Positions 1 through 64,000 of a stretch of 64,000 nucleotides of DNA are shown here, piece by piece. Numbering within the stretch: position 1 is the stretch's first letter; each line of letters begins with the position of its first letter. Both the position numbers and the translations under genes were made by a program. The notes beneath the pieces were generated by a model. That model had not been told where the DNA came from. It saw only the letters and a list, made by a program, of their open reading frames with translations, and did not search any database. This DNA comes from Escherichia phage vB_Eco_F27: the sequence record OP870146.1; one strand, written 5' to 3'.

Positions 1-352
1 TGCCAATAAAACTACGAACAGAATCAGTAAATAAACGGAATCGAATATCATCGCTAGAATAACGAGAAAATTCTTTTTTAATGTTGCCAGCAGAAATTTT
101 AGCATAAGCTGAAGTATTAGAAAGAACAATAACTGTTCCACCATCATATAGCCAATTAACAGCAAAATTAGTTACTGCGGACGATTTACCTGATTGTCTG
201 CCGCCGTCTAAACGAAGTGTACAGTACTGCTTGAGTACGTCTTCAAATGGTGGGGCATAACCGTTCTTACAAATTTCTTCTACTCTAGCATCAGAATGGT
301 GTGTAAAAGCATTCATCAGGGATAGATAAGGTCCAGTTAAAAATGTTCTCAT
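1..352 (-). CDS. hypothetical protein with Walker A-like motif (GGRQSGKSS); 3' end runs off the window
   Basis: ATG at complement 350-352, frame open to position 1; translation begins MRTFLTGPYLSLMNAFTHHSDARVEEICKNGYAPPFEDVLKQYCTLRLDGGRQSGKSSAV; absent from ORF track because no stop lies inside the window. Confidence 0.4.
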   Translation of the reverse strand, partial: MRTFLTGPYLSLMNAFTHHSDARVEEICKNGYAPPFEDVLKQYCTLRLDGGRQSGKSSAVTNFAVNWLYDGGTVIVLSNTSAYAKISAGNIKKEFSRYSSDDIRFRLFTDSVRSFIG

Positions 353-462
353 TTAGTTTCTCTTTTAGGTTGGGCCATTCCGTGGCGCATGAATTGTCCA
401 TTTCTGTATTTACCCCTCCAAGTAATTATGAATATACTATCACAATTCTAGGAGATGTAAAC

Positions 463-861
463 TTATTTGTAGGTTTTCATCCAATTCTTGAACAAAGCCG
501 CGACGTCTTTCTCTTTAACGTTCAGTTTAATGTCCAACATTTTACCGCCCGCTGCTCTCGTTTGACGAATCTTAGCAGTACCGGTTTCACCATTCCACTC
601 AACATAATATTGCCCAGTGTTCATAGCGATACCGTTGCCAAAGTCTTCGTTATTAGAAGTAGTGAATGCCAACTTCATGGTCTTAGAGACACGGGCCGGC
701 ATGCCTGTCTGAAGGGCATTACGAACGCGAATAACCTGAGGAGTGGCCTGGGTCAGGTTCTCATTCAGTTCTTCGGTGAACTCTTCAGATTCAAACATCG
801 CCAAAAGTTCTTTAGATGCAGGAATTACATTCTCTGCGATAAATTCTTTATATGTTTTCAT
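463..861 (-). CDS. internal head protein-like (capsid-targeting-sequence N-terminus MKTYKEFIAE), 132 aa
   Basis: ORF track; ATG at 859-861 with AAGGAAAC SD; N-terminus matches the T4 IPIII capsid targeting sequence MKTYQEFIAE, which ends in an L/I-x-E prohead protease site. Confidence 0.5.
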   Translation of the reverse strand: MKTYKEFIAENVIPASKELLAMFESEEFTEELNENLTQATPQVIRVRNALQTGMPARVSKTMKLAFTTSNNEDFGNGIAMNTGQYYVEWNGETGTAKIRQTRAAGGKMLDIKLNVKEKDVAALFKNWMKTYK

Positions 862-925
862 TTTTTGTTTCCTTGTTTGTTTTGATAGAGTAATTATACC
901 ATATTAATACTTAAGCGTAAACCGT

Positions 926-1186
926 TTAAGCTTTACCGCCAGAAATAATTCCGAAGTTGTTAAAATCGTATCCAATATCGTCAACATCTACTTTAGGACT
1001 TACTACAACATAAGCAATTTCACTACGTTTTGCATAGGTGTTTATTTCTTTACCATCACCACCTAAGAAAGAATACCCATTACGTTTTAATGAGCCAAAG
1101 TCTTCCGCATCACCAATGAAAGCTTTAACTTTAAATTTAGGACCTTTGGCATCTGCTTCAACGATAAATTCTTGATACATTTTCAT
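926..1186 (-). CDS. internal head protein-like (N-terminus MKMYQEFIVE), 86 aa
   Basis: ORF track; ATG 1184-1186 with AAGGAAAA SD; CTS-like N-terminus. Confidence 0.5.
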   Translation of the reverse strand: MKMYQEFIVEADAKGPKFKVKAFIGDAEDFGSLKRNGYSFLGGDGKEINTYAKRSEIAYVVVSPKVDVDDIGYDFNNFGIISGGKA

Positions 1187-1192
1187 TTTTCC

Positions 1193-1390
1193 TTAGTAAA
1201 TTGATTTACCATAGTATTTGTACCAAGTCGGACGTTGAGCAATTTTTTCATCTAAGCGTGCTTGATTTATCGCAATGGACGCTTCGGACGGGTCATAATT
1301 TCCTCCAAGTAGTTGATGAATGTATAGTATCAAAACCCTTGGAGGAAGTAAACAACTATTTTTCTGAAGCGCCTGAAATATATTTTTCAA
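1193..1390 (-). pseudogene. denV: remnant of denV (endonuclease V, pyrimidine dimer glycosylase): C-terminal ~33 codons only
   Basis: Frame translates ...[33 protein letters not shown], matching the T4 DenV C-terminus ([34 protein letters not shown], from memory); no ATG in frame; stops at 1400-1405 upstream; N-terminal 100 codons absent. Confidence 0.5.
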
Positions 1391-1637
1391 GACGTTGTTT
1401 CATTAAAGAGCCGTTCTTAGCGATTTCTTCCGGTTTATCGCACATACGCAACAAGGCTTCGAGCTTAACGATATCGCTGGTACGTTCAAATTTGCGAGTA
1501 TCTATCTTACTAGCAAGTTCAGAAATACGTGCTAATAGACTTTCGGCTTCAACCAAAGCTGCACCTAGCTTAGTTGCAAATGTGTCAGTAGCTTCGTTAA
1601 GAATAGATTCTGATAAAAATTCACTATATGTTTTCAT
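1356..1637 (-). CDS. internal head protein-like (N-terminus [10 protein letters not shown]), 93 aa
   Basis: ORF track trimmed from TTG at 1652 to ATG at 1635-1637; CTS-like N-terminus; overlaps the denV remnant by 35 nt. Confidence 0.5.
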
Positions 1638-2122
1638 ATATACGCTTTCCAAGTTCCTGTTTTAAATGTTGAGATTACGCGTTTCGCGCGATTAGGTGTC
1701 TGACGATACCATTTAGATTGGGCTAGATTTACTGCCGCTTCGTCCCAACGTTTCTGTTGAAGCATACGAAGAGAATTAGTAAAACCGGCAACGCCTGCTA
1801 CGCCCATTTGGAAGACCATATTGACCAATGCACATCGACGAACAGCATCTAAAGAATCATATACCGGTTTAAGTTTAGCATTACCCAAGATTCCGCGAAC
1901 GGCTTTATCAACGTCTTCATTAAATAGCTTTTCAGCCTCATCAAGGGTAATTGTACCGTTGCATTTACGACCGATCATTCTGTCAAGTTCAGCTTTAGCT
2001 ACGGCTAAAGAAGGGTTCTTTGTTACTAAATGGCCTATGCCAATCGTCCAAAAGCCTTCAGTGTCTTTGTATAAAGTCAGTCTAAGACCTTCGTCATTAC
2101 GAAGCATTTCAAATATATTCAT
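1634..2122 (-). CDS. e: lysozyme (endolysin, T4 gene e homolog), 162 aa
   Basis: Translation [32 protein letters not shown]... is near-identical to T4 lysozyme over the full length; ATG 2120-2122 with GGGAGGTA SD. Confidence 0.93.
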
Positions 2123-2124
2123 AA

Positions 2125-2148
2125 TACCTCCCACGTTTATAGGAGGTA
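2125..2148 (-). promoter_or_regulatory. hairpin in the lysozyme 5' leader that pairs with the Shine-Dalgarno sequence
   Basis: mRNA sense UACCUCC-UAUAAACGUG-GGAGGUA followed by UU-AUG; 7-bp stem, 3' arm is the SD; loop carries a late-promoter-like TATAAAC. Confidence 0.45.
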
Positions 2149-2156
2149 TTTATTAC

Positions 2157-2615
2157 TTATAGGAGGGTAGTGAGCACCTTATATAATGATTTGCCCATTA
2201 CATATTCCCATTGAGAAGGTTTAATTAAAGCGAATGCATCAAATTCAGGAATCTGACGTCCGTCTGGGAATGTATGATAGGAATTACAAACACTGTTTCT
2301 GAATTGCTCGTGCTCTACAGGGATGGTATATAGGAACAGATGAATATTCTTATTGTCTGAGTAATGATGTTCACCTAGGTCTTTCAGGAAGGCAGGGTCA
2401 TATTGTGTAAACCCAGTTTCTTCTTCGCATTCACGAATAGCGGCTTCAATAGGAGATTCGCCAGGTTCGACACGGCCTTTAGGAATATCCCACCGATGAG
2501 CTAATGCACCTTTAGGACGAGAACCAGTTACACGGCCCATGAATAATTCTTTATCTTTTGTCATGAAGATAATACCAGCGGACAACTCTTTCACTTTATT
2601 TTTCTTACTCATCAT
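2157..2615 (-). CDS. nudE: Nudix hydrolase (T4 NudE / e.1 homolog), 152 aa
   Basis: Nudix box GRVEPGESPIEAAIRECEEETGF; position immediately downstream of e as in T4. Confidence 0.8.
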   Translation of the reverse strand: MMSKKNKVKELSAGIIFMTKDKELFMGRVTGSRPKGALAHRWDIPKGRVEPGESPIEAAIRECEEETGFTQYDPAFLKDLGEHHYSDNKNIHLFLYTIPVEHEQFRNSVCNSYHTFPDGRQIPEFDAFALIKPSQWEYVMGKSLYKVLTTLL

Positions 2616-2841
2616 CTCGGTCCCATGATTTGGCCATTAATTCGGACATAAATTCTTCAATGCGCGTTTCTTTAGATGGACTTTCACTATTAGAGACCGC
2701 AAGTTTGTAATCTGCAATAGGACAGAACATATCAAGGTCCATATTAAGGTCGTCTTTGATTTTTTCTTCTGACACATCTTTATCGTATGTGTACAGATAA
2801 CTATCACATGATTCTGATTTAATGTAAATTGCTATACTCAT
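2605..2841 (-). CDS. hypothetical protein (78 aa from ATG 2839-2841; alternative ATG at 2854-2856)
   Basis: ORF track; ATGA overlap with stop of upstream gene; AGGAA SD before the 2841 ATG. Confidence 0.4.
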   Translation of the reverse strand: MSIAIYIKSESCDSYLYTYDKDVSEEKIKDDLNMDLDMFCPIADYKLAVSNSESPSKETRIEEFMSELMAKSWDRDDE

Positions 2842-3329
2842 CTCAAATTCCTGCATTCGGTAATAAAACGTTCAACTTCATTATTCTTGGCCTTTATCTT
2901 GTCTTTACGTTCCTGTAAACTACTTTTAACAAGATTAATAATGATGCCTACAGTACCTCCACCAATAATACCACCAATAATACTTACAATAGTAGATGCT
3001 AATAAGATAGCGATAATATCTAGTACAGCAAAGGCACTTACTTTAGTACTAAAAAACCATACCGACGGTACAAATATAATCCATCCTGTTATCCATTGGC
3101 ACTTATTGAAAAACTTTTCAAGCTCAGCTTGAGTTGTTCGTATTACTTCATCGATAGGTTGATATCCATTAATGTATCTGTTCACAATAATACCTGCTGG
3201 CTGGTCGATTTTAAATTCTTGGCAAATATGTTTCACTAAGTAGGATGGACATCCTGTCCAATCTACCGAATAATACGAAATACCTTCGTTGCCATCGTCT
3301 ATATTAGACCAATATGTTTTGTTAATCAT
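2838..3329 (-). CDS. small membrane protein, C-terminal ERFITECR tail (ENFIKECR-tail family), 163 aa
   Basis: ORF track trimmed to ATG 3327-3329; hydrophobic segment AVLDIIAILLASTIVSIIGGIIGGGTVGIIINLV; conserved C-terminal tail. Confidence 0.5.
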   Translation of the reverse strand: MINKTYWSNIDDGNEGISYYSVDWTGCPSYLVKHICQEFKIDQPAGIIVNRYINGYQPIDEVIRTTQAELEKFFNKCQWITGWIIFVPSVWFFSTKVSAFAVLDIIAILLASTIVSIIGGIIGGGTVGIIINLVKSSLQERKDKIKAKNNEVERFITECRNLR

Positions 3330-4015
3330 TACCAACCTTCCATAGGGAATTCCAGATAAACTTGGGCATTGACACGAATTTCATTGGTAATCTTTTTAAC
3401 TCGGTCTGTATTACGAGATACACGTCCGAACCAACGCCATCCATTACTAATTGCACGAGAACCAGTGTGCCATGTTTGCCAATCAAACTGAAGAAGAGTA
3501 CGATCTGGAGCTTCCCATTTCTCTAGTTCACCTTTTTCAATTTTTTCGAGGACTTCTTTGTGCCACTGGCGATAGATAAGTTCGCCATCAGGAATCTGAC
3601 TGAACTCTGCAGTTCCTGTTGCAAAATGAGTAGGACACACATCAGCGTTAACAAGACCAAGAATATGTTCAGACAAATAGCGAGGATTGTCATAATCAGG
3701 TTGTCCTGCAGTAATAAAATGTTGTCCTGTTGGAATATCTGGGCGTGGTACGTCATCATGGTGATATCCAGGAATAGCAGGGTACCAACCAGGCATCAAC
3801 ATGTGGACTCGTGAATCAAATACTACATCCGAGTCTTTCCAATCGTCAGGGAGATTTTGAATAAAGCTACGAGTAATTGGGCCGCCATTATCAAAAGCAA
3901 AATTCAAATCGCAGTTAAAGAACATAGGCTCGTTTTTAATCTGGTCGTTTTTAATCGCATGAGCAAAACCACCTACTGCACGAGCTTGACTATTAAACAC
4001 TTTAGAACTATTCAT
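3329..4015 (-). CDS. hypothetical protein, 228 aa
   Basis: ORF track; ATG 4013-4015 with GAGGAAAA SD; no motif recognised. Confidence 0.5.
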   Translation of the reverse strand: MNSSKVFNSQARAVGGFAHAIKNDQIKNEPMFFNCDLNFAFDNGGPITRSFIQNLPDDWKDSDVVFDSRVHMLMPGWYPAIPGYHHDDVPRPDIPTGQHFITAGQPDYDNPRYLSEHILGLVNADVCPTHFATGTAEFSQIPDGELIYRQWHKEVLEKIEKGELEKWEAPDRTLLQFDWQTWHTGSRAISNGWRWFGRVSRNTDRVKKITNEIRVNAQVYLEFPMEGW

Positions 4016-4016
4016 A

Positions 4017-4322
4017 TTATTTTCCTCGACATTCTTTAATGAAATTTTCTAGATTGGTAGATTCAATAGCTTTTTTACGAGCTTCAACATGTTCTTCTTC
4101 AGACAATTTACATTTATAATTGACCCAGACATTATGGTCGAAACTAGTCGTGGCATATAATAACAAAGCTCCGACGAATAATAAAAACGGTGATAAGAAT
4201 ATACAACCAGGCACACCATCCATACTGTAAGCCTTTTGTAATACTGCAACAGAAAGAGTTGCGTAAAAAAGTGATGCAAATATTGTTAAAAGACCAATTC
4301 GGTTGGTTTCGCCTAATTTCAT
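4017..4322 (-). CDS. small membrane protein, C-terminal ENFIKECRGK tail, 101 aa
   Basis: ORF track; ATG 4320-4322 with GAGGAG SD; early promoter immediately upstream; hydrophobic segments. Confidence 0.55.
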   Translation of the reverse strand: MKLGETNRIGLLTIFASLFYATLSVAVLQKAYSMDGVPGCIFLSPFLLFVGALLLYATTSFDHNVWVNYKCKLSEEEHVEARKKAIESTNLENFIKECRGK

Positions 4323-4350
4323 AATATTCTCCTCATGTTTTAATAGGACT

Positions 4351-4379
4351 ACTATAACATAGTCCTATAATTGTGTAAA
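4351..4379 (-). promoter_or_regulatory. early (sigma70-type) promoter: -35 TTTACA, 17-bp spacer, -10 TATAGT
   Basis: Minus-strand sense GTTTACAcaattATAGGACTAtgTTATAGTAGTCCTAT; 9-bp inverted repeat around the -10. Confidence 0.55.
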
Positions 4380-4392
4380 CAGTTTTGCGAAA

Positions 4393-5349
4393 TTATTTGA
4401 AAGGTTTTACCATATGGAAATTTTGTTTGAAACGTTTGACGTAATCGTCATGTCCTAAGCTTTGGTACATACTTACTACTTTGCTGTAGTTTTCCCAGGC
4501 GTATTCACGGAACCAACCGGAGGTGATGCTTGTGCAGACTTTTTCTAATGCCATCATGAAACTGGCTTCAGGGTTAATTTTAAAGTCATTAGGAATCTGA
4601 GAACGTTCTAATGCTAGTACACATGATTCTTCATATACACCGGCCAATTTGACCATTTCTGGTAACGATTCGAACTTCTCGCGTGAGGTCATGACTTCAG
4701 AACCGTCTTTCATATAAAATGTATAAGCCGGACGGTCTGTTAGTGCAATGGCTTCATGAATAGTATCATGGTCATATGTATAGATGTCATCTTTAAAGAA
4801 CGCACTTTTAGAAGTGTCAAGAACCGGGTGAGCATAGTTCAAGGTTTCTTTCTGGCGTTTCAGCATAATTTCAGTAAGTTCATCGTTCAGTGTAACACCT
4901 TTACCACGAAGATACTGAATATGGTTCATAGTCTTTAAAAAGAATGGATTATTTTTCTTGAAACGATGAGACATCTTAATTGCAAGACATATCTCAGGAG
5001 TTGCCCAGTAAAACCCGTTCAAACGGTCTTTAGTCAAATTTTTCTTGGCGTATTTTAAAAGGTCATAAGAAGACGTGAAATCTTCAGGAGTGAGTTCACC
5101 GACTAATTCACGGACATTAGTGATTGCCGGAACAATATATGCTTCAAAATGAGTTTCGCGTCCATTATGGAAGCATTTGAAAACTTGGACATCAGGGTTA
5201 TCTTGGTGAACATATACACCCATCATTTGATTTTTGAATGCATTCCAAGAACCTTGGTCCGCAATAAAGTCCCAATCGCTATTTTTGATAGCGCTAGAAT
5301 CAATAAGACCATGATAGTGAAGTGCACGAGAACCAATAACTAACATCAT
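4393..5349 (-). CDS. hypothetical early protein, 318 aa; possible nucleotidyltransferase-like N-terminus
   Basis: ORF track; ATG-ATG start with GAGGAAA SD; N-terminal LVIGSRALHYHGLIDSSAIKNSDWDF resembles a GS...DxD motif (weak). Confidence 0.5.
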   Translation of the reverse strand: MMLVIGSRALHYHGLIDSSAIKNSDWDFIADQGSWNAFKNQMMGVYVHQDNPDVQVFKCFHNGRETHFEAYIVPAITNVRELVGELTPEDFTSSYDLLKYAKKNLTKDRLNGFYWATPEICLAIKMSHRFKKNNPFFLKTMNHIQYLRGKGVTLNDELTEIMLKRQKETLNYAHPVLDTSKSAFFKDDIYTYDHDTIHEAIALTDRPAYTFYMKDGSEVMTSREKFESLPEMVKLAGVYEESCVLALERSQIPNDFKINPEASFMMALEKVCTSITSGWFREYAWENYSKVVSMYQSLGHDDYVKRFKQNFHMVKPFK

Positions 5350-5377
5350 AATATTTTCCTCGGATTAATTCATTAAC

Positions 5378-5629
5378 TTAAATTTCACGACATGCGATAT
5401 TATATTCGTCCCAGAGGTCATCGTGTGAAGCCTCTACCAATGGAACGATTGTACCGTTTATGTCTTCATTATAAGGGCAAATTGTACAGTGCGCATCTTC
5501 GAATCGGATGCCTTTGTGTTCAGATTTTTTATAACGCATATCGAATATCTTTGCAAACTTTTCACGAGTAATGGTTTTAGCAACCACTTTGGTTCCGATA
5601 CTTTCGTAATAAATCATTGTGGACTCCAT
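5378..5629 (-). CDS. hypothetical protein, 83 aa
   Basis: ORF track; ATG 5627-5629; early promoter upstream. Confidence 0.45.
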   Translation of the reverse strand: MESTMIYYESIGTKVVAKTITREKFAKIFDMRYKKSEHKGIRFEDAHCTICPYNEDINGTIVPLVEASHDDLWDEYNIACREI

Positions 5630-5645
5630 TTAATTTGATAGGACT

Positions 5646-5674
5646 ACTATAACATAGCCCTATCTTGTTGTAAA
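5646..5674 (-). promoter_or_regulatory. early promoter (-35 TTTACA / -10 TATAGT)
   Basis: Same architecture and spacing as 4351-4379. Confidence 0.5.
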
Positions 5675-5679
5675 CTGTT

Positions 5680-5877
5680 TTAGCAAGAATAACTAGATGA
5701 TACCCAGCCTTGAACAGTGATACTATTATGGGATAATGAGATCGCGTCCTGGAGATTCAGACCTGCGTTATCTTCAATCCATAATGTAACTTCTTCGCGT
5801 TCTTCTGTTGCAATTTGGAACAGGTTTTCCAGAGCAGCTACTGCCGTACGTACAGCACAATCTAATTCACGAGACAT
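5680..5877 (-). CDS. small protein, tandem paralog A (C-terminal QGWVSSSYSC), 65 aa
   Basis: ATG 5875-5877 with AAGGAAAC SD overlapping the stop of the upstream paralog. Confidence 0.55.
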   Translation of the reverse strand: MSRELDCAVRTAVAALENLFQIATEEREEVTLWIEDNAGLNLQDAISLSHNSITVQGWVSSSYSC

Positions 5878-5886
5878 ATTGTTTCC

Positions 5887-6159
5887 TTAGCAAGTGTGAG
5901 AAGATGCGACCCAACCACCAGTTTCGAGGCTCAGGTTGTAGTCGTATTGGTAAACGTCAGCCCATTCAGCATAGCCGTTTTTTGTACAACGTTCAAGATC
6001 GGCTTTAAGATGTCCGGGTGAATGATAGGTTCCACCCATACCATAAGCTGGATACAAGTCGAATGTTGTGTTTTGTTTATCAGCAATTTCTTTGGCAGCC
6101 TCAATAGCTGCATAGATTTTTGCTACAGCTTCAGCCAGTTCGGTTTGTTCTTTAGACAT
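5887..6159 (-). CDS. small protein, tandem paralog B (C-terminal GGWVASSHTC), 90 aa
   Basis: ATG 6157-6159 with AAGGAA SD. Confidence 0.55.
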   Translation of the reverse strand: MSKEQTELAEAVAKIYAAIEAAKEIADKQNTTFDLYPAYGMGGTYHSPGHLKADLERCTKNGYAEWADVYQYDYNLSLETGGWVASSHTC

Positions 6160-6168
6160 AATGATTCC

Positions 6169-6474
6169 TTAGCACAACGCAGAAGACGAAACCCAAGCAC
6201 CTTCAGTAATAACGTAACCATTACCTTCACGCTTAACATCGCCACCATTATTTTCAATTTCATCTTTCATCCACTGGGATACGATTTCACCCTTAGGATA
6301 ATAAGTACGACCACTACCATAATCACCTACAGAAAATGATACGGCATATTGGTCTGCGATCTTTGTTGCTTCTTCTTCGATACGTTCAGCTTGATTCAGA
6401 AGTTTATAAATTGCATCTGAAGCGGATTTGGCATCATTAAACTCTGGTACTTTAATTTCAATAATCTTACTCAT
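6169..6474 (-). CDS. small protein, tandem paralog C (C-terminal GAWVSSSALC), 101 aa
   Basis: ATG 6472-6474 with AAGGAATG SD; ATGA overlap with upstream gene. Confidence 0.55.
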   Translation of the reverse strand: MSKIIEIKVPEFNDAKSASDAIYKLLNQAERIEEEATKIADQYAVSFSVGDYGSGRTYYPKGEIVSQWMKDEIENNGGDVKREGNGYVITEGAWVSSSALC

Positions 6475-6830
6475 TTTCTACATTCCTTAATAAAGTTTTC
6501 GATTGTTTCATTTTCACGTCTAGCTAGGAGTTCATTATAACTAATCGTTTGAGAAGCGTAAACCTTTTTATTTTTCTTGTTGTGGTTTATAAAATCGTAG
6601 TAAAAATAGACTACAGTACAAAATGATGCGATGGATGCAAAGGCTTGGGTATACCGTAAGTCCTGCCATTGGTCTGTGAATCCACCAGTGTTCCCTATAA
6701 ATCCTAACACAACGCCGTCAATAAGAAATCCAACTAATCCAAAGGCAAATCCCATGCCAATACTCATAATAAAAATTAGAATGTTCTCACCAAGAGAAGG
6801 CCATACGGTTAAGAGTTGAGGCTTTTGCAT
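6471..6830 (-). CDS. small membrane protein, C-terminal ENFIKECRK tail, 119 aa
   Basis: ATG 6828-6830 with AAGGAAAT SD; hydrophobic segments LIFIMSIGMGFAFGLVGFLIDGVVLGFIG. Confidence 0.55.
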   Translation of the reverse strand: MQKPQLLTVWPSLGENILIFIMSIGMGFAFGLVGFLIDGVVLGFIGNTGGFTDQWQDLRYTQAFASIASFCTVVYFYYDFINHNKKNKKVYASQTISYNELLARRENETIENFIKECRK

Positions 6831-7204
6831 CTTATTTCCTTAACGAATTCCATAGCTTCTTCATATTCATACTTTTTAACAGCTTCATCATACTGAGCTT
6901 GGGCTTTTGCGCACTGAACTTTCCATTCGCGTACTCGAGCTCTATAATGACGGCCTTGGTGCCAATATCCTGCCCAATTAATAGGCATTAATAAAAATGG
7001 CACAATAAACGGCCCGGCTATAATAAGTAAAAACACTGCATCAGACGATATAACTTCACTAGAATCTAAAACAGCTCCTATAATCATAAAGATTAAAAAT
7101 GCTAAAGCTAAAATAGGGCCAAATAGTACTTCATTTGGGATTAATTTACGTTTGTATTCGTATGCCCAGGGCTTAATTGGCATGTACAGGGTTGGCTTTG
7201 ACAT
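6809..7204 (-). CDS. small membrane protein (C-terminal EFVKEIRCK), about 131 aa from ATG 7202-7204
   Basis: ORF track trimmed; two hydrophobic segments; start embedded in the ECR-encoding tail of the upstream gene. Confidence 0.45.
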   Translation of the reverse strand: MSKPTLYMPIKPWAYEYKRKLIPNEVLFGPILALAFLIFMIIGAVLDSSEVISSDAVFLLIIAGPFIVPFLLMPINWAGYWHQGRHYRARVREWKVQCAKAQAQYDEAVKKYEYEEAMEFVKEIRCKSLNS

Positions 7205-7775
7205 ATTCTCTACATTCCATAATAAATTGCTCAAGGATTAAATTGTTAGTGAAATTAGGACTAACAACCATAGTTTCATAAAGCGCATCAATAGCACTTA
7301 AAGCATCAACTCTTTTAAGCAAAGGCTTGCCTTCATACATAGTTTCAGAATCGATGATTAACGTAAAGTAATATTTTTTATTATCGACTAGAACTTCCGT
7401 ATCGATATAAAACATATTAGACCTCAGAAGCTTATCTCTAAAACCATAATAATCTTCAGAGCGTTCGCTGATATATTCCCATTCAGTGTTTAAACAACAA
7501 ACAGACCATGTAGGAGCAACGAAATCGGTGAATCTAATATCATGGTCTGCAACTAGTTTAGCAATAGCTCCGATATCATGAATCATAATACCTGGGGCTA
7601 ATAAAGATTTTCTGCTATGGCTAGCCGTTTTCTCAGTAGTCTCATAAGAAGACGACCAGTACCATTTACGTCCAGTTGCAACATATCGTAATGAATCAAC
7701 TAAAGATGTAGGTGGATTTACCTTATCTCGGAACTCTTCGAACATTGAGTCAATATCATTATTTTGGTTTCGCAT
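7173..7775 (-). CDS. hypothetical protein with FIMECR motif near C-terminus, 200 aa
   Basis: ORF track trimmed to ATG 7773-7775 with AAGGAG SD. Confidence 0.5.
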   Translation of the reverse strand: MRNQNNDIDSMFEEFRDKVNPPTSLVDSLRYVATGRKWYWSSSYETTEKTASHSRKSLLAPGIMIHDIGAIAKLVADHDIRFTDFVAPTWSVCCLNTEWEYISERSEDYYGFRDKLLRSNMFYIDTEVLVDNKKYYFTLIIDSETMYEGKPLLKRVDALSAIDALYETMVVSPNFTNNLILEQFIMECREYVKANPVHAN

Positions 7776-7798
7776 GTTAACTCCTTTATTATCCAAAA

Positions 7799-7816
7799 GG
7801 AGGACCGGAGTCCTCC
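7799..7816 (-). terminator. rho-independent terminator hairpin GGAGGAC-uccg-GUCCUCC followed by U-run (minus-strand sense)
   Basis: Perfect 7-bp GC-rich stem directly after the stop of CDS 7825-8418. Confidence 0.6.
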
Positions 7817-7824
7817 GTATTATT

Positions 7825-8418
7825 TTATTTCAAAGAGTTAATATATTCTTGTACATCAGCAGAAGTGGTTTCGACGCCGGCTGGAGTGCCATTGAACGTT
7901 TCAACACGAGTCAGAGTGTCTTCGATATCAACCTTAGTCAGTGCAGCGATTTCAATTACATCATCGGCCGTAGAGATACCAAGGGCATTGGCTGCTCGAG
8001 TTTCACGAATGTATTCGAGTTTGATTGCCAGGTTCTGACGAGCATCGTCAAGTTCAACCACCTTACGAGCAATTTCAATTCGCATAGCGGCATACCCGTC
8101 AGCTTTTGTATTAAGTTGTTCGGCAGTTCGACGATACAGAAGACCAAGCTTAGCATGCATGGTAACATCTTGTCCTTCAGCCAGGAGCTTACGAATTTCA
8201 CGTTCCTTAGAAGCGGCTTGCTTGTTCTTTTCATTAACAAGTTCGCGAATACGTTTTTCTTCATTAATAGATTTAACAGAAGCCGTTTTTAGTTCTTTGA
8301 TTTGGGTAATCAACTTATCTGCAGCTGCGTTATACTGTTCTTCGACAGTCAGATTTTTAGCCATAGCAGTACCAAGTTTAGTGCGGATGAATTCAACAAG
8401 TTTCTTCAGTGTGTTCAT
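7825..8418 (-). CDS. coiled-coil protein, possibly PspA/IM30-like, 197 aa
   Basis: ORF track trimmed from TTG to ATG 8416-8418; heptad-rich, charged sequence; family call is tentative. Confidence 0.4.
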
Positions 8419-8488
8419 ATTATTACCTTTCAATTGGTGGTTTATTATCCAACGAGAGCATTATACTCTGCTCTCAAGAGATTGTAAA

Positions 8489-8716
8489 TTATTTTTTAAT
8501 CAAATTGACATAAAACTCGGCGTCTTCCGGGTGCATGCCTTCGCAGTATTCTTCAACCATGAACTTCTTAACAGCTTCATAAGGACCGCTCAGATTAAGC
8601 TCAGTTGTCCAGAACTTGGAATCTTGGACCGAATCGATACGAACTTCAGGGTGACGGTTGCGAATAACTTCTTCAGTGTATTCATAATCAACGACATCAA
8701 TACTAACTGTAGCCAT
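8489..8716 (-). CDS. hypothetical protein, 75 aa
   Basis: ORF track; ATG 8714-8716; early promoter upstream. Confidence 0.45.
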   Translation of the reverse strand: MATVSIDVVDYEYTEEVIRNRHPEVRIDSVQDSKFWTTELNLSGPYEAVKKFMVEEYCEGMHPEDAEFYVNLIKK

Positions 8717-8745
8717 TTTGTTTCTCCTCTTGATTTGATGTGATT

Positions 8746-8774
8746 ACTATAACATAAACGTACTTAGATGTAAA
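8746..8774 (-). promoter_or_regulatory. early promoter (-35 TTTACA / -10 TATAGT)
   Basis: ATTTACAtctaagtacgtttatgtTATAGT on the minus strand. Confidence 0.5.
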
Positions 8775-8928
8775 TTATTTCAACGTCACCTTTAGCGGCT
8801 TTATAACCTTCAGCCCAAGATACAACAGAGTTTTTATCCGAGGATTCAAATTCAGGCATTGGACTTTCACCAATATTCACACAGTATGTTTCTTCATTTT
8901 CATCGAACCAAATAATTAAAGTAGTCAT
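8764..8928 (-). CDS. small hypothetical protein, 54 aa (MTTLIIWFDENEETYCVNIGESPMPEFESSDKNSVVSWAEGYKAAKGDVEIIYI)
   Basis: Not in ORF track (under 60 aa); ATG 8926-8928 preceded by GAGGAG SD within a promoter-leader cassette identical to the one at 45127-45173. Confidence 0.4.
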   Translation of the reverse strand: MTTLIIWFDENEETYCVNIGESPMPEFESSDKNSVVSWAEGYKAAKGDVEIIYI

Positions 8929-8958
8929 TTTGTTTACTCCTCTGTAGTTGATAAGTCT

Positions 8959-8987
8959 ATAGTATCACCATCCTTGGTGCTTGTACA
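8959..8987 (-). promoter_or_regulatory. early promoter (-35 TGTACA / -10 TACTAT)
   Basis: 17-bp spacing; leader carries GAGGAG SD. Confidence 0.45.
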
Positions 8988-8996
8988 TCATTATTT

Positions 8997-9302
8997 TTAA
9001 TTTTTCCAACTTAACAACTTGTAGTGTCCTTCATTCATACGTGGTTTATCCCAAGAAATACTAATATATGATTCGCTGTCAATAGAAGTCGCCGGGTTTT
9101 TCTCTACCGTAAGACCTTCACTTTCCAGCCATTCAATAGTATTTGCGCATAAATCAGAAGAACACCTAATCGGAAACCGGCAAGATTTTTCACCTTTAGC
9201 TGCAGTGTTATACATCTTTTCTAAAATACGCTTTTGCACGTTTTTAAAAATAGTTTCAGCAGATTCTTCAGATTTTTTATTCAGTTCAGTGTAAAGACTC
9301 AT
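8997..9302 (-). CDS. hypothetical protein, 101 aa
   Basis: ORF track; ATG 9300-9302; leader cataatattctcctcatgtttt is identical to that of CDS 4017-4322. Confidence 0.5.
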   Translation of the reverse strand: MSLYTELNKKSEESAETIFKNVQKRILEKMYNTAAKGEKSCRFPIRCSSDLCANTIEWLESEGLTVEKNPATSIDSESYISISWDKPRMNEGHYKLLSWKN

Positions 9303-9330
9303 AATATTCTCCTCATGTTTTGATAGGTCT

Positions 9331-9358
9331 ATAGTAACACATCTAGGGAAGAAGTAAA
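9331..9358 (-). promoter_or_regulatory. early promoter (-35 TTTACT / -10 TACTAT)
   Basis: Same cassette family. Confidence 0.45.
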
Positions 9359-9411
9359 CAACTTTTTCAGTAAGTTATAAACCCCCTAATGGGGACCGAA
9401 GTCCCCATTCT

Positions 9412-10038
9412 TTACTTACGAGTTTTTGCATATTGAGCAGCGTCAGCAGCCAAACGACCTGCCTGACGAAGTTTTTCTTTAATCGCATCGTGAAGTGGTT
9501 GAGTGTACTTCAAACCTTCGATAGTCAAATAAAGACGATAAAGGTCCGGGGTATCAAGGTTGTTGATATGTTGGCCATTACGAAGAATATTGAATTCACG
9601 AACGAGTGAAGATGTATCGGATTCAATATCACGAACAAGCGAAGATAGTTGTTTATATTTTTTTTCCAGACTAGAAGTATCAAACTTAAGAGCAGGAGCT
9701 TTAGGAGTTGCTTTTACTTCAGGCTTAGGCTCAGGTTTTGCTATTGCTTTAGGGGTCGCAGGTTTAGGAATGGAAGGAGTAGGTTTTACTTTAGGCGAAC
9801 CCGATTTAGCAGAAACACCACCACTAACAATATCTTTGAATGCTTTAGAAGCTCTGTAATATTCTTTTTGGCTGGAAGTGTCGATACCGTACATGGCTTG
9901 AACGTTTTTGAAAAACTCTGTACTAGTTTTTGTACCAGAAATAGCATCGTAAGCAGCTTGCCATTTCTCTTTTGTCATACGTACACCGGCTTCGGTGATT
10001 ACTTCCGTTTCGGCTAAAAATTCATTAAAAGTATACAT
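9412..10038 (-). CDS. internal head protein-like (N-terminus MYTFNEFLAE) with Pro/Lys-rich linker, 208 aa
   Basis: ORF track; ATG 10036-10038; late promoter TATAAATA about 36 nt upstream; PKVKPTPSIPKPATPKAIAKPEPKPEVKATPKAP segment. Confidence 0.5.
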   Translation of the reverse strand: MYTFNEFLAETEVITEAGVRMTKEKWQAAYDAISGTKTSTEFFKNVQAMYGIDTSSQKEYYRASKAFKDIVSGGVSAKSGSPKVKPTPSIPKPATPKAIAKPEPKPEVKATPKAPALKFDTSSLEKKYKQLSSLVRDIESDTSSLVREFNILRNGQHINNLDTPDLYRLYLTIEGLKYTQPLHDAIKEKLRQAGRLAADAAQYAKTRK

Positions 10039-10073
10039 CGATGGTCCTTAGAAAGTAGGTTTATTGTTTACTA

Positions 10074-10081
10074 TATTTATA
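10074..10081 (-). promoter_or_regulatory. late promoter TATAAATA (minus strand)
   Basis: Plus-strand tatttata; T4 late promoter consensus. Confidence 0.55.
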
Positions 10082-10082
10082 C

Positions 10083-10111
10083 AAAAAAGCCCCAACCTTT
10101 CGGAAGGGGCT
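10083..10111 (-). terminator. rho-independent terminator after the RNA gene cluster
   Basis: Minus-strand sense AGCCCCUUCCGAAAGGUUGGGGCU followed by UUUUUU. Confidence 0.65.
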
Positions 10112-10153
10112 ATATACCTTGTCGGGGTTTCCACCTACTAAGGCAAGTGTTTG

Positions 10154-10312
10154 TACGAAACGCCGGGATTCGAACCCGGTTATTGAGTAGTTGACGCTAC
10201 TCAATATTTTTAAAAGGCCATATCTCGACCATATCCGAACGTTCCGTCAAAAACGCTACTCGGCTTACGGCAAAGATATTTCCTCGAATCGATAATTCGG
10301 TGCGCCGTTTCT
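10154..10312 (-). ncRNA. tRNA-like small stable RNA (analogous to T4 rnaC/rnaD species); boundaries approximate
   Basis: 3' end has a canonical T-arm CCGGG-TTCGAAT-CCCGG followed by CGTTTCG, which can pair with GAAACG about 150 nt upstream; internal 8-bp hairpin TTGAGTAG/CTACTCAA; no ORF; sits in the tRNA cluster. Confidence 0.35.
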
Positions 10313-10414
10313 GCTGTGATGTAAGGGGATATTAACAAATCGTAAAGATTTATTAAGACCAGTCCTTACTCAGGGAACATCAGTCCGACGACTTACCGGT
10401 AGCGACCCGGCTTC

Positions 10415-10759
10415 TTATTTTGGCATATCATCAATTTGCTCTCGACGCCGACGCCATAGATTAATCGCTTCATAAACACATTCTGCGTTTGGTATATGAC
10501 GGCAATAATATAATGATTCGCGTTTCTGGAATCGATGTTGCAATGGGATTTCGTTTAAAAGGTCTTTACGGTCAAAGTATTCAAAACTAGTTAACCCGGA
10601 ACGGTTTTTAATGAACTTCCAATGACCAAATTCATTTTGAACATAGATGTAATCTGCATGTTGGTATAACAAATTAATCAATCGGTCTGAAATAACTGTA
10701 TCATGTTCGTTAAAATAAAACGTTAAATCATGAACTACTAAGTAAACATTACCTTTCAT
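10415..10759 (-). CDS. hypothetical protein within the RNA gene cluster, 114 aa
   Basis: ORF track trimmed to ATG 10757-10759 with GAGGAAA SD, 19 nt downstream of tRNA-Arg; no GIY-YIG or HNH motif seen. Confidence 0.45.
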   Translation of the reverse strand: MKGNVYLVVHDLTFYFNEHDTVISDRLINLLYQHADYIYVQNEFGHWKFIKNRSGLTSFEYFDRKDLLNEIPLQHRFQKRESLYYCRHIPNAECVYEAINLWRRRREQIDDMPK

Positions 10760-10777
10760 ATTTTCCTCACTTAAAAT

Positions 10778-10854
<77 letters not shown>

Positions 10855-10954
10855 ATGATGCGGCTTTGGGTGTTTCAGTGTTACTCGTTTGTAGGTTCTA
10901 CTTTTAACCCTTATTCGAACAACTTACCTACCTAAGAGCGTACTCACCGCGAAT

Positions 10955-11029
10955 TGGTGGCCCTGGCTGGTTTCGATCCAGCTACCTATCAGTTATGAGC
11001 TGACAGCTCTCCCATTGAGCTACAGGGCC
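10955..11029 (-). tRNA. tRNA with CAU anticodon (elongator Met, or Ile2 if lysidine-modified), 75 nt, CCA encoded
   Basis: Manual cloverleaf: acceptor GGCCCTG/CAGGGCC, D-arm GCTC-AATGGGA-GAGC, anticodon loop CTCATAA, T-arm GCTGG-ATCGAAA-CCAGC; ends resemble E. coli tRNA-Ile2. Confidence 0.85.
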
Positions 11030-11091
11030 TAAATAAATTTCTATTATGAAAGGCCCTTGAGGGAGCACCTTTGGTAATAGAGGGTAGATTA

Positions 11092-11118
11092 ATAATAACA
11101 CATAATTCTTAAAGCAAA
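11092..11118 (-). promoter_or_regulatory. possible MotA-dependent middle promoter upstream of the tRNA genes
   Basis: Minus-strand sense TTTGCTTTA then 11 nt then TTATTAT. Confidence 0.25.
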
Positions 11119-11125
11119 TTACGTT

Positions 11126-11416
11126 TTACCGTACCATATTAATGTAGTTATATTCAATGCAACGTAATTTCAAAGGGTTCTTGAAAATATCATATTCAAG
11201 AGGGCCTTTTTCTGTTTCAATAAAGAAATCAAAGTTAACTGTGTTAAATTTAACGTCTTCACAGAGTAATTTAACTTGTGAAGATGAACGGTCGATATAA
11301 ACCTTTTCAACCTCAAAGATAGTCAGAATACCGTAGTCATTAACCAGTGCTTTAGCTGCACGTTGGTCGCTTTCATATCCGTTCTCAATGGACGATACTT
11401 TAGCATAAAGAATCAT
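11126..11416 (-). CDS. hypothetical protein, 96 aa
   Basis: ORF track; ATGA overlap with upstream gene. Confidence 0.45.
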   Translation of the reverse strand: MILYAKVSSIENGYESDQRAAKALVNDYGILTIFEVEKVYIDRSSSQVKLLCEDVKFNTVNFDFFIETEKGPLEYDIFKNPLKLRCIEYNYINMVR

Positions 11417-11775
11417 GAATGTTCCACCATTTCAAAGGTATGAGCATCAACAATATGATACCAGTCAAAATTTTCTTCCGCGTTTTTATAAATTTCGCGA
11501 AGAGCTTCAACAGTTTTTCCTGTAGCAACAAGATCGTCAATACCACCAAGAGGATAACAGTAATAACCAGCAAACAGAAGGAAATTAATAGTTTCTGTAG
11601 GTTCTGGATGCAGAACACCGTTATCGTCTACCACTTCAAAGAAAGTGTAAGAAGGAGTACAAGTTTTAATCCAAGCCCATGCTTGAGCTGCTGAATCAAA
11701 TGGTCTGCGTATCAAACGACAATCAGGGTCTTTAGAAGGATTTGCTTCAAAATCCGCATATACGTGATATTTCAT
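11413..11775 (-). CDS. hypothetical protein, 120 aa
   Basis: ORF track trimmed to ATG 11773-11775 with AAGGTGA SD. Confidence 0.5.
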   Translation of the reverse strand: MKYHVYADFEANPSKDPDCRLIRRPFDSAAQAWAWIKTCTPSYTFFEVVDDNGVLHPEPTETINFLLFAGYYCYPLGGIDDLVATGKTVEALREIYKNAEENFDWYHIVDAHTFEMVEHS

Positions 11776-11776
11776 T

Positions 11777-11983
11777 TTACTCACCTTTTGCAATTTTATC
11801 CATAACGATAGCGATTAAGCCGATTAGAAATGCTACTACCAATGAGATAGAGTTTTCAGTTGTTGTCAGTAGTCCACAAATGAATCCTACAAACATCGAA
11901 AAACTAAAAGCCATTGAAGCAATTACTACAGCAACATTACGAATCAGTTCAGCGCGTTTCATTTTATTTCTCCATTTACTCAT
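11777..11983 (-). CDS. small membrane protein, 68 aa
   Basis: ATG 11981-11983; early promoter upstream; two hydrophobic segments. Confidence 0.45.
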   Translation of the reverse strand: MSKWRNKMKRAELIRNVAVVIASMAFSFSMFVGFICGLLTTTENSISLVVAFLIGLIAIVMDKIAKGE

Positions 11984-11999
11984 TTGTTTTGATAGGACT

Positions 12000-12028
12000 A
12001 CTATAACATATCCCTATAGGCTTGTATA
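12000..12028 (-). promoter_or_regulatory. early promoter (-35 TATACA / -10 TATAGT)
   Basis: Cassette family, 17-bp spacer. Confidence 0.45.
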
Positions 12029-12031
12029 CCT

Positions 12032-12295
12032 TTATTTCAAATATATTGCGTATTTTTTATAGCCACCAGGCTCGTGTCGAAGACCTTTATCATTCGCAAA
12101 ACGTTGAATGTTATTGAACTGATTTTCATCAAGTTCGGATGTGTCAAATATGAAAAAGTTTCGTTTGTTGCCAAGCGTGATATGCGGAGTTAAGTCAATG
12201 TTATACAAATTAAGAATATCAGCAATAACCTGATTGACCGCTTTGTTAATTTTCACACCAGACGATTCTGAGATGAATTCGTTGAAAGTTTTCAT
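12032..12295 (-). CDS. internal head protein-like (N-terminus MKTFNEFISE), 87 aa
   Basis: ORF track trimmed to ATG 12293-12295; CTS-like N-terminus. Confidence 0.45.
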   Translation of the reverse strand: MKTFNEFISESSGVKINKAVNQVIADILNLYNIDLTPHITLGNKRNFFIFDTSELDENQFNNIQRFANDKGLRHEPGGYKKYAIYLK

Positions 12296-12327
12296 TTTAG
12301 GTTCCATTTGGTTGTTTTGATAGGACT

Positions 12328-12356
12328 ACTATAACATAATCCTATCGTGTTGTAAA
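12328..12356 (-). promoter_or_regulatory. early promoter (-35 TTTACA / -10 TATAGT)
   Basis: ATTTACAacacgataggattatgtTATAGT. Confidence 0.5.
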
Positions 12357-12668
12357 TTATTTTATGCCTTTAGAAGAAATGGTGTTTTGGCGTTTGGTCC
12401 CTGTTTGTGAAAAATCGTGGTTATCGATTTGGTCGACTCGCATAACACCAAATGCAGATTTAATTTTAGCCTTTGAACCTTTTTTGATACTAATTATCAT
12501 ATAAGTATCATTTTTCTTATATTCGAAATTTGTTACTTCAACGCCTTGATTAGAAATTGACTTAATAATAGCATTAGCGTATTCATCATCTAACGGACCG
12601 GTGGTGTTAATAATAAAATTTTTATCGGCTTTAGTAGCTTCAGCGATAAACTCTTGATAAGTTTTCAT
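12357..12668 (-). CDS. internal head protein (N-terminus MKTYQEFIAE, identical to the T4 capsid targeting sequence), in the ipI map position, 103 aa
   Basis: ORF track trimmed to ATG 12666-12668; adjacent to 57B as ipI is in T4. Confidence 0.6.
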   Translation of the reverse strand: MKTYQEFIAEATKADKNFIINTTGPLDDEYANAIIKSISNQGVEVTNFEYKKNDTYMIISIKKGSKAKIKSAFGVMRVDQIDNHDFSQTGTKRQNTISSKGIK

Positions 12669-12704
12669 TTGTTTTTTCCGTTTGGTTTGAGATTTGATAG
12701 GATG

Positions 12705-12733
12705 ATAGTAACACACCATCATCCTTATGTAAA
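12705..12733 (-). promoter_or_regulatory. early promoter (-35 TTTACA / -10 TACTAT)
   Basis: Arms AGGATGAT / ATCATCCT keep the inverted repeat around the -10 through different bases. Confidence 0.5.
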
Positions 12734-12747
12734 CTGTTTTGTGAAAA

Positions 12748-13433
<686 letters not shown>

Positions 13434-13437
13434 TTTA

Positions 13438-14172
13438 TTACCTTAAGATTGTTTCAATTTTAGAATAAAGCTCTTCTAAAGAGCCGTCGTTTGTAATAAC
13501 TAAATCGCCTTCTTCAATAGGCAACCCAGCTTCTGTAATATGTTTATCAGTGGATTCCGTACCAGAGCGAACCACATGAATAACTGTAGCACCCATCGCT
13601 CTAGCGGTTTCCATTTCATGGACTTGGCGTGTATCGGTTACAACATAGTAATCGAAATCACTTCCAATATAATCCATATAGTTTAATGCAAAAAGCTTAA
13701 CCCAATACATACGGTCAAATAAATTAACGACAACATCCGTACCGAGGGCTTGCATAAGACGGCGGATTGACCATGTGTCGTTGATATTATTTATAGCTTC
13801 ACGCAGGGCTTCATATGGTTTAATATCTAGATATGAATACCCACCTTCTAATGATGATAATACTTTAACATTATTAATTGGTAAATATTGACTTTGTAAA
13901 TAAATTAGCGCTTCTTCCAATAATTCAATAACATCCAACTTATTGATATTTAATGGTGTTTCACGGTCATATCCGACACCTTCAAAGTATTCGTATTTCA
14001 ACTCTGTGAATACATCAGGATCTTCAGCATGTTTACGTCCCCAGGCTATTGCTAGAGCGTCTTTAATCGGATATGCCAATTGGTATTTTACGGATTTAAA
14101 GTTTGAATTGATGTAATCAGCAGTAGTGTCTTTACCACTACGTTTGATGCCGCTTAAAAAGATTAGCTCCAT
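13438..14172 (-). CDS. 1: gp1 deoxynucleoside monophosphate kinase, 244 aa
   Basis: Translation MELIFLSGIKRSGKDTTADY... with P-loop; strong match to T4 gp1. Confidence 0.9.
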   Translation of the reverse strand: MELIFLSGIKRSGKDTTADYINSNFKSVKYQLAYPIKDALAIAWGRKHAEDPDVFTELKYEYFEGVGYDRETPLNINKLDVIELLEEALIYLQSQYLPINNVKVLSSLEGGYSYLDIKPYEALREAINNINDTWSIRRLMQALGTDVVVNLFDRMYWVKLFALNYMDYIGSDFDYYVVTDTRQVHEMETARAMGATVIHVVRSGTESTDKHITEAGLPIEEGDLVITNDGSLEELYSKIETILR

Positions 14173-14225
14173 AGGTTTTCCTCATATAATTTATGAGTGA
14201 TTATAACATACGGAGCTAGAAGCGA

Positions 14226-14810
14226 TTAACGCAAAGAAGGGTGTCTAGAAATGGATTTAGATTCGGCTGCCTGACGTGGTTGTTGAGATACAATGACTTC
14301 ACCATCTTTTTCTATCGTCATATACGCATAGTGAATAGTTGCTACGCACGTAACAGCAGGGTCAGAGTCTTCAGTGTAACTAAATTCAATTTCACTCAAA
14401 TCAGAAATCCATGGTTTATAGAAATTTGCCGTCAAAACGACTTCAGTCTTATTGTTGTTTAAAATGTGCAAAGTAACAAACTCAGGACCATCGGAGTGGG
14501 CTGTATTATGTCCGGTTATATAGTTATTAGTGCTGAGCATCCATTTATACATGTTCATCCAGGACGTCATGTCTTCATCAACTATAAATCGTACAACAAA
14601 AGGGTCATATTCAAATGTGGTGCCTGCACGCATTGCACGCCCTAACCCCATTGTGCCTGTCACAGTTTCAACAACAGGAATTCTCACACCTGGCAATGGT
14701 GCCGTTTGGGCATTGAGCACAAAACCTGAAGTTCGTGTACTATCCGGGATATCCACAACAAAGTTTGTTATATTTGTTTGGTTAAAAATCTGTCTCGTTG
14801 GACGAGTCAT
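14226..14810 (-). CDS. 3: gp3 tail tube terminator / sheath stabilizer, 194 aa
   Basis: ORF track trimmed from GTG to ATG 14808-14810 with GAGGTG SD; T4 order 1-3-2-4. Confidence 0.75.
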   Translation of the reverse strand: MTRPTRQIFNQTNITNFVVDIPDSTRTSGFVLNAQTAPLPGVRIPVVETVTGTMGLGRAMRAGTTFEYDPFVVRFIVDEDMTSWMNMYKWMLSTNNYITGHNTAHSDGPEFVTLHILNNNKTEVVLTANFYKPWISDLSEIEFSYTEDSDPAVTCVATIHYAYMTIEKDGEVIVSQQPRQAAESKSISRHPSLR

Positions 14811-14912
14811 AAGCACCTCAAAAACGCTTTAATAAAAATGCAGTATAATGGTTTTAGGTCTCTTCCATTAATCTGGTTCAACAGAATATCAGAAGAACGG
14901 AAGAGAATAGAA

Positions 14913-15734
14913 TTAAGATTTCCAAACAGTATTCGCAGAGAAACGTTTTCCTTTTGACATAAACTGCTGAGTAGGTAACATGATTATGTTAGCCCAGTCT
15001 TTAGGAGCTATTTCTGTTATTGTTCCTCTAATGTGGCCTGGCAGGTATGCTTTAATCATTTTGTCAGCACCTTGAAATCCTTTCACCTTGCTCCAGTCTA
15101 TCTTCAACTTTGTGTTATTAGTAATAGTAGTTGTGCTAGCGTATTGCTTCAGCAATTCTTCAAGAAACTGTTGACGTGCTTTAGGTGGGATATAGTGCAA
15201 GTTTAACCCGTACATCAAATTATGTTTACCTAATCCCAAATAAATAATTAAAGGATATCGGTCCCAGTATGGCAGAGTATCTTTATGTTTAGCATCATAC
15301 ATGTAAGTATAAATTTTGCCTGGCGTAGGCTTGACTACTTTATGACCCTTTACACTTTTCTTAATTGTTTCAGCAAACCACTTAGATGATTTGTTGTTTA
15401 CTGCTGCGCCTTCATTTCTAATCTTTTCTCGTATTGAACTGCGAAACGAGTTTATCATCAGAAGTTGACGTTCTTGCTTATTGAGTTTATTTTTAGGTTT
15501 AGATTCAAGCGTTTCAATTTTCTGTGCAGTCTTAATAGATGATGCATATCTAGACATTGCGGATGTAAACGACGAGTATTTTATTCCTTTTGATTCTGCA
15601 AATGCTTTTGCAGTGATTCCTTTCTCTTTAGCTTTCTTGTATTCTAATCCTATCTCAATCCATTTTCTTTCATTCATAGACTGAGCAATCTTAGGGGCTT
15701 GTACGCCTTCAGATATAATTTGGAATATGCTCAT
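14913..15734 (-). CDS. 2: gp2 DNA end protector protein, 273 aa
   Basis: Size (T4 gp2 is 274 aa) and position. Confidence 0.8.
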
Positions 15735-15736
15735 AA

Positions 15737-16189
15737 TTACCCCTTGTATCCGAGTTTTCTAAGACCATCTTCGGTTAGAACTCGAAATTTTATATTTCTC
15801 TTTTCAGCAACAGCTGAGGCAGCTTTCCATTTGTCACAGTTCACAGACCACGTGTAGATTTCATTCATATAACGTTTCTTTGCTGCAGTCGTAAGATTTG
15901 CAGGCTTAATAGGTGGTTGAGTTTCTTTCTTTGGTTTTATTTCTACAAAGAACTCTTGACCTGATGCATCTTTCATCCATATGTCCATATAGTATCGACG
16001 TTTCTTACCTTCAGCATTACAAAAATATGGAATTACTGCTGTTTCACTACCCCATGCAATAATTTCTGGATTTTTATCTAACCATTCGAAAAAGAATTTT
16101 TCCCAGTTTGAACGATACGTTATTTTGGTATGGTCTCCACGGTATTTTTTTAAATTTTTTGGGACCCATTTACCAGAGTAGGCCATGTT
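15737..16189 (-). CDS. 4: gp4 head completion protein, 150 aa
   Basis: ORF track trimmed to ATG 16187-16189 with AAGGAGG SD; late promoter upstream. Confidence 0.8.
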
Positions 16190-16197
16190 GTCCTCCT

Positions 16198-16205
16198 TAT
16201 AAATA
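16198..16205 (+). promoter_or_regulatory. late promoter TATAAATA for gene 53
   Basis: Exact consensus about 40 nt upstream of the gene 53 start. Confidence 0.55.
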
Positions 16206-16212
16206 GTATTAT

Positions 16213-16220
16213 TATTTATA
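16213..16220 (-). promoter_or_regulatory. late promoter TATAAATA for gene 4 (divergent)
   Basis: Plus-strand tatttata about 24 nt upstream of the gp4 ATG. Confidence 0.55.
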
Positions 16221-16247
16221 CCAATTTCATATTGGAAGGAGACTATC

Positions 16248-16823
16248 TTGTTATTTACATTCTTCGACCCAATAGGATATAGTGCTAAAACAGTTAATAA
16301 GAATGCACCTACTATTCCTATGACAGACATATTTCGTAATTATAAAGAGTACTTTAAGCGTGTGGCTGCCAATTATAGATTACGTTCTTATTATATTAAA
16401 GGCTCTCCACGTCCTGAAGAACTAGCGAATATCATTTATGGCAACCCGCAATTATACTGGGTTCTTTTGATGTGTAATGATAACTATGATCCGTATTATG
16501 GTTGGATTACATCTCAGGAAGCAGCGTATCAAGCTTCTATTCAGAAATATGCTAATGCCGGCGGCGACCAAATTCTTTATCATATTAACGAGAACCGTGA
16601 GAAATTTTACAATTTAGTTTCATATCCTGACGAGCCTTTAGTGTGGTACGATAAAGGTGATGAAGCTCGTAAGTATCCGCAATATAAAGGACCTTTAGCT
16701 GCAGTAGATATTTATGAAGCGGCTGTATTAGATAACGAAAAACTTCGTAAAATAAAAATTGTTGCAAAAGAAGATATAAACTCGTTTATTACTGATTTGA
16801 TTCGTGAGATGGAGATTGCATAA
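16248..16823 (+). CDS. 53: gp53 baseplate wedge subunit, 191 aa; apparent TTG start
   Basis: MLFTFFDP... N-terminus; GGAAGGAG SD 7 nt upstream of TTG; first in-frame ATG is at codon 25. Confidence 0.8.
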   Translation: MLFTFFDPIGYSAKTVNKNAPTIPMTDIFRNYKEYFKRVAANYRLRSYYIKGSPRPEELANIIYGNPQLYWVLLMCNDNYDPYYGWITSQEAAYQASIQKYANAGGDQILYHINENREKFYNLVSYPDEPLVWYDKGDEARKYPQYKGPLAAVDIYEAAVLDNEKLRKIKIVAKEDINSFITDLIREMEIA

Positions 16824-18556
16824 TGGAAATGATTAGCAGTAGCCTTAATTGGTTCGTGGGTGTTGTCGAGGACAGAATGGACCCATTAAAACAAGGGCGA
16901 GTTCGAGTTCGAGTCGTTGGTCTTCATCCAGCACAGAGAGCACAAGGTGATGTACAAGGTATTCCTACAGAAAAACTTCCATGGATGACTGTTATTCAAC
17001 CTATTACGTCTGCATCAATGTCAGGTATTGGTGGTTCTGTTACAGGTCCTGTTGAAGGAACTCGAGTATATGGTCATTTCTTAGACAAATGGAAAACAAA
17101 CGGGATTGTACTTGGTACATACGGCGGAATCGTACGTGAAAAGCCTAATAGACTTGAAGGTTTTTCAGACCCGACAGGCCAATATCCGCGACGTTTAGGT
17201 AATGATACGAACGTATTAAACCAAGGTGGTGAAGCTGGTTATTATTCGAACTCTAACGTAATTCAAGATAACAACTTGGATTATGGTATAAACCCAGACG
17301 ATACAGATTTAGCAAATATTCCAGAAGATGATGACCCTAATTTTACAATAACAGAAATGTTACGTCGTGACGAAGGTCTTCGTGATAAAGTGTATTGGGA
17401 CCATCTCGGATATCCTACCGTAGGTATTGGACACCTTATCGTAATGGAAAAGACCAGAGATATGTCTCGAATTAATAAATTGTTATCCGATCAAGTAGGG
17501 CGTGAAGTAACAGGAAATCCGGGAACTATTACATTAGAAGAAGCAACAGCGTTATTTGAGAAAGACCTTGCTAAGATGCAGAAAGACATTCGTTCTAATT
17601 CTAAAGTAGGTCCTGTTTATGCTAAAATGAACAGGTCTCGTCAAATGGCATTAGAAAACATGTGTTTCCAAATGGGCGTTGGTGGTGTAGCAAAATTCAA
17701 TACTATGCTTAAAGCAATGGCCACAGGCGATTGGAAAACTGCATACAAATCTGGACGCGATTCATTATGGTTCCAACAGACTAAAGGACGCGCTTCACGT
17801 GTAACAACAATTATTTTAACCGGTAACATGGAATCATACGGTGTTCCTGTTAAAACTCCGCCTTCACCAGGAGTTGGTGCCGATTTAGTTACTAGAAATA
17901 CCGATCCAGAAGACCCGGCCGGTCCTCCTGTTCCATTAGATTCACGTATCCTTTTTAAAGAACCAGAATCAAGTTATCGTGGTGAGTATCCATACGTTCA
18001 TGCTATGGAAACAGAAAGTGGTCATATCCAAGAATTTGACGATACTCCAGGTAATGAACGTTATCGCTTAGTTCATCCAACAGGGTCATATGAGGAAGTT
18101 TCTCCATCCGGCCGTCGTACTCGTAAAACTGTAGAAGACCTTTTTGACATCACTAATGGCGATGGGAACTTTTTGATTTCTGGCGATAAGCTTGTTAACG
18201 TTGGTGCTAATGAAATATATTATAACATGGCAGACCGCCTCCATCAAATAGACGGCAATGACACAATCTTTATTCGTGGTAACCAATCTAAAACTGTTGA
18301 AGGCGATGGAACTCTTTACGTTAAGGGTAATATCAAAATAGTTGTTGACGGAAATGCAGATATTCTTGTTAAAGGTGATGCTAAAACTCAGGTCGAAGGG
18401 AATCATGATTACACCGTCAACGGAAACGTTAAATGGACTGTTAATGGTAATGTTGATATGACTGTTGCCGGGGATTGGGCAGAAACAATGTCTACAATGA
18501 GCTCAGTAGCTTCAGGACAATACACCGTTGACGGATCTCGTATTGATATTGGGTAA
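16823..18556 (+). CDS. 5: gp5 baseplate hub subunit and tail lysozyme, 577 aa
   Basis: Lysozyme-like middle domain (EMLRRDEGLRDKVYWDHLGYPTVGIGHL) and C-terminal VxGxxxxxV beta-helix repeats; TAATG coupling to 53. Confidence 0.9.
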   Translation: MEMISSSLNWFVGVVEDRMDPLKQGRVRVRVVGLHPAQRAQGDVQGIPTEKLPWMTVIQPITSASMSGIGGSVTGPVEGTRVYGHFLDKWKTNGIVLGTYGGIVREKPNRLEGFSDPTGQYPRRLGNDTNVLNQGGEAGYYSNSNVIQDNNLDYGINPDDTDLANIPEDDDPNFTITEMLRRDEGLRDKVYWDHLGYPTVGIGHLIVMEKTRDMSRINKLLSDQVGREVTGNPGTITLEEATALFEKDLAKMQKDIRSNSKVGPVYAKMNRSRQMALENMCFQMGVGGVAKFNTMLKAMATGDWKTAYKSGRDSLWFQQTKGRASRVTTIILTGNMESYGVPVKTPPSPGVGADLVTRNTDPEDPAGPPVPLDSRILFKEPESSYRGEYPYVHAMETESGHIQEFDDTPGNERYRLVHPTGSYEEVSPSGRRTRKTVEDLFDITNGDGNFLISGDKLVNVGANEIYYNMADRLHQIDGNDTIFIRGNQSKTVEGDGTLYVKGNIKIVVDGNADILVKGDAKTQVEGNHDYTVNGNVKWTVNGNVDMTVAGDWAETMSTMSSVASGQYTVDGSRIDIG

Positions 18557-18559
18557 TAT

Positions 18560-19075
18560 ATGGCACAAATACTTCCTTTAAATACCGACTTAGGAGAAGA
18601 CATGGAAGGGGCGTCTATTGACGTCCTTTTTACTCCACAGTTAGAAACAACCGAAACTTTAGTGTCAATAAATATAACAGATTATGAACCGACACAAGGC
18701 ATTACGGTAGATGGTAATCGTTTATATGGAACATATGAAAGTGTGTTTAGCTTTTCTTCGGACGCATTGAAATACCGATTAAATGATGATTTTGAAACTG
18801 CATCTTCATGGGATGATTTACCAAAAGATGAGTCTACACAGTTATATTTGTGGAGAGCTCCTCAGAATCTTCGTAAAGTGTTTAGTTATACGGTTGAAAT
18901 GATTTATAACTACCAAGAAGAAAGTTCATCAGGCGGTTCTAGAAGTGACTCTGGTACAGAACCTCCACCGGCTCCAGTACAAAAAACTCTTACTAAGGTT
19001 TATACAAAAACTATAGTAGGAAATTGGAGCAAATGGGCTCATCAATTACGAAACTATGTTTATGTGAGGCCGTGA
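18560..19075 (+). CDS. 5.1: gp5.1-like hypothetical protein, 171 aa
   Basis: ATG start; position between 5 and 5.4. Confidence 0.6.
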
Positions 19076-19077
19076 AA

Positions 19078-19371
19078 ATGTCTGGCTTAAGTTACGACAA
19101 GTGCGTTACAACAGGTCATAAAGCATGGCCTCCTACTGTAATAAATGCTTCCCAATCTAAAGTGTTCACCGGCGGTATTCCTGTTCTTGTGGCAGGAGAC
19201 CAAATAACACCTCATACAGAAATTAAAAAACCATACGAGACTCATGGAGGTGTTACTGAACCTCGTACATCTAAAGTATACGTCACCGGTAAAAAGGCCG
19301 TTCAAATGGCTGACCCAATTTCATGCGGGGATACTGTTTCTCAGGCCTCGTCAAAAGTCTTTATAAAATAG
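19078..19371 (+). CDS. 5.4: gp5.4 PAAR-repeat spike tip protein, 97 aa
   Basis: ORF track trimmed to ATG 19078; [46 protein letters not shown]... matches T4 gp5.4. Confidence 0.85.
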
Positions 19372-19379
19372 GAATTAAA

Positions 19380-21353
19380 ATGGCAAACACTCCTGTAAAT
19401 TATCAATTAACACGAACAGCGAATGCTATTCCCGAGATTTTTATCGGGGGCACATTTGCCGAAATCAAACAGAACATTATCGAATGGCTCAATGGACAGA
19501 ATGAATTTCTTGATTATGATTTTGAAGGTTCACGCTTAAACGTATTGTGCGACCTTTTAGCATATAACACTCTTTACATCCAACAGTTCAGTAATAGTGC
19601 AGTGTATGAAAGTTTTATGCGTACTGCAAACTTGCGTAGTTCTGTTGTACAAGCGGCTCAAGATAACGGATATCTGCCTTCATCTAAATCAGCAGCACAA
19701 ACAGAAATTATGCTCACATGTACAGATGCATTAAATAGAAACTATATCACCATTCCACGTGGCACTCGTTTCTTAGCATACGCTAAAGATACTTCTGTTA
19801 ACCCGTATAACTTTGTTTCTACTGAAGATGTCATTGTAGTTAAAGACAAAAATAACCAATATTTTCCACGTCTTCGATTAGCTCAAGGACGTATTGTTCG
19901 CACTGAATTAACATTTGATAGATTAAAACCTATCATTATTCGTGATAAGAATATTGACCGTAATTTGGTTAAGTTGTATGTTGACGGAGCAGAATGGATT
20001 AACTGGACTCGTAAGTCGATGGTTCACGCTGGTTCTACGTCAACAATCTATTATATGCGTGAAACAGTTGATGGGAACACCGAATTTTATTTTGGTGAAG
20101 GCGAAATCTCTATTAACACATCAGAAGGTGCGTTAACATCTAACTATATTGGTGGCCTTAAACCTGTTCAGGGTTCTAAAATCGTAATTGAGTATATTTC
20201 TACTAATGGCGCAGATGCTAACGGTGCTGTAGGATTTTCTTATGCTGATACATTAGCTAATATCACGGTAATCGATATTAACGAGAACCCTAGCAATAAC
20301 CCAGACTTTGTCGGGGCCATCGGCGGCGGTGACCCTGAAGATATTGAACGTATCCGCGAATTAGGCACAATTAAACGCGAAACTCAACAACGTTGTGTAA
20401 CCGCTTCCGACTATGACACATTCGTCTCTGAGCGGTTTGGTTCTATTATTCAAGCGGTTCAAACATTCACAGATTCATCTAAACCAGGGTACGCATATAT
20501 TGCTGCTAAGCCTAAATCTGGATTGTATTTGACTTCTGTCCAACGCGATGATATCAAAAACTATTTGAATGATTATAACTTAGGGACTATTACACCTGTT
20601 GTTATTTCGCCTGATTATTTGTTTATCAAAATGAATATCAAAGTTACATACGCGTTGAATAAACTCCAAGAATCAGAACAATATCTTGAAGGGCAGATTA
20701 TTAATAAAATAGACCGTTATTATATTGAAGATGTAGAAATTTTTAACTCATCGTTTGCAAAATCTAAAATGCTAACTTATGTCGATGATGCAGATATTTC
20801 TATTATTGGTTCTTCAGCTACTATTCAAATGGTTCGCGAAGTACAAAACTTCTATAAAACGCCTGAGGCCGGTATTAAATACAATAATCAGATTAAAGAT
20901 AGATCGATGGAATCTAATATATTCTCGTTTGATTCGCACAGACCTAATCCAGAAAATGTAAATGAAACTATTAAATACGGTGTTCGCATAGTATCTTCTG
21001 ACCGTAATGATCGTGGCATAGGTCAAGTTATTATTGGTCCATTTGCAGACGGTGATGTTGTTGAAAACGAAAATATACAACCTTATACAGGTAATGATTT
21101 TAATAAACTTACTGTTACTGACGGACGAAACAAATACTATTCAATTGGTGAAGTGAATTATCCTGCCGATTCGATTTATTGGAACATTGCTAAAATTGAC
21201 CTCACTTCAGACCGTTTTGAAGTTCAAACAATTGAACTTTATTCCGACCCTGCAGATGATATTATTTTTACAAAGGATGGTTCTTTAATCGTATTCGAAA
21301 ATGACTTACGTCCTCAGTACTTAACTATAGATTTGGAGCCTATTTCACAATGA
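19380..21353 (+). CDS. 6: gp6 baseplate wedge subunit, 657 aa
   Basis: ORF track trimmed to ATG 19380 with AGGAA SD. Confidence 0.88.
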   Translation: MANTPVNYQLTRTANAIPEIFIGGTFAEIKQNIIEWLNGQNEFLDYDFEGSRLNVLCDLLAYNTLYIQQFSNSAVYESFMRTANLRSSVVQAAQDNGYLPSSKSAAQTEIMLTCTDALNRNYITIPRGTRFLAYAKDTSVNPYNFVSTEDVIVVKDKNNQYFPRLRLAQGRIVRTELTFDRLKPIIIRDKNIDRNLVKLYVDGAEWINWTRKSMVHAGSTSTIYYMRETVDGNTEFYFGEGEISINTSEGALTSNYIGGLKPVQGSKIVIEYISTNGADANGAVGFSYADTLANITVIDINENPSNNPDFVGAIGGGDPEDIERIRELGTIKRETQQRCVTASDYDTFVSERFGSIIQAVQTFTDSSKPGYAYIAAKPKSGLYLTSVQRDDIKNYLNDYNLGTITPVVISPDYLFIKMNIKVTYALNKLQESEQYLEGQIINKIDRYYIEDVEIFNSSFAKSKMLTYVDDADISIIGSSATIQMVREVQNFYKTPEAGIKYNNQIKDRSMESNIFSFDSHRPNPENVNETIKYGVRIVSSDRNDRGIGQVIIGPFADGDVVENENIQPYTGNDFNKLTVTDGRNKYYSIGEVNYPADSIYWNIAKIDLTSDRFEVQTIELYSDPADDIIFTKDGSLIVFENDLRPQYLTIDLEPISQ

Positions 21354-24300
21354 CAGTAAAAGCGCCAGCAGTCACAAGTCTCAGAATATCCAAGTTGTCC
21401 GCTAACCAAGTTCAAATACGCTGGGATGACGTTGGTGCTAATTTCTACTATTTTGTAGAAATCGCTGAGACTAAAACGGCAGACGGGGAAATAATTCCCA
21501 CTGCCAGCTACAGATGGATAAATTTAGGATATACTCCTAATAGCAACTGGTTCGAAAGTAGCTTAGACCCATTAACTTCTTATATTATTCGTGTATCAAC
21601 TGCCGCCGAAGGCTTCGAGAGATCTGATTGGGTATATACCGAAATATTTGAATCATTTCAGACTAACGCGTATACATTTCAACATATGATTGAAATGCAA
21701 TTGGCTAACACTTTTATTAGAGAAAAATTTACAAATAACAACATGGCTTATGTCGATTTTAATACCGACACTATAATGGCAGCTCTAATGAATGAATCGT
21801 TCCAATTTAGCCCTGCTTATGCGGATATTTCATCTATTAAAAATTTCATTATTGGCGAAAATGAGTATCATGAAATTCAAGGTTCGATTCAACAGGTGTG
21901 TCATGATATAAACCGTGTTTATTTGATGGAATCCGAAGGAATTCTTTATTTGTTTGAACGGTATCAGCCTGTGGTTAAAGTCTCTAATGATAAGGGACAA
22001 ACCTGGAAATCGGTTAAATTGTTTAATGACCGTGTAGGGTACCCTGTATCAAGAACAGTGTATTACCAGACAGATTATACCACGTATGTTCTTGGGTACG
22101 ATAAATTATTTTACGGTCGTAAATCAACTGACGTTCGTTGGTCTGCTGATGATGTGAGATTTAGTTCTCAAGATATAACATTTGCTAAAATTGGTGACCA
22201 GTTAAATTTAGGATTTGATGTAGAAATATTTGGTAACTATGCATCATTACCTGCTAACGTATCACGTATTGCAGAAGCTATCGTTTGCAATGACGATTAT
22301 GTATACGTTGCTGCTCGAGATAAAGTTCGTTTTATTAAAACTAGTAATGCCCCTATTGATTCAGACCCGTTATCTCCGACATATTCCGAACGTTTGTTTG
22401 AACAAGAAACATTTAACATCACAGGTAACCCTAAGGCAGTTTGCTATAAAATGGATTCTGTCGGTGGTAAGATATTTGCACTGATTATCGGTGAAGTTGT
22501 TAATCTTAACGATGACCCGAGGACTACTCCTATTGTTGATTCTTCTGATAAGGGTATTTACGTTCTAGACCATGACGCTGGCACATTTAAACGTGTGTTT
22601 GGTAATACTGAAGAAGAACGTCGCCGTATTGAACCAGGGTACACCAGTATGTCTACTGATGGTGTTGAGTTATCTATTTCATCTAGTAATTTTAAATTTC
22701 TAGAATCAGATATTGTTGATGACCCAAAAACACAAGTCAAGTACGGTTTAATCGGTGCTGTTAAATATGAGTATCCTCGTGAATGGCTGGCTGATAAACA
22801 TTACCATATGATGGCATTTATTTCAACTGAAGACTCTCAATGGGAATCGTTCACTCCCCAACCGATGGAATACTATGCCGAGCCGTTCTTTAGTTATTCT
22901 AGAAAGTCTGGTACTCGTTGTTGGATTAATAACTCAGACAAGGCCGTTGTAATTTATTCTGATTTACTTTACACTAAGGTTATTGAGAATCATCCACTTA
23001 GTTCTTCAGACCGTGAAGTTCATGAATATTGGAAGGACGGTGACTGTACAATAGTGATGCCTAACGTAGATTTCACCGGATTTAAAAAATATGCATCCGG
23101 CATGATTTTCTATAAATCATCAGGTGAGATTATTTCTTATTATGATTTTAGTTATCGTGTTAGAGATAATGTTTCTATAATTTGGAAGCCTACTAATATA
23201 TTCTTAACAGCATCATTACAAAACCAAGAAAAAGATACCACATGGACTCCTGTGGAAGAGAATGGTATTGCGGACCCAGATTTACGACCATTGCTCACTA
23301 CAATGATGCCGGAGTCTTATCTTTTAGATAATACAAACTTCGAAGCATTCTGCGAGGCTTATATTCAGTATCTTTCTGACGGTTATGGGACCCATTATAA
23401 CAACCTTTTGAATCTTATTAAAAATCAATATCCGCGCGAAGAACATGCGTGGGAATACTTATGGTCTGAGATTTATAAACGAAACATTTACTTAAACGCC
23501 GAAAAACGCGATTTAGTGTCTCGTTTCTTTGAATCAAGAAGTTATGACTTCTATTCAACTAAAGGAACTGAAGCATCGTATAAATTCTTGTTTAAAGTGC
23601 TTTATAACGAAGATGTTGAAATTGAAATTGAATCTAGTTCCGGGACCGAATATGATATCATCATTGAATCTGATTCGCTGACAGAAGATTTGGTCGGACA
23701 AACCATATACACCGCGACAGGACGTTGTAATGTGACGTATATCGAGAGAAGTTACTCTAAAGGTAAATTACAATGGACTGTAACAATTCACAACCTCTTA
23801 GGTCGTTTAATCCAAGGACAGGAAGTTAAAGCTGAAAGACTCCCTGGTTTTGAAGGTGAAATTGTTCGTGGTATTAAAGGTAAAGAGCTTTCTCAGAACA
23901 ACATCGATTACATAAATCGTGGTAGAGCATACTACGTAATGAAGATTAAATCTAAACTTCCATCATCTCGTTGGAAATCAGACGTATTACGTTTTGTTCA
24001 TCCGGTTGGATTTGGATTTATCGCAATTACACTTCTCACAATGTTTATTAACACCGGTTTAACACTTAAACATGTTGAAACCATTATTAATAAATACAAA
24101 AACTATAAGTGGGATTCTGGATTACCGACTAAATATGCAGACCGAGTGGCTAAATTAGACCCACAAGGAAATGTTGAGTTTGACCCTATTACAGGTAAAG
24201 CGATATATGAAATAGGCCCTATGGCTGGTCAAGATTATCCATTACCTGAAGATTATAACGCTGAAAACAATAACTCCATATTTCAAGGTCAACTTCCATC

Positions 24301-24448
24301 GGAACGACGTAAACTGATGAGCCCATTATTTGATGCGTCCGGAACAACATTCTCTAGATTTAGAGATTTGGTTGAACAACGGTTAATCGATAATGTAGGA
24401 AATCCAAGAGACCCCGTGAATCCACCACAGGTTAAATTAGATGAATGA
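21350..24448 (+). CDS. 7: gp7 baseplate wedge initiator, 1032 aa
   Basis: Same length as T4 gp7; ATGA overlap with gene 6. Confidence 0.9.
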   Translation: MTVKAPAVTSLRISKLSANQVQIRWDDVGANFYYFVEIAETKTADGEIIPTASYRWINLGYTPNSNWFESSLDPLTSYIIRVSTAAEGFERSDWVYTEIFESFQTNAYTFQHMIEMQLANTFIREKFTNNNMAYVDFNTDTIMAALMNESFQFSPAYADISSIKNFIIGENEYHEIQGSIQQVCHDINRVYLMESEGILYLFERYQPVVKVSNDKGQTWKSVKLFNDRVGYPVSRTVYYQTDYTTYVLGYDKLFYGRKSTDVRWSADDVRFSSQDITFAKIGDQLNLGFDVEIFGNYASLPANVSRIAEAIVCNDDYVYVAARDKVRFIKTSNAPIDSDPLSPTYSERLFEQETFNITGNPKAVCYKMDSVGGKIFALIIGEVVNLNDDPRTTPIVDSSDKGIYVLDHDAGTFKRVFGNTEEERRRIEPGYTSMSTDGVELSISSSNFKFLESDIVDDPKTQVKYGLIGAVKYEYPREWLADKHYHMMAFISTEDSQWESFTPQPMEYYAEPFFSYSRKSGTRCWINNSDKAVVIYSDLLYTKVIENHPLSSSDREVHEYWKDGDCTIVMPNVDFTGFKKYASGMIFYKSSGEIISYYDFSYRVRDNVSIIWKPTNIFLTASLQNQEKDTTWTPVEENGIADPDLRPLLTTMMPESYLLDNTNFEAFCEAYIQYLSDGYGTHYNNLLNLIKNQYPREEHAWEYLWSEIYKRNIYLNAEKRDLVSRFFESRSYDFYSTKGTEASYKFLFKVLYNEDVEIEIESSSGTEYDIIIESDSLTEDLVGQTIYTATGRCNVTYIERSYSKGKLQWTVTIHNLLGRLIQGQEVKAERLPGFEGEIVRGIKGKELSQNNIDYINRGRAYYVMKIKSKLPSSRWKSDVLRFVHPVGFGFIAITLLTMFINTGLTLKHVETIINKYKNYKWDSGLPTKYADRVAKLDPQGNVEFDPITGKAIYEIGPMAGQDYPLPEDYNAENNNSIFQGQLPSERRKLMSPLFDASGTTFSRFRDLVEQRLIDNVGNPRDPVNPPQVKLDE

Positions 24449-25445
24449 TTCAAGTGTTATCTATCGTGCAATAGTTACATCAAAATTTAGAACAGAAAAA
24501 ATGCTGAATTTTTATAATTCAGTTGGGGATGGAGATGATAAGAACTCCATTTATATTACGTTTGGACGTTCAGAGCCTTGGGCGTCAAATGAAAATGAGG
24601 TGGGCTTCGCCCCACCTTATCCTACAGATTCTGTTCTTGGTGTTACTGATATGTGGACCCATATGATGGGTACCGTTAAAGTTTTACCTTCAATGTTAGA
24701 TTCTGTTATTCCTAGACGTGATTGGGGAGATGTGCGATATCCAGACCCTTACACGTTTAGAATTAATGATATAGTCGCATGTAATACTGCTCCGTACAAC
24801 GCGACAGAAGTTGGAGCCGGTTGGTTAATTTACCGTTGTTTAGATGTCCCTGACGTAGGGCTCTGTTCAATAGAATCTTTAGATAATAAAGATGAATGTC
24901 TTAAATTGGGTGGTAAATGGACTCCGTCTGTTCGTTCTATGTCTCCTCCTGAAGGCAGAGGCGATGCTAATGGGGTTATCGAAACCGGTGATGGATATAT
25001 TTGGGAATATCTTTACGAGATTCCTGCCGATGTGTCAATTAACCGTTGCACTAATGAATATCTTGTAGTTCCGTGGCCGGAAGAAATTAAAGAAGACCCC
25101 ACCCGTTGGGGATATGAAAATAACTTAACTTGGCAACAAGACGACTACGGCTTGATTTACCGTGTTAAAGCTAATACGATGCGGTTTAAAGCATATTTTG
25201 ATTCTGTTTATTTCCCTGAGGCAGCTTTGCCTGGTAACAAGGGTTTTAGACAGATATCAATTATCGCAAACCCGTTAGAAGCTAAGAAAAATCCAAATGA
25301 CCCTAATGTTAAAGCAGAAAAGGATTATTATGACCCTAGAGACCTGCAACGTCATTCTGGTGAAATGATTTATATGGAAAACCGACCACCTGTTATTATG
25401 GCAATGGACCAAACAGAAGAAATTAACATTTTGTTTATGTTTTAA
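24441..25445 (+). CDS. 8: gp8 baseplate wedge subunit, 334 aa
   Basis: Length and order as T4. Confidence 0.9.
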   Translation: MNDSSVIYRAIVTSKFRTEKMLNFYNSVGDGDDKNSIYITFGRSEPWASNENEVGFAPPYPTDSVLGVTDMWTHMMGTVKVLPSMLDSVIPRRDWGDVRYPDPYTFRINDIVACNTAPYNATEVGAGWLIYRCLDVPDVGLCSIESLDNKDECLKLGGKWTPSVRSMSPPEGRGDANGVIETGDGYIWEYLYEIPADVSINRCTNEYLVVPWPEEIKEDPTRWGYENNLTWQQDDYGLIYRVKANTMRFKAYFDSVYFPEAALPGNKGFRQISIIANPLEAKKNPNDPNVKAEKDYYDPRDLQRHSGEMIYMENRPPVIMAMDQTEEINILFMF

Positions 25446-25448
25446 TTA

Positions 25449-25472
25449 GGGAGCCTTCGGGCTCCCATTTTT
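25449..25472 (+). terminator. rho-independent terminator GGGAGCC-UUCG-GGCUCCC then UUUUU
   Basis: Directly after the gene 8 stop. Confidence 0.7.
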
Positions 25473-25477
25473 GTATC

Positions 25478-25485
25478 TATAAATA
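25478..25485 (+). promoter_or_regulatory. late promoter TATAAATA for gene 9
   Basis: Exact consensus. Confidence 0.6.
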
Positions 25486-25517
25486 GAATATAATATCGGA
25501 CAACAAAAGGCAGAATT

Positions 25518-26390
25518 ATGGCATTTTTTAAGCAAACTCCTAAACAATTAATCGATACCGGCGAAATTGGTAATGCCTCAACAGGTGATATCTTATTCGA
25601 CGGTGGTAATAAAATAAATGACGATATCAACGCTATTTACAATGCATTTGGCGATCAACGTAAAATGGCCGTGGCAGATGGAACCGGACCTACAGGTCAA
25701 ACTATTCATGCCACAGGTTATTATCAAAAAGGAAAGGCGGTCGATTATCAAACTCCTATTAAACCAGGCACTATGCATGATATTGATGCTTCTGATGGTG
25801 GTGTGATTGTTATTATTGACCGTCCTGAATTAGGTGACTCTGTAGAATTCATAAACTCTAATGGGTCTATTTCTGTTAACAATCCTTTAAGTATCCAAGT
25901 AACCGATGGTTCGATTAAAGGTGTTCTTAATAATCTTGTTATTTCCACCCCTTATACCCATGTTGTTCTTCGTTGTGTTGAAATTAATGGGCCAACTTCA
26001 GTATGGAATTATTCTACTGATAGCATGTTTGGGCAGAAAGAATCTCCTGTTGATGGGACTTGGAGTCTTACAGGAAACTCAGTTTCTATTCCTCTGTTTT
26101 ATCGCACAGATTATAACATGGCTAAATTGCTTGTTACATGCCAATCCGCCGACGGTAGAAAAATAAAAACATGTGAAATAAATATTCTAATAGATACAAT
26201 TAACTCAGAAGTTCTTTCTACCGAATTTGCAGTAATGCGAGTTGGTAATGTAGATGAAACCGACGAGATTGCTAATATTAGCTTTAGTATTATTAACAAC
26301 TTTGCTACTATGACGATTACATCCGATATTATTGGATTACGTTCAGCAGTTAAAATTATCTCAACTCAGAAAATTGGGGTCGCTCAATAA
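25518..26390 (+). CDS. 9: gp9 baseplate wedge / long tail fiber socket, 290 aa
   Basis: Length and order. Confidence 0.88.
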   Translation: MAFFKQTPKQLIDTGEIGNASTGDILFDGGNKINDDINAIYNAFGDQRKMAVADGTGPTGQTIHATGYYQKGKAVDYQTPIKPGTMHDIDASDGGVIVIIDRPELGDSVEFINSNGSISVNNPLSIQVTDGSIKGVLNNLVISTPYTHVVLRCVEINGPTSVWNYSTDSMFGQKESPVDGTWSLTGNSVSIPLFYRTDYNMAKLLVTCQSADGRKIKTCEINILIDTINSEVLSTEFAVMRVGNVDETDEIANISFSIINNFATMTITSDIIGLRSAVKIISTQKIGVAQ

Positions 26391-28195
26391 TGAAACAAAA
26401 TATTAAAATTGGTAACGTCGTTGATGACGGACAAGGCGATTACCTTCGTCGAGGTGGTGAAAAAATAAATGAGAACTTTGACGAAATCTATTATGAATTA
26501 GGTGATGGTGAAGTTCCTTATGCCGCTGGTGCATGGAAGACTTATGATGCGGCTGATGGTCTTAATCTTAAGGCTGCTTGGGGTAAATCTTATGCAATTA
26601 ATACTACTTCTGGGCGAGTTTCGGTAAATCTTCCTAAAGGGACAATTGCAGACTATAATAAAGTTATTCGTGCTCGTGACGTATTTGCAACTTGGAACAT
26701 TAACCCTGTTACTTTAATTCCGGCAAACGGAGACACGATTAAAGGTTCTTCATCTCCGGTAGAAATTAACGTTCAGTTCTCTGATTTAGAATTAGTTTAT
26801 TGTGCTCCTGGACGTTGGGAATACATCAAGAACAAACAAATTGACAAAATAGTTAGCTCTGACATTAGTAACGTTGCTCGTAGAGAATATCTGGTTGAAA
26901 CCCAAGGTCAGACCGATTTCATGGATGTTTTTAACGGGACCTCTTATAACGTTAACAACATTCGCGTAAAACATCGTGGCAACGAATTGTACTATGGTGA
27001 TGTATTCAGTGATAACAGTGATTTTGGTTCTCCAGGCGCTAATCCTGGTGAACTGGTTGCACTTGATGGATTTAATATTAGATTACGCCAACCATGTAAT
27101 GTTGGAGACACTGTACAAATTGAGACATTCCTAGATGGTGTTTCTCAGTGGCGTAGTTCATATACTCGTCGCCAAGTTCGCATTTTAGATAGTAAATTGA
27201 CTGCTAAAAAGTCTATTGACGGAAGTATTTACGTCACCGATTTGAGTACTTTCCGGTCTATTCCATTTACAGCATTTGGTATTAATCCTACGGAACCACC
27301 TAACCCAAATTCATTAGAAGTTCGCTTCAATGGTATTCTCCAAGAATTAGCTGGTACTGTTGGAACTCCTATTTTCCGTTGTGAAGGTGTGGATGCTGAT
27401 TCTGAAGAGTCATGCGCTAATCTCGGTGGGACATGGACCCAATCATATACAGATTATGCGATTGAATATACTGATAATATCCCTAGCGCAATTCTGTTTG
27501 ACCGTCAATTTGAAGACCAAGACATTATTACCATCACATGGTTTAATAACGATTTAGGAACTCTTCTTGAAATGGAAGAAATCCTTGATGTCGCTGATGA
27601 GAAATATGTTTCTCAAGGGTCTAACATTGAAATTACTGGTGACGTTGCATTAACCGATTTCGATAAAATTGGATGGCCTAATGTAGAACCTGTTCCTAAG
27701 TATGAACGTGAATTCTCGACTATCTCAGCAATATTTGACACAATTTATCCTGTCGGGACTATTTACGAAAATGCGGTTAACCCTAATAATCCGGCCACTT
27801 ATTTAGGTTTTGGTTCGTGGAAAATTTGGGGACAAGGCAAAGTATTAGCAGGTTGGAATGACGACGCGGCGGATCCTAATTTTGCATTAAATAATAATGA
27901 CCTTGACGTCAATGGTAACCCTACTCATACCGCAGGTGGTACTGTTGGTGTAACAACTATCACATTAGAAAATGCTGATTTACCAGCTACACAAACCGAT
28001 GAAAAGGTTCTTATTTCTGATGATAATGGTACGGTAATTATAGGCGGTTGCCAATATGACCCGGATGCAGAAGGTCCTATTTACACTAAATATCGTGAAG
28101 ACCATGCAAAGACTAATGGATCTCATGTTCCAGCGCGTTCTATAACTAATATTCAGCCATCTATAACTGTATACCGTTGGGTAAGGATTGCATAA
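26390..28195 (+). CDS. 10: gp10 baseplate wedge subunit and tail pin, 601 aa
   Basis: Length and order. Confidence 0.88.
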
Positions 28196-28854
28196 TGACT
28201 GTACTTAATACAAAGGCTGGAGTTATTTCCCGTCATGCTGATTTTTTGAATTACAGAAAAAATCCAGCTCAAATTGATGTTTTAAACAACCAAGCTGTAG
28301 GTTCCGTGACTATTTCTCAGTTAGCTCGCGGTTTTTATGATGCTAACGTAGAATCTGCAATAAATGATGTCCATAATATGGCACGAGCTGATATTGGTAC
28401 TGTTGTCACAAACACTTCAGGCATATCGCCTGAAGGTACAGCACAAGTTGATTATTGGACTTTTTCTGGTGATGTTCTCGACGATACTTTGGCCCCTGGA
28501 ACGCCGGTCGTTATTAACGTATTTGGACTTGCTGTTAAAGCAACAATCGGTATGACTGATAACGAATTAACGGCACAAGTTCGTATAGCTTTACAAGAAG
28601 CCATTGCTAATCAAATCGCTATTTCTTCTTATAAAGACCATCCGTCTGAAGGTAATAAACTTCAGGTGACATATTTAGATAACCAACGTCATGTGTTGCC
28701 AACATATGCTTCGTTTGGTGTAACAATTTCGCAAGAAATTTTGTCTGAAGCAAAATCCGGATACGGAACATGGAATTTATTGGGTGCCCAAACGGTTACT
28801 CTTGATAACCATGATACTCCTACCGTTTTCTACCACTTTGTGAGAGCCTCATGA
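28195..28854 (+). CDS. 11: gp11 baseplate wedge subunit and tail pin, 219 aa
   Basis: ORF track trimmed from TTG to ATG 28195 (TAATG coupling to gene 10). Confidence 0.88.
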
Positions 28855-30434
28855 GTAATAACAATACATACCAACACGTTTCAAACGAATCCATTTACGT
28901 TGAATTCGACCCTACGGGGTCGAATTTTCCAGATACAGTCACTAATGTCCAAGCCGCATTAGCTGCTATTTCTCCTTCAGGTGTTAATGGCGTACCAGAA
29001 GCAACAACTACCACACCTGGAATTATTCAAATAGCTACTCCACAAGAAGTTATTGATGGATTAGATAATAGTAAAGCTGTTACTCCGGCAACACTGAATG
29101 CTCGTCTACAATATCCTAATGCAACCGAAACTCAATATGGCTTAACTCGTTATGCTACTGAAGATGAAGCAGTAACAGGAACTATTGACGATGCATCAAT
29201 TACTCCGCTTAAATTGAATCAAAAAATAGACGATGTATTTCAGACAAAAGTGTCAACAGAAGCAACAAATGGTGTAATTAAAATTTCAACTTCTGCTGCG
29301 GCATTAGCTGGTTCTGATGATACAACGGCAATGACCCCGTTAAAAACACAACAATTAGCAATTAAACTTATTTCACAAATTGCTCCAAATAATAGTGACG
29401 CCACCGAATCTATTACCGGTGTTGTTCGTTTAGCTACAGTTGCACAAGCACAACAAGGCACCCTGCGTGAAGGCTATGCAATTTCACCTTATACCTTTAT
29501 GAATTCAGTAGCATCAGAAACTAATAAAGGTGTCGTTAAACTAGGGACCCAGACTGAAGTAAATAGTAACAACTCTTCAGTTGTAGTGACCGGCGCAACA
29601 TTAAACGGGCGTGGGGCTACAACTTCTTTACGTGGAGTTGTTCGTTTAACTACACAAGCGGGTAACCAATCAGGTGGTGATGGTTCTTCTGCCCTTGCTT
29701 GGAATGCTGATGTTATCCACCAACGAGGCGGACAAACTATTAATGGCACGCTTCGCGTTAATAATACGTTGACGGTTGGTTCTGGCGGTGCTAATATAAC
29801 GGGTAATGTCAATATGACTGGTGGTTATATTCAAGGCAATCGTATTGTGACTCAAAACGAATTAGACCGAATTCTTCCAGTTGGCGCTATTACAATGTGG
29901 GCTGCAGATAGTTTACCAAGTTCTGATTGGCGCTTCTGCCACGGTGGGACCGTTTCTGCTTCAGAATGTCCGGTATATGCTTCCAGAATTGGGACACGAT
30001 ATGGTGGTAGTTCTTCTAACCCAGGCTTGCCTGATATGCGTGGATTATTTGTTCGCGGCTCAGGTCGTGGTAACCATTTAACTAACCCTAATGTTAATGG
30101 TAATGACCAATTCGGTAAGCCTCGACTGGCAGTAGGTTGTACTGGTGGATATGTCGGTGAAGTGCAAAAACAACAGATGTCGTATCATAAGCATGCTGGT
30201 GGTTTTGGCGAACATGACGATTCCGGTGCATTTGGTAATACTCGTCGTTCAAACTTTGTTGGTACTCGTAAAGGACTTGACTGGGATAACCGTTCATATT
30301 TTACTAACGAAGGATATGAAATTGATCCAGCGTCTCAGCGTAACTCTAAATATACCATGAATCGTCCAGAATTAATTGGAAATGAAACTCGTCCATGGAA
30401 TATTTCTTTAAACTATATCATTAAGGTAAAATAA
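28851..30434 (+). CDS. 12: gp12 short tail fiber, 527 aa
   Basis: Same length as T4 gp12. Confidence 0.9.
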
Positions 30435-31882
30435 TGGCTGATATAACTCTGGTAGATTTACCATATGTTGACGGCCCGCCAGACGCGGGTCAGAGTCGTA
30501 TTGAATGGATTAAAAACGATGAAGAAATAACAGGTGCTGACACAAAATACGGTTCTGAAGGTGTAATGAACCGTCCTATTGTTGAAGTTCAACGTAACGT
30601 AGAAGCGTTAGATGTTAATATTAAAACTATAGCATCTTCTTTGAATACGGCCAATGAAGATATCAAAGTTATTCAAGGTATTTTAGATGTTTCTGGGGAT
30701 GTTGATGCTCTTGCACAGATAGGCCAGAACACCCAAGATATCGATGTCATTAAAGTCACAGTTCAAACCCATGCCAGTGAATTGAATGATTTGAATGAAC
30801 ATATTGATGCGAATACTGATGATATTGGTGTTTATAATCAGGAAACAGATTCAGTTTATAGAACGGTTCGTAACGACCTGCTTTGGATTAAAAATGAATT
30901 AGGACAATATACTGGTCAAGATATTAATGGGGTTCCTACTCCAGGAAATGATAGCACTGGTATGAAACGCCGTATTATGTCTAATAGCTCCGTAATTGTT
31001 GACCATGGTGTTCGATTAACTGATTTAGAAACTAAATTTGCTGATTCTGATGTTGGCTCTTTAACTACTGAAGTCGAACACTTGCGTGAAGAAATGGGAC
31101 CTCGCACTTCTTTCACTACTCCAGTGTTTAGTCGTCTTTCTAGTATTGATTTAACTTTGTCGCGTCAAAATGCTGACTTGGATGGCATTAAACAGTCTAT
31201 TGGGTATCCTAATATGACTTCTATTATTACTACCACTAATGCAAATAGTTCAGCAATAAATGACATTAATCTTGAGCTCAATCAATCCGGTGGTATTAAA
31301 CCTCGTTTGACTACAGTAGAAACTGCCATTGGCGCCGATGATTTGCCTACTACAATCCAAGGACGTATTAAACTAAATACTGATGCTATCGGAGCATTGA
31401 ACACTGTTGTCGGCTCTGATTCTTCTTCAGGATTGCGTTTTAATGTGTCATGGTTAAATAACGTAGTTGGTGTTGACGCTTCAGGTGGGAAACCGGAACC
31501 AGACGGCTCTTTGCTTTATCGTACTCGAGAGCTTGAAGGAACTATCAGTGGGATGAGTAATGACATCCAGAACATTCAAACTGATGTTGGGACTAATTCC
31601 ACAGGAATTAAGGGTTCTGTAAACACATTAAATACTCTTATAAACGGCACCCACCCAAATGGTTCGACTGTTGAAGAACGCGGTATATTGCCTACAGTTA
31701 AAAGTCATGATACGACAATTAATGGTTTAACTTCTAGAATTGCTACTCTTGAAACTGATTTGGCCGCTGCAGAAGCTGAAATCCAAACTCTTAAGGACGC
31801 TGGATATATTGAAGATGCTCCTTCAGACGGTAAATTCTATGTTCGCAAAGATGGTGCATGGGTTGAACTTCCTACAGCTTAA
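30434..31882 (+). CDS. wac: fibritin (whisker, wac), 482 aa
   Basis: Coiled-coil-rich; position after gene 12. Confidence 0.88.
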   Translation: MADITLVDLPYVDGPPDAGQSRIEWIKNDEEITGADTKYGSEGVMNRPIVEVQRNVEALDVNIKTIASSLNTANEDIKVIQGILDVSGDVDALAQIGQNTQDIDVIKVTVQTHASELNDLNEHIDANTDDIGVYNQETDSVYRTVRNDLLWIKNELGQYTGQDINGVPTPGNDSTGMKRRIMSNSSVIVDHGVRLTDLETKFADSDVGSLTTEVEHLREEMGPRTSFTTPVFSRLSSIDLTLSRQNADLDGIKQSIGYPNMTSIITTTNANSSAINDINLELNQSGGIKPRLTTVETAIGADDLPTTIQGRIKLNTDAIGALNTVVGSDSSSGLRFNVSWLNNVVGVDASGGKPEPDGSLLYRTRELEGTISGMSNDIQNIQTDVGTNSTGIKGSVNTLNTLINGTHPNGSTVEERGILPTVKSHDTTINGLTSRIATLETDLAAAEAEIQTLKDAGYIEDAPSDGKFYVRKDGAWVELPTA

Positions 31883-31914
31883 TGAAAAGGGCCTTCGGGC
31901 CCTAAAGGATTTAT

Positions 31915-32841
31915 ATGTCAGGTTATAACGCACAAAACCCTAAAGAATTAAAGGATGTAATATTACGTCGTTTAGGCGCTCCTATTGTAAATGTTGAATT
32001 AACTACAGATCAAATTTATGATTGTATTTCACGAGCGTTAGAACTTTATGGTGAATACCATTTTGACGGGTTGAATAAAGGTTTCCATGTATTTTTTGTT
32101 GATGACGAAGAAAAATACCGTCACGGCGTATTTGATATGCGTGGTTCTAACGTATTTGCTGTAACAAGAATTATAAGAACAAACGTTGGCTCTATTACTT
32201 CAATGGATGGTAATGCAACTTATCCATGGTTCACTGATTTCCTTTTAGGAATGGCTGGTGTTTCAGGTGGTATGGGTAGTAATTGTGGTAAATTCTACGG
32301 CCCGAACGCTTTTGGCGCTGACCTTGGGTATTATTCTCAATTAGTATCTTATATGGGTATGCTTCAAGATATGATTGCTCCTCTTCCAGATTTTTGGTTT
32401 AACTCTGCAAACGAGCAATTAAAAGTAATGGGTAACTTTAGACAGAAAGATGTCATTATCGTTGAATCGTATGTTCGCTCTTATATCGAGACCCATAAGA
32501 TGGTAGGAAATACAGTAGGGTACGGTCAGGTAGGTCCTCGTGATTCATGGTCTATTTCTGAACGTTATGATAATCCAGACCATAATTTGGTCGGACGCCG
32601 AGTTGGTGAAGATCCTGCAACCAAACAAGGCGCATATAACAACCGCTGGGTTAAAGATTATGCAACTGCATTAGCTAAAGAGCTTAATGGACAAATTCTT
32701 GCTAAACATCAAGGTATGATGTTACCCGGTGGCGTTACTGTTGATGGTGTTCGATTAATTGAAGAAGCTCGTTTAGAGAAAGAAGCTTTACGAGAAGAGT
32801 TATATTTACTGGACCCTCCTGCAGGTATTTTGGTAGGTTAA
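31915..32841 (+). CDS. 13: gp13 neck protein, 308 aa
   Basis: Length and order. Confidence 0.88.
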
Positions 32842-32842
32842 T

Positions 32843-33607
32843 ATGGCAACTTATGATAAAAATCTTTTCGCCAAGCTAGAAAATCGTGGTGGGTATTCTA
32901 AAACCAATGAAACCGAGATTTTAAACAAATACGTGAACTTCAACAAATACGAAAATAGTCAAACCCTAGCTGATGTTCTAGTGGCAGAAAGCATACAAAT
33001 GCGCGGTATTGAATGTTTTTATGTTCCACGTGAATATGTTGCCGTGGACCTTATCTTTGGTGAGGACCTTAAAAATAAATTTACTAAAGCATGGAAATTT
33101 GCTGCATATCTGAACTCTTTTGAAGGTTATGAAGGAGCGAAATCGTTCTTCAGCAACTTCGGAATGCAAGTTCAAGACGAAGTTACATTATCTATTAACC
33201 CAGGTCTTTTCAAACACCAGGTCAACAATCAGGAGCCCAAGGAAGGTGATTTAATATACTTCCCAATGGACAACAGTTTGTTTGAGATTAACTGGGTTGA
33301 ACCATATGACCCATTCTATCAAGTAGGTAAAAATGCGATTCGTAAAATTACTGCAGGCAAGTTTATTTACTCTGGCGAAGAAATCAATCCGGTGCTTCAG
33401 AAAAATGAAGGTATCAATATACCTGAATTTAGTGACTTGGAACTTAACCCTGTTAGAAATCTTGACGGTATCCATGACATTAATATCGATGAATATTCTG
33501 AAGTTGAGCAAATCAATTCAGAGGCAAGTGAATACGTTGAACCGTATGTAGTAGTTAACAACCGTGGTAGACAAAATTCACCATTTGACGATGGGTTTAT
33601 GAATTAA
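32843..33607 (+). CDS. 14: gp14 neck protein, 254 aa
   Basis: Length and order. Confidence 0.88.
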
Positions 33608-33656
33608 TAAATAGATAAGATAAAGCAAACACCGGTCGAAAGGCCGGTTAGGAGAA

Positions 33657-34481
33657 ATGATGTTTGGTTATTTTTACAACTCGTCGTTCAGGCGATATAT
33701 CACAATGATGGGCGATTTGTTTTCAAATATCCAAGTTAACCGTCAATTGTCTACAGGCAATAAATTAATTAGAGTTCCTATTACGTATGCATCTAAAGAG
33801 CACTTTATGATGAAACTTAATAAATGGACCTCTATAAACTCACAAGAAGATGTGGCTAAAGTCGAAACTATTCTACCACGTATAAATCTCCAAATGGTAG
33901 ATTTCGTTTATAACCCAACGTTTAAAACGAATATATTGAATAACTCTCTTTTGAGTAAATCGACTAAGGATATTGTAGACCAATACAACCCATCACCAAT
34001 TAAAATGATTTTTGAACTGAGCATCTTTACTCGTTATGAAGATGATATGTTCCAAATCGTTGAGCAAATTATTCCATATTTTCAGCCGCATTTTAATACG
34101 ACTATGATTGAGCAATATGGGCAGGATATTCCATTTGAAAGGGATATTAAAGTCGTATGGATGGCAGCAGCAATGGATGAACAAATAGACGGTGATAATT
34201 TATCTCGTCGACGTTTAGAGTGGTCATTAACATTTGAAGTAAATGGATGGATGTATCCTCCGGTAGGCGCAGCTGAAGGCCTTATTAAAACGACTTATCT
34301 TGATTTTCATGCTAACGAACGAGACCTTCAAACAGCCGCCAGTGTTTTTGAATCAGTTGATACAGAAATTAAACCGAGAGACGTTGAAGCACAAGATTGG
34401 AATGGCGAAGTTGAACAAACTTATACTCATGATATTCCAATCCCGACTCCACCAACCCCTCCTGGTCCTAGAAAACAATAA
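33657..34481 (+). CDS. 15: gp15 tail sheath stabilizer and completion protein, 274 aa
   Basis: Length and order. Confidence 0.88.
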   Translation: MMFGYFYNSSFRRYITMMGDLFSNIQVNRQLSTGNKLIRVPITYASKEHFMMKLNKWTSINSQEDVAKVETILPRINLQMVDFVYNPTFKTNILNNSLLSKSTKDIVDQYNPSPIKMIFELSIFTRYEDDMFQIVEQIIPYFQPHFNTTMIEQYGQDIPFERDIKVVWMAAAMDEQIDGDNLSRRRLEWSLTFEVNGWMYPPVGAAEGLIKTTYLDFHANERDLQTAASVFESVDTEIKPRDVEAQDWNGEVEQTYTHDIPIPTPPTPPGPRKQ

Positions 34482-34490
34482 GAGGTAAAT

Positions 34491-36807
<2,317 letters not shown>

Positions 36808-36834
36808 AAATAAAGCAAATTAAGAGGAATTAAA

Positions 36835-38817
36835 ATGGCACTTCTCTCTCCGGGCGTTGAGCTCAAAGAAACTACCGTACAGAGTACTGTAGTTAATAAC
36901 TCCACTGGTACTGCTGCCCTGGCTGGAAAATTCCAATGGGGACCTGCATTCCAGATTAAACAAATCACTGATGAAGTTGCATTGGTTGATATGTTTGGTA
37001 CTCCTAATACAGATACAGCAGATTATTTCATGTCTGCTATGAACTTCCTTCAATATGGTAATGACCTTCGTGTTGTACGCGCAGTTGATCGTGATACTGC
37101 TAAGAACTCATCTCCTGTAGCAGGCAATATTGAATTCACAATCTCTGCTGCTGGTAGTAACTATGCAGTTGGTGATAAAATTATCGTTAAGTATTTGACC
37201 GAAACTGTTGAAGCAGATGGTTATGTCACTTCAGTTGATGTCGATGGTAAAATTCTTAACATTTATATCCCAACCGGTAAAATTATTGCTCGTGCAAAAG
37301 AAATTAATGAATATCCGGCATTGGGTTCTAACTGGACCGCCGAAGTTGCCAGTTCTTCTTCTGGACTCTCTGGCGTTATTACAATTGGTTCTATCGTAAC
37401 CGATTCAGGTATTCTGTTAACTGAAGTTGAAACTTCTGAAGAAGCTATTACTTCTCTAACTTTCCAAGAATCTATTAAAAAATATGGTGTCCCGGGCGTA
37501 GTTGCTCTTTATCCTGGTGAACTTGGCGACCAGCTCGAAATTGAAATCGTATCTAAAGCAGACTATGACAAAGGTGCTTCAGCCCAGTTAAAAATTTATC
37601 CTGATGGTGGTACTCGTGCATCTACGGCTAAAGCAATCTTTGGGTATGGCCCACAAACTGATGACCAATATGCAATTATCGTTCGTCGTAACGATGCTGT
37701 AGTTCAGAGCGTAATTCTTTCTACTAAACGCGGTGAACGCGATATTTATGGTAGTAATATCTTTATTGATGATTTCTTTGCTAAAGGCGCAAGCAATTAT
37801 ATTTTCGCTACTGCACAAGGTTGGCCAAAAGGTTTCTCTGGCGTAATCAAACTGGGTGGTGGCTTATCATCTAATGAAACGGTTGACGCTGGTGATTTAA
37901 TGGAAGCTTGGGATTTGTTTGCTGACCGCGAATCTGTTAATGCGCAGTTGTTTATTGCCGGTTCTTGTGCAGGTGAATCTTTAGAAGTTGCTTCTACAGT
38001 TCAGAAACATGTTGTAGCAATTGGTGATTCTCGCCAAGATTGCTTGGTTCTTTGCTCACCACCACGTGCAACTATAGTCGGTATTCCTGTTAATCGTGCA
38101 GTTGATAATCTGGTTGATTGGCGTACTGCGTCAGGAACTTACACTGATAATAACTTTAATGTAAGTTCTACTTACGCGGCTATTGATGGTAACTATAAAT
38201 ATCAATATGACAAATATAATGATGTGAATCGTTGGGTTCCATTAGCTGCTGATATTGCTGGTCTTTGTGCTCGCACAGACAATATTTCTCAGCCTTGGAT
38301 GTCTCCTGCCGGTTATAACCGTGGACAAATTCTTAACGTTATTAAGCTTGCAATTGAAACTCGCCAAGCGCAGCGTGATCGTTTGTACCAGGAAGCTATT
38401 AACCCTGTTACTGGTACAGGTGGTGATGGGTATGTTCTGTACGGTGATAAAACTGCCACTTCTGTTCCTTCACCATTTGACCGTATTAACGTTCGTCGTT
38501 TGTTCAATATGGTTAAAACGAACATTGGTTCAGCATCTAAATATCGTCTGTTTGAATTGAACAACGCATTTACCCGTTCTTCTTTCCGTACAGAGACTTC
38601 TCAATATCTACAGGGTATTAAAGCTCTCGGTGGTGTATATAACTTTAAAGTTGTTTGTGATACTACCAATAACACCCCAGCAGTTATCGACCGTAATGAA
38701 TTTGTAGCTACTTTCTACTTACAACCTGCCCGCTCGATAAATTATATTACGTTGAACTTTGTAGCAACAGCAACTGGTGCCGATTTCGACGAACTGATTG
38801 GTGCTGTAGGTAGTTAA
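36835..38817 (+). CDS. 18: gp18 tail sheath protein, 660 aa
   Basis: Length and order. Confidence 0.92.
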   Translation: MALLSPGVELKETTVQSTVVNNSTGTAALAGKFQWGPAFQIKQITDEVALVDMFGTPNTDTADYFMSAMNFLQYGNDLRVVRAVDRDTAKNSSPVAGNIEFTISAAGSNYAVGDKIIVKYLTETVEADGYVTSVDVDGKILNIYIPTGKIIARAKEINEYPALGSNWTAEVASSSSGLSGVITIGSIVTDSGILLTEVETSEEAITSLTFQESIKKYGVPGVVALYPGELGDQLEIEIVSKADYDKGASAQLKIYPDGGTRASTAKAIFGYGPQTDDQYAIIVRRNDAVVQSVILSTKRGERDIYGSNIFIDDFFAKGASNYIFATAQGWPKGFSGVIKLGGGLSSNETVDAGDLMEAWDLFADRESVNAQLFIAGSCAGESLEVASTVQKHVVAIGDSRQDCLVLCSPPRATIVGIPVNRAVDNLVDWRTASGTYTDNNFNVSSTYAAIDGNYKYQYDKYNDVNRWVPLAADIAGLCARTDNISQPWMSPAGYNRGQILNVIKLAIETRQAQRDRLYQEAINPVTGTGGDGYVLYGDKTATSVPSPFDRINVRRLFNMVKTNIGSASKYRLFELNNAFTRSSFRTETSQYLQGIKALGGVYNFKVVCDTTNNTPAVIDRNEFVATFYLQPARSINYITLNFVATATGADFDELIGAVGS

Positions 38818-38849
38818 TAAGACGCCTGATGGGCTATTTCGGTAGCCCA

Positions 38850-38857
38850 TATAAATA
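38850..38857 (+). promoter_or_regulatory. late promoter TATAAATA for gene 19, preceded by hairpin 38829-38850
   Basis: Exact consensus; 8-bp stem ATGGGCTA/TAGCCCAT just upstream. Confidence 0.55.
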
Positions 38858-38929
38858 TACTATATCGTTTAAAAATTAATTCTATGGGCATCCGGTTAAT
38901 CCTAAGCCCATATTACTACAGAGGCTAAT

Positions 38930-39421
38930 ATGTTTGTAGATGACGTAACTCGCGCCTTCGAATCTGGTGATTTCGCTCGCCCTAACCTGTTCGAAGTAGA
39001 AATCTCTTATCTTGGGCAAAACTTTAGCTTCCAGTGTCGTGCTACGGCTCTTCCTGCTGCGATCGTTGAAAAGGTTCCTGTTTCTTATATGAACCGTAAA
39101 ATTAACGTGGCCGGTGATCGTACATTCGATGATTGGACTATTACAGTAATGAACGATGATGCTCATAGCATTCGTCAGAAATTTGTTGATTGGCAAGGTA
39201 TTGCAGCAGGACAAGGTAATGAAATTACCGGTGGTAAACCTGCTGAATATAAAAAGTCTGCTATCGTTCGTCAATTTGCTCGTGATGCTAAAACGGTCAC
39301 TAAAGAAGTTGAAATTGTCGGCTTGTGGCCTACTAACGTTGGCGAAGTATCTCTTGATTGGGATTCGAATAACGAGATTGAAACGTTCGAAGTAACTCTT
39401 GCTCTTGATTGGTGGGAATAA
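38930..39421 (+). CDS. 19: gp19 tail tube protein, 163 aa
   Basis: Same length as T4 gp19. Confidence 0.92.
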   Translation: MFVDDVTRAFESGDFARPNLFEVEISYLGQNFSFQCRATALPAAIVEKVPVSYMNRKINVAGDRTFDDWTITVMNDDAHSIRQKFVDWQGIAAGQGNEITGGKPAEYKKSAIVRQFARDAKTVTKEVEIVGLWPTNVGEVSLDWDSNNEIETFEVTLALDWWE

Positions 39422-39469
39422 TCTGGTTGGGGAGAAATCCCCAGCTTCCCGTGATGACGGAGAAGTCCA

Positions 39470-39477
39470 TATAAATA
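39470..39477 (+). promoter_or_regulatory. late promoter TATAAATA for gene 20
   Basis: Exact consensus 29 nt upstream of ATG. Confidence 0.6.
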
Positions 39478-39505
39478 TAACTATAATTCCCATTCGGAGA
39501 ATACA

Positions 39506-41077
39506 ATGAAATTTAATATCTTAAGTTTGTTTGCTCCATGGGCAAAAATGGACGAACGTGATTACAAAGACCAAGAAAAAGAAAATTTAGAATCTATCAC
39601 CGCACCAAAATTAGATGACGGCGCTAAAGAATACGAAGTATCTGAAAATGAAGCACAGCAAACATATAATGCTATGTTTCAGAGAATGTTCGGTAGTCAA
39701 GAACCAGGGCTCAAATCAACCCGTGAATTAATCGATACGTATCGAAATTTGATGACGAACTATGAAGTGGATAATGCAGTCTCCGAAATAGTTTCCGATG
39801 CTATCGTATATGAAGATGATACAGAAGTCGTTTCTATAAATTTAGACAACACAAAATTTAGTCCAAATATCAAATCAATGATGTTGGATGAATTTAACGA
39901 AGTGTTAAATCATTTATCTTTCCAACGTAAAGGTTCAGATCATTTTAGACGTTGGTATGTGGATTCTCGAATTTTCTTCCATAAAATTATTGACCCTAAA
40001 CGCCCCAAAGAAGGTATTAAAGAGCTTCGTCGTTTAGACCCACGTCAAGTTCAATATGTCCGTGAAGTTATTACAACCACTGAAGCCGGTGTTAAAATAG
40101 TCAAGGGTTATAAAGAATATTTCATTTATGACACATCACACGAATCTTATGCTTGTGATGGTCGCATATATGAAGCTGGCACAAAAATAAAAATCCCTAA
40201 AGCCGCGATTGTTTATGCCCATTCTGGTTTAGTTGATTGTTGTGGTAAAAATATCATCGGTTATTTGCATCGGGCTATTAAGCCAGCGAACCAATTAAAA
40301 CTTCTTGAAGATGCTGTCGTAATTTATCGTATTACTCGTGCTCCCGATCGTCGTGTATGGTACGTTGATACAGGTAATATGCCTTCAAGAAAAGCAGCCG
40401 AACATATGCAACATGTTATGAATACGATGAAAAACCGTATTGCATATGATGCTACTACAGGCAAGATTAAAAACCAGCAGCATATTATGTCGATGACCGA
40501 AGATTATTGGTTACAACGACGTGATGGTAAAGCAGTAACAGAAGTTGACACATTACCAGGTGCAGATAATACTGGAAATATGGAAGATGTACGTTGGTTC
40601 CGTAATGCGCTTTATATGGCTTTACGTATTCCTATTACCCGTATTCCAAGTGACCAAGGTGGTATACAGTTTGATGCTGGTACTTCTATTACACGAGATG
40701 AATTGACATTTGGTAAATTTATTCGTGAGCTGCAACATAAATTTGAAGAGATATTCCTAGACCCGCTTAAAACTAATTTAATTCTTAAAGGAATTATTAC
40801 AGAAGATGAGTGGAATGATGAAATAAATAATATTAAGATAAAATTTCATCGGGATAGTTATTTCTCGGAATTAAAGGATGCTGAGATTCTGGAGCGTCGC
40901 ATTAATATGCTTCAGATGGCCGAACCATTTATTGGTAAATATATTTCTCACAGAACAGCTATGAAAGATATTCTTCAGATGTCTGACGAGGAAATTGAAC
41001 AAGAGGCTAAGCAAATTGAAGAAGAGTCGAAAGAGGCTCGTTTCCAAGACCCCGACCAAGAACAAGAGGATTTTTAA
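39506..41077 (+). CDS. 20: gp20 portal vertex protein, 523 aa
   Basis: Length and order. Confidence 0.92.
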
Positions 41078-41313
41078 TGGACGATTTAATTCAAGCTATT
41101 AAATCAAACGACCTCGTTGCTACTCGAAAGTTTTTTGAAAGTGCAATGGCAGAAAAAACGGTTCGTTTGATTGAAGCACGCAAAGCAGAAATCGCTTCTC
41201 AATTTTTGATTGAAGGCGAAGAACCTGAAGAAGAAAAGAAAGCTAAAGCTTCGGAAGACGACGCTGATGAAGGCGATGACGACGAAGACGAAGATGATGA
41301 GGACGATGAATAA
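41077..41313 (+). CDS. 67: gp67 prohead core protein, 78 aa, acidic C-terminus
   Basis: Poly-Asp/Glu tail; position after 20. Confidence 0.8.
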
Positions 41314-41738
41314 TGTATCTTATCCCTGAATCTTATGAATTGGTACTCGAAAATGTCGAAGCACTTATTCCTGAAGCACAGGGCCGAATCGATGCATTGT
41401 CTTCTGCTCTCGATATTGACGATATAAATACTATTATCGAGAACATGCTTGAAACTGAAACGGATTTAGCTGTTGCAATGGCTTCCATTATTAATGAAGA
41501 ACAGTTAAATGAGTTTATCGTTAAACATGTTTCTTCTCGTGGTGAAGTCACCCGCACTAAAGACCGTAAAACTCGTGAACGTAACGCGTTCCAAACCACT
41601 GGTCTTTCTAAAGCAAAACGTAGACAAATCGCTCGTAAGGTCGTTAAAGCTAAAAAAGCTAACCCTTCAGGCCAAGTTAAAGGCTTGCGTAAGCGTAAAA
41701 AGGCTCTTAAACGTCGTAAAGCATTAGGATTAAGCTAA
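41313..41738 (+). CDS. 68: gp68 prohead core protein, 141 aa
   Basis: Position; basic C-terminus. Confidence 0.8.
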
Positions 41739-42379
41739 TGAATAAACCCGAGTTACTTATTGAAACTTGGGGTCAACCCGGTGAGATTATTGATGGCGTT
41801 CCAATGTTGGAATCTCATGATGGAAAAGATTCTGGCTTAAAACCAGGGCTTTATATAGAAGGTATTTTTCTTCAGGCAGAGGTTGTTAACCGAAATAAAC
41901 GTTTATATCCTAAACGCGTTTTGGAAAAAGCAGTAAGTGACTATATTAAAGAACAAGTCGCAACCAAACAAGCCCTTGGAGAATTAAACCATCCACCTCG
42001 TGCAAATGTTGACCCTATGCAAGCCGCTATCATTATTGAAGATATGTGGTGGAAAGGAAACGATGTATATGGACGTGCTAGAATTATTGAAGGCGACCAT
42101 GGTCCCGGTGATAAATTAGCTGCTAATATACGAGCTGGTTGGATTCCAGGTGTTTCCTCTCGTGGTCTTGGTTCTTTAACCGACACCAATAAAGGGTACC
42201 GTATCGTGAACGAAGGATTTAAATTAACCGTCGGCGTAGATGCCGTATGGGGACCTTCTGCTCCAGATGCTTGGGTTACTCCTAAACAAATATCAGAATC
42301 AGAAAATTCGGTGGAAATCACCAAAAACAGTGCTGACGAAGCATTTAAAGCTCTCGCAGAGAGTTTAAAAGCATTATAA
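41738..42379 (+). CDS. 21: gp21 prohead core protein and protease, 213 aa
   Basis: Length and order. Confidence 0.9.
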   Translation: MNKPELLIETWGQPGEIIDGVPMLESHDGKDSGLKPGLYIEGIFLQAEVVNRNKRLYPKRVLEKAVSDYIKEQVATKQALGELNHPPRANVDPMQAAIIIEDMWWKGNDVYGRARIIEGDHGPGDKLAANIRAGWIPGVSSRGLGSLTDTNKGYRIVNEGFKLTVGVDAVWGPSAPDAWVTPKQISESENSVEITKNSADEAFKALAESLKAL

Positions 42380-42382
42380 ATA
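42375..42382 (+). promoter_or_regulatory. late promoter TATAAATA for gene 22
   Basis: Exact consensus overlapping the gene 21 stop. Confidence 0.6.
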
Positions 42383-42412
42383 ATAATGTAATCTAAACCA
42401 CAGGACACTAAA

Positions 42413-43225
42413 ATGATCAAAGAACAACTTTTGAAAGAAGCTCAGAATATCGAGACTTCAGTTGCTCTTAATAGTGTTTTCGAATCAGTAGAACTGTCTC
42501 CGGACGTTAAAGCTAATTTCAGCACTGTATTCGAAGCCACCGTTAAGCAGGAAGCAGTCAAACTGGCTGAATCTCATATCAAAGCCATCGCCGAAAAGGC
42601 CGAAGAAGAAGTTGAAAAGGCTAAAGAAGATGCTGAAGAGAAAGCTGATAAAAAATTGGCTGAACAAGCTTCTAAATTCCTAGACCATCTTGCAAAAGAA
42701 TGGCTCGCAGAAAACCAAATCGCAGTTGATAAAGGCATTAAAGCTGATTTGTTCGAATCCATGCTTGGTGGTCTGAAAGAACTGTTTGTTGAACATAACG
42801 TTGTTGTTCCAGAAGAATCTGTAGATGTTGTAGCAGAAATGGAAGAAGAGCTGGCCGAACATAAAGAAGAAACCGCTCGTTTGTTCGAAGAAGTTACCAA
42901 ACGTGATGCATATATCAATTACGTTCAGCGTGAAACCGCTATTAATGAAAGCGTAAAAGACCTGACTGAATCTCAGAAAGAAAAAGTTATTGGCCTGGTT
43001 GAAGGTATGGATTATTCTGACGCATTTGGTACTAAGTTAACTGCTATTGTAGAAATGGTTAAAGGTTCTACTAAAGAAGAAGCCGCTATTACCGAAAGTA
43101 TAAATACAGTTGACAATGACGCTGCCGGTCTTAATTTTGTTGCCGAAGCAGTTGACACTACCACAACTCAGGTAGAACAGAATTCTAATGTAAGTTTATA
43201 TGCGAAAGTCGCATCTCGTTTCTAA
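42413..43225 (+). CDS. 22: gp22 prohead core scaffold protein, 270 aa
   Basis: Acidic coiled-coil; length as T4 gp22. Confidence 0.9.
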   Translation: MIKEQLLKEAQNIETSVALNSVFESVELSPDVKANFSTVFEATVKQEAVKLAESHIKAIAEKAEEEVEKAKEDAEEKADKKLAEQASKFLDHLAKEWLAENQIAVDKGIKADLFESMLGGLKELFVEHNVVVPEESVDVVAEMEEELAEHKEETARLFEEVTKRDAYINYVQRETAINESVKDLTESQKEKVIGLVEGMDYSDAFGTKLTAIVEMVKGSTKEEAAITESINTVDNDAAGLNFVAEAVDTTTTQVEQNSNVSLYAKVASRF

Positions 43226-43242
43226 TTTAAAGGTTAACACAA

Positions 43243-44811
43243 ATGACTACTATCAAAACTAAAGCTCAGCTCGTAGACAAATGGAAAGAACTGCTGGAAG
43301 GTGAAGGCCTGCCGGAAATCGCTAATAGCAAGCAGGCTATTATCGCTAAAATCTTCGAAAACCAGGAAAAAGATTTCGAAGTATCCCCTGAATATAAAGA
43401 CGAGAAAATCGCTCAGGCATTTGGTTCTTTCTTGACCGAAGCTGAAATTGGTGGTGACCATGGTTATAATGCTCAGAACATCGCAGCAGGTCAAACCTCT
43501 GGTGCAGTAACCCAAATTGGGCCGGCAGTTATGGGTATGGTTCGTCGTGCTATTCCTAATCTGATCGCTTTTGATATTTGTGGTGTTCAGCCTATGAACA
43601 GCCCGACCGGTCAGGTATTTGCTCTCCGTGCAGTATATGGTAAAGACCCTATCGCTGCTGGCGCTAAAGAAGCTTTCCATCCGATGTATGCTCCAGATGC
43701 GATGTTCTCTGGTCAGGGTGCTGCTAAGAAATTCCCAGCTCTGGCTGCTGACACTACTACTGTTGTAGGTGATATCTATACTCACTTCTTCCAAGAAACT
43801 GGTACTGTATATCTGCAAGCTTCTGCTGTCGTAACACTTGATTCTGGTGCAACTGACGCATCTAAATTAGATGCCGAAGTTAAGAAACAAATGGAAGCTG
43901 GTGCACTGGTAGAAATCGCTGAAGGTATGGCTACTTCTATCGCTGAACTCCAGGAAGGTTTCAACGGTTCTACCGATAACCCATGGAATGAAATGGGCTT
44001 CCGTATCGATAAACAAGTTATCGAAGCTAAATCTCGCCAGCTGAAAGCTGCTTACTCTATCGAATTAGCACAAGACCTCCGTGCAGTACACGGTATGGAT
44101 GCTGATGCTGAACTGAGCGGTATTCTGGCTACAGAAATTATGCTAGAAATCAACCGTGAAGTTGTTGATTGGATTAACTACTCTGCACAGGTTGGTAAAT
44201 CTGGTATGACCCTGACTCCGGGTTCTAAAGCTGGTGTATTTGACTTCCAGGACCCGATTGATATCCGTGGTGCTCGTTGGGCCGGTGAAAGCTTTAAATC
44301 TCTGTTGTTCCAGATTGATAAAGAAGCAGTTGAAATTGCTCGTCAAACCGGTCGTGGTGAAGGTAACTTCATTATCGCTTCCCGTAACGTAGTTAACGTA
44401 CTGGCTTCAGTTGATACTGGTATTTCTTACGCTGCACAGGGCCTGGCTTCTGGTTTTAATACCGACACTACTAAGTCTGTATTTGCCGGTGTACTTGGTG
44501 GTAAATACCGCGTATACATCGACCAGTATGCTAAACAGGATTACTTCACCGTTGGTTACAAAGGCGCTAACGAAATGGATGCAGGTATTTACTATGCTCC
44601 TTACGTTGCACTTACCCCACTGCGTGGTTCCGATCCTAAGAACTTCCAGCCGGTAATGGGCTTTAAAACTCGTTACGGTATCGGTGTTAACCCGTTTGCT
44701 GAAAGTTCCCTGCAGGCTCCAGGTGCTCGCATCCAGTCCGGTATGCCGTCTATCCTGAACAGCCTTGGTAAGAACGCTTACTTCCGCCGTGTATATGTAA
44801 AAGGCATCTAA
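43243..44811 (+). CDS. 23: gp23 major capsid protein, 522 aa
   Basis: Length and order; high-expression codon usage. Confidence 0.93.
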   Translation: MTTIKTKAQLVDKWKELLEGEGLPEIANSKQAIIAKIFENQEKDFEVSPEYKDEKIAQAFGSFLTEAEIGGDHGYNAQNIAAGQTSGAVTQIGPAVMGMVRRAIPNLIAFDICGVQPMNSPTGQVFALRAVYGKDPIAAGAKEAFHPMYAPDAMFSGQGAAKKFPALAADTTTVVGDIYTHFFQETGTVYLQASAVVTLDSGATDASKLDAEVKKQMEAGALVEIAEGMATSIAELQEGFNGSTDNPWNEMGFRIDKQVIEAKSRQLKAAYSIELAQDLRAVHGMDADAELSGILATEIMLEINREVVDWINYSAQVGKSGMTLTPGSKAGVFDFQDPIDIRGARWAGESFKSLLFQIDKEAVEIARQTGRGEGNFIIASRNVVNVLASVDTGISYAAQGLASGFNTDTTKSVFAGVLGGKYRVYIDQYAKQDYFTVGYKGANEMDAGIYYAPYVALTPLRGSDPKNFQPVMGFKTRYGIGVNPFAESSLQAPGARIQSGMPSILNSLGKNAYFRRVYVKGI

Positions 44812-44835
44812 TCTTAATTGATTAAATCTTATTTT

Positions 44836-44859
44836 GGGAGACTTCGGTCTCCCATTTTT
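44836..44859 (+). terminator. rho-independent terminator GGGAGAC-UUCG-GUCUCCC then AUUUUU, after gene 23
   Basis: Perfect 7-bp stem with UUCG tetraloop. Confidence 0.7.
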
Positions 44860-44863
44860 GGTT

Positions 44864-45133
44864 TTATTTCTGTGCAATTTCGATGTAAGTTTTCAAAATA
44901 TTTTGCCAATTAGGCATACCTTCTTGGACATATGCCGGAGAACCATCTTTGTTTTTGAATGATGCAAGTTTATCAGTGGCCCAATAACCTTTAGCTCGAG
45001 CTTCAGAATCAACTTTCATCCATACTTTGTTGAAGGCATTACCATTAACTTTTGCACCATATTTTTCTACTAACTTAACCGCTTCAGCTTCCAGAACTTT
45101 TAAAGTATCTCGTAAGAAACGTGCTTTAGTCAT
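44864..45133 (-). CDS. hypothetical protein, 89 aa, antisense insert between genes 23 and 24 (T4 segD position)
   Basis: ATG 45131-45133; driven by an early promoter-leader cassette identical over 47 nt to the one at 8922-8968. Confidence 0.5.
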   Translation of the reverse strand: MTKARFLRDTLKVLEAEAVKLVEKYGAKVNGNAFNKVWMKVDSEARAKGYWATDKLASFKNKDGSPAYVQEGMPNWQNILKTYIEIAQK

Positions 45134-45163
45134 TTTGTTTACTCCTCTGTAGTTGATAAGTCT

Positions 45164-45192
45164 ATAGTATCACATACCAAATACGTTGTAAA
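45164..45192 (-). promoter_or_regulatory. early promoter (-35 TTTACA / -10 TACTAT)
   Basis: 17-bp spacer; GAGGAG SD in leader. Confidence 0.5.
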
Positions 45193-45199
45193 CAATCTT

Positions 45200-45207
45200 T
45201 ATAAATA
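45200..45207 (+). promoter_or_regulatory. late promoter TATAAATA for gene 24
   Basis: Exact consensus 27 nt upstream of ATG. Confidence 0.6.
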
Positions 45208-45234
45208 ATCTATATCACATAAGGAAAAAATGCA

Positions 45235-46518
45235 ATGAGTAAAATCCAAAAATTATTGCGTGAATCTACAACGTCTACTAGCAACTCAATCGGTCGCCCA
45301 AATCTCGTTGCTTTGACTCGCGCTACGACTAAATTAATATATTCTGACATTGTAGCAACACAAAGAACTAATCAACCTGTTGCTGCTTTTTATGGTATCA
45401 AATATCTTAACCCAGACAACGAATTAACATTTAAAACTGGTGCTACTTATGCAGGCGAAGCTGGATATGTAGACCGAGAAAAAATTACCGAACTCACAGA
45501 AGAATCAAAAGTCACATTAAATAAAGGCGATTTTTTCAAATATAATAATATCGTCTATAAAGTGTTAGAAGATGCACCATTTGCAGATATTCAAGAAAGT
45601 GATCTAGAATTAGCTCTTCAGATTGCGGTCGTTCATTTAAAGGTACGGTTATTTTCGGATGCAGCGGTAACAAGCAAATTTGAAAGCTCTGGTAGCGAAA
45701 TTTCTGATGCAAGATTCCAGATTAATAAATGGCAAACTTCAGTCAAATCTCGTAAACTTAAAACCGGCCTCACGGTTGAATTAGCGCAAGATTTGGAAGC
45801 AAATGGATTTGATGCCCCTAACTTCTTAGAAGATTTGCTTGCTACTGAAATGGCTGATGAAATTAATAAAGATATTCTTCAGTCTTTAATTACTGTATCG
45901 AAACGTTATAAAGTTACTGGAATTACTGACACTGGATTTATTGACTTGAGCTATGCGTCTGCTCCAGAAGCAGGCCGTTCGTTATACCGAATGGTATGTG
46001 AAATGGTTTCGCATATCCAAAAAGAGTCAACTTATACTGCAACGTTTTGCGTAGCTTCAGCTCGTGCAGCTGCTATTCTTGCTGCTTCTGGTTGGTTAAA
46101 ACATAAGCCAGAAGATGACAAGTATCTTTCACAAAATGCTTATGGATTCTTGGCAAATGGATTACCTCTTTACTGCGATACCAACAGTCCGTTAGATTAT
46201 GTTATTGTGGGTGTTGTAGAAAATATCGGTGAAAAAGAAATTGTAGGGTCCATCTTTTATGCTCCATACACTGAAGGAGTAGATTTAGATGACCCGGAAC
46301 ATGTTGGTGCTTTTAAAGTTGTAGTTGATCCAGAAAGCTTGCAACCGTCTATCGGATTATTGGTTAGATATGCTTTATCAGCAAATCCTTACACAGTAGC
46401 AAAAGACGAAAAAGAAGCGAGAATAATTGATGGCGGGGACATGGATAAAATGGCAGGACGTTCAGACTTGTCTGTTTTACTCGGTGTTAAATTGCCTAAA
46501 ATTATTATAGATGAATAA
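45235..46518 (+). CDS. 24: gp24 head vertex protein, 427 aa
   Basis: Same length as T4 gp24; gp23-like fold expected. Confidence 0.9.
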   Translation: MSKIQKLLRESTTSTSNSIGRPNLVALTRATTKLIYSDIVATQRTNQPVAAFYGIKYLNPDNELTFKTGATYAGEAGYVDREKITELTEESKVTLNKGDFFKYNNIVYKVLEDAPFADIQESDLELALQIAVVHLKVRLFSDAAVTSKFESSGSEISDARFQINKWQTSVKSRKLKTGLTVELAQDLEANGFDAPNFLEDLLATEMADEINKDILQSLITVSKRYKVTGITDTGFIDLSYASAPEAGRSLYRMVCEMVSHIQKESTYTATFCVASARAAAILAASGWLKHKPEDDKYLSQNAYGFLANGLPLYCDTNSPLDYVIVGVVENIGEKEIVGSIFYAPYTEGVDLDDPEHVGAFKVVVDPESLQPSIGLLVRYALSANPYTVAKDEKEARIIDGGDMDKMAGRSDLSVLLGVKLPKIIIDE

Positions 46519-46526
46519 ACGAAAAA

Positions 46527-46551
46527 GGGACCGTAAGGTCCCTTTTTTTTT
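46527..46551 (+). terminator. bidirectional rho-independent terminator GGGACC-GUAA-GGUCCC flanked by A-run and U-run
   Basis: Between convergent genes 24 and rnlB. Confidence 0.7.
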
Positions 46552-46552
46552 G

Positions 46553-47551
46553 TTATGATACTAATTCAATCCATGCAGGACGCAGAACATCTTGCACCAT
46601 TCGGACTAATTCTTTCTTAACAAGATTCGGATTATCGGATGATGTTAATACAATACCTTCACGAGAAGTTTCTTCCAGAATATCTTGAACAGTCAATCCC
46701 ATCACTTTGCCAAAATCTTTTGGCGTTACAGTCCCAATCTTAGAAATCACATTATTAACACGATTTAATGTAACATAACAAGCTAGAACATCAAGCAAGT
46801 TTTTGTCAATTTCGGTTAATGGAAGCTGAGTTTTAATAGGCTTATCAGACTTTTTCTTTTCACTGAATTTAGAGTTCTTGCACTTAATAGCTACACGAGT
46901 ACCGTTTGGCAGCCATTTAGGGAAACAAGGCTTCAGAACATAACCTTCTGCTGTATTATCGCCAATAACATTAGCATCAAATACACAATTATTTGCTTCT
47001 ACAAGGTCTTCTGACGCAGTAGCATTATAAGCGGCTAAAACGGAATCAAGGTCATTTGGAATCGCGATAAGAGCATCGAATGTTCCACGTCCGAGCATTG
47101 GTGCCATTTTAAAACCGAATTCATTACAGAAATCTTGCATTTCGTAATCGGTCAAATACGTATTATCACCACTTTCTGTATTGATAAGGATATCGAACAC
47201 ATAAAAATCTTTTTCACCATAGTCAACACCTTTCTGTATTCCACCACCAGCGAATTCACCGAATACTTGATATGATACGGCTCGAGCTGTGTACATGAAT
47301 TCCTGAACGGCTTTAATAGCTTTATCATACTTCTTAAGTACGATTTCATAACCATAAAAATCTTCTGCTGGAAGAATAGGGCCTGTGCGCTTGGCGCATG
47401 TGACGTTGTCACGTTCAATTATTAACGAGAAGTTGGTCCCGTGGATTTTCTCACGTGCTACCCAAACACCAGTAGTCAAACCATTAGTGTAGAGTTTTTC
47501 AATAAACTTGTTGTTGTAGTGGTTTTCAAGACTGCTGTATTTCTTAAACAT
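46553..47551 (-). CDS. rnlB: RNA ligase 2 (RnlB), 332 aa
   Basis: Nucleotidyltransferase motif I KIHGTN; length and position as T4 rnlB (24.1). Confidence 0.85.
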
Positions 47552-47670
47552 AAATCACCATTATAAATAATAATATCAAAATAATTAGCAGAGACTCTGT
47601 CTCCGACCGGATGTTTAATTTGAATGGATAGAACCTAGATTCATTATACCATCAAAAAATGTAAAGCATA

Positions 47671-47922
47671 TTAGAACTTGATTTCTATCCAATGTCCGTC
47701 ACGTTGGTCATGATTAATTTTATACTGAAAGCCGTTATCACGAAGCCATTGACCGACTTGTTCAGTTATAGTTAAATCGTTCTTTGACGGGTAGTATGTA
47801 AATTGTGTCTGGCCTTTGTCAGCGGCTTTCTCTGCCATCGCAGAGAAGTTAGTAATAAAATCACTCAACAAATTGGCTTTAGTGGCCAGAGCCCTTTCTC
47901 TTAATTCCTGTGCAAAACTCAT
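47671..47922 (-). CDS. hypothetical protein, 83 aa
   Basis: ORF track; ATG start. Confidence 0.45.
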   Translation of the reverse strand: MSFAQELRERALATKANLLSDFITNFSAMAEKAADKGQTQFTYYPSKNDLTITEQVGQWLRDNGFQYKINHDQRDGHWIEIKF

Positions 47923-48113
47923 TTCTTCACCTTTTTATTAATCAGACGTTTACGGTATACAACTTTTTCTTTTGCTTTAAACTTTGACCGAGCTGTCTCG
48001 GCTTTAGTCCATAGTAATCCAACTTCTTTAGGTTGTAAACCGATTTTTTGAGCAATTTCTACGAATGAAAATCCCGCCTCATGTAATGTATAAACTTCAA
48101 CTTCAGCTCTCAT
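47919..48113 (-). CDS. hypothetical protein, 64 aa, possible helix-turn-helix
   Basis: ORF track trimmed from TTG to ATG 48111-48113. Confidence 0.4.
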   Translation of the reverse strand: MRAEVEVYTLHEAGFSFVEIAQKIGLQPKEVGLLWTKAETARSKFKAKEKVVYRKRLINKKVKK

Positions 48114-48181
48114 AATCAATCCCGTATTATTTGGTTTGTGCCATTATACACATCAATCTCAAGTTGTGTTTTGTATGCTTT

Positions 48182-48209
48182 AAAAACGAAGAAAGGGGCC
48201 GAAGCCCCT
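48182..48209 (-). terminator. terminator hairpin AGGGGC-uucg-GCCCCU then U-rich tract (minus-strand sense), after hoc
   Basis: Plus-strand aaaggggccgaagcccct. Confidence 0.6.
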
Positions 48210-48214
48210 TACGA

Positions 48215-49345
48215 TTACGGATATGTATAGATGATACCAGTTTCCAAAGCAGTTTTATGGATGATGTATCCATTACGTGATTCTTGAACATCAACTTCCG
48301 GATAGTCTTTCATCATCTTCTGAAGAGTGTAACGATGCAGGTAGTATTTACTATCTGGATCTTCAGTTTTCCAATCTTTACCTTCTTCAGTCATTTTTTG
48401 GATTTCATCCATAACCCACCAACCGCACCAGATGTAAGCTGAAGTACGATGTGGAAGAGGATGAACATAAGGTAGTTCACCTTCTGGTTCTGGAGCAACT
48501 TTATCAGTCACTTGAACTTGGCCTTCTGCTGTAATAGTTTTGCTATCATAGTCATCTGCAGTAACGACGGCAGTCACTTCAATAGTTTGACTTCCAACAG
48601 ATGAAGTATCAACAGTATATACATTAGTTGACCCTTCTACAGGAGAAGAATCTTTCTTCCATGAATAAGTAATTTGTGCCGGTTCTGGTGCACCAGTGAC
48701 ATTAGCGGTAAATGTAGCTGAAGCATCTTGCTGAACGTTAATAGAAGGAGGAGTCAATGTAACCTGTGGATTCATTGTCTTTTTATTAACAGTCAGTGAC
48801 ACTTCATTAGAAGTAACGCTTAGTGCGTCATAATCTGTTGCGGTTACTTGGGCTACACATTTAATTCTTTTTACCCCGCTTTCAGCAGGAGTGTAATTGA
48901 ATGTAGCGTTAGTTGCTTCGCCAACAGGAGAATCATCTACATACCATTGATAAGTAGCAGACGCTCCAACCGGTTGAGAAGCTAAGGCCGCAGTAAATTG
49001 AACTGGGGTTCCAATTACTCCAGCTGAAGGGCTATTAGGAGTTACAGCTAAGGTAGTCGTTTGTGTCTTATTTTTAACCGTGATAGTCGTAGTAATTTCT
49101 GCTGTTTCAGCATCAGTATCAGGAATAGTATTTGTTGCAACAACTTTAATTGTTTTTGTTCCAGCGGGTCCTTTTAACACATAATCAAAAGTTTCTGCCG
49201 ATCCTACTTGAGGAGCATCGTCTACACTCCATGCATAGGTAATAGTTCCACCTCCAGTTTCACCACTGGGAGTAGCAGTAAACTGCTTAGTCTCATCTAT
49301 AACCCCAGTAGGTGTTTTAGGAGTTATATCAACTGTAAAAGCCAT
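48215..49345 (-). CDS. hoc: Hoc, highly immunogenic outer capsid protein with tandem Ig-like domains, 376 aa
   Basis: Same length as T4 Hoc; three repeated modules of the type ITYAWSVDD / ATYQWYVDD / ITYSWKKD. Confidence 0.85.
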   Translation of the reverse strand: MAFTVDITPKTPTGVIDETKQFTATPSGETGGGTITYAWSVDDAPQVGSAETFDYVLKGPAGTKTIKVVATNTIPDTDAETAEITTTITVKNKTQTTTLAVTPNSPSAGVIGTPVQFTAALASQPVGASATYQWYVDDSPVGEATNATFNYTPAESGVKRIKCVAQVTATDYDALSVTSNEVSLTVNKKTMNPQVTLTPPSINVQQDASATFTANVTGAPEPAQITYSWKKDSSPVEGSTNVYTVDTSSVGSQTIEVTAVVTADDYDSKTITAEGQVQVTDKVAPEPEGELPYVHPLPHRTSAYIWCGWWVMDEIQKMTEEGKDWKTEDPDSKYYLHRYTLQKMMKDYPEVDVQESRNGYIIHKTALETGIIYTYP

Positions 49346-49354
49346 AAGTTATCC

Positions 49355-50023
49355 TTATTTTAATGTTACGAAAGAAGAATTACGAGTTTCACGAATTAGA
49401 ACTGATCCATCGCGATTAATATAATAAATTAAGCTAAATAATGTTTGGTGAGCAGAAGCGTGCACAAAACTGGTTGGACGAGATTTCCAATCTGGAGTTT
49501 CGGCTATCCATTGATAAATCCACCAAGGAACAGTAACATACCCTGGGCCTTTGCCTAATTTAATGAGTGTAGGACTAAAATTTTCAGGCAGAACAAATTT
49601 TACTTCTTTATTTACCTCTGACTCGGGCTCTTTTTCGGATTCAACAACCTGAGTAATTGCTTCTTCGAATTTATCGTGGTCGAATTCTTTTTCTTGTTCG
49701 ACAACTTCTAATACTTCAACTTGTTCTGTTGGAGAATCAAACAACAGAATAGCTTCTTCTTTAACTTCTTCGTTGGTGAAATTAACACCGTCTACATCAT
49801 CTGCGGCAGTAATTAAATCGGTGATAGATAATCCATCAGTTTCAGGTAATGGTTCATCAGCCAGTGCGTTAAGAGCTTCTTCGATATCAATAACAATATT
49901 ATCGAATGATTTTGTTTTCTTAACACTAATACCAAATTGTGCCGCGTATTCAAACAGTTTAGCTTTGGCTTCCTTTTTATCAGAAAGAGCACGTAACTCT
50001 TCAATATAGTCTTTATCGATCAT
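49355..50023 (-). CDS. inh: Inh, inhibitor of prohead protease gp21, 222 aa
   Basis: Position next to hoc; acidic middle region; size close to T4 Inh. Confidence 0.7.
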   Translation of the reverse strand: MIDKDYIEELRALSDKKEAKAKLFEYAAQFGISVKKTKSFDNIVIDIEEALNALADEPLPETDGLSITDLITAADDVDGVNFTNEEVKEEAILLFDSPTEQVEVLEVVEQEKEFDHDKFEEAITQVVESEKEPESEVNKEVKFVLPENFSPTLIKLGKGPGYVTVPWWIYQWIAETPDWKSRPTSFVHASAHQTLFSLIYYINRDGSVLIRETRNSSFVTLK

Positions 50024-50036
50024 GTTATTTCCTCAT

Positions 50037-50044
50037 TATAAATA
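50037..50044 (+). promoter_or_regulatory. late promoter TATAAATA for uvsW
   Basis: Exact consensus 30 nt upstream of ATG. Confidence 0.55.
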
Positions 50045-50073
50045 TAACTATATTTATTACATGGTAATTTGAC

Positions 50074-51588
50074 ATGACTGACATTAAAGTACATTTTCAT
50101 GATTTTAGTCACGTGCGCATTGAATGCGACGAAAGTACGTTTTACGAACTTCGTGACTTTTTTAGCTTTGAAGCCGATGGGTACAAATTCAACCCGCGTT
50201 ACAAATATGGGAACTGGGATGGTAGAATTCGACTTTTAGATTACAATCGTTTGTTACCATATGGACTTGTAGGACAAATAAAAAAGTTCTGTAACAATAT
50301 GAGTTATTCTGTATGGATTGACCCTAAAATCTTTGAGACCGAAGACCTTACCAGGGAAGATTTTGACGCATGGCTTTCTAAACAAGAAATTTATTCCGGC
50401 AATGCCAAAATCGAACCACATTGGTATCAAAAAGATGCAGTATATGAAGGACTAGTTAATCGTCGTAGAATTTTAAACCTTCCGACATCAGCAGGTAAAT
50501 CACTAATCCAAGCACTTTTAGCTCGATATTATCTAGAGAACTATGAAGGTAAAATTCTCATTATTGTCCCTACAACAGCATTGACAACCCAGATGGCTAA
50601 TGATTTTGTTGATTATCGCTTGTTTAGTCATTCGATGATTAAGAAAATTGGCGGTGGCGCTGATAAAGCGGACAAATCTAAAAACGACGCTCCAATTATT
50701 GTTGGCACATGGCAAACGGTAGTTAAGCAGCCTAAAGAATGGTTCTCGCAGTTCGGTATGATGATGAATGATGAATGCCACTTAGCAACAGGCAAAAGTA
50801 TTTCTTCAATCATCTCAGGATTAAATAATTGCATGTTTAAATTCGGTTTATCCGGCTCATTAAGAGACGGAAAAGCCAATGTAATGCAGTACGTAGGTAT
50901 GTTCGGCGAAATCTTCCGTCCTGTTAGCACGTCTAAATTAATGGAAGACGGTCAGGTAACTGAGCTTAAGATTAATAGTATTTTCCTTCGTTATCCAGAC
51001 GAATTCACTGTTAAATTAAAAGGTAAAACATACCAAGAAGAAGTTAAAATTATTACCGGACTAAAACGACGTACAAAGTGGATTGCTCAACTTTCAGTCA
51101 AATTGGCTAAGAAAGACGAGAACGCCTTTGTAATGTTTAAACACGTTACACACGGTAAAGAAATATTTGAAGCTATTAAAGAGCTTGGATACGAAAAAGT
51201 TTATTACGTATCAGGTGAAGTTGATACTGAAACACGTAACGCGCTTAAAGTCATGGCAGAAAATGGTAAAGGCGTTATTATTGTCGCATCATATGGAGTA
51301 TTCTCTACTGGTATTTCAGTAAAGAATCTTCATCATGTTATTTTTGCCCATGGTGTTAAATCAAAAATTATCGTACTTCAAACCGTAGGTCGCGTGCTTC
51401 GTAAGCATGGTTCTAAAGCTGTTGCTACAGTTTGGGATCTCATCGATGACGCAGGTGTAAAACCTAAATCATTAAATACTAAAAAGAAGTATACTCATCT
51501 TAATTACTTGTTAAAACACGGTATTGATCGTATCCAACGTTACGCTGATGAGAAATTTAACTATGTAATGAAAACAATTAATTTATAA
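50074..51588 (+). CDS. uvsW: UvsW DNA/RNA helicase (SF2), 504 aa
   Basis: Walker A PTSAGKS, DECH box (MMMNDECHLA); length as T4 UvsW. Confidence 0.9.
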   Translation: MTDIKVHFHDFSHVRIECDESTFYELRDFFSFEADGYKFNPRYKYGNWDGRIRLLDYNRLLPYGLVGQIKKFCNNMSYSVWIDPKIFETEDLTREDFDAWLSKQEIYSGNAKIEPHWYQKDAVYEGLVNRRRILNLPTSAGKSLIQALLARYYLENYEGKILIIVPTTALTTQMANDFVDYRLFSHSMIKKIGGGADKADKSKNDAPIIVGTWQTVVKQPKEWFSQFGMMMNDECHLATGKSISSIISGLNNCMFKFGLSGSLRDGKANVMQYVGMFGEIFRPVSTSKLMEDGQVTELKINSIFLRYPDEFTVKLKGKTYQEEVKIITGLKRRTKWIAQLSVKLAKKDENAFVMFKHVTHGKEIFEAIKELGYEKVYYVSGEVDTETRNALKVMAENGKGVIIVASYGVFSTGISVKNLHHVIFAHGVKSKIIVLQTVGRVLRKHGSKAVATVWDLIDDAGVKPKSLNTKKKYTHLNYLLKHGIDRIQRYADEKFNYVMKTINL

Positions 51589-51613
51589 GGGCTTCGGCCC
51601 TTAGGAGATAAAA

Positions 51614-51844
51614 ATGGTACTTGAATTTAAACAATTTTTATACGAAGCATCTATTGACGAATTCATGGGTAAAATTGCTAGTTGCCATACCCTAGAAGGG
51701 CTTGAAGAATTGGAAGCTTATTATAAGAAACGTATAAAAGAAACGGAATTAAAAGATACAGATGATATTTCTGTCAGGGATGCCTTAGCAGGTAAGCGTG
51801 CCGAACTTGAAGGCGATGATGAGGATGCGGAAGAAGACTTCTAA
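51614..51844 (+). CDS. uvsW.1: UvsW.1 accessory protein, 76 aa
   Basis: Size and position; SD AGGAG. Confidence 0.7.
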   Translation: MVLEFKQFLYEASIDEFMGKIASCHTLEGLEELEAYYKKRIKETELKDTDDISVRDALAGKRAELEGDDEDAEEDF

Positions 51845-51846
51845 TT

Positions 51847-51876
51847 AAAAAAAGGCCCGACCTTTTTGGAAGGGCC
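51847..51876 (-). terminator. bidirectional terminator hairpin GGCCC...GGGCC flanked by A-runs on both sides
   Basis: Between convergent uvsW.1 and the small minus-strand gene. Confidence 0.55.
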
Positions 51877-51902
51877 AAAAACCATAGGCAAAAAAGGTAA
51901 CA

Positions 51903-52070
51903 CTATAGTAAAAGTTGGGTTTCGTTCAATTGCTCTTCTGAACTTTCTGAAACCGGCAATTGTTGGACATAGTTATAACAAGGACCAGGATGTGCTGGGC
52001 CTTTGTCTGTTTCAACAACCAATGCAGAATCGATTGGAGTTTTACAGACAACACAAATCTTATCTGACAT
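51903..52070 (-). CDS. small Cys-containing protein, 55 aa (MSDKICVVCKTPIDSALVVETDKGPAHPGPCYNYVQQLPVSESSEEQLNETQLLL); uvsY.-2 position
   Basis: Not in ORF track; ATG 52068-52070 preceded by strong GGAGG SD; hand translation. Confidence 0.5.
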   Translation of the reverse strand: MSDKICVVCKTPIDSALVVETDKGPAHPGPCYNYVQQLPVSESSEEQLNETQLLL

Positions 52071-52102
52071 GATTGCCTCCTAAGTTGAAATTACATATCT
52101 AT

Positions 52103-52327
52103 TTATACAACTCTCATATGCATATCAATGCCCATATCTTTAGAATAAAAATATTCATCAAGATATCCGGCAAATTTTCCTTTAATATAAAGGACGTCTT
52201 CACCACACGGGTGGTCTGCCAGGATACGAATATCCTGACGACGTAGACGATACTTTTCCATTAAGAATTTAATTTCAGTTTCAAATTCTTCGTCATTATT
52301 AAAGGCATCTTCAATTGAATAACGCAT
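52103..52327 (-). CDS. UvsY.-1-like small protein, 74 aa
   Basis: Position immediately downstream of uvsY with overlapping stop/start. Confidence 0.55.
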   Translation of the reverse strand: MRYSIEDAFNNDEEFETEIKFLMEKYRLRRQDIRILADHPCGEDVLYIKGKFAGYLDEYFYSKDMGIDMHMRVV

Positions 52328-52740
52328 TATTGCCCCGCTTCAAATTCTCGCATATCCTGGATATGTTTAAGTGCAAAACTACGAGACTTAACTGCGTCAA
52401 GTGCACCACTACAGAACTCAAGTAAAATTCCCCAGTATTGTAAAGTAGTCTCTATTTTAAGCACATCTTTATCTGCAGCCAGGACAGTTTTCATTTCAGA
52501 TTTCTCGTATCGGTCCATACTGAATTCATCACCGTCACCTCGTCCCGAGTAGTAGTCTAATCTTGCTTTTAGAGCAGTTTTCTTCTGAGTCTCTATACGC
52601 AACATTTCTTTACGAATAAATGAGTGCTTACGTAGCCATTTGCTGTATAACTTAACATTATTCGCTGTCTCATATTGCAACTTTGTTGTATCAATAGCTA
52701 AGTCTGCGTCTAACTCTTCCTGTAAATCTTCCAGCTTCAT
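52327..52740 (-). CDS. uvsY: UvsY recombination mediator protein, 137 aa
   Basis: ORF track trimmed to ATG 52738-52740; MKLEDLQEEL... closely matches T4 UvsY. Confidence 0.88.
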   Translation of the reverse strand: MKLEDLQEELDADLAIDTTKLQYETANNVKLYSKWLRKHSFIRKEMLRIETQKKTALKARLDYYSGRGDGDEFSMDRYEKSEMKTVLAADKDVLKIETTLQYWGILLEFCSGALDAVKSRSFALKHIQDMREFEAGQ

Positions 52741-52820
52741 AATATTCTCTCTTTTAACTAATAATCTCCCGGCTGTATCGGAAGGACCTAAAACCATTAT
52801 ACATAGGTTGCCTTGAAGCA

Positions 52821-53219
52821 TTACACTCTATTGCTTGACGCTAACTGAAGTTTAATTTGTTCAATATCGTCAGGGTTGTCTACGACCGAAAATCTAATCT
52901 CTACTATAACCGTATAGTCATCATATACTGGCGTTACACTTACAGAAAGTTTGTCGATGCGTGGCTCATAGTTACGGACAGCTGCCTGGATATTACGCTC
53001 AATCGTATCGGCTGTAAGTGGTGTCATGTTCTCGAAAAGTTCGTCGACCAAATCACATCCAAATTCAGGGTCGAAGGGGCGTGAGCCTTTTCTAGTTGTC
53101 ACTATGCCAAGAAGACTATTTTTAATAGAACGAAGTCCTACAGAACGAGCAACGTCCTTGTTCCAATCCATACGCATTTCTGGGTCGATATCTGAATAAA
53201 GTTTATTGATATTAGACAT
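52821..53219 (-). CDS. 25: gp25 baseplate wedge subunit, 132 aa
   Basis: Same length as T4 gp25. Confidence 0.9.
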   Translation of the reverse strand: MSNINKLYSDIDPEMRMDWNKDVARSVGLRSIKNSLLGIVTTRKGSRPFDPEFGCDLVDELFENMTPLTADTIERNIQAAVRNYEPRIDKLSVSVTPVYDDYTVIVEIRFSVVDNPDDIEQIKLQLASSNRV

Positions 53220-53845
53220 TATAGTAACTCAAAGAATTCTTTGAGGCCTCGTATTGTGTGAACGTGTGACGCCCCACATTTGGGACATTTAATAGGGGTT
53301 GCCAGATAAATCGATGGCGATACCAAAAGATTTTTAATATTGATCATGTCATCTTCTGTTATAAGGCCGTAAAGGTCGTTTATTTCTGCTTCAGTTAAAT
53401 CTTCAACAGGGATGGACTCTCCATTGACAAAAACGGCCTCAATACATGAAGCAATCATTAATGCGATATTTTTATCGTCAAATAATTTAGGTTGACGGAA
53501 CTTAATTTTAATACCACTAAACGAATACCAGGGATCGGCCTGTTCATCTAATTGAGTGTGCAATAAATTCATATAGACTTGAAATGAATGCCCACAGGAA
53601 CAATTCCAGGTGTGTTCTTGATTCACTTCACCTAATGAGTGTGCCCAAAGATTTACCAACAATAACTCGGCTTCTTGTTTAGTCAAGTTTTTAGCGTTAG
53701 AACAATTAGTGATAATATTGTTCACTGCGGATTCAATAGTACCGGTAGCCCGCGCACCTATGAGTCCTAAATATTCTTTTAAAGTAAAGGCTCTACAATT
53801 CACTTCTTTATCGCCTAAACGTACTGTAAACGTATATTTGTACAT
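53219..53845 (-). CDS. 26: gp26 baseplate hub subunit, 208 aa
   Basis: Same length as T4 gp26; AAGGAG SD. Confidence 0.85.
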   Translation of the reverse strand: MYKYTFTVRLGDKEVNCRAFTLKEYLGLIGARATGTIESAVNNIITNCSNAKNLTKQEAELLLVNLWAHSLGEVNQEHTWNCSCGHSFQVYMNLLHTQLDEQADPWYSFSGIKIKFRQPKLFDDKNIALMIASCIEAVFVNGESIPVEDLTEAEINDLYGLITEDDMINIKNLLVSPSIYLATPIKCPKCGASHVHTIRGLKEFFELL

Positions 53846-53863
53846 GTTAACTCCTTTATTGTG

Positions 53864-53875
53864 TATTTATAAATA
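53864..53875. promoter_or_regulatory. overlapping divergent late promoters TATTTATAAATA for gene 26 (minus) and gene 51 (plus)
   Basis: Both orientations of TATAAATA share the central TATA. Confidence 0.5.
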
Positions 53876-53892
53876 ATAGAAAAGGAGTAATT

Positions 53893-54645
53893 ATGGCTAA
53901 TATAATTCGTTGTAAATTACCGGATGGTGTTCATCGTTTTAAGCCGTTCACTGTGGCGGATTATAGAGACTTTTTACTAGTTAGAAATGATATCGAACAT
54001 CGTTCGCCGCAAGAACAAAAAGAAATAATTGCCGATCTGATTGATGATTATTTTGGCGAGTACCCTAAAACATGGCAACCATTTATATTCCTGCAAGTTT
54101 TTGCAGGCTCTATAGGCAAAACAAAAGTTCCCGTTATTTTCACTTGCCCTAAATGCTCTAAAGAAAAAACTGCACCATTTGAGATATATCAAAAAGAACT
54201 AGTCGAACCTGAACTTGATGTTGCTGGTATAAAAATACGTTTTTCTTTCCCTGAAAAATTTTATGACAACAAGGCATTAATGATAAGTGAAAACATAAAA
54301 GAAATATATTATAATAACGAATGGTACCCATGGAATGATTTGACTGAAGAGAACCAAATCCAAGTAATAGAAGCAATAGACATTGACTCGCTCGAGAAGG
54401 TTATTGCTTCTATGAACCCTATTAATTTGACCCTTAGATTAGGTTGTTGTGAACGTCATGTTAAAACATATACTGATATCTTAGAGGTTTTTAAATTGTT
54501 AGTTAACCCTGATGAGATTTTTACATTCTATCAGATAAACCATTCACTAGTAAAGAGTCAATACACATTGGATTCTATTATGCAAATGATTCCTGTTGAA
54601 CGTGGTATTGCTTTAACATTAGTAGAAAAGGACCATAAAAAATGA
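53893..54645 (+). CDS. 51: gp51 baseplate hub assembly catalyst, 250 aa
   Basis: Length and order. Confidence 0.85.
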
Positions 54646-55814
54646 CAGTATTCCAACGTCCAGGATATCCTAACTTAAGCGTTAAATTATACCAAGATTA
54701 TTCGGCTTGGCACGAAAATAGATACGTTGAACTCGCAGCAACAATAACAACTTTAACCATGCGAGATTCACTATATGGAAGAAATGAAGGGATTCTTCAA
54801 TTTTATGACACTAAAAACATCCACACTAAAATGGATGGTAGACAGATAGTCCAAATCTCTGTTTCAAATTCAAACACACCTCTCCAAGTTAGAACTCGAA
54901 TTTACGGATGTAGACATTATTCTGTGTCTGTGGACTCAAAAGGTGACAATATTATTGCAATTGAGCTTGGAACAATACATTCTATAGAGAACCTTAAATT
55001 TGGGCGACCATTCTTCCCAGACGCAGGAGAATCTATACGTGAAATGTTAGGTGTCATATATAAAGACCGTACGTTAATTACTCCGCCAATAAACACTATT
55101 AATGCTTATGTTCCTGATATTCCTTGGACAAGCACATTTGATGATTATTTGGCATATGTCAGAGAATTAGGACTTGCTACAGCGAGTGATAAGTTCGTAT
55201 TCGTATGGCAAGATATTTTAGGCGTAAACATGATTGACTACGATACTCTTATTGGTCAGGAAGGCATTAAGATGGTTGTAGGCGAGCCAAATACCGTAGG
55301 TCAGTATATTCAAGAGCTTGAGTATCCATTAGTATGGGATTTCACCTGGATGACTAAAGCTAACCAATTTACAAGAGACCCTATTAAAAACGCCACGATA
55401 TTCGCCCATTCATTTTTAGATACATCTATTCCGGTTATTGTTACAGGCGATGGTGATAATGCTATTGTTGTGTCAAGATCCGGTGGATATTCCGAAATGA
55501 CCTATCGTAATGGATTTGAAGAAGCAAGTCGTCTTCAGACAATGGCTCAATATGACGGATATGCTAAATGCACTACTACCGGTAATTTTAACATAACGCC
55601 TGCTACTAAAATTATATTTGTTGACCAAAAGAACCAATTCAAATCCGAATTTTACGTCGATGAAGTTATTCATGAGTTATCAAATAACAACTCACAAACT
55701 CATCTGTACATGTTTACCAACTCAATGGTGTTAGAACCTGTTAACCCAGTTAAGGTTAAAAATGAACTTAAATCTGATTCTACCTCTAAAGAAAATAATT
55801 CTACCACAGTCTAA
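54642..55814 (+). CDS. 27: gp27 baseplate hub subunit, 390 aa
   Basis: Length and order. Confidence 0.88.
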
Positions 55815-56295
55815 TAAAAAGGTAATGATTCCCAAATTAGGGCTCAAACATTATAATCTTTTAAAGGACGTTAAAGGCCCTGATGAAAACATGAAAATCT
55901 TAGCTGATTCTATTTGTAAAAATATGAGTCCCGCAGATTTTGATTTTGCATGTCTACACATATTGGAATTTAATAACAAACTTAAGTCTGAAGTTGAAAA
56001 AGACGGATTCACTTATAAACTAGACGACGTCTATGTATGCCAACGAACAGAATTCCAATTCCAAGGCAATACTTTTTATTTTAGACCCCCAGGCAAATTT
56101 GAACAATTCGCTACAATCAGTGAAATGCTATCAAATTGCTTAATAAAAGTTAATGACGAAGAGAAAGAAATTTCTTTCCTTGAGATGCCTGCTTTTGTAA
56201 TCAAATGGGCAGAAGACCTTTCGACAACTATTGCTATTACAGGCCCTAATGGTCCTATTAAGGGTATAGCAGAAATTATTGGATTGCTTGAATGA
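55762..56295 (+). CDS. 28: gp28 baseplate hub distal subunit, 177 aa (overlaps 3' end of gene 27)
   Basis: Same length as T4 gp28; [12 protein letters not shown]-terminus. Confidence 0.8.
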
Positions 56296-58064
56296 AACCT
56301 GAAGAAATGAAATCCATGCGTAGAAATAAGGTCATTGCCGATAATAAACCACAAAAAGTAGCTGCTGTTGCAGCTACCGATTCATTAGAAGCATTGAATA
56401 ACATTTCATCAAAACTAGACGATGTCCAAGCCGCGTCTGAACTCACATCACAAAGTGTAGAAGATAAAGGCAATGGAATCATTGAATCAATTGGAGACTT
56501 AAAGAATTCGACAGATAATACTGCTGAAGGCACAGAGCTTATCGCAGAAGTTATTGAAAAACAAACTGAAGTCACTAAAAGTATAAACGAAGTTTCTAGT
56601 GCAATAAGCTCTAAGTTAGACCGATTAGCTACATTATTAGAGCAAAAATTACAAACATCTACCGCTATTCAAAATACAGGAGGCACCTCTCTTGAAGTAA
56701 TTGAGAACGCAATACCTGTTAAAGTGGTTGAGAATGAAACTTCTGATGAGTTGTTTAAAGCATTCCCTACACCTGAAAAGATTGATAATAAGCCAGACGA
56801 AGATTTCTTCCCAGCGCCGGTTCAAGAAAGTGCTAATTCTACTTCCGATTCTAAAGGCGGAATTAGCTTTAAATTGAGCGATAAAATTGCAATGCTCACC
56901 AAAACAGTTCAAACCGGGTTTAATAAATCAATATCAATTTCAGACAGAATTGCTGGAATGCTTTTCAAATACACTATAACGGCTGCTATTGAAGCAGCAA
57001 AAATGGCCGCACTTATTCTTGGTATTGTTATCGGTATTGATTTATTGATAGTCCATTTCAAATATTGGACAGACAAGTTCACTTCTGCCTGGGATTTATT
57101 TGATGAAAACTTTACTAAATTCTCCGATGAAGCTAAAGAGTGGGGTAAATTCTTAAGTGATATATTCACTTCTATTGACTCGATAAAACAAATGTGGGAA
57201 GCTGGAGACTGGGGTGGTTTAACCGTTGCTATTGTCAAAGGTGTAGGAACAGCATTAATGAACTTAGGTGAACTAATTCAATTAGGAATGGCTAAACTCT
57301 CTGCGTCTATATTGCGTGCTATAGGTTTTGGCGATACCGCAGACGAAATAGAAGGACGTGCTTTAGAAGGATTCCAAGAAACTACTGGGAACAAATTAAA
57401 GAAAGAAGACCAAGAGAAAGTCGCTAAATATCAAATGAAGCGTGACGATGGGGAATTAGGAACCGTTTCTAAAGGTCTTGATATGTTACAACGTGGCAAA
57501 ACATTCGTTACTAACTGGGTTCGTGGTAATGACAATAAAGAAGAGTTTAGTACAAGCGATGAGCGTGCTGCGGAATCGGCAAAATTAAAAGAGTTACCTG
57601 AAGAGGAGCGTAAAGAGGCGTATATAAAAGCTAATGAAACTCGTGCGGCACTGGTTAGATTTGAGGATTATATCGATAAAATCGATATGACTAATCCGGA
57701 AAATGCTAAAAACGTCGAGAAGTCTTATGCTGATTTAAGTAAACTTATTAAAGACCCTGAACTTAATAAAACTCCTGTTGTTAAAAAGGAATTAGATGCT
57801 AGATTTGAAAAGCTAAATAATAAAATGGCTGAAGCCAAAAAGGCTCAGACAACAGTTAAGCCTGAATCTTCGTCTAAATCTCCGGAAGCAAAACAAGTTC
57901 AGTCAATAGAGAAAGGACGTGCTTCTGAATCTAAACAACAGCAACCGGTAGCGGCGATTAGTAACACAAATAATGTCGTCAAAAAGAATACCGTAGTCCA
58001 GAATATGACCCCTGTAACAAGTACAACGGCTCCTGGAATTTTCCATGCCACCGGTGTTAATTAA
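56292..58064 (+). CDS. 29: gp29 baseplate hub subunit / tail length determinator, 590 aa
   Basis: Same length as T4 gp29. Confidence 0.88.
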   Translation: MKPEEMKSMRRNKVIADNKPQKVAAVAATDSLEALNNISSKLDDVQAASELTSQSVEDKGNGIIESIGDLKNSTDNTAEGTELIAEVIEKQTEVTKSINEVSSAISSKLDRLATLLEQKLQTSTAIQNTGGTSLEVIENAIPVKVVENETSDELFKAFPTPEKIDNKPDEDFFPAPVQESANSTSDSKGGISFKLSDKIAMLTKTVQTGFNKSISISDRIAGMLFKYTITAAIEAAKMAALILGIVIGIDLLIVHFKYWTDKFTSAWDLFDENFTKFSDEAKEWGKFLSDIFTSIDSIKQMWEAGDWGGLTVAIVKGVGTALMNLGELIQLGMAKLSASILRAIGFGDTADEIEGRALEGFQETTGNKLKKEDQEKVAKYQMKRDDGELGTVSKGLDMLQRGKTFVTNWVRGNDNKEEFSTSDERAAESAKLKELPEEERKEAYIKANETRAALVRFEDYIDKIDMTNPENAKNVEKSYADLSKLIKDPELNKTPVVKKELDARFEKLNNKMAEAKKAQTTVKPESSSKSPEAKQVQSIEKGRASESKQQQPVAAISNTNNVVKKNTVVQNMTPVTSTTAPGIFHATGVN

Positions 58065-58072
58065 GGATTATT

Positions 58073-59182
58073 ATGATTAGTGTAAAAGAAATAGTAGTAG
58101 ATGCAAAGGATTTAAATAAAGCAATCCCAGTCTCAGAAAGTGCCGGGCAAAGCACTAAAACCGAAACAACTACTAAAACTTATGTTGCTCAATTTCCTAC
58201 AGGAAGAGCAGCCGGAAATGACTCCACAGGAGACTTCCAGGTAACAGACCTTTATAAGAATGGATTATTATTTACCGCGTACAATATGTCTGCACGCGAT
58301 TCAGGATCCCTCAGGAATTTACGTCCGGCGTATGCCGGTACTTCATCTAATGGTATCATATCAGATTTAACTGATAATGTGAAAGATGCAGTGACTAAAT
58401 TCTCAAACGGATTGCTTCCTGCCGGAGCTAATAAGTCTACTATAAATAAAACTCCTGTTGCCAATATCCTTTTGCCACGTTCCAAATCTGACGTTGATAC
58501 AACTTCACATCGTTTTAATGATGTCGGTGATAGCCTTATTACTAAAGGTGGAGGTACTGCTACAGGTGTTTTAAGTAACATTGCTTCTACTGCAGTTTTT
58601 GGTGCATTAGATTCTATTACTCAAGGGCTTATGGCCGATAATAACGAACAGATTTATACGACTTCTCGTAGTATGTATGGCGGTGCTGAGAACCGTACTA
58701 AAGTCTTTACATGGGATTTAACTCCGCGTTCAACTGAAGACCTTATGGCTATTATAAACATTTACCAGTATTTTAACTATTTCTCTTATGGTGAAACTGG
58801 TAAATCACAGTATGCCCAAGAGATTAAAAGTTATTTAGACGAATGGTACCGTTCAACGTTTATTGAGCCTATGACACCAGACGATGCAGTAAAAAATAAG
58901 ACATTGTTTGAAAAGATTACTGCGTCATTAACAAACGTATTAGTTGTAAGCAACCCTACAATTTGGATGGTTAAAAACTTTGGTTATACATCTAAATTTG
59001 ATGGATTAACTGACGTATTTGGCCCGTGTCAAATTCAAAGCGTACGTTTTGATAAAACTCCAAATGGACAATTTAATGGTCTCGCTGTTGCTCCTAACTT
59101 ACCATCAACATTTACGTTAGAGATAACAATGCGAGAAATTATTACATTAAACCGTTCTTCACTTTATGCGGGGACTTTCTAA
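58073..59182 (+). CDS. 48: gp48 baseplate tail tube cap, 369 aa
   Basis: Length and order. Confidence 0.88.
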   Translation: MISVKEIVVDAKDLNKAIPVSESAGQSTKTETTTKTYVAQFPTGRAAGNDSTGDFQVTDLYKNGLLFTAYNMSARDSGSLRNLRPAYAGTSSNGIISDLTDNVKDAVTKFSNGLLPAGANKSTINKTPVANILLPRSKSDVDTTSHRFNDVGDSLITKGGGTATGVLSNIASTAVFGALDSITQGLMADNNEQIYTTSRSMYGGAENRTKVFTWDLTPRSTEDLMAIINIYQYFNYFSYGETGKSQYAQEIKSYLDEWYRSTFIEPMTPDDAVKNKTLFEKITASLTNVLVVSNPTIWMVKNFGYTSKFDGLTDVFGPCQIQSVRFDKTPNGQFNGLAVAPNLPSTFTLEITMREIITLNRSSLYAGTF

Positions 59183-60144
59183 TGTACTCTTTAGAAGAAT
59201 TTAATAACCAAGCTATAAATGCAGATTTCCAACGAAACAATATGTTTAGTTGTGTATTTGCTACTACCCCATCGACCAAATCATCTTCACTAATTTCGTC
59301 AATTGGTAGTTTTGCTTATAATAACTTAGGGTTGGATTCTGATTGGCTAGGATTGTCTCAAGGTGATATCAATCAGGGCGTAACAACCCTGATTACAGCA
59401 GGAACACAGAAATTAATTCGAAAATCGGGTATAAGTAAATATCTGATTGGAGCAATGAGCCAACGTACGGTACAAAGCTTGTTAGGTGAGTTCACAGTAG
59501 GAGCTTATCTGATAGACTTCTTCAATATGGCATATAATAATACAGGTTTAATGATTTATTCTGTAAAAATGCCTGAGAACCGATTATCTTATGAAACGGA
59601 TTTCAACTATAACTCACCGAACATCCGAATTACCGGTCGTGAAATGGACCCGTTAGTAATAAGCTTTAGAATGGATTCTGAAGCATCTAACTTTAGAGCA
59701 ATGCAAGACTGGGTAAACTCAGTCCAAGACCCTGTAACAGGTCTTCGTGCTTTACCACAAGACGTCGAAGCAGATATTCAGGTTAATTTACATGCACGAA
59801 ATGGTTTACCACATACCGCTGTCATGTTCACTGGATGTATTCCTGTTAGTGTCTCTTCTCCTGAGTTAACGTATGATGGTGATAATCAGATAACAGTTTT
59901 TGATGTAACATTTGCTTATCGCGTTATGCAATCAGGTGCTGTAAATAGACAGGCTGCTTTAGAATGGCTGGAATCAGGACTTATTAGTAGTGTTTCAGGA
60001 ATGTTTGGAAATAATCAGAATGATTCTGGACTAGGAAGTGCAGTATCAAGACTTTCTAGATTAGGTGGGACTGCTGGTGGTGTGTCTAATATAAACACAT
60101 TGACAGGTGTGGTGAATTCTGCGTCAAGAGTTTTAGGACTATAA
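59182..60144 (+). CDS. 54: gp54 baseplate tail tube initiator, 320 aa
   Basis: Same length as T4 gp54. Confidence 0.88.
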   Translation: MYSLEEFNNQAINADFQRNNMFSCVFATTPSTKSSSLISSIGSFAYNNLGLDSDWLGLSQGDINQGVTTLITAGTQKLIRKSGISKYLIGAMSQRTVQSLLGEFTVGAYLIDFFNMAYNNTGLMIYSVKMPENRLSYETDFNYNSPNIRITGREMDPLVISFRMDSEASNFRAMQDWVNSVQDPVTGLRALPQDVEADIQVNLHARNGLPHTAVMFTGCIPVSVSSPELTYDGDNQITVFDVTFAYRVMQSGAVNRQAALEWLESGLISSVSGMFGNNQNDSGLGSAVSRLSRLGGTAGGVSNINTLTGVVNSASRVLGL

Positions 60145-60150
60145 GAAAAA

Positions 60151-60170
60151 GGGAGACAACGTCTCCCTTT
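60151..60170 (+). terminator. rho-independent terminator GGGAGAC-aac-GUCUCCC then UUU
   Basis: After the gene 54 stop; A-run on the other side makes it bidirectional. Confidence 0.65.
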
Positions 60171-60176
60171 AGGGGT

Positions 60177-60470
60177 TTATTTACGGAATGAAAGGAATGC
60201 TGGTGCTCGGAATGGAGTATCATCTTTAGAGTATTTAACTAATACGACCATTGGTACCTCTGTTTCTAAATGACCTGTCACCACACCGATAAAAATTTGA
60301 TCAGTGTGCTCAGGGTCACGAAAGTTTTTAAGAGGTTCCATAGCAATATGGAATGCACCTGGGAATACTCGATTCAATTCGTCAATCACAGCTTCGTTAA
60401 AAGCATCATCCGCCGGGATAGCATCTTCAACTACTAGTTCTTGACCGTTAAAGCGAAGCATAGATTTCAT
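60177..60470 (-). CDS. hypothetical protein, 97 aa (alt-adjacent)
   Basis: ORF track trimmed to ATG 60468-60470 with GAGGAAA SD; early promoter upstream. Confidence 0.5.
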   Translation of the reverse strand: MKSMLRFNGQELVVEDAIPADDAFNEAVIDELNRVFPGAFHIAMEPLKNFRDPEHTDQIFIGVVTGHLETEVPMVVLVKYSKDDTPFRAPAFLSFRK

Positions 60471-60499
60471 AACGTTTTCCTCATGTTGTTGATGGGATG

Positions 60500-60528
60500 A
60501 TAGTATCACACATCCATGTGTTTGTAAA
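60500..60528 (-). promoter_or_regulatory. early promoter (-35 TTTACA / -10 TACTAT)
   Basis: AGTTTACAaacacatggatgtgtgaTACTAT on the minus strand. Confidence 0.5.
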
Positions 60529-62616
60529 CTATCCTTGGACAAATTTAAACGGAACTGATTCTAAATCCATTAAAGATGCTAACAATTTCAAACCTTTAGG
60601 TGCACTAGTTTTTTCTACAAATGAGGAGAACGATACCGGCTCAACTGATTCGATTTCACCCGTCATAGCAACCACCTCGCCTGTTTCCATGAGAACATCA
60701 CCATCGTAAATGACAGCTTCATCTAACTGGTCTGAGGACATGACTTCAGCTTGAATAAATTTAAGGTTGGATTCTAAACCTGCACCAGTGTCAGATGACG
60801 CATCTGTAATTTTATTTATCTGCAAGAGAATGCCTCTAGGCAAAATAATTTCTTGCTCATTAGGGTGATTACTCAACTGTCCCGGATAAATCACGTTAAC
60901 TTTATGGGCGCCATCAATAGCCCATCCAACGTTAACACGGATTTGTTCTGGTGCATGCATAGCTGTTCTTACTTGACTAGGAGAAATAGTAACACCTTCG
61001 TCATTATTGTCAATGTTAAGCTCTTTGCGAACTTCTTCAGGAGCAAGTCCAAGGGCAACGTTCTCTTTAAACCCACCGAAAATAATAGGAGCTAGTGAAG
61101 TGGAAACATAGTTTCTGAAATAGAATACCTTATTTTTAACCATTGCTTCGTAAATAGGCATTCTGATAGACTGAGCTCTATATAACGTTAGTCCTTCAGG
61201 TAAACGGTCTCCATTTAAAAACGCCGAATCAAGACCATCAATAGCGCGTTTAACTTCATCTTCATCTGCAACATCGTAAAAATCTGGTTTATAACGACCT
61301 AACAACATATTATTGATATCGGTATACGCAGAAGAGGCATATTCACGAATAGCTCGTTTTTCAGCAACAGAGTATTGTTTAGGGTCCCGATTCATTGTTA
61401 TATTAAAGGTGCCTCTAGCCGATTCTCGTGCATAAGTATACATCACATTAGACAAGAACGCTGATTTACGTTGTTTCCAAGTTTTTTCAGATACTTCAGC
61501 TAAAACATCGTCGGCCAGTTGGAAATTATCACGTCTAAAATCTTCAAACCATTCGTCTTTAATAGAGTCTGCAATTTCATTTGCAGCTTCAACAAAAGCA
61601 GCTAATGCTTTAACAGATGTTGTTTTTTCAGTTTTAATTTTCTTAGCAAACTTTTCTAAAGTTGGCTTAATAACACTACCATAAGAAACTTCATCAGCAA
61701 ATCTAAAGGATTCATCAATACGATTATAAATCTTATTTTCGATATCAGCAACTAAAGTGCCTTTTGCTGTGGATGATGCTTGGGCCAGTACGATTTCATA
61801 TGCTTCAGGAAGTAATTCGGCTGTAGCTGGGCCGCTAACTTCTTTAGCAGAATTTTCGTATTTCTGGAATAACTCACCTTCTTGGCGGTCAGCTTCTAAA
61901 GATTGACTTGCTGCAATAGCACGACGAGAAATTTTAGTACGAGCAATAACAGGCTTATCTTTACGTTTTTCTTCTACAGCAGCAATAGAACCAGCGATAG
62001 CCGTTTCTTTGGTGACCTTTTCGCCGGTCTTTTTACTCACATAAACTTCGCCAACATCAGAATCTACTTTCGCGTACAACTCTGTGTTAATGTTAGGGAT
62101 GCCTTTAATATCTTCAATGTTGGCATTTTTACGAACCATCATCACATAGGTGTGTTTACCTGTGAATTGATACATTGCCGACAATACTTTAAAACGACCA
62201 CTGGTTTTAGTAGAAACTAAACGAGCAAGAAGAGTTTGAAGCTGCTGTCCGCGTCCTTTCAATTTCTTGGTAGGGAATCGGAACAGAACCGCATCCATAC
62301 GAAGAGCTTTAACCTGTTCATACACTGTATTGAAAATGGTGTTGATTGCATCAATAGGAGCAGGACCAAGGCCATTTTTCAATTCAGCTAGATTACCCTT
62401 TTCAGACAGACTCATAATAACAACATGAGCGTATTTGTCGCCAAGTTTAACTTGTTTTACAGCGTCGCCTTCGGAAAGGTAAGAGAATAAACGAACTACA
62501 ATATTTGTATCGATATCACCAATTTTCCAGACTTGTGGAACTTTAGCTTTAGGGTTCAAATTGACGACAGGAAGACTGCCTTCAGATTCAAACACTTCAT
62601 TTAATTGTTCAGACAT
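60529..62616 (-). CDS. alt: Alt ADP-ribosyltransferase (head-packaged, injected), 695 aa
   Basis: Size and position between 54 and 30 as in T4; AAGGAAA SD; family call from synteny. Confidence 0.75.
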   Translation of the reverse strand: MSEQLNEVFESEGSLPVVNLNPKAKVPQVWKIGDIDTNIVVRLFSYLSEGDAVKQVKLGDKYAHVVIMSLSEKGNLAELKNGLGPAPIDAINTIFNTVYEQVKALRMDAVLFRFPTKKLKGRGQQLQTLLARLVSTKTSGRFKVLSAMYQFTGKHTYVMMVRKNANIEDIKGIPNINTELYAKVDSDVGEVYVSKKTGEKVTKETAIAGSIAAVEEKRKDKPVIARTKISRRAIAASQSLEADRQEGELFQKYENSAKEVSGPATAELLPEAYEIVLAQASSTAKGTLVADIENKIYNRIDESFRFADEVSYGSVIKPTLEKFAKKIKTEKTTSVKALAAFVEAANEIADSIKDEWFEDFRRDNFQLADDVLAEVSEKTWKQRKSAFLSNVMYTYARESARGTFNITMNRDPKQYSVAEKRAIREYASSAYTDINNMLLGRYKPDFYDVADEDEVKRAIDGLDSAFLNGDRLPEGLTLYRAQSIRMPIYEAMVKNKVFYFRNYVSTSLAPIIFGGFKENVALGLAPEEVRKELNIDNNDEGVTISPSQVRTAMHAPEQIRVNVGWAIDGAHKVNVIYPGQLSNHPNEQEIILPRGILLQINKITDASSDTGAGLESNLKFIQAEVMSSDQLDEAVIYDGDVLMETGEVVAMTGEIESVEPVSFSSFVEKTSAPKGLKLLASLMDLESVPFKFVQG

Positions 62617-62650
62617 AGTGTTTTCCTTTTAGTAATAATTTATATTTATG

Positions 62651-62672
62651 CCAAAAAGAGCCCGAAGGCTCT
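62651..62672 (-). terminator. terminator hairpin AGAGCC-uucg-GGCUCU then UUUUUGG (minus-strand sense)
   Basis: Plus-strand agagcccgaaggctct preceded by an A-run. Confidence 0.6.
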
Positions 62673-62860
62673 TAATCCACAATCGGAAGCAAAGTACGAT
62701 AAACTTCAAAATTAGAGCCTTTTTCGTACTTATCGAAATTGTCCATAAAAATATGATAGGAATCGTTATTAGGAAAATCTAATATAATCTGAGAGCAAGA
62801 GGTGGAAACATCTCCACCATCCTTCTTAGCTACAATAACTGTTTCTAAATAAGCTTTCAT
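62672..62860 (-). CDS. hypothetical small protein, 62 aa
   Basis: ORF track trimmed to ATG 62858-62860 (TAATG coupling with gene 30 stop). Confidence 0.45.
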   Translation of the reverse strand: MKAYLETVIVAKKDGGDVSTSCSQIILDFPNNDSYHIFMDNFDKYEKGSNFEVYRTLLPIVD

Positions 62861-64000
62861 TATAAACCTGTCTGGGACCACGGTCCAAATACGTCTTCAA
62901 ACGAATCCGCTTCTGTTTTATCAAAACGGAACCCTTTAATAATTGGGAGGAAAATACCTACAGTGCCTTCACGTCCTTTAGAATGAACCCAACCATTGCA
63001 TTCACAATCAGCAATACGTCCAATCAATTTACCTTCACGAGCTTCGGTCATTAATCGTTCACGGTCCAAATCATGTCGCTCATCTAAAGGAATAAGAACC
63101 TTTACACCATCAACTGTTTTATGAGTTGTATCTTTAAACCCTGAACCACAATCGGTTGTAATACGACGACAACGTGATACGAGTTCGACACCACCTAATT
63201 TGTTAGGGTCTTTAGAGTGTTCATAGTATCCTACAACTTCTAAAGCGATATCAATAACTTCTTTAAATTTAATTAGGTTCTTAGAACGTTTGTTTTCCCA
63301 ATATGAATCACGGTTTTTAAGGATAATACCTTCAAGACCTTGGTCAACATATTTTTTATAAACCACTTTAGCTTCGTCAAGATTACGAACTAACTGATTT
63401 TCAATTGGCTCAATTCGTTTAAAGCCTTCAGCCATATTTTCAAGAGCAGCAAAACGAACATCGTATTTCTGACCTTTAATTTTGCCATCAGAATAGACTT
63501 CATCTAAAGGAACATAGTCCCAGGCTTGAAGAACCATACCTTCAGCTTCTTTAGGAGAAATAGTCCCTTGAAGAGATTTATTTGCTAAACCGTTTGAAGT
63601 GCTACGGTCTGCAACTTGTACTTCTTCGGATTCTTCATTATCACCAAATAAGAACGACAGGTCATTTCCTGAGCTCACAGCCTTTTTAATATCGAATGAA
63701 TGATAAACTAATTCACCGTCGATTAAAACCCCATTAGGGTGTCTTTCACGAGCTTCTTTAGTCATTTCCATTAGTTCATCCGCTAATAGGGTAAGACCAT
63801 GGTATTCATTACCAGCACGAGAAAAGAATTGAACACCATCATCGCGAACTTCAGCGAAACAACGAGCACCATCTGCTTTTAATTGAGCAAATGCAGGCCA
63901 TTTAATATTTTTAGTAATCAATTTCTCATCATATGCAGATGCTAACATCTGTGGTTGCAATTGAATAAGTCCAGGCCACACCTTATTCGCGATAGACACT
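62860..64000 (-). CDS. 30: gp30 DNA ligase, C-terminal ~380 codons; 5' end lies beyond the window
   Basis: Contains adenylation motif KADGAR and ...IANKVWPGLI... CECNGW...; matches T4 DNA ligase from about residue 110 onward. Confidence 0.9.
   Translation of the reverse strand, partial: VSIANKVWPGLIQLQPQMLASAYDEKLITKNIKWPAFAQLKADGARCFAEVRDDGVQFFSRAGNEYHGLTLLADELMEMTKEARERHPNGVLIDGELVYHSFDIKKAVSSGNDLSFLFGDNEESEEVQVADRSTSNGLANKSLQGTISPKEAEGMVLQAWDYVPLDEVYSDGKIKGQKYDVRFAALENMAEGFKRIEPIENQLVRNLDEAKVVYKKYVDQGLEGIILKNRDSYWENKRSKNLIKFKEVIDIALEVVGYYEHSKDPNKLGGVELVSRCRRITTDCGSGFKDTTHKTVDGVKVLIPLDERHDLDRERLMTEAREGKLIGRIADCECNGWVHSKGREGTVGIFLPIIKGFRFDKTEADSFEDVFGPWSQTGL

Follow-up and report, generated by a model that had tools for sequence, protein, structure and literature searches.

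How did two unrelated small genes, 36 kb apart in the genome of a T-even phage, come to open with exactly the same 47 bp, and is the shared segment a mobile cassette, a co-regulated leader, or a patch copied from one promoter into another? The question is raised by a 64,000-nt stretch of Escherichia phage vB_Eco_F27 (OP870146.1), referred to below as the window. The window belongs to an RB69/JS09-like (Mosigvirus) T-even coliphage, the closest record being vB_EcoM_NBG1 (99.2%). RB69 is the long-standing reference genome for this phage group.

The repeat, its two genes, and the cassette family

The plus-strand segments 8922-8968 and 45127-45173 were found to be identical at 47 of 47 nucleotides. 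An earlier note on this DNA had reported this exact duplication, which proved to be real: a search allowing up to three mismatches located no sites in the window besides the two copies, and none of 100 dinucleotide-preserving shuffles contained a match. The minus-strand reading offered in that note was also borne out, as the repeat (GTGATACTATAGACTTATCAACTACAGAGGAGTAAACAAAATGACTA) covers an extended -10 element (TGaTACTAT), a leader with a GAGGAG Shine-Dalgarno (SD) sequence, and the ATG ACT A (Met-Thr) of two unrelated genes. The -10 hexamer TACTAT occupies 8959-8964 in copy 1 and 45164-45169 in copy 2, preceded by TG in both, and the SD lies at 8937-8942 and 45142-45147, 8 nt ahead of the ATG. 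The edges of the repeat are sharp, with g at 8921 against t at 45126, and c at 8969 against a at 45174. The features of the two loci are as follows.

8764..8928, minus strand: 54-aa gene (RB69 ORF145c; PHROG 5461, function unknown)
8922..8968, minus strand: copy 1, with extended -10, predicted start at ~8952, 24-nt leader with GAGGAG, and ATG ACT A of the 54-aa gene
8982..8987, minus strand: weak -35-like hexamer belonging to copy 1, TGTACA, lying beyond the repeat and separated from TACTAT by 17 nt
44835..44854, plus strand: terminator-like hairpin and T-run after gene 23, adjoining the stop codon of the 89-aa gene
44864..45133, minus strand: 89-aa gene (PHROG 6003, function unknown; RB69 ORF188c/189c, broken)
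45127..45173, minus strand: copy 2, at the head of the 89-aa gene between genes 23 and 24, with a predicted transcription start at ~45157
45187..45192, minus strand: -35 of copy 2, TTTACA, lying beyond the repeat; 17 nt separate it from TACTAT, which is preceded by TG
45200..45207, plus strand: late promoter of gene 24, TATAAATA, abutting the -35 of the divergent early promoter (RB69 Pl:109573)

BLASTP gave no alignment at all between the 54-aa and 89-aa proteins, and Pfam searches with both returned nothing significant, just a sub-threshold hit to DUF4859. The 89-aa protein likewise had no named PHROG match and carried no endonuclease mark. Identity between the two loci ends 7 nt into the coding sequence, beyond which the sequences are unrelated; this limit, together with the lack of detectable protein similarity, ruled out a duplicated gene start with later divergence.

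The two copies lie within a larger family. About 12 related early promoter-leader cassettes were found in the window, all on the minus strand, with ten at 0.9-12.8 kb and single members at 45.2 kb and 60.5 kb. They share a layout consisting of an A/T-rich tract, a GTTTACA (-35), a spacer of ~17 nt, TG-n-TAYWAT, TATCAAAAC, a short leader, GGAG, and ATG. Members other than the two copies are listed below.

876-934, minus strand: family member
1309-1367, minus strand: denV promoter-leader, of the TGATACTAT...ATCAACTAC subtype
4334-4393 and 5629-5688, minus strand: family members with 9-10 bp hairpins enclosing the -10, PeSL-like
8714..8787, minus strand: frd.3 promoter and leader cassette, the next downstream of copy 1 (frd.3 gene at 8489-8716)
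9299..9372, minus strand: cassette before an e.8-like gene (8997-9302), 77% identical to the 47-mer
11983-12042, 12311-12370 and 12688-12755, minus strand: family members
60485..60542, minus strand: isolated family member of the TGATACTAT subtype

All 66 cassette pairs in the window were compared from the extended -10 as far as codon 2. The 47-mer pair was 100% identical, the second-best pair was 84% identical, and the median identity was 69%; the longest exact run in any pair other than the 47-mer pair was 26 nt. Comparable similarity was found elsewhere, with cassettes 83-87% identical to the 47-mer preceding T4 denV, JS98 alc, regB, and RB69 frd.3. The leader of the cassette at 9299-9372 matches that at 4319-4341 exactly over 23 nt, and, by eye, the same cassette matches the JS98 23-24 cassette exactly over ~32 nt. 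Since the family is so tightly constrained, with cassettes of 83-87% identity and exact runs of 23-32 nt elsewhere, the 47-mer is best seen as the far end of a graded series and not as something set apart. Its limits are nonetheless clear. The 35 nt directly upstream of the two 47-mers are just 60% identical, which is the ordinary family background. With complete identity inside, background similarity upstream, and unrelated coding sequence downstream, the 47-mer is best described as a discrete, sharply bounded patch within two otherwise ordinary members of the cassette family.

The closest relative of the 47-mer outside Mosigvirus is the T4 denV promoter-leader (TGATACTATAGACCTATCAACTACAG...AAAATGACT), which is 87% identical over 45 nt and likewise belongs to the TGATAC / CAACTACAG subtype. 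One discriminator base and the SD-to-ATG spacer set it apart, and it precedes another gene in another genus. The denV cassettes of RB69 and of the window are less like the 47-mer than that of T4.

Both copies have the sequence features of a T4-type early promoter, GTTTAC (-35) and TAnnnT (-10), and both are predicted promoters. In a promoter scan, copy 2 (TTTACA-17-TACTAT plus TG) gave 9 of 12 consensus matches, and copy 1 (TGTACA-17-TACTAT plus TG) gave 8 of 12, under the scan threshold. The upstream DNA is AT-rich at both. Consensus promoter hits in these regions were no commoner than in shuffled sequence, so that the scan alone proves nothing. The promoter entries for RB69 include two early promoters, Pe:72567 and Pe:109605, that correspond to the two copies, and a late promoter for gene 24, Pl:109573, that overlaps the Pe:109605 site (Nolan et al. 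2006, PMC1524935). The two early promoters are on the minus strand in the same register, each 34 nt upstream of the start of the 47-mer. In each, an A-rich UP region accompanies a GTTTAC-like -35 and a TAnnnT -10; as given there, the two predictions rest on a hidden Markov model (HMM), not on experiment. They stand as entries of a list, and no mention of a shared identical 47-nt segment was noticed alongside these entries (PMC1524935). No MotA-box-like TGCTT at about -30 was noticed by eye in the cassette sequences.

With transcription starting, as predicted, ~7 nt past the -10, AUCAACUACAGAGGAGUAAACAAAAUGACUA would open both mRNAs. Over their first 60 nt, the predicted mRNAs fold no better than shuffled sequences, which fits an open initiation region. 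The leader contains a GGAG and an A-rich tract that may be relevant to RegB; by-eye comparison showed that the downstream GGAGTAAACAA fits four of the seven extended consensus positions (GGAGRAYARAA). No match to the RB69 RegA SELEX motif was found in the leader. An Rfam scan of the window returned only two tRNAs, and nothing at the cassettes.

The two loci in related phages

A megablast search with the 47-mer matched 141 phage records at 225 places, with at most two places per listed record. All of the 141 are named as Escherichia or Shigella phages or as Mosigvirus, and every one that was fetched has an RB69-like backbone. From these counts, ~84 genomes apparently hold both near-perfect copies. 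Direct reading showed the two copies together in RB69, JS09, mogra, and F31, and a single copy was read in NBG1 and in G2469, with unchanged limits throughout. Across 50,697 phage records and a metagenome scan, the exact 47-mer was found in just two gene contexts; a metagenome contig of 167.6 kb carries both copies, and the metagenome matches show only these same contexts. The exact 47-mer had no hits in IMG/VR, a collection that is uninformative here. An assembly artefact from collapsed or duplicated reads, which the earlier note had named as one outcome that would undo its claim, has virtually no probability. Both copies recur with the same limits in many independently sequenced genomes, including RB69, and in the metagenome contig, and each copy lies in unique flanking sequence that is collinear with that of relatives.

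Copy 2 lies between gp23 (43243-44811) and gp24 (45235-46518), and comparison with T4 confirmed that this is the gap in which T4 carries segD. The 89-aa gene shares with segD the intergenic slot, the minus-strand orientation, and the constant late-promoter/-35 block upstream. It differs in that its protein lacks endonuclease marks, and nothing ties the 47-mer to homing. The suggestion that the copy 2 gene is an arrival comparable to segD did not survive comparison of the gap among relatives. Homologues of the 89-aa protein (30-38% aa identity) are present in the 23-24 gap of JS98 (Dhakavirus), VR7 (Gaprivervirus), G28, GEP001, and JK45, and in JK45 a JS98-type member of the family is found together with segD. 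A recent, segD-like insertion of the 89-aa gene was thereby ruled out, and the family is an old resident of the gap. Since it occupies the gap across lineages, the repeat would mark a replacement of the promoter-leader and not the insertion of a gene. The constant block of the gap consists of the gene 24 SD, the late promoter TATAAATA, and the abutting divergent -35, and is also present in T4 with segD; everything downstream of the divergent -35 varies by lineage. The JS98, G28, GEP001, and JK45 loci accordingly have the late-promoter/-35 block in common with the window, and have another -10 and leader.

Copy 1 is located in the e.6 / frd.3 / e.8 block beside tRNA genes, which is a hyperplastic early region. 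The 54-aa gene is also found in Tequatrovirus (T2, PST, G28, Lutter, and GEP001), at 87-98% aa identity, with a different leader. In the T2, G28, Lutter, and GEP001 loci, the -35/spacer (GTACAAACACCAAGGACGGTG) is ~88% identical and the coding sequence 87-92% identical to the window at the nucleotide level, whereas the stretch from TATCAA to the ATG is longer and different. The -35 region of copy 1 matches the 54-aa locus of T2, G28, and Lutter. At both copies, then, the -35 and UP halves lie outside the repeat, and each is common to the corresponding T2 or JS98 locus. The description of the repeat as a duplicated promoter-leader-start cassette thus holds for the half from the -10 to the start codon; the -35 and UP halves are site-specific.

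The identity of the two copies goes back at least to the ancestor from which the sampled genomes descend, and they have since drifted independently. Copy 2 of RB69 has three substitutions, and its gene is split (ORF188c/189c); the 89-aa gene is broken in mogra as well. Copy 1 of F31 has four clustered substitutions beside an intact gene, and no second copy of this clustered variant, which would be a sign of further conversion, was present in the phage sequences compared. JK45 has only copy 1, with one substitution, its 23-24 gap being occupied by the JS98-type gene and leader and segD, and NicPhage has only copy 2. No genome was found in which both copies carry the same derived change; JK45 and NHEP36, in which the best copy is not a perfect match, were checked as candidates for ongoing concerted evolution, which was rejected, as JK45 has copy 1 alone and the NHEP36 variant is a deletion hybrid. 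The flanks of the copies are 97-100% identical between genomes. Since the flanks are as well conserved as the repeat, the persistence of identity needs no special mechanism.

Several relatives have junctions within the cassettes. In NHEP36, a 212-bp deletion has removed the 54-aa gene, and frd.3 is preceded by a hybrid cassette, which follows the 47-mer through CTACAGAGGAG and then continues with the frd.3 sequence AAACAAAATGGCT. The crossover lies within AGAGGAG(T)AAACAAAATG, an SD-ATG segment common to the adjacent 54-aa and frd.3 cassettes; the partner of the 47-mer was the AGAGGAG-AAACAAAATG segment of the frd.3 cassette (8714-8730 in the window). In NicPhage, the UP element, -35, and spacer of the 54-aa cassette run as far as the -10, where another leader, followed by frd.3, takes over. 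The 54-aa cassettes of mogra and JK45 have a different gene as their upstream neighbour, and similarity is lost at the A/T-rich end of the cassette. By their positions, these junctions are those predicted by the PeSL model, which rests on the ability of T4-type phages to recombine at short patches of homology, of less than 50 bp (Singer et al. 1982, as cited in PMC2839356).

Origin of the shared patch

At both loci the 47-mer is flanked by site-specific DNA on either side, which gives it the look of a gene conversion or double crossover. It was probably copied from one early-promoter cassette into another, as a short-homology patch comprising the portion from core promoter to start codon. The 47 bp would represent approximately -16 to +31 of a T-even early expression cassette, and the copying event would predate the radiation of the sampled Mosigvirus phages. 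The phage recombination machinery is likely to have made the patch, through a short gene conversion or double crossover, and the partial similarity among cassettes (median ~70%, with exact runs of 10-26 nt) would have provided the substrate. The recipient would have retained its own UP element, -35, spacer, and coding sequence, and gained the extended -10, start, 24-nt unstructured leader, GAGGAG ribosome-binding site, ATG, and second codon of the donor. Both genes would then be transcribed by unmodified host sigma-70 RNA polymerase directly after infection, and their mRNAs would have identical 5′ ends and near-identical translation-initiation regions, including a GGAG that may be cut by RegB. 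The identity of the copies would persist owing to the youth of the genus, as seen in the flanks, and not to ongoing homogenisation, and the cassette still acts as a crossover point at which neighbouring small genes are removed or swapped.

It is unlikely that the 47-mer, or a longer PeSL, is instead a self-contained mobile cassette that reached the two sites by separate insertions from a third source, which could be of the denV type and possibly a mini-circle of PeSL and ORF carrying each gene. The T4 denV promoter-leader (TGATACTATAGACCTATCAACTACAG) is indeed the nearest relative outside the genus, and lateral mobility of the 54-aa gene is seen in its near-identity between Mosigvirus and Tequatrovirus backbones, in the cassettes on either side of it, and in its absence from NHEP36 and NicPhage. 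The leader of copy 1 is also unlike the T2-type allele, though the flanks are conserved. However, the 89-aa family is old in the 23-24 gap, in at least four lineages, and the match of the -35/UP halves to the corresponding loci elsewhere implies that whole cassettes were not inserted at either site. The restriction of the exact 47-mer to two gene contexts also argues against a mobile unit, and no exact third-party donor was found.

Two further explanations were weighed against copying. Maintenance of the identity by selection or by ongoing conversion, for co-regulation through a RegA-like or RegB/S1 operator or for matched expression, is very unlikely, even though most sampled genomes keep both copies perfect, the leader recalls RegB sites, and the three changes in copy 2 of RB69 arose only where the gene was already broken. 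The equal conservation of the flanking non-repeat DNA makes an extra constraint unneeded, each copy occurs without the other in viable phages (NicPhage, JK45, and NHEP36), and copy 1 of F31 was not re-homogenised, although the gene beside it is intact. In addition, the match to the extended RegB consensus is partial, the RB69 RegA SELEX motif is unmatched, and other leaders of the family differ freely. Accidental identity of two members of a strongly constrained promoter family has to be considered, as unrelated genes in different genera have cassettes that are 83-87% identical, with exact runs of 23-32 nt, but such convergence is extremely unlikely. If sites are treated as independent, the probability of 47 matches in 47 is ~3e-8 at a per-site identity of 69% and still only ~3e-4 at 84%, or <0.02 when corrected for 66 pairs. 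Moreover, the copies agree at every non-consensus state (GATAC, GACTT, CTACAG, TAAACAAA, and codon 2), and identity falls abruptly to background at both ends; the pairwise distribution effectively refutes chance.

If the patch was copied from one cassette into the other, the direction from the e-region copy to the 23-24 copy is slightly favoured. Copy 1 is preferred as the donor because GACTTATC, the leading G, TACAGA, and ATGACTA, which the 47-mer shares with the T2-type 54-aa locus, are not found in the JS98-type 23-24 cassette. The presence of GACTTATC in the e.8-like cassette of JK45 counts against this assignment. Copy 1 could itself have been overwritten, as its leader diverges strongly between Mosigvirus and T2 despite conserved flanks, and, given the 87% identity of the T4 denV cassette, one copy or both could have come from a third donor outside the phages sampled. 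Among the Mosigvirus-type alleles of the 89-aa gene that were compared, none was an intermediate, pre-conversion form, and all were at least 90% identical. Differences in the 54-aa gene, per 159 nt, number ~14 between the window and T2, 16 between T2 and GEP001, and ~20 between the window and GEP001, distances that do not root the gene tree and so give the transfer no polarity.

Relation to PeSLs and significance

PeSLs (promoter-early stem-loop cassettes) of T4-type phages consist of an AT-rich tract, -35, -10, SD, and start codon preceding small genes (Arbiol et al. 2010, PMC2839356; Comeau et al. 2014, PMC4122927), and the T-even promoter type is TTTACW-N17-TAYWAT (PMC2839356; PMC4122927). 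The cassettes described here have the same layout, from AT-rich tract to start codon, before small genes of unknown function, and their -35 and -10 fit the T-even type. Both copies have a predicted sigma-70-like promoter with an AT-rich tract, and GAGGAG precedes the ATG of the 54-aa and 89-aa genes at their 3′ ends. As with PeSLs, hyperplastic DNA holds most of them, and a plastic, non-essential gene of the structural core occasionally has one beside it: the e-tRNA-ip early region contains ten of the 12 members of the family, and copy 2 lies in the variable 23-24 gap. The cassettes likewise lie at indel or replacement junctions between close relatives (NHEP36, NicPhage, mogra, and JK45).

The stable stem-loop that defines a PeSL, situated in or beside the promoter and able to work as a terminator or attenuator, was, however, absent or insignificant on folding of the two 47-mer cassettes. 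Copy 1 has only a 5-bp hairpin, CACCA-N4-TGGTG, in the spacer at 8966-8979, largely outside the repeat (whole-fold z = -1.13), and copy 2 has no stable hairpin (fold z = -0.70). Hairpins enclosing the -10 were found in siblings at 12311-12370 and 12688-12755, the two members of their trio that were folded, the strongest sibling hairpin being the 11-bp stem at 12688-12755 (z = -2.46). The shared 47-mer differs from a whole PeSL in comprising only the -10-to-start half, and the transfer would be one of sequence between two resident promoters, not movement of an ORF. A viable mini-circle deletion between the copies is impossible, as essential genes lie in the 36 kb between them; the exchange between neighbouring cassettes that yields encapsidated PeSL mini-circles would therefore concern only copy 1 and the frd.3 cassette. 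With the stem-loop lacking and only half of the element shared, the repeat is PeSL-like and not a PeSL. The resemblance to mobile PeSL-type cassettes drawn in the earlier note thus extends to the mode of working, the cassette family, and the gene-loss junctions, and stops at the stem-loop. RB69 is named in neither PeSL paper (PMC2839356; PMC4122927), and JS98 is absent from the later one (PMC4122927).

These findings do not define a new type of element or a new mechanism, but fall within the known way in which T-even phages shuffle genes, and both promoters were already listed for RB69 in 2006 (PMC1524935). What is new is the recognition of the identical patch, of its sharp limits, and of the natural deletion junctions in sister genomes. 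It is quite unlikely that the -16 to +31 segment is a discrete unit that is repeatedly copied between resident early promoters, with a functional importance in the identity of the copies. If so, patch copying would rewire the expression of small accessory genes without moving them, giving, for example, matched dosage of the 54-aa and 89-aa proteins or a shared leader-binding regulator, and the exchange of such regulatory patches would form a layer finer than the ORF-level PeSL shuffling described so far. The repeat provides a clean, genus-wide example, in RB69-like phages, of the PeSL prediction that early promoter-leader cassettes serve as short homology patches, and it places side by side what would be a promoter-to-promoter transfer with the genes in place and a gene loss in a sister genome that is mapped to the nucleotide. 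For annotation and engineering, the 5′ ends of these small early genes may be treated as interchangeable modules, and short repeats like the 47-mer as likely points of rearrangement.

Rearrangements at the first copy of the cassette

In phage NHEP36, a natural 212-bp deletion (37782-37860 of the fetched stretch L019, in its own coordinates; compare 8714-8968 in the window) removes the 54-aa gene that is opened by copy 1 of the 47-mer. The crossover was located inside AGAGGAG/AAACAAAATG, which is common to the 47-mer cassette and the frd.3 cassette, the next early promoter-leader downstream. The product is a hybrid promoter-leader in front of frd.3, which is predicted to drive this gene. Copy 1 of F31 (around 3116-3160 of its stretch, L010) contains four clustered changes, TACTATGGGTTTATCAACAAC in place of TACTATAGACTTATCAACTAC, which look like another small patch replacement; a search of 41.5 kb of F31 sequence yielded no donor for this variant.

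Other leaders, the denV remnant and RNA elements

A second leader of 23 identical nucleotides, AAAACATGAGGAGAATATTATGA, occurs on the minus strand at 4319-4341 and 9299-9321, and precedes two different genes (4017-4322 and 8997-9302). Comparison by eye of the e.8-like cassette with the cassette of the JS98 gene between genes 23 and 24 suggested an exact match of ~32 nt.

The denV (endonuclease V) gene is present in the window as a remnant with an internal deletion (1193-1296, minus strand). The promoter-leader and three initial codons, ATG ACC CGT (Met-Thr-Arg), are kept and followed by an early stop, and the final 32 codons are retained, but out of frame. RB69 denV is intact (138 aa) at the matching position, flanked by two internal-head-protein genes.

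1309-1367, minus strand: denV promoter

The sole Rfam matches in the window were two tRNA genes; relatives have a corresponding pair, annotated as tRNA-Arg and tRNA-Met.

10781-10854, minus strand: tRNA gene (Rfam match)
10958-11029, minus strand: tRNA gene (Rfam match)

Two GGGAGnCTTCGGnCTCCC-type terminator hairpins (25431-25480 and 44818-44867), one of which follows gene 23, share 78% identity over 50 nt, and hairpins of this type may represent a conserved terminator family.

The gap between genes 23 and 24

In the block at 45187-45207, the late promoter of gene 24 and the -35 of the divergent early promoter are arranged back to back.

45200-45207, plus strand: gene 24 late promoter, TATAAATA
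45187-45192, minus strand: -35 of the divergent early promoter

This block is kept in T4, JS98, VR7, G28, JK45, and Mosigvirus. Downstream of the -35 the gap is all variable, containing segD, the T4 homing endonuclease gene, or a member of the 89-aa gene family, of which three types occur. In RB69 the 89-aa gene exists as two short ORFs (ORF188c/189c; 43292-43532 of stretch L006), and the promoter copy there carries 3 substitutions; in mogra the gene is split likewise (1654-1922 of stretch L008). The gene is therefore dispensable, at least in the laboratory.

The JK45 gap (38392-39321 of stretch L016) holds a segD homologue together with an 89-aa-family gene and leader, the latter two of JS98 type, on a backbone that is Mosigvirus-like within the fetched region. 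The joint presence of these three elements suggests that the entire gap module was swapped, possibly by homing-associated co-conversion.

Follow-up and report, generated by a model that had tools for sequence, protein, structure and literature searches.

We find that the gene at positions 9412–10038, on the minus strand of the DNA studied here, is very probably that of an internal head protein of the T4 type which has so far gone unlabelled. Proteins of this kind enter the head by means of a short N-terminal tag, are cut there by the prohead protease and go into the host along with the DNA. The window, by which we mean the whole stretch of 64,000 nucleotides that was analysed, comes from a Mosigvirus, a T4-like coliphage. 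The ORF listing gives an ATG-started product of 208 amino acids with the N-terminus MYTFNEFLAE, in agreement with the preliminary description, which had called this start CTS-like (CTS, capsid targeting sequence) and the protein large and basic. At 208 aa, it is the biggest of the six CTS-type ORFs of the window (the other five span 86–132 aa), and its predicted mature form has a computed mass of ~21 kDa (21.3), a pI of 9.8 (9.79) and a net charge of +14, against a pI of 9.65 and +10 for T4 IPIII*. On this reading, the protein would form a new family within a well-known kind and not a new mechanism. As a whole, we consider the reading as a T4-type internal head (ejection) protein likely. The features on which it draws are collected in Table 1.

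Table 1. Coordinates of the gene, its predicted product, its flanking signals and its trans-acting partners in the window
Feature	Position	Strand	Basis
CDS of the 208-aa precursor	9412..10038	-	ORF listing; PHROG 2280 match; 23.2 kDa
Propeptide and putative CTS, residues 1-16 (MYTFNEFLAE/TEVITE/A)	9991..10038	-	match to T4 IPIII CTS
Predicted N-terminal helical domain, residues 17-75	9814..9990	-	AlphaFold model
Cationic Pro/Lys/Ala-rich linker, residues 76-117	9688..9813	-	composition; pLDDT < 50
Predicted C-terminal helical hairpin / three-helix domain, residues 118-208	9415..9687	-	AlphaFold model
T4-type late promoter TATAAATA, gp55/gp33-dependent class	10081..10074	-	exact match
Shine-Dalgarno AAGGA	10049-10045	-	direct reading; 6 nt 5′ of ATG
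Intrinsic terminator ending the upstream tRNA/rnaD/rnaC unit	10082..10111	-	fold; annotation in phage G2469
3′ stem-loop, 9-bp stem, UUCG loop, directly past the stop codon	9388..9409	-	fold dG -15.5 kcal/mol
gp21 prohead serine protease, trans-acting partner	41738..42379	+	Pfam Peptidase_S77, E = 2.9e-107
gp22 scaffolding core protein, trans-acting partner	42413..43225	+	Pfam T4_CASP, E = 1.5e-89

The main evidence lies in the first 16 residues. Mutagenesis of T4 IPIII assigned CTS positions 4 and 7 to targeting and positions 8 and 10 to processing, the determinants being an aromatic residue at 4 and 7, leucine or isoleucine at 8 and glutamate at 10 (PMC9026906). The 208-aa protein has F4, F7, L8 and E10, and thereby agrees at all four mapped positions; its residues 1–16 also contain L-A-E10 and I-T-E16, each of which is a candidate site for cleavage by gp21. 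In an alignment of 12 sequences from eight genera, position 4 is aromatic in 11 (the motif lies one residue earlier in the remaining one), F7 is nearly invariant, [LI]-x-E occupies positions 8–10 in 11 and 7–9 in the other, and E16 of the second I/L/V-x-E site is invariant in 12 of 12. The targeting and cleavage residues are conserved across genera, while the adjoining positions vary. When the 590 ORFs of the window that start with ATG and have 40 aa or more were scanned with the pattern M-x-x-[FYW]-x-x-[FWY]-[LI]-x-E, six matched against 0.055 expected. All six lie on the minus strand, and four of the other five belong to PHROGs annotated as internal head protein. Judged by its sequence, the CTS resemblance of the 208-aa protein is beyond chance.

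Further properties of the protein and its surroundings fit packaging. It contains three L/I-x-E sites, two of them inside residues 1–16, compared with 15 in gp22; so few sites, most of them N-terminal, are typical of an internal protein that is retained and not of a degraded core protein. The window also encodes gp23 and gp24 alongside gp21 and gp22. Removal of the propeptide is expected from gp21, and the gp22 core is the expected target of the CTS.

The gene is preceded by a putative late promoter of its own. An exact TATAAATA, located where the preliminary description had placed a late promoter, lies upstream of the ORF on the same strand, 35 nt from the ATG. In the window, this octamer occurs 19 times, compared with 8.0 ± 3.1 in shuffles, and the case for a late promoter rests more on the conservation of its ATAAATA core, which is stronger evidence than the count. 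Upstream of the orthologues, the core is invariant in eight genera, in intergenic DNA that otherwise has a mean column identity of 50%; the GGA of the Shine-Dalgarno sequence is also kept among the aligned upstream regions. The RB69/ECML-134 allele has its late promoter as AATAAATA, keeping the ATAAATA core. Without exception, in the eight genera as well as in the RB69-type allele, the core stands directly downstream of a terminator. In the window, this terminator is a GC-rich hairpin (10111–10088; dG -16 kcal/mol, z = -3.35) with a U6 tail at 10087–10082 that abuts the late promoter. The same hairpin is annotated as a terminator in phage G2469, which is 99% identical, and it also precedes the RB69-type allele. 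With the CTS positions, gp21 and gp22, and the conserved promoter core, the earlier proposal of a head-packaged, late-expressed CTS protein is strongly supported at the sequence level.

At the other end of the gene, a terminator hairpin had been proposed, and the hairpin itself is confirmed. The fold is stable (Table 1), but the gene-strand sequence that follows 9409–9388 is AGGGGGUUUAU, without a U-run, and we therefore describe it as a 3′ stem-loop and not as a textbook intrinsic terminator. Hairpins are found downstream of the orthologues in seven of eight genera. A sigma-70-like promoter for the next gene (TTGTTTAC...TACTAT) sits past the stem-loop. Both minus-strand hairpins were assessed by RNA folding; a generic promoter and terminator scan listed neither of them as a terminator, and Rfam returned two tRNAs and no other match over positions 9000–11500.

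Beyond the propeptide, AlphaFold predicts two small helical domains (~7 and ~10.5 kDa) joined by a linker. The N-terminal domain has helices at residues 23–31, 39–50 and 57–72 (pLDDT 77–86), carries the conserved motifs ERMTK-x-KW and YGIDTSSQKEYY, and shows 19–83% identity between genera. The C-terminal domain has helices at 122–153, 164–177 and 180–206 (pLDDT 82–89), with 64–77% identity in six genera; IME523 and P0023 carry an unrelated domain instead. Searches with the model or the sequence led to no informative relative: Foldseek against the PDB gave no match below E = 2, Foldseek against BFVD at E ≤ 0.001 gave only an unnamed entry (64% identity) and an uncharacterised homologue from fHe-Yen9-01, a PDB sequence profile search gave none at E ≤ 1, and Pfam gave only a sub-threshold SIX1_SD match of 12.5 bits.

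The linker itself had been described as a flexible tract of roughly 40 residues with PKxKPxP character, and this description holds. The low-complexity tract PKVKPTPSIPKPATPKAIAKPEPKPEVKATPKAP comprises 34 residues (82–115), composition extends the linker to 42 residues (76–117), and the low-confidence segment of the AlphaFold model spans 74–112. Its predicted flexibility is consistent with a pLDDT below 50, an identity of 21–33% between genera and a length that varies from 22 to 51 residues while the composition is retained. Within species, substitutions and indels cluster in the linker. Units of the type SPKV, TPKA and KPxP occur in the tract, and Tandem Repeats Finder detected no DNA-level tandem repeat beneath it. 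The positive charge of the linker is carried by lysine alone (9 K, 0 R and 2 E; net +7), at a modest density of ~21%. This bias extends to the family, with 126 K against 4 R in the linkers of 16 members (net +3 to +9), whereas the 208-aa protein minus its linker has 16 K and 9 R. Pro/Ala/Lys spacers are also found as inert tethers. Solid-state NMR of T4 showed that, of the internal-protein residues, only lysines touch DNA phosphates (PMC3012670). Charge and lysine bias suggest that the protein may be DNA-associated, which the preliminary description had called probable; that the linker itself makes the contact is a possibility to which we give slightly less than even weight.

The 208-aa protein matches PHROG 2280 (E = 1.9e-57; residues 1–203 on profile positions 1–178 of 178), a family labelled "unknown function" whose members are hypothetical proteins in each GenBank record examined. 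Homologues were found by tblastn in 138 phage records, and the family comprises ~300 Straboviridae phage records in at least nine genera, with two alleles and with many therapeutic-candidate coliphages among its carriers. When 1.84 billion cluster representatives were searched exhaustively with a profile, 13 clusters were returned, all of them phage family members, and no characterised distant relative. The position of the gene is fixed, after the tRNA/rnaC block throughout; the window protein shares 31–70% identity with its orthologues across eight genera, and the family varies less than the classic ip genes, which are hypervariable. Such conservation and fixed position would also fit a housekeeping or assembly role. 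T4 has no PHROG 2280 gene, in the RB69 reference it is frameshifted, genera differ by swaps of N- or C-terminal domains, and a tandem paralogue exists. With its absence from T4, two alleles, the RB69 frameshift and the domain swaps, PHROG 2280 is an accessory gene that varies among related phages, and presence or absence, diverged alleles, domain swaps and a tandem paralogue together form the pattern expected of an arms-race gene. The second allele, of the RB69 type (RB69ORF149c/148c and, in Tequatrovirus, a form of 187 aa such as ECML-134 gp131), has the same CTS and locus, the same order of N-domain, short K/P linker and helical C-domain, and likewise an upstream terminator and ATAAATA core. 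It differs from the window allele in sequence (~28% identity; hhalign probability 91%) and in its linker, which has 24 residues and a net charge of +3, whereas that of the window allele has 42 and +7.

Based on these observations, we propose the following life of the protein. Late in infection, it would be expressed as its own short transcription unit from the gp55-type late promoter, with the tRNA/rnaD/rnaC terminator on one side of that promoter and the gene's own 3′ stem-loop as the other boundary of the unit. During prohead assembly, MYTFNEFLAE would act as a CTS and dock the precursor onto the gp22 scaffolding core, after which gp21 would cleave behind the glutamate of L-A-E10 and/or I-T-E16, yielding the ~21 kDa, strongly basic mature protein. 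This would remain inside the head amid the packaged DNA. Its predicted shape resembles beads on a string, with two helical domains on either side of an extended, Lys-rich and Arg-free linker of ~40 residues, the lysines of which could line DNA phosphates, and at infection the protein could accompany the DNA through portal and tail channel. In the cell, its most likely action would be an immediate one against a host defence directed at modified DNA on its entry, as T4 Ip1, Ip2 and Ip3 act against GmrSD-type enzymes. Packaging and N-terminal processing are the steps in which we have high confidence on sequence grounds, and ejection with the DNA is, by analogy, somewhat more probable than the opposite; the anti-defence role is suggested tentatively, and we infer both the exact cleavage site and the host target.

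An accessory function in the prohead core or its assembly, without ejection as an effector, is unlikely, and it is the alternative with the most to be said for it. The helical domains would then aid assembly of the gp22 core or control of head size, and the Lys-rich tract would serve mainly as a counter-ion for packaged DNA, with no specific host target. T4 IPIII in part, as well as gp67 and gp68, act in prohead core assembly or head-size control. In T4 IPIII mutants, heads assemble at half the rate and polyheads are formed (PMC9026906). The predicted domains of the 208-aa protein are all-helical and coiled-coil-like, the protein is net cationic and Lys-biased, and its gene has a fixed position, a conservation above that of typical ip genes and a dedicated late promoter as structural genes have, whereas the other five CTS genes of the window have sigma-70-like early promoters and not late ones. 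Against an assembly role, T4 and many Tequatroviruses make normal heads without the gene, and with the RB69 frameshift this argues that it is dispensable. Swaps of whole domains between genera are hard to square with a partner that, like gp22, is conserved, and internal L/I-x-E sites are far scarcer in the protein than in core proteins.

A bolder view of the family, which we regard as improbable, makes PHROG 2280 a modular "DNA-riding" effector platform, two-headed, DNA-tethered and directed against host defence. The constant CTS and the Lys-only Pro/Ala/Lys tether would bind packaged DNA and drag the protein through the tail, and the N- and C-terminal helical domains would be interchangeable warheads, exchanged among phage genera, against different first-response host defences. 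If true, the design would be unlike that of the compact, single-domain IPI*, and the position behind rnaC, as a third ip locus, would count as a new hotspot of anti-defence genes.

It is quite improbable that the product is a late cytoplasmic protein that stays out of the particle, its CTS likeness being a relic of ip-cassette recombination or an unrelated N-terminal helix. In the literature on virion proteomes and transcriptomes that we covered (Mosigvirus, JS98, fHe-Yen9-01, CHI14/LC53 and Kosakonia phage 305), we found no PHROG 2280 member treated by virion proteomics, by N-terminal sequencing or by transcript mapping; the lack of experimental signs of virion association and the annotators' unanimous choice of "hypothetical" would agree with a cytoplasmic protein. 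In T4, however, GFP, beta-galactosidase and nucleases need no more than the ten residues of the CTS to be packaged (PMC9026906), so that a tagged protein in a phage that also encodes gp21 and gp22 is expected to be packaged regardless. The motif is also specific (six ORFs where 0.055 are expected, with four of the five others in internal-head-protein PHROGs), and the conserved residues are exactly those needed for targeting and cleavage among neighbours that vary. An envelope-spanning or periplasmic tether with a TonB-like Pro-rich spacer, acting in lysis, superinfection exclusion or adsorption, is hardly credible: the TonB proline-rich spacer (NCBIfam NF008084) is the sole family-library match outside PHROGs, yet it reaches only 16.9 bits where the curated cut-off is 315 (E = 0.0045), is confined to the low-complexity tract (residues 80–121) and comes with no TonB C-terminal or other domain in Pfam, the N-terminus is CTS-like and acidic amphipathic with no signal peptide or hydrophobic anchor, and the spacer is net cationic where that of TonB is a charge-balanced EP/KP block. 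TonB family membership was rejected, and the match was put down to composition.

With an internal head protein as the preferred reading, the finding alters no concept. Ip1, Ip2 and Ip3, the three internal proteins of T4, specifically inhibit restriction enzymes of type IV (PMC12373910, PMC9391042), and since they were recently shown to be specific injected inhibitors of GmrSD-type enzymes (PMC12373910), uncharacterised CTS proteins are prime anti-defence candidates. By this analogy, the 208-aa protein is a reasonable candidate anti-defence factor. The PHROG 2280 locus stands outside the classical ip loci, the likely packaged status of its products corrects the annotation of the family, and PHROG 2280 becomes a defined candidate to add to host-range and anti-defence screens. 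As a natural two-domain, linker-bearing cargo, the protein could also inform CTS-based delivery in engineered T4 capsids.

Among known systems, the linker invites comparison with Lys/Ala/Pro-rich DNA-binding tails (the C-terminal domain of histone H1 and the C-terminal repeats of bacterial AlgP and HupB) and with the TonB spacer, all of which are low-complexity, proline-punctuated tracts. The tails of H1, AlgP and HupB may resemble the linker, at a lysine density above its ~21%. These comparisons inform how the linker may behave and not to which family the protein belongs. Other comparisons are with the internal proteins of T4 itself. The CTS of T4 IPIII, MKTYQEFIAE, is identical to MYTFNEFLAE at positions 1, 3, 6, 7, 9 and 10 and conservatively replaced at 4 and 8; the precursors have similar lengths (193 and 208 aa), the mature forms similar masses (20.4 kDa for IPIII), and both genes are dispensable accessory genes in phages with gp21 and gp22. 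They differ in the Pro/Lys linker, which IPIII lacks, and in their loci, with ipIII adjoining the lysozyme gene e and ipII and the window gene lying between rnaC, which it follows directly, and e.8/e.6. A target, the GmrSD of ECOR17, has been demonstrated for IPIII (PMC12373910) and not for the window protein. The comparison with IPIII and IPII that the preliminary description had suggested bears out the CTS likeness and no more: in BLASTP against IPIII, residues 1–26 align (E = 0.001) and nothing else is significant, and no link of the mature region to IPIII, IPII or IPI appeared in Pfam, PDB-sequence or fold searches. Homology to IPIII past the CTS was rejected, and as the similarity ends at about residue 26, the 208-aa protein is analogous rather than homologous to it. 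The mature regions of IPII and IPI were compared by eye, from translations, which for IPI gave no similarity beyond the propeptide. The 76 residues of IPI* form a compact alpha/beta fold (PMC3012670), unlike the two helical domains and disordered linker predicted here, and ipI is located after 57B, whereas the window gene follows rnaC. The IPI propeptide, though, is a two-part sequence of 19 residues (MKTFKEFTSTTTPVSTITE/A), the I-T-E/A end of which is like the I-T-E16/A of the window protein, and IPI, which comes from the same group of phages, is injected and counters restriction (PMC3012670).

The target gene encodes, as the preliminary description had it, a 208-aa protein starting MYTFNEFLAE, with an AAGGA ribosome-binding site 6 nt before its ATG and a late promoter, likewise recovered as described, 35 nt before the ATG (coordinates are in the table). 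Immediately upstream of the promoter lies a strong hairpin with a U6 tail that terminates the rnaD + rnaC block, and a 9-bp stem with a UUCG loop follows the stop codon. The latter had been called a terminator: the hairpin is present, while the label is only partly right, because a U-run is absent on the gene's strand. The sigma-70-like promoter of the next gene comes after this 3′ hairpin. With flanking hairpins and a late promoter of its own, the target gene would thus form a self-contained late unit inside an early-transcribed region. GTTTAC, an early-promoter -35-like motif, recurs between the 3′ hairpin and the next gene, both in the window (9303-9411) and in five fetched relatives' loci (L003, L004, L005, L008 and L009). 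This hairpin-plus-promoter junction recalls the promoter/stem-loop cassettes through which, as has reportedly been proposed, T4-like phages shuffle modules.

Features of the target gene, its protein and related loci (window nucleotides unless stated otherwise)
Feature	Position	Strand	Description
Target gene	9412..10038	minus	PHROG 2280
Late promoter TATAAATA	10081..10074	minus	
Upstream hairpin	10111-10082	minus	-16 kcal/mol, z = -3.35
3′ hairpin	9409-9388	minus	-15.5 kcal/mol
Propeptide, predicted unstructured	residues 1-18		AlphaFold2
N-domain, predicted three-helix	residues 23-72		pLDDT 77-86
Segment, predicted disordered	residues 74-112		pLDDT 34-51
C-domain, predicted long helical hairpin/three-helix	residues 122-206		pLDDT 82-89
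Further CTS ORF	463-861	minus	CTS pattern match
Further CTS ORF	926-1186	minus	CTS pattern match
Further CTS ORF	1356-1637	minus	CTS pattern match
Further CTS ORF	12032-12295	minus	CTS pattern match
Further CTS ORF	12357-12668	minus	CTS pattern match
rnaD + rnaC homologue	10125-10420	minus	~95% identity to T4
ORFs over rnaD/rnaC homologue	10210-10338; 10061-10204		
345-bp ORF	~10416-10760	minus	
tRNA-Arg	10778-10854		
gp21 prohead protease	41738-42379		Peptidase_S77, E = 2.9e-107
gp22 scaffold	42413-43225		
gp23	43243-44811		
gp24	45235-46518		
RB69ORF149c + ORF148c	L012 (NC_004928) 11429-11991 = record 73428-73990		one CTS-bearing gene, frameshift-split in reference

Mutagenesis of the IPIII capsid targeting sequence (CTS) traced targeting mainly to residues 4 and 7 and processing to residues 8 and 10, and gp21 cleaves after the Glu of L/I-x-E (PMC9026906). 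At these positions the window protein has F4, F7, L8 and E10, and its residues 1-26 align with IPIII by BLASTP, in keeping with the CTS-like N-terminus first noticed; the BLASTP alignment to IPIII does not extend beyond these residues. The N-terminus is MKTYQEFIAE in T4 IPIII and IPII, and MKTFKEFTSTTTPVSTITE followed by A in IPI. Among 12 aligned family sequences, 11 share an aromatic residue at position 4 and [LI]-x-E at 8-10, the remaining one carrying the motif one residue earlier; F7 is almost always kept, and E16 of a second [ILV]-x-E site, followed by A or S, is the same in all 12. CHI14 and EcS1, the shortest versions, have both sites merged in a ten-residue CTS, MLKFKEFISE followed by A, which is the layout of T4.

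Of the window's 590 ATG-started ORFs with a length of 40 aa or more, 6 match the pattern M-x-x-[FYW]-x-x-[FWY]-[LI]-x-E, where 0.055 would be expected. All are minus-strand ORFs. Apart from the target gene they form two groups, three ORFs adjoining the lysozyme/denV region (463-1637) and two after 57B (12032-12668). One of these five starts MKTYQEFIAE, and four of them belong to PHROGs annotated "internal head protein". The fifth, the 132-aa ORF at 463-861, falls in PHROG 15461 ("unknown function") and so is another unlabelled internal-protein candidate. In the 120 nt upstream of the six ORFs, a late promoter lies directly before the target gene only; sigma-70-like early promoters (GTTTAC, N17, TATAAT/TATAGT/TACTAT) precede 463-861, 12032-12295 and 12357-12668, and no xATAAATA was found within 120 nt upstream of 926-1186 and 1356-1637. 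The phage's internal proteins thus appear to be divided between expression classes.

An AlphaFold2 model (from a shallow 9-sequence alignment; mean pLDDT 70.8) predicts two helical domains joined by a disordered segment, as expected of the flexible linker proposed earlier. The protein is also basic, as had been suggested: its mature form from A17 has 21.3 kDa, a pI of 9.79 and a net charge of +14, against 20.4 kDa, 9.65 and +10 for T4 IPIII*. L/I-x-E occurs three times in the protein, twice within the propeptide, versus 15 times in gp22, which is degraded, unlike the target protein, which is predicted to be retained.

The low-complexity tract of about 40 residues was likewise found, as PKVKPTPSIPKPATPKAIAKPEPKPEVKATPKAP at residues 82-115; by composition, the linker spans residues 76-117 (26% P, 21% K, 17% A). 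Across genera it is effectively unalignable (21-33% identity) and varies from 22 to 51 residues, yet it is always P/K/A-rich, with a positive net charge (+3 to +9) in 16/16 family members. These 16 linkers hold 126 Lys versus 4 Arg; the window protein outside its linker has 16 and 9. The linker is where substitutions and indels (+PK, -IA) cluster within the phage's own species, and no DNA tandem repeat was found beneath it in the gene. A TonB spacer, the sole library match to the tract, fell far below the family cut-off and was rejected. In T4 heads, solid-state NMR showed that among internal-protein residues lysines alone contact DNA phosphates (PMC3012670), so the bias towards lysine is suggestive of DNA contact.

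The linker is retained even where flanking domains have been exchanged. In phage IME523 (L009, 1501-2127) and family member P0023, the CTS, N-domain and K/P/A linker are joined to an unrelated C-domain; in P0025, P0027 and fHe-Yen9-01 gp153 (L006, 2080-2616), the linker and C-domain are combined with a different N-domain. In the Tegunavirus fHe-Yen9-01, gp153, which starts MLEYSEFLKE, lies in tandem with a second family member, gp154.

Homologues were found by tblastn in 138 phage records, and loci were fetched from seven further genera, eight with the window's own, including Dhakavirus (JS98), Winklervirus (CHI14), Kanagawavirus (305, IME523), Tegunavirus (fHe-Yen9-01), Karamvirus (PG7) and Marfavirus. 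In all of these the gene is labelled hypothetical, and where tRNA and e.x genes are annotated it lies between the tRNA block and e.8/e.6. An ATAAATA core upstream is invariant in 8/8 genera, within intergenic DNA averaging 50% column identity, and in most of these genera a hairpin lies before the core. An exhaustive profile search across 1.84 billion cluster representatives yielded 13 clusters only, all of phage family members. In RB69 the position of the target gene is taken by ORF149c (MKTYAEFLTE...) overlapping ORF148c, two parts of one gene split by a frameshift, which is either a real pseudogene or a sequencing error. Another 164 records, mostly Tequatrovirus, have the joined ORF of 187 aa intact, and its product matches PHROG 2280 (E = 6e-37). 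The product's alignment to the window family is full-length (hhalign probability 91%, E = 9.5e-7, 28% identity), and upstream of the ORF lies the same terminator, followed by AATAAATA. The two alleles thus make a family of roughly 300 records. The position between rnaC and e.8, which is empty in T4, is a putative third ip-type locus.

The 901 bases around the gene are 99.3% identical to Escherichia phage vB_EcoM_G2469, followed by records at 97.8-99.2%, other Mosigvirus mar005p1 isolates among them. Gene order is that of the T4 map on the minus strand: 4, 2, 3, 1, 57A, 57B, the ipI-type locus, trna.4-.2, tRNA-Met, tRNA-Arg, rnaD/rnaC, the target gene, frd.3, e.6 and e.5. The rnaD + rnaC homologue corresponds to the T4 species 2 and species 1 stable RNAs, which in T4 come after tRNA-Arg, and matches no Rfam model. 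Small "hypothetical protein" CDSs overlie it in relatives' GenBank records (e.g. the 129-bp G2469_00144), with two corresponding ORFs in the window; these CDS calls are probably spurious. Whereas T4 tRNA-Arg directly abuts rnaD, the window has a 345-bp ORF inserted there, labelled hypothetical in G2469, moskry, Mizar and RB69 (ORF150c).

CTS-bearing internal proteins are textbook T4 biology. As far as the searchable literature shows, the target family is unannotated and uncharacterised; no description of it as an internal protein was found there, though an earlier mention is possible, and the literature search returned neither transcript data nor virion proteomic evidence for it. The family is therefore an addition to a known class.

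Our best-supported prediction is that the target gene would be transcribed from its late promoter, that the precursor would dock on the gp22 core via its CTS, that gp21 would remove 10-16 residues, and that the basic ~21-kDa protein would stay among the packaged DNA and leave the head with it at infection, to function in the host. With its two small helical domains strung on an extended cationic tether, the protein would be well shaped both to lie along DNA and to go through a narrow channel still folded, if the argument made for IPI* (PMC3012670) extends to it. The main rival is a core/assembly and charge-neutralising role, as in part of the IPIII phenotype. The family's relatively good conservation and fixed genomic position speak for such a role, as does its own late promoter, which none of the window's other five CTS genes has, theirs appearing early-type; against it, the gene is dispensable in T4 and RB69, and domains are swapped within the family. 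The family is present in some phages and absent from others, its alleles are deeply diverged, and it shows domain swaps and paralogy, all of which would fit an arms-race gene. T4 Ip1, Ip2 and Ip3 each specifically inhibit a GmrSD-type enzyme (PMC12373910; PMC9391042), and these three are the closest precedents for the protein's putative role in the host.

Follow-up and report, generated by a model that had tools for sequence, protein, structure and literature searches.

The minus strand at the 3' end of the tRNA cluster of Escherichia phage vB_Eco_F27 (OP870146.1) carries a segment that ends in a sequence resembling the T arm of a tRNA, which raises the question of what gene lies there, how its product folds, and what that product could do. 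An earlier note on the 64,000-nt stretch analyzed here (the window) had set positions 10154 to 10312 apart as a candidate stable RNA similar to the T4 small RNAs species 1 and 2 (rnaC and rnaD). The note saw no ORF there; short ORFs of 34 to 47 aa with TTG starts are all that overlap the region.

Identity and limits of the gene

Species 1 RNA (rnaC) is a small stable, tRNA-shaped RNA that has been known in phage T4 since the 1970s. By alignment to T4, orthologues of both T4 small RNAs, rnaC and rnaD, were recovered in the window, in line with the resemblance suggested in the earlier note. T4 rnaC (NC_000866 70908-71046) matched the window over its full length with 137 of 139 nt identical, and the two differences (an unpaired C to U and a G-C pair to G.U) were both structure-neutral. 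The feature matched by blastn is annotated as rnaC, "small stable RNA, species 1", in T4, T2L, RB3, and RB68. For the wider region, the top blastn matches were Mosigvirus members such as TH12 and moskry; the window comes from a T4-like, Mosigvirus-type coliphage. An nhmmer search placed the match at 10292-10154 (E = 1.2e-39), and a covariance model of the family found a single copy in the window, at 10298-10146, with 171.8 bits, the highest score among all members.

On the minus strand, the gene order was tRNA-Met, tRNA-Arg, a small ORF, rnaD, rnaC, and terminator, as follows.

10955-11029, minus strand: tRNA-Met(CAU), found by ARAGORN and Rfam, upstream of rnaC
10778-10854, minus strand: tRNA-Arg(UCU), found by ARAGORN and Rfam, upstream of rnaC
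10299-10418, minus strand: rnaD (species 2 RNA) orthologue, from alignment to T4 rnaD; same layout in T2L
10293-10298, minus strand: spacer GAAUUA between rnaD and rnaC
10154-10292, minus strand: rnaC (species 1 RNA) orthologue, 139 nt, transferred from the T4 annotation
10083-10153, minus strand: 3' trailer and intrinsic terminator, with the hairpin GCCCCUUCC-GAAA-GGUUGGGGC at 10110-10089 and a U-run at 10088-10083

As in T4 and T2L, rnaC occupies the 3' end of the cluster on the same strand, with rnaD preceding it and the same terminator following. The order tRNA-Arg, trna.2 ORF, rnaD, rnaC is common to the window and the T2L tRNA cluster, whereas T4 is without the ORF between tRNA-Arg and rnaD. 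The 5' end of rnaD overlaps the stop codon of this ORF (CDS 10415-10759), again as in T2L. The ORF belongs to phrog_3355, a family of unknown function, and protein searches likewise put all the neighboring ORFs in families of unknown function. The terminator is conserved with T4, and the hairpin and U-run that had been proposed were visible in the computed fold at 10110-10083. Owing to two U.U mismatches in its stem, this minus-strand terminator was missed by a consensus terminator scan. An AAUUA-type spacer was also seen 3' of tRNA-Trp in Karamvirus.

Sequence, synteny, and structure thus all place the segment in the known rnaC family: the flagged minus-strand segment is almost certainly the orthologue of T4 rnaC, with only two differences in 139 nt, the same terminator, and rnaD upstream. 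Taken whole, the explanation as the rnaC (species 1 RNA) gene of a T4-like phage, on the minus strand, can be held with high confidence. As the outcome of a scan this is ordinary, since rnaC here is an already known and named T-even RNA gene found in a T4 relative; what is added is a fold backed by covariation, corrected boundaries, and the extent to which the gene is missing from annotations or misannotated.

The boundaries required revision. The interval 10154-10312 comprises rnaC, the 6-nt spacer (10293-10298), and the last 14 nt of rnaD (10299-10312). The annotations of T4 and T2L disagree by 1 to 2 nt at each end of rnaC: the T4 ends run from one base before the acceptor-like stem to U-A, and those of T2L (AJ880101 1812-1951; 140 nt, window 10291-10152) from the first acceptor base (C+1) to U-A-C-A. 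The T2L ends suit the predicted structure better than the T4 ends. RNA positions are given below such that position p is window coordinate 10293 - p.

A search of 50,697 phage records by blastn returned 768 records that matched the rnaC segment, 690 of them at ≥95% identity. For a 401-nt region spanning rnaC, rnaD, and flanks, just 91 of 807 records reached ≥95% identity, and the adjacent ORF shares only about 70% protein identity with T2-type copies, so that rnaC is under much stronger constraint than its surroundings. Across most of these roughly 770 records, rnaC is unannotated, hidden under spurious short ORFs, or partly called as a tRNA, and the alignment and covariance model could be used to correct these missing or wrong annotations.

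For comparative analysis, homologues were collected by blastn with the window, PG7, and pzk-kv8 versions, by pattern scans of viral and metagenome contigs, and by nhmmer. This yielded 47 homologues, 34 of them distinct, from at least eight genera: Tequatrovirus, Mosigvirus, Karamvirus, Kanagawavirus, Gelderlandvirus, Moonvirus, Mosugukvirus, and a Marfavirus-like group, besides the unclassified phage Ursula. All sit in tRNA clusters, and in Karamvirus and Gelderlandvirus the element exactly occupies the gap between tRNA-Trp and tRNA-Gly. In the pattern scan of viral contigs, only enterobacterial T4-like contigs yielded homologues. Two further viral contig hits (L077 and L078) were GC-rich and unlike rnaC, and the covariance model found nothing in these or in L080-L082. 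The metagenome scan gave 43 loci, of which 13 were true homologues by nhmmer and the model; the remaining loci were rejected. Among pattern matches outside enterobacterial T4-like contigs, nhmmer recovered none, and the model rejected those tested. A scan of bacterial genomes gave 20 GC-rich chance matches, none confirmed by the model; it yielded no homologue.

Fold and covariation

The 139-nt RNA has a minimum free energy of -52.4 kcal/mol, compared with a mean of -34.5 for shuffled sequences (z = -4.95; none of 200 shuffles was as good). Pairing was then assessed across the 34 distinct homologues. In a MAFFT alignment, 90% of cells were paired and 32 of 54 pairs showed double changes; none of 500 shuffles scored as high, and controls in which the partners were slid were 38 to 47% paired. 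RNAalifold on the plain MAFFT alignment gave the same helices, with compensatory changes in 27 of 39 pairs. With the covariance-model alignment, pairing rose to 91.2% of cells, with double changes in 35 of 56 pairs. Judged by this covariation, the RNA of about 140 nt very likely adopts a cloverleaf-like four-way junction with the following predicted elements, all on the minus strand.

10285-10291, minus strand: acceptor-like stem, 5' strand CGAUUCG (RNA 2-8), pairs with 10162-10156
10282-10284, minus strand: P2, 5' strand AGG (RNA 9-11), pairs with CCU, at the D-stem position
10220-10279, minus strand: long bent arm P3 (RNA 14-73, 60 nt), four helical segments with bulge or internal loops and the hexaloop UUGACG
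10245-10250, minus strand: loop L3, UUGACG, putative partner of L4 in a kissing contact
10218-10219, minus strand: G74 G75, linking P3 to P2, in the position of G18 G19 of tRNA
10215-10217, minus strand: P2, 3' strand CCU (RNA 76-78)
10207-10214, minus strand: A-rich single-stranded linker UUUAAAAA (RNA 79-86)
10181-10206, minus strand: hairpin P4 (RNA 87-112), 10-bp stem and hexaloop CGUCAA (L4, 10196-10191), at the anticodon-arm position
10163-10179, minus strand: T arm CCGGG-UUCGAAU-CCCGG (RNA 114-130)
10156-10162, minus strand: acceptor-like stem, 3' strand CGUUUCG (RNA 131-137), abutting the T stem directly as in a tRNA
10151-10155, minus strand: 3' tail U-A-C-A-A, a discriminator-like U followed by ACA at the place of the tRNA CCA

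The acceptor-like stem has 7 bp, including two conserved U.U mismatches. One of its pairs is A-U in 14 sequences and G-C in 19, the T4-type CGAUUCG/CGUUUCG becoming CGGUUCG/CGUUCCG in other homologues, and in PM2 (AGGUUCG/CGAAUCU) both of the otherwise universal U.U mismatches are U-A pairs. The 3-bp P2 has an A-U pair that is U-A in PM2, and its G-C pairs are invariant. Helices 2 and 3 together comprise 26 pairs, including the three of P2, and 21 of these have changed on both sides; in VPA32, PEi26, Melville, Ursula, the pzk-kv8 group, and PM2, nearly all of the P3 sequence is replaced with the pairing kept. Nearly every homologue keeps the A-run of the linker, which the consensus leaves unpaired. 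P4 shows changes on both sides in 9 of its 10 pairs, while its loop sequence is conserved, and one A separates it from the T arm. In the T arm, the middle pair is G-C, U-A, A-U, or U.G among the homologues, and most loops conform to UUCRARY, with UGCAUGC as the form of the Kanagawavirus clade.

Much of what had been read from the letters of this segment fits the fold. The T arm (CCGGG-TTCGAAT-CCCGG, minus strand 10179-10163) and the acceptor-like 3' strand CGTTTCG (10162-10156) are both present where they had been seen. The internal hairpin TTGAGTAG/CTACTCAA (10203-10196/10189-10182) is real, although its stem is 10 bp (10206-10181, loop CGTCAA) instead of 8 bp. These three elements keep their pairing in the homologues. 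The view that the D and anticodon arms are lacking needs amending, since the four-way junction has arms at both places, neither of them tRNA-like in size.

Two other ways of closing the RNA can be weighed against this fold. The earlier note paired the 3' strand with GAAACG, and an RNA of about 159 nt (10312-10154) closed by GAAACG (10311-10306) and CGUUUC (10162-10157) would draw on a 6-nt complementarity that does exist in both the window and T4. However, GAAACG is part of the rnaD 3' end as annotated; in PG7, Entb_43, VPA32, and EnC15 the 3' end of a tRNA-Trp takes its place upstream, ending 5 to 6 nt before the element, and GAAACG is absent, yet the 3' strand is conserved. That strand covaries instead with CGRUUCG (in the window CGAUUCG, 10291-10285), including AGGUUCG/CGAAUCU in PM2. 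The GAAACG/CGTTTC helix is therefore rejected, its motif being genuine and its pairing not, and an RNA with these ends can hardly be right. The other arrangement is a pseudo-tRNA of 93 to 95 nt in which ACGGAACG (10247-10240) and CGUUUCGU (10162-10155) form an 8-bp acceptor stem. This helix could pair in 87% of cells of the alignment, the interval has a weak tRNA-Sec match (10155-10247; 18.5 bits, E = 1.4), and annotators have placed a tRNA there, namely, a 95-nt "tRNA-Met" in PG7. Against it, the helix is without covariation (500 of 500 shuffles scored as high), its middle is broken in 11 sequences with divergent arms, ACGGAACG belongs to the covarying tip helix and loop of P3, and both ARAGORN and the Rfam tRNA model reject such a tRNA. 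As the structure of the gene product, the pseudo-tRNA is highly improbable. The ACGGAACG/CGUUUCGU pairing may form transiently as an alternative in T4-type sequences, and it is the reason why some annotators call a 95-nt tRNA-Met.

Within the four-way junction, the two hexaloops stand out. L3 (UUGACG) is the exact reverse complement of L4 (CGUCAA), with 99.5% of cells paired, and this complementarity holds across lineages, partially in PM2, though the stems have been almost wholly replaced. In six sequences from one Marfavirus-like clade, A46-U99 has become G-C, giving the loops UUGGCG and CGCCAA; in PM2 (GAGACG/CGUCA) the central four pairs are kept, and two U-A pairs are lost on both sides together. 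A 6-bp kissing contact between L3 and L4 is hence probable, on the strength of the loop complementarity and a single independent, clade-level compensatory event. The contact could be intramolecular or could join two molecules; its geometry within one molecule looks tight.

A tRNA-like elbow, formed by G74 G75 and the T loop, is possible but tentative. G75 and C121 are invariant, and G74 is changed (to C) only in the Kanagawavirus clade, which is also the sole clade with the T loop UGCAUGC. This change is a single event, however, and several other junction bases are altered in the same clade. Because the T loop is not conserved there, a strict tRNA elbow would not be universal.

Relation to tRNA and other RNAs, and processing

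Given the tRNA-like features of the RNA, we compared it with tRNA, tmRNA, and the families in Rfam. ARAGORN detected only tRNA-Arg and tRNA-Met, with no tRNA or tmRNA in the flagged interval. With Rfam 15 at gathering thresholds, the same two tRNAs were all that passed in the whole window, so that rnaC has no matching family in this release. At E values up to 10, no tRNA (RF00005), tmRNA, or other fitting family was found on rnaC; the sole overlap was the tRNA-Sec match mentioned above, whose 18.5 bits compare with a gathering threshold of 47. Conversely, the rnaC covariance model gives true tRNAs scores of 17 to 32 bits.

The likeness to a canonical tRNA (RF00005) consists of a 7-bp terminal stem contiguous with, and stacked on, a 5-bp T stem with the consensus loop UUCGAAU, a four-way junction, a neighborhood of tRNA genes, and NCA after a discriminator-like base. 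A D arm, a 7-nt anticodon loop, and acceptance by the tRNA model are all lacking, and rnaC also differs from tRNA in its size of about 140 nt, in the 60-nt arm that replaces the D loop, in the tandem U.U of the acceptor-like stem, and in the hairpin at the anticodon position, with its 10-bp stem and 6-nt loop. At the 3' end, the window and T4-type sequences encode U-ACA in place of CCA.

Among other RNAs, tmRNA is a stable RNA processed by tRNA enzymes, and rnaC resembles it in combining an acceptor/T-arm module with a large insert of non-tRNA type. Unlike tmRNA, which pairs a tRNA-like domain with a tag-peptide frame, it shows no visible G3.U70 pair, and it matched no tmRNA in ARAGORN or in Rfam at E values up to 10. 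The bacterial Y-RNA-like YrlA and the tRNA-like 3' ends of plant viruses have a partial tRNA shape without decoding; their architecture differs from that of rnaC, where both ends of the RNA form the acceptor stem itself, and families of these types were absent from the Rfam scan, both at gathering thresholds and at E values up to 10. The phi80 M3 RNA and the P1/P7 C4 antisense precursor, which appear among the references of PMC11143913, are small non-tRNA substrates of RNase P from phages that mature through a tRNA-like acceptor/T-type helix. A likeness of rnaC to these RNAs may exist at the level of that helix, whereas there is no sequence relationship.

The 3' tail is UACAA in most homologues, UCCAA in the pzk-kv8 (Marfavirus-like) group, and UCCAU in PM2, and the base after the acceptor-like stem is U in all sequences. 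From this pattern, the tail looks like the product of selection for a tRNA-type single-stranded end. With ACA in T4-type sequences, CCA does not seem to be strictly required, which speaks against aminoacylation as the conserved function. The acceptor/T-stem minihelix and the U-ACA tail are both present, and the 5' end annotated in T2L coincides with acceptor position +1. A minihelix of acceptor and T arm with an NCA tail is the type of module recognized by RNase P, judging from the model substrates described in PMC11143913, which makes a 5' end produced by RNase P likely.

More generally, processing of rnaC by the tRNA machinery is likely, in a sequence of steps that we infer as follows. By analogy with T4, rnaC would probably be transcribed within one long precursor of the tRNA cluster that ends at the terminator 10110-10083. 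RNase P would then cut at the first acceptor base to generate the 5' end, and exonucleases would trim the 3' end back toward the acceptor stem. Maturation of this tRNA type would also explain how rnaC is cleanly excised in other genera, where tRNA genes flank it. For T4, the whole tRNA cluster has been described as transcribed into one RNA of about 1.75 kb, which ends downstream of species I and gives rise to the tRNAs as well as to the species I and II RNAs (PMC2330249). During T4 infection, RNAC was seen on a Northern blot, and RNAC and RNAD were classed as late RNAs (PMC9697503).

Possible functions of rnaC

What species 1 RNA does is a question about fifty years old, and a fold backed by covariation makes it testable, specifically through the tandem-U.U acceptor stem, the covarying complementary loops, and the ACA/CCA tail. 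On laboratory strains, T4 remains viable when the tRNA region is deleted. The function of rnaC has been described as unknown (PMC3014915; PMC12685909).

Laboratory dispensability, together with the location in a tRNA cluster, the tRNA-like arms, and the lack of a known function, would suit a tRNA pseudogene in decay, or a passive operon spacer without a function of its own. Such an origin is very hard to reconcile with the other data: rnaC is far better conserved than its flanks, compensatory changes are extensive across at least eight genera, unpaired motifs are conserved, and the RNA accumulates as a stable species in T4 (PMC9697503). A chargeable tRNA-like RNA, which would receive CCA or an amino acid and enter the translation-related machinery in the manner of tmRNA or of plant-virus ends, would account for the 7-bp acceptor stem, the T arm, and the discriminator-like U, and the pzk-kv8 group and PM2 do encode a true CCA. 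We consider it very unlikely nonetheless, as T4-type sequences, including that of the window, encode ACA, rnaC has no recognizable synthetase identity set, the ARAGORN and Rfam searches gave no tmRNA and no tmRNA-like family, and the loop at the anticodon position appears to be occupied by the kissing contact.

In another scenario, rnaC would act in trans as a base-pairing sRNA whose loops or A-rich linker pair with host or phage mRNA, the tRNA-like part serving for excision and stability. Loop sequences that are conserved while stems vary would be expected of such an RNA, RNAC and RNAD have been termed small regulatory RNAs (PMC9697503), and a convergent SNP in rnaD arose during adaptation to a semi-permissive host (PMC12685909). 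On the other hand, the mutual complementarity and covariation of the two conserved loops account for their conservation, so that no external target is needed; conserved unpaired stretches measure just 6 to 8 nt, and rnaC has no known target (PMC3014915). On balance, an sRNA acting in trans seems unlikely, if less so than the chargeable RNA and the pseudogene.

Our own proposal starts from the L3-L4 kiss, which would hold rnaC in a compact form with no anticodon-like loop left free; a mature rnaC of this kind could not decode. It could instead serve as a stable tRNA mimic without a decoding role, occupying a host or phage protein that recognizes tRNAs. Possible targets of such a decoy include a host defense nuclease directed at tRNA or a tRNA maturation enzyme. 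A function of rnaC as a decoy or modulator in the broad sense is put forward tentatively, as a possibility suggested by its architecture. The full version, a self-locked tRNA mimic with an acceptor/T limb, an NCA/CCA tail, and a sequestered loop at the anticodon position that decoys a tRNA-recognizing factor, is a more doubtful suggestion, which we would still place ahead of the sRNA. A self-locked mimic would explain both the strong conservation of rnaC in enterobacterial T4-like phages and the host-dependent selection at rnaD.

Ends and annotation of rnaC

The ends assigned in GenBank to rnaC (species 1 RNA; 10292-10154 on the minus strand of vB_Eco_F27) differ between T4 and T2L, and the acceptor-like stem followed by a 4-nt tail reproduced those annotated in T2L.

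Annotated ends of rnaC (L-numbers denote the sequences compared)
T4, L001 2409-2547: U(-1) to ...UA, 139 nt
T2L, L084 1812-1951: C(+1) to ...UACA, 140 nt

Directly 3' of this stem, U-CCA was found in the Marfavirus-like pzk-kv8 group (L014, L017, L018, L019, L034, and L066) and in PM2 (L075); at the same site, T4-type phages encode U-ACA. The pzk-kv8 group, one of the U-CCA lineages, also carries the UUGGCG/CGCCAA pair, i.e., the proposed kissing partners in loops L3 and L4. Most of the approximately 770 phage records left rnaC unannotated or covered it with short "hypothetical protein" ORFs. In PG7 (L002 1554-1648), SonariX, vB_EcoM_G4500, and phage 55, part of the homologue is labeled either as a "tRNA-Met" of 95 nt or as "tRNA-Lys". 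Scanning Rfam gave no family matching rnaC at the gathering threshold.

Alternative pairing and T-loop variation

For T4-type sequences, 8 bp could also form between ACGGAACG and CGUUUCGU (10240-10247 with 10155-10162 in the window, minus strand), in competition with both the acceptor stem and the helix at the tip of the long arm P3. No covariation in this helix was detected across the alignment of rnaC homologues, but the pairing could act as a folding trap in the precursor or exist there transiently, as an alternative conformer.

The T loop reads UGCAUGC rather than UUCGAAU in the Kanagawavirus clade (L003, L013, L020, L029, and L063), where G74, the first of the two residues (G74 G75) between P3 and P2 at the place of tRNA G18 G19, is replaced by C. 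Either these two changes are linked at a tRNA-like elbow, or they coincide as part of several junction changes.

Neighbors of rnaC: rnaD, ORF 10415-10759, and the terminator

Features upstream of rnaC
10299-10418, minus strand: rnaD (species 2 RNA) orthologue
10415-10759, minus strand: 114-aa ORF between tRNA-Arg and rnaD, phrog_3355 (family of unknown function)

The 5' end of rnaD overlaps the TAA stop of the ORF, as it also does in T2L, where the homologous ORF is named "trna.2"; T4, in contrast, lacks the ORF at the corresponding spot. The encoded protein is only ~70% identical to the T2-type copies, compared to ~98% for the adjoining rnaC DNA. The ends of rnaD are conserved, with a middle that diverges strongly among T4, T2L, and vB_Eco_F27, and its predicted fold (z = -2.75) was less convincing than that of rnaC. 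A convergent SNP in rnaD has been reported in an evolution experiment in which a T4-like phage adapted to a semi-permissive host (PMC12685909).

Downstream, the rnaC terminator hairpin (10089-10110, minus strand; GCCCCUUCC/GGUUGGGGC) was missed by a consensus terminator scan because its stem contains two U.U mismatches, where T4 has G.U and A-U. Immediately past it, the T4 late-promoter consensus TATAAATA (10074-10081, minus strand) lies 36 nt upstream of the ATG of a 208-aa ORF (9412-10038, phrog_2280). This motif was over-represented in the window, with 19 matches compared to 8 expected.

Follow-up and report, generated by a model that had tools for sequence, protein, structure and literature searches.

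Two leader-bearing gene cassettes of the Ip7 and Ip9 internal-protein families at the ipI locus of an RB69-like phage

What are the two small open reading frames that lie between genes 57B and tRNA.4 of Escherichia phage vB_Eco_F27, each consisting of a similar ten-residue leader and an unrelated cargo, and what might their products do? The window, i.e. the whole 64,000-nt stretch of DNA analysed here (record OP870146.1), comes from a Mosigvirus (RB69-like) genome of the T-even type, in which both reading frames occupy the minus strand. A preliminary description had reported them, without giving the strand, as a pair of internal-protein (IP) genes; both coding sequences exist as described, and their starts match those annotated in phage mogra, a close relative like AV118, with a locus that is 98.3% identical (CDSs of 312 nt and 264 nt). 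The genes, their flanks and the second IP locus are as follows.

12357–12668, minus strand: Ip7-family internal protein gene (ORF 12668→12357, 103-aa precursor; PHROG 2667)
12032–12295, minus strand: Ip9-family internal protein gene (ORF 12295→12032, 87-aa precursor; PHROG 7673)
12748–13203, minus strand: 57B (Acb1 anti-CBASS phosphodiesterase family), the conserved left flank (Pfam PF23474 Acb1, E 1.3e-58; T4/RB69 synteny)
11777–11962, minus strand: tRNA.4 homolog, a 61-aa small membrane protein, the conserved right flank (PHROG 1692)
463–1637, minus strand: second IP locus (three genes with a leader, located downstream of lysozyme e: 1356–1637, 926–1186 and 463–861)

The gene order 57A-57B-(IP genes)-tRNA.4-tRNA.3-tRNA.2-tRNAs is common to this phage, T4 and RB69, and the synteny bears out the proposed position next to 57B at the ipI locus. 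The 57B-tRNA.4 interval is one of two hyperplastic IP loci; at the other, e-denV, the supposed pair of leader-bearing genes is actually a trio. We conclude that the two reading frames are very probably independent T-even internal protein cassettes of the named families Ip7 and Ip9 that occupy the ipI locus of this RB69-like phage and whose products would be packaged in the head and injected.

The family assignment of Ip7 follows from its match to PHROG 2667 ('internal head protein'), which extends over the full length of the precursor (residues 1–103, E 2e-38). The gene is the ortholog of mogra_128 ('internal head protein 7') and of RB69 ORF156c, to which it is 95% identical at the nucleotide level and from which it shows no difference of substance, ORF156c being 5 residues longer because TAT stands at the position of the stop codon TAA. 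Full-length homology extends to the other family members, including the 'Ip7 protein' of vB_EclM_AS6, with amino-acid identities of 60–70% to members from Tequatrovirus, Karamvirus and Moonvirus and of 63–70% to named Ip7 proteins, a UniProt 'Ip7 protein' being among the matches; altogether, matches were found in 156 GenBank phage records. An exhaustive HMMER search of the family against 1.84 billion representatives returned four matches at E<=0.001, three of which are Ip7-related phage proteins (two with a capsid-targeting sequence, CTS, and one an Ip7::Ip9 fusion from OLB35). The fourth, a 664-aa repeat protein, was considered spurious. Ip9 matches PHROG 7673 with an E-value of 7e-49, is 71% identical to UniProt Q38376 ('Ip9' of RB15) and corresponds to mogra_129 ('Ip9 putative internal head protein'), with matches in 181 GenBank phage records. 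Across this family identity is 71–77% over the whole cargo, with the same length class and the same locus, while the Mosigvirus allele differs in its leader (MKTFNEFISE) and in a linker 3 residues shorter than in the MKTYQEFIxE...NE(E/K)VKI form. The two genes occur as a pair in about 26 GenBank phages.

That the reading frames might be chance frames or decaying pseudogenes in a hypervariable intergenic spacer would suit their small size, the AT-rich DNA and the dispensability of the locus, which is empty in two of the loci compared below (L004 and L005). The conservation pattern effectively refutes this reading, whose probability we regard as negligible: full-length homologs with 60–77% identity occur in several genera without frameshifts, dN/dS lies well below 1 (0.10–0.22 for Ip7 against its orthologs, about 0.09 for Ip9), and a promoter, a Shine-Dalgarno sequence and an ATG stand in register for each gene. 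The AF2 models are confident as well, comprising for Ip7 (pLDDT 76) a ferredoxin-like beta-alpha-beta-beta-alpha-beta core followed by a disordered, conserved basic tail, and for Ip9 (pLDDT 84) an alpha/beta sandwich behind a disordered leader.

How the two genes would be expressed was addressed by a promoter scan and by folding of the intergenic regions, which gave the following elements.

12705–12733, minus strand: Ip7 early-type promoter, TTTACA-17 nt-(TGT)TACTAT (promoter scan; alignable with the elements between 57B and the IP gene in T4 and RB69)
12699–12725, minus strand: hairpin over the -10 of the Ip7 promoter (MFE -15.4 kcal/mol, z -4.55, 0/200 shuffles as stable)
12328–12356, minus strand: Ip9 early-type promoter, TTTACA-17 nt-(TGT)TATAGT, abutting the Ip7 stop codon (promoter scan)
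12319–12346, minus strand: hairpin over the -10 of the Ip9 promoter (MFE -14.3 kcal/mol, z -5.25, 0/200 shuffles as stable)
11984–12028, minus strand: third promoter element, TATACA-17-TATAGT, upstream of tRNA.4 (promoter match 12028–12000; direct repeat D1)

Both genes are thus preceded by a TTTACA-17-TGT-TA(C/T)(T/A)(A/G)T early-type promoter, and the scan returned exactly the two intervals to which the preliminary description had assigned an early promoter for each gene. The arrangement resembles the UP/-35/TGn/-10 architecture of T4 early promoters (PMC2988021) and would place transcription early in infection. In DNA as AT-rich as this, simple sigma-70 matches turn up often (18 found, 11.5 expected), so that the real support comes from the intergenic position of the elements and from the way in which they align with their T4 and RB69 homologs. 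The third element and that of the Ip9 promoter form a 43-nt direct repeat with 88% identity (D1, 11984–12026/12312–12354); the hairpin of the third element is degraded (z -0.27). The stems of the hairpins are AT-rich (AGGATGAT/ATCATCCT and GATAGGA/TCCTATC), and equivalent hairpins with other stem sequences are present in T4, RB69 and the panel loci. Longer starts for the two reading frames (ATG at 12722 and 12307) were rejected; they fall inside the promoter spacer or the 5' UTR and are unused in related annotations. A late promoter motif (TATAAATA) was sought within the locus and none was found, the nearest on the same strand lying at 13788–13795, inside gene 1. Head assembly is a late process, yet the locus carries early-type promoters only; T4 ipI is arranged alike and its product is nevertheless packaged.

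For comparison, a panel of 37 loci downstream of 57B was analysed. Of 49 distinct upstream regions, 27 combine a TTTACA-16/17-TAnnnT promoter and a hairpin (mean z -4.6, stems differing), while the remaining 22 had no promoter match, so that own promoters are not universal; many of the promoterless genes start at or a few bases from the stop codon of the preceding gene. The 37 loci hold 53 leader-bearing genes from 15 unrelated cargo families, with 0–3 genes per locus in varying order, as illustrated by Ip7-Ip9 here and Ip9-Ip7 in another panel member (L023), and some cargo families are common to both IP loci. Alignment of the locus across T4-like genomes confirmed that the cargo varies between phages and the leader does not. 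The breakpoints are sharp: relative to RB69, Ip9 stands in place of ipI exactly from leader codon 4 to the next promoter hairpin, and identity to RB69 resumes at the third promoter element (11984–12028), which marks the right-hand recombination boundary of the Ip9 cassette. In one of the phages without an IP gene (L004), 57B is 99% identical and a hybrid promoter element is present. Modular exchange of cargo behind a fixed leader, as had been suggested, is therefore supported. Each cassette consists of a strong sigma-70 early-type promoter with its -10 in a hairpin, a weak Shine-Dalgarno sequence, the 10-residue CTS and a small, basic cargo of unrelated sequence. In the mechanism that we propose, short patches of homology would be provided by the repeated promoter/hairpin elements and by the conserved DNA of the leader, allowing insertion, deletion or exchange of cassettes among phages as well as from one IP locus to the other.

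This layout of shared leader, variable cargo and own promoter is real, but it was described in 1994. According to later papers (PMC2839356, PMC12373910, PMC9026906), Repoila et al. 1994 reported a shared leader and variable cargo at the T-even IP loci. Both genes had already been named Ip7 and Ip9, and the novelty implied earlier does not hold. The interpretation is correct and ordinary, being textbook T-even biology (Repoila 1994; Black lab), and as a discovery it adds little, since recombinogenic promoter elements together with a conserved CTS are the classic description of an IP locus and the genes are present in dozens of GenBank genomes.

Whether the products would reach the capsid depends on the leaders and on the assembly proteins encoded in the window.

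12639–12668, minus strand: Ip7 leader MKTYQEFIAE, predicted gp21 cleavage after Glu10 (I-A-E/A), identical to T4 IPII/IPIII residues 1–10
12266–12295, minus strand: Ip9 leader MKTFNEFISE, predicted cleavage I-S-E/S, with Phe4 also in T4 IPI
41738–42379, plus strand: gp21 prohead protease, which would be expected to cleave off the leaders (Pfam Peptidase_S77, E 2.9e-107)
42413–43225, plus strand: gp22 scaffolding core protein, the target structure of CTS leaders (Pfam T4_CASP, E 1.5e-89)

The Ip7 leader had been presented as the exact T4 capsid-targeting sequence, which is true of IPII and IPIII but not of IPI, the protein encoded at this locus in T4, which begins MKTFKEFTSTTTPVSTITE. In a six-frame translation of the window, the pattern MK[TSM][YF]xEF[ILM]xE occurs five times, always at an N-terminus and always within one of the two minus-strand IP loci, with no occurrence in 300 shuffles. 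According to PMC9026906, citing Mullaney & Black 1996, targeting of IPIII depends on residues 4 and 7 and its processing on residues 8 and 10; both leaders have the corresponding determinants, i.e. an aromatic residue 4 and Phe7 for targeting and Ile/Leu8 and Glu10 for processing. Across the panel the leader is conserved at the peptide level, with synonymous variation at conserved residues, free positions 5 and 9 and a near-invariant Glu10, and residue 11 is Ala, Ser or Thr in 43 of 45 leaders.

An alternative would be that the shared N-terminus is no targeting signal, its DNA and the promoter being kept as a recombination and translation-initiation module in front of early cytoplasmic, unpackaged proteins. 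The exclusively early-type promoters, the swap breakpoint inside the leader DNA and the fact that the Ip9 cargo works without a leader in other phages (see below) would agree with this. We consider it very unlikely, as conservation of the leader is seen in the peptide and agrees with the residues that experiments have assigned to targeting and processing (PMC9026906), as gp21 and gp22 are encoded in the same 64,000-nt stretch, and as the same first 10 residues suffice to package foreign proteins in T4 (PMC3012670, PMC9026906). The packaging reading is preferred: in the prohead under assembly, the precursor leader would bind the gp22 scaffolding core, gp21 would cut after Glu10 (I-x-E/A or I-x-E/S), and the mature proteins of 93 aa (Ip7, predicted pI 9.5) and 77 aa (Ip9, predicted pI 9.0) would stay in the head with the DNA, be injected alongside it and act prior to any phage gene expression. 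Ip9 carries a second L-x-E site (LDE, residues 55–57), a possible further gp21 cut.

With regard to the cargo itself, the earlier statement that the two mature sequences lack similarity is essentially right. A 42-aa stretch of the mature parts gave a BLASTP E-value of 7e-4 (shuffle p about 0.001); distant homology was nevertheless rejected as not robust, with a family-profile hhalign E of 0.075 and p of 0.15–0.5 for other Ip7 members. Neither cargo gave a meaningful match to Pfam, NCBIfam or PDB sequences, no specific fold match was found, and a sequence or fold relationship to IPI* is absent. Both domains are phage-restricted, and the suggested check for conserved housekeeping proteins came out negative. 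The basic mature proteins might, as a second alternative, be packaged but generic, i.e. basic counter-ions, or proteins that condense DNA and assist its ejection, without a specific host target, in which case cargo diversity would reflect weak constraint and not an arms race. Their pI of 9.0–9.5, in which they resemble the T4 IPs, the lysine- and arginine-rich disordered tail of Ip7 and the missing fold match would be in line with such a role, as would the contacts of T4 internal protein lysines with DNA phosphates in the head (PMC3012670). We regard it as unlikely, given that the cargo is under purifying selection across genera (dN/dS 0.09–0.22), that it folds into defined compact domains in the AF2 models, that all three T4 IPs have specific targets (PMC12373910), and that the Ip9 domain is kept in phages without CTS packaging, which argues for an intrinsic activity.

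This last observation is the one modest new point of the analysis. In Kagunavirus and Seuratvirus siphophages the Ip9 cargo is found as a leaderless stand-alone protein of 72–74 aa (for instance the Kagunavirus homolog WWY66496 of UTEC10), and these homologs start exactly at the start of the T-even cargo, from which it follows that Ip9 activity needs no capsid delivery, a point against the packaging reading. In Ackermannviridae, which have a protease of the gp21 type, the domain makes up the last ~75 residues of a 755-aa protein (pertopsoe_86) that begins with the loosely CTS-like sequence MAIPSFLNFLEES. We tentatively propose, at somewhat less than even confidence, that the Ip9 cargo did not originate in T-even phages but is a widespread small phage effector domain that was turned into a pre-made injected protein by a capsid-targeting leader. 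If all forms share a host target, they would provide a natural series for comparing the benefit of pre-packaging with that of early expression, and the target could easily be found in a simple siphophage system.

Internal proteins have been described as diverse defence proteins with only the CTS in common (PMC3012670). Ip1, Ip2 and Ip3 are the only ones with known targets, each inhibiting a distinct restriction enzyme of the GmrSD type (PMC12373910). A literature search on the function, phenotype or virion proteomics of Ip7 and Ip9 found nothing relevant. Specific inhibition of host DNA-targeting defences would be the likeliest role for specifically acting, injected Ip7 and Ip9, and type IV GmrSD-like restriction enzymes may serve as a first guess for their targets by analogy with Ip1–3. 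RB69-like phages have arabinosyl-hmC DNA (PMC6024577), and the injected proteins may thus counter defences that recognise this modification; RB69 is restricted by an enzyme of UTI89. The practical value of the two families lies in their being widespread, well-conserved and uncharacterised members of the Ip1–3 delivery system. Moreover, as the IP locus adjoins the anti-CBASS gene Acb1 (57B), it is part of a compact counter-defence neighbourhood that helps host-range prediction for therapeutic phages.

Among known systems, the closest are T4 IPI (Ip1), IPII (Ip2) and IPIII (Ip3), which share with Ip7 and Ip9 the same two loci (57B-tRNA.4 and e-denV), the leader (that of IPII/IPIII in Ip7, an IPI-like Phe4 in Ip9), the I-x-E cleavage motif, small basic mature proteins, an early promoter of their own whose -10 lies within a hairpin, and a dependence on gp21 and gp22 that is predicted for Ip7 and Ip9. 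In contrast, neither mature sequence is related to a T4 IP, and the IPI propeptide has 19 residues, whereas Ip7 and Ip9 have the 10-residue type. A second parallel is offered by the PeSL (promoter-early stem-loop) cassettes of RB49 and phi1 (Arbiol et al. 2010, PMC2839356), in which, as here, an intergenic sigma-70-type promoter with a stem-loop flanks small accessory genes and provides homology for the excision, insertion and replacement of expression-ready cassettes. A PeSL-type layout with three elements (12699–12733, 12319–12356 and 11984–12028) is present in our locus, two of the hairpins being significant and the third degraded. IP-locus elements are considered analogs and not homologs of PeSLs, being T4 early promoter-based with weaker AT-rich stems and no G/C tracts (PMC2839356), and sequence homology to the GGGG...CCCC stems of the RB49/phi1 PeSLs is absent from the elements described here. 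A second homology patch of the IP cassettes, the leader, is part of the gene itself and has no counterpart in PeSL cassettes. Finally, the T4 ADP-ribosyltransferase Alt is likewise a non-structural effector that is brought into the prohead by an N-terminal propeptide, processed by gp21 and injected (PMC9026906, PMC2988021), but it is a large enzyme whose gene lies in another part of the genome, outside the shuffling loci.

The window is part of an RB69-like T-even phage of the genus Mosigvirus, and nine GenBank phages, including AV118, G2469 and mogra, were 98.1–98.5% identical to the 1.6-kb stretch around two internal-protein (IP) genes; at least 80% of this stretch was covered in 31 of 176 matching records. 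The two genes, CDS-A and CDS-B, follow 57B:

12748–13203, minus strand: 57B, Acb1 anti-CBASS phosphodiesterase family (Pfam PF23474, E 1.3e-58)
12668→12357, minus strand: CDS-A (Ip7), 103 aa, starting MKTYQEFIAE
12295→12032, minus strand: CDS-B (Ip9), 87 aa, starting MKTFNEFISE

The order gp3, gp1 (dNMP kinase), 57A, 57B, CDS-A, CDS-B, tRNA.4, tRNA.3, tRNA.2, tRNA-Met, tRNA-Arg, all on the minus strand, is the same in T4 and RB69, where ipI lies between 57B and tRNA.4, and this synteny bears out the placement of the pair next to 57B at the ipI locus in the preliminary description. 57B, for which 'RNA ligase' and 'hypothetical' are common annotations, clearly belongs to the Acb1 family, and the IP cassettes therefore directly adjoin another counter-defence gene.

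The start codons originally proposed agree with the annotation of phage mogra, while longer mechanical ORFs were rejected because their starts fall within the promoter or 5' UTR. The full length of CDS-A matched PHROG 2667 ('internal head protein', E 2e-38), and CDS-B matched PHROG 7673 (E 7e-49); their mogra counterparts are annotated as 'internal head protein 7' and 'Ip9 putative internal head protein', respectively. RB69 ORF156c is the ortholog of CDS-A, and UniProt Q38376 ('Ip9', phage RB15) shares 71% identity with CDS-B. Searches of GenBank phage records by tblastn with the mature parts matched 156 records for Ip7 and 181 for Ip9, 26 in each case at an identity of at least 90–95%, and dN/dS values of 0.09–0.22 in both cargo regions reflect purifying selection. 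The existence of both genes is thus confirmed. Sequence comparisons revealed no convincing relationship between the two cargos, in agreement with the dissimilarity first described, or between either cargo and the T4 IPs.

The Ip7 leader is identical to residues 1–10 of T4 IPII and IPIII, so that its description as the exact T4 capsid-targeting sequence holds for these two proteins but not for T4 IPI, which starts MKTFKEFTSTTTPVSTITE. Six-frame translation of the window yielded five copies of the leader motif, versus none in 300 shuffles. The conserved leader residues are encoded by several synonymous codons, and positions 5 and 9 vary freely; of 45 distinct leaders, 40 have Glu10 and 43 have Ala, Ser or Thr as residue 11. 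The leader is conserved at the peptide level and not only as DNA.

Alignment of the locus across T4-like genomes, as initially proposed, covered 37 loci (33 IMG/VR loci encoding a 57B relative, T4, RB69, mogra and the window) and revealed 53 leader-bearing ORFs downstream of 57B, with 15 cargo families behind the common leader and no similarity detectable between these families. Each locus holds zero to three leader-bearing genes in varying order (Ip7-Ip9 in the window, Ip9-Ip7 in L023). Two metagenomic Mosigvirus loci, L004 (3456–3530) and L005, whose 57B is 99% identical to that of the window, carry no leader-bearing gene downstream of it. In L004, tRNA.4 directly follows 57B and the single promoter element left is a hybrid between the left and right elements of the window, as would be expected for the remnant of an excision by recombination between flanking elements. 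Compared with RB69, the window is nearly identical through the Ip7 end, the promoter and ATGGAACCTAAAATGAAAAC, diverges from leader codon 4 and regains identity at TATGTTATAGTAGTCCTATCAAAAC of the next promoter; these breakpoints imply that Ip9 took the place of ipI as a cassette whose limits are the leader and the hairpin of the next promoter. The locus comparison and the RB69 alignment thus support the interpretation of modular cargo swapping behind a fixed leader.

A promoter scan located three elements:

12733–12705, minus strand: Ip7 promoter, TTTACA-17-TACTAT, TG before the -10
12356–12328, minus strand: Ip9 promoter, TTTACA-17-TATAGT, TG before the -10
12028–12000, minus strand: third copy ahead of tRNA.4, TATACA-17-TATAGT

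Plain sigma-70 matches are common in this AT-rich DNA (18 versus 11.5 expected), and the stronger argument is the alignment, column by column, of all nine intergenic elements from the window, RB69, T4 and one 'empty' relative, comprising the stop codon, TTTCACAAA, GTTTACA, spacer, TGT-TAnnnT, TATCAAAACAA, Shine-Dalgarno sequence and ATG. T4 early promoters have this UP/-35/TGn/-10 architecture (PMC2988021). Scan and alignment together corroborate a near-consensus early-type promoter ahead of each gene. The -10 hexamer is enclosed by a hairpin in the Ip7 (−15.4 kcal/mol, z −4.6) and Ip9 (−14.3 kcal/mol, z −5.3) promoters, while the hairpin of the third element is degraded (z −0.3). The promoter-hairpin element was present in 27 of 49 distinct upstream regions (mean z −4.6) with differing stem sequences, pointing to maintenance of the stem as such. 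The remaining 22 regions lacked a promoter match, many of these genes starting on the stop codon of the gene before or only a few bases from it; a promoter for each gene is therefore a feature of T4- and RB69-like phages, but not a universal one. The only T4 late-promoter motif (TATAAATA) near the locus on this strand lies at 13788–13795 (minus) inside gene 1, upstream of 57A, and late IP synthesis, if any, may come from read-through from this site or from continued early-promoter activity.

Downstream of lysozyme e (1634–2134) lies the window's other IP locus, which was implied to hold two genes; instead, three leader-bearing genes were found at 463–1637 on the minus strand:

1356–1637, minus strand: leader-bearing gene
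926–1186, minus strand: leader-bearing gene, MKMYQEFIVE, 86 aa
463–861, minus strand: leader-bearing gene, MKTYKEFIAE

Two of its cargo families sit at the 57B locus elsewhere (E 1e-24 and 2e-16), and cassettes therefore move between the two loci. In some T4-like genomes, leader-bearing ORFs also occur outside the 57B-tRNA.4 interval (L009:5809–6282, L020:5360–5626, L034:2533–2769), about 2 kb further downstream or, in L034, upstream of 57B, and IP genes may not be strictly confined to two loci.

AlphaFold2 predicted a compact domain after a disordered leader for both proteins, an alpha/beta sandwich for Ip9 (pLDDT 84) and a ferredoxin-like core followed by a disordered basic tail for Ip7 (pLDDT 76 overall, >90 in the core). 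The Ip7 tail (window 12360–12440, residues 77–103, RVDQIDNHDFxQTGxKRQNTIxxxGIK) is predicted to be disordered from residue 84 (pLDDT <50), yet no part of the family is better conserved between genera, which suggests a binding motif that may fold on its target or on DNA. In RB69, TAT (within L002:2440–2452) replaces the Ip7 stop codon TAA of the window (12357–12359), so that ORF156c runs five codons on (YFTTR) into the next promoter. The 77-aa 'ip7 protein' of Escherichia phage OLB35 (P0023) is a leaderless in-frame fusion of the Ip7 middle (residues ~29–81) with the C-terminal 32 residues of Ip9, presumably derived through deletion across the adjacent genes.

In T4, ten N-terminal IPIII residues suffice for the packaging of foreign proteins; targeting depends on residues 4 and 7, and processing on residues 8 and 10 (PMC9026906, PMC3012670). 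Ip7 and Ip9 both carry the required residues and a predicted I-x-E↓A/S site, and genes for the gp21 prohead protease (Peptidase_S77, E 2.9e-107) and for the scaffolding core protein gp22 are both present in the window. The precursors would be targeted to the prohead core, gp21 would remove the leader, and the basic mature proteins (Ip7, 93 aa, pI 9.5; Ip9, 77 aa, pI 9.0) would remain in the head until their injection together with the DNA. T4 Ip1, Ip2 and Ip3 are inhibitors of GmrSD-type restriction enzymes, each with a different target (PMC12373910), and RB69 DNA, which contains arabinosyl-hmC, is attacked by enzymes of this type (PMC6024577). By analogy, an anti-defence role of Ip7 and Ip9 is likely, and type IV restriction would be the single most likely class of target, at a probability we place just short of even.

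Ip9 cargo homologs were found by tblastn and profile searches as stand-alone proteins of 72–74 aa in siphophages of the genera Kagunavirus (UTEC10, L037:2504–2722, 57% identity) and Seuratvirus (KS_A3, L038:2492–2716), proteins P0026–P0043 among them, with many clusters on contigs of ~42–45 kb. These homologs are leaderless, their first residue coinciding with the T-even cargo start and PHROG 7673 matching only from profile position 19–20, which directly identifies the leader as an add-on module. The label 'internal head protein' of the KS_A3 homolog is probably a mis-transferred name. In Ackermannviridae, a 755-aa protein ends in an Ip9-like domain of ~75 residues (L039:467–2734, Kuttervirus pertopsoe_86; L040:1–2734, phage YX22), and these phages encode a gp21 homolog (39% identity, E 6e-23). 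This 755-aa protein, possibly a large packaged one, is encoded beside 'putative structural proteins' and has the N-terminus MAIPSFLNFLEES, a loose fit to the capsid-targeting pattern [YF]xxF[IL]xE. The Ip7 family is tiny and nearly all leader-bearing, with four matches at E ≤ 0.001 among 1.84 billion representatives in an exhaustive search, one being a repeat protein judged spurious.

The names Ip7 and Ip9 derive from the series of Repoila et al. 1994, whose abstract reportedly presents ten new ORFs sharing a conserved 11-residue leader, with homologous blocks on the 5' and 3' sides that could mediate shuffling. PMC2839356 credits the textbook picture of the IP locus to Repoila et al., and PMC12373910 and PMC9026906 agree. 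The Ip7/Ip9 cassette finding is thus correct but already known, and our modest addition is that the Ip9 cargo reaches beyond T-even phages.
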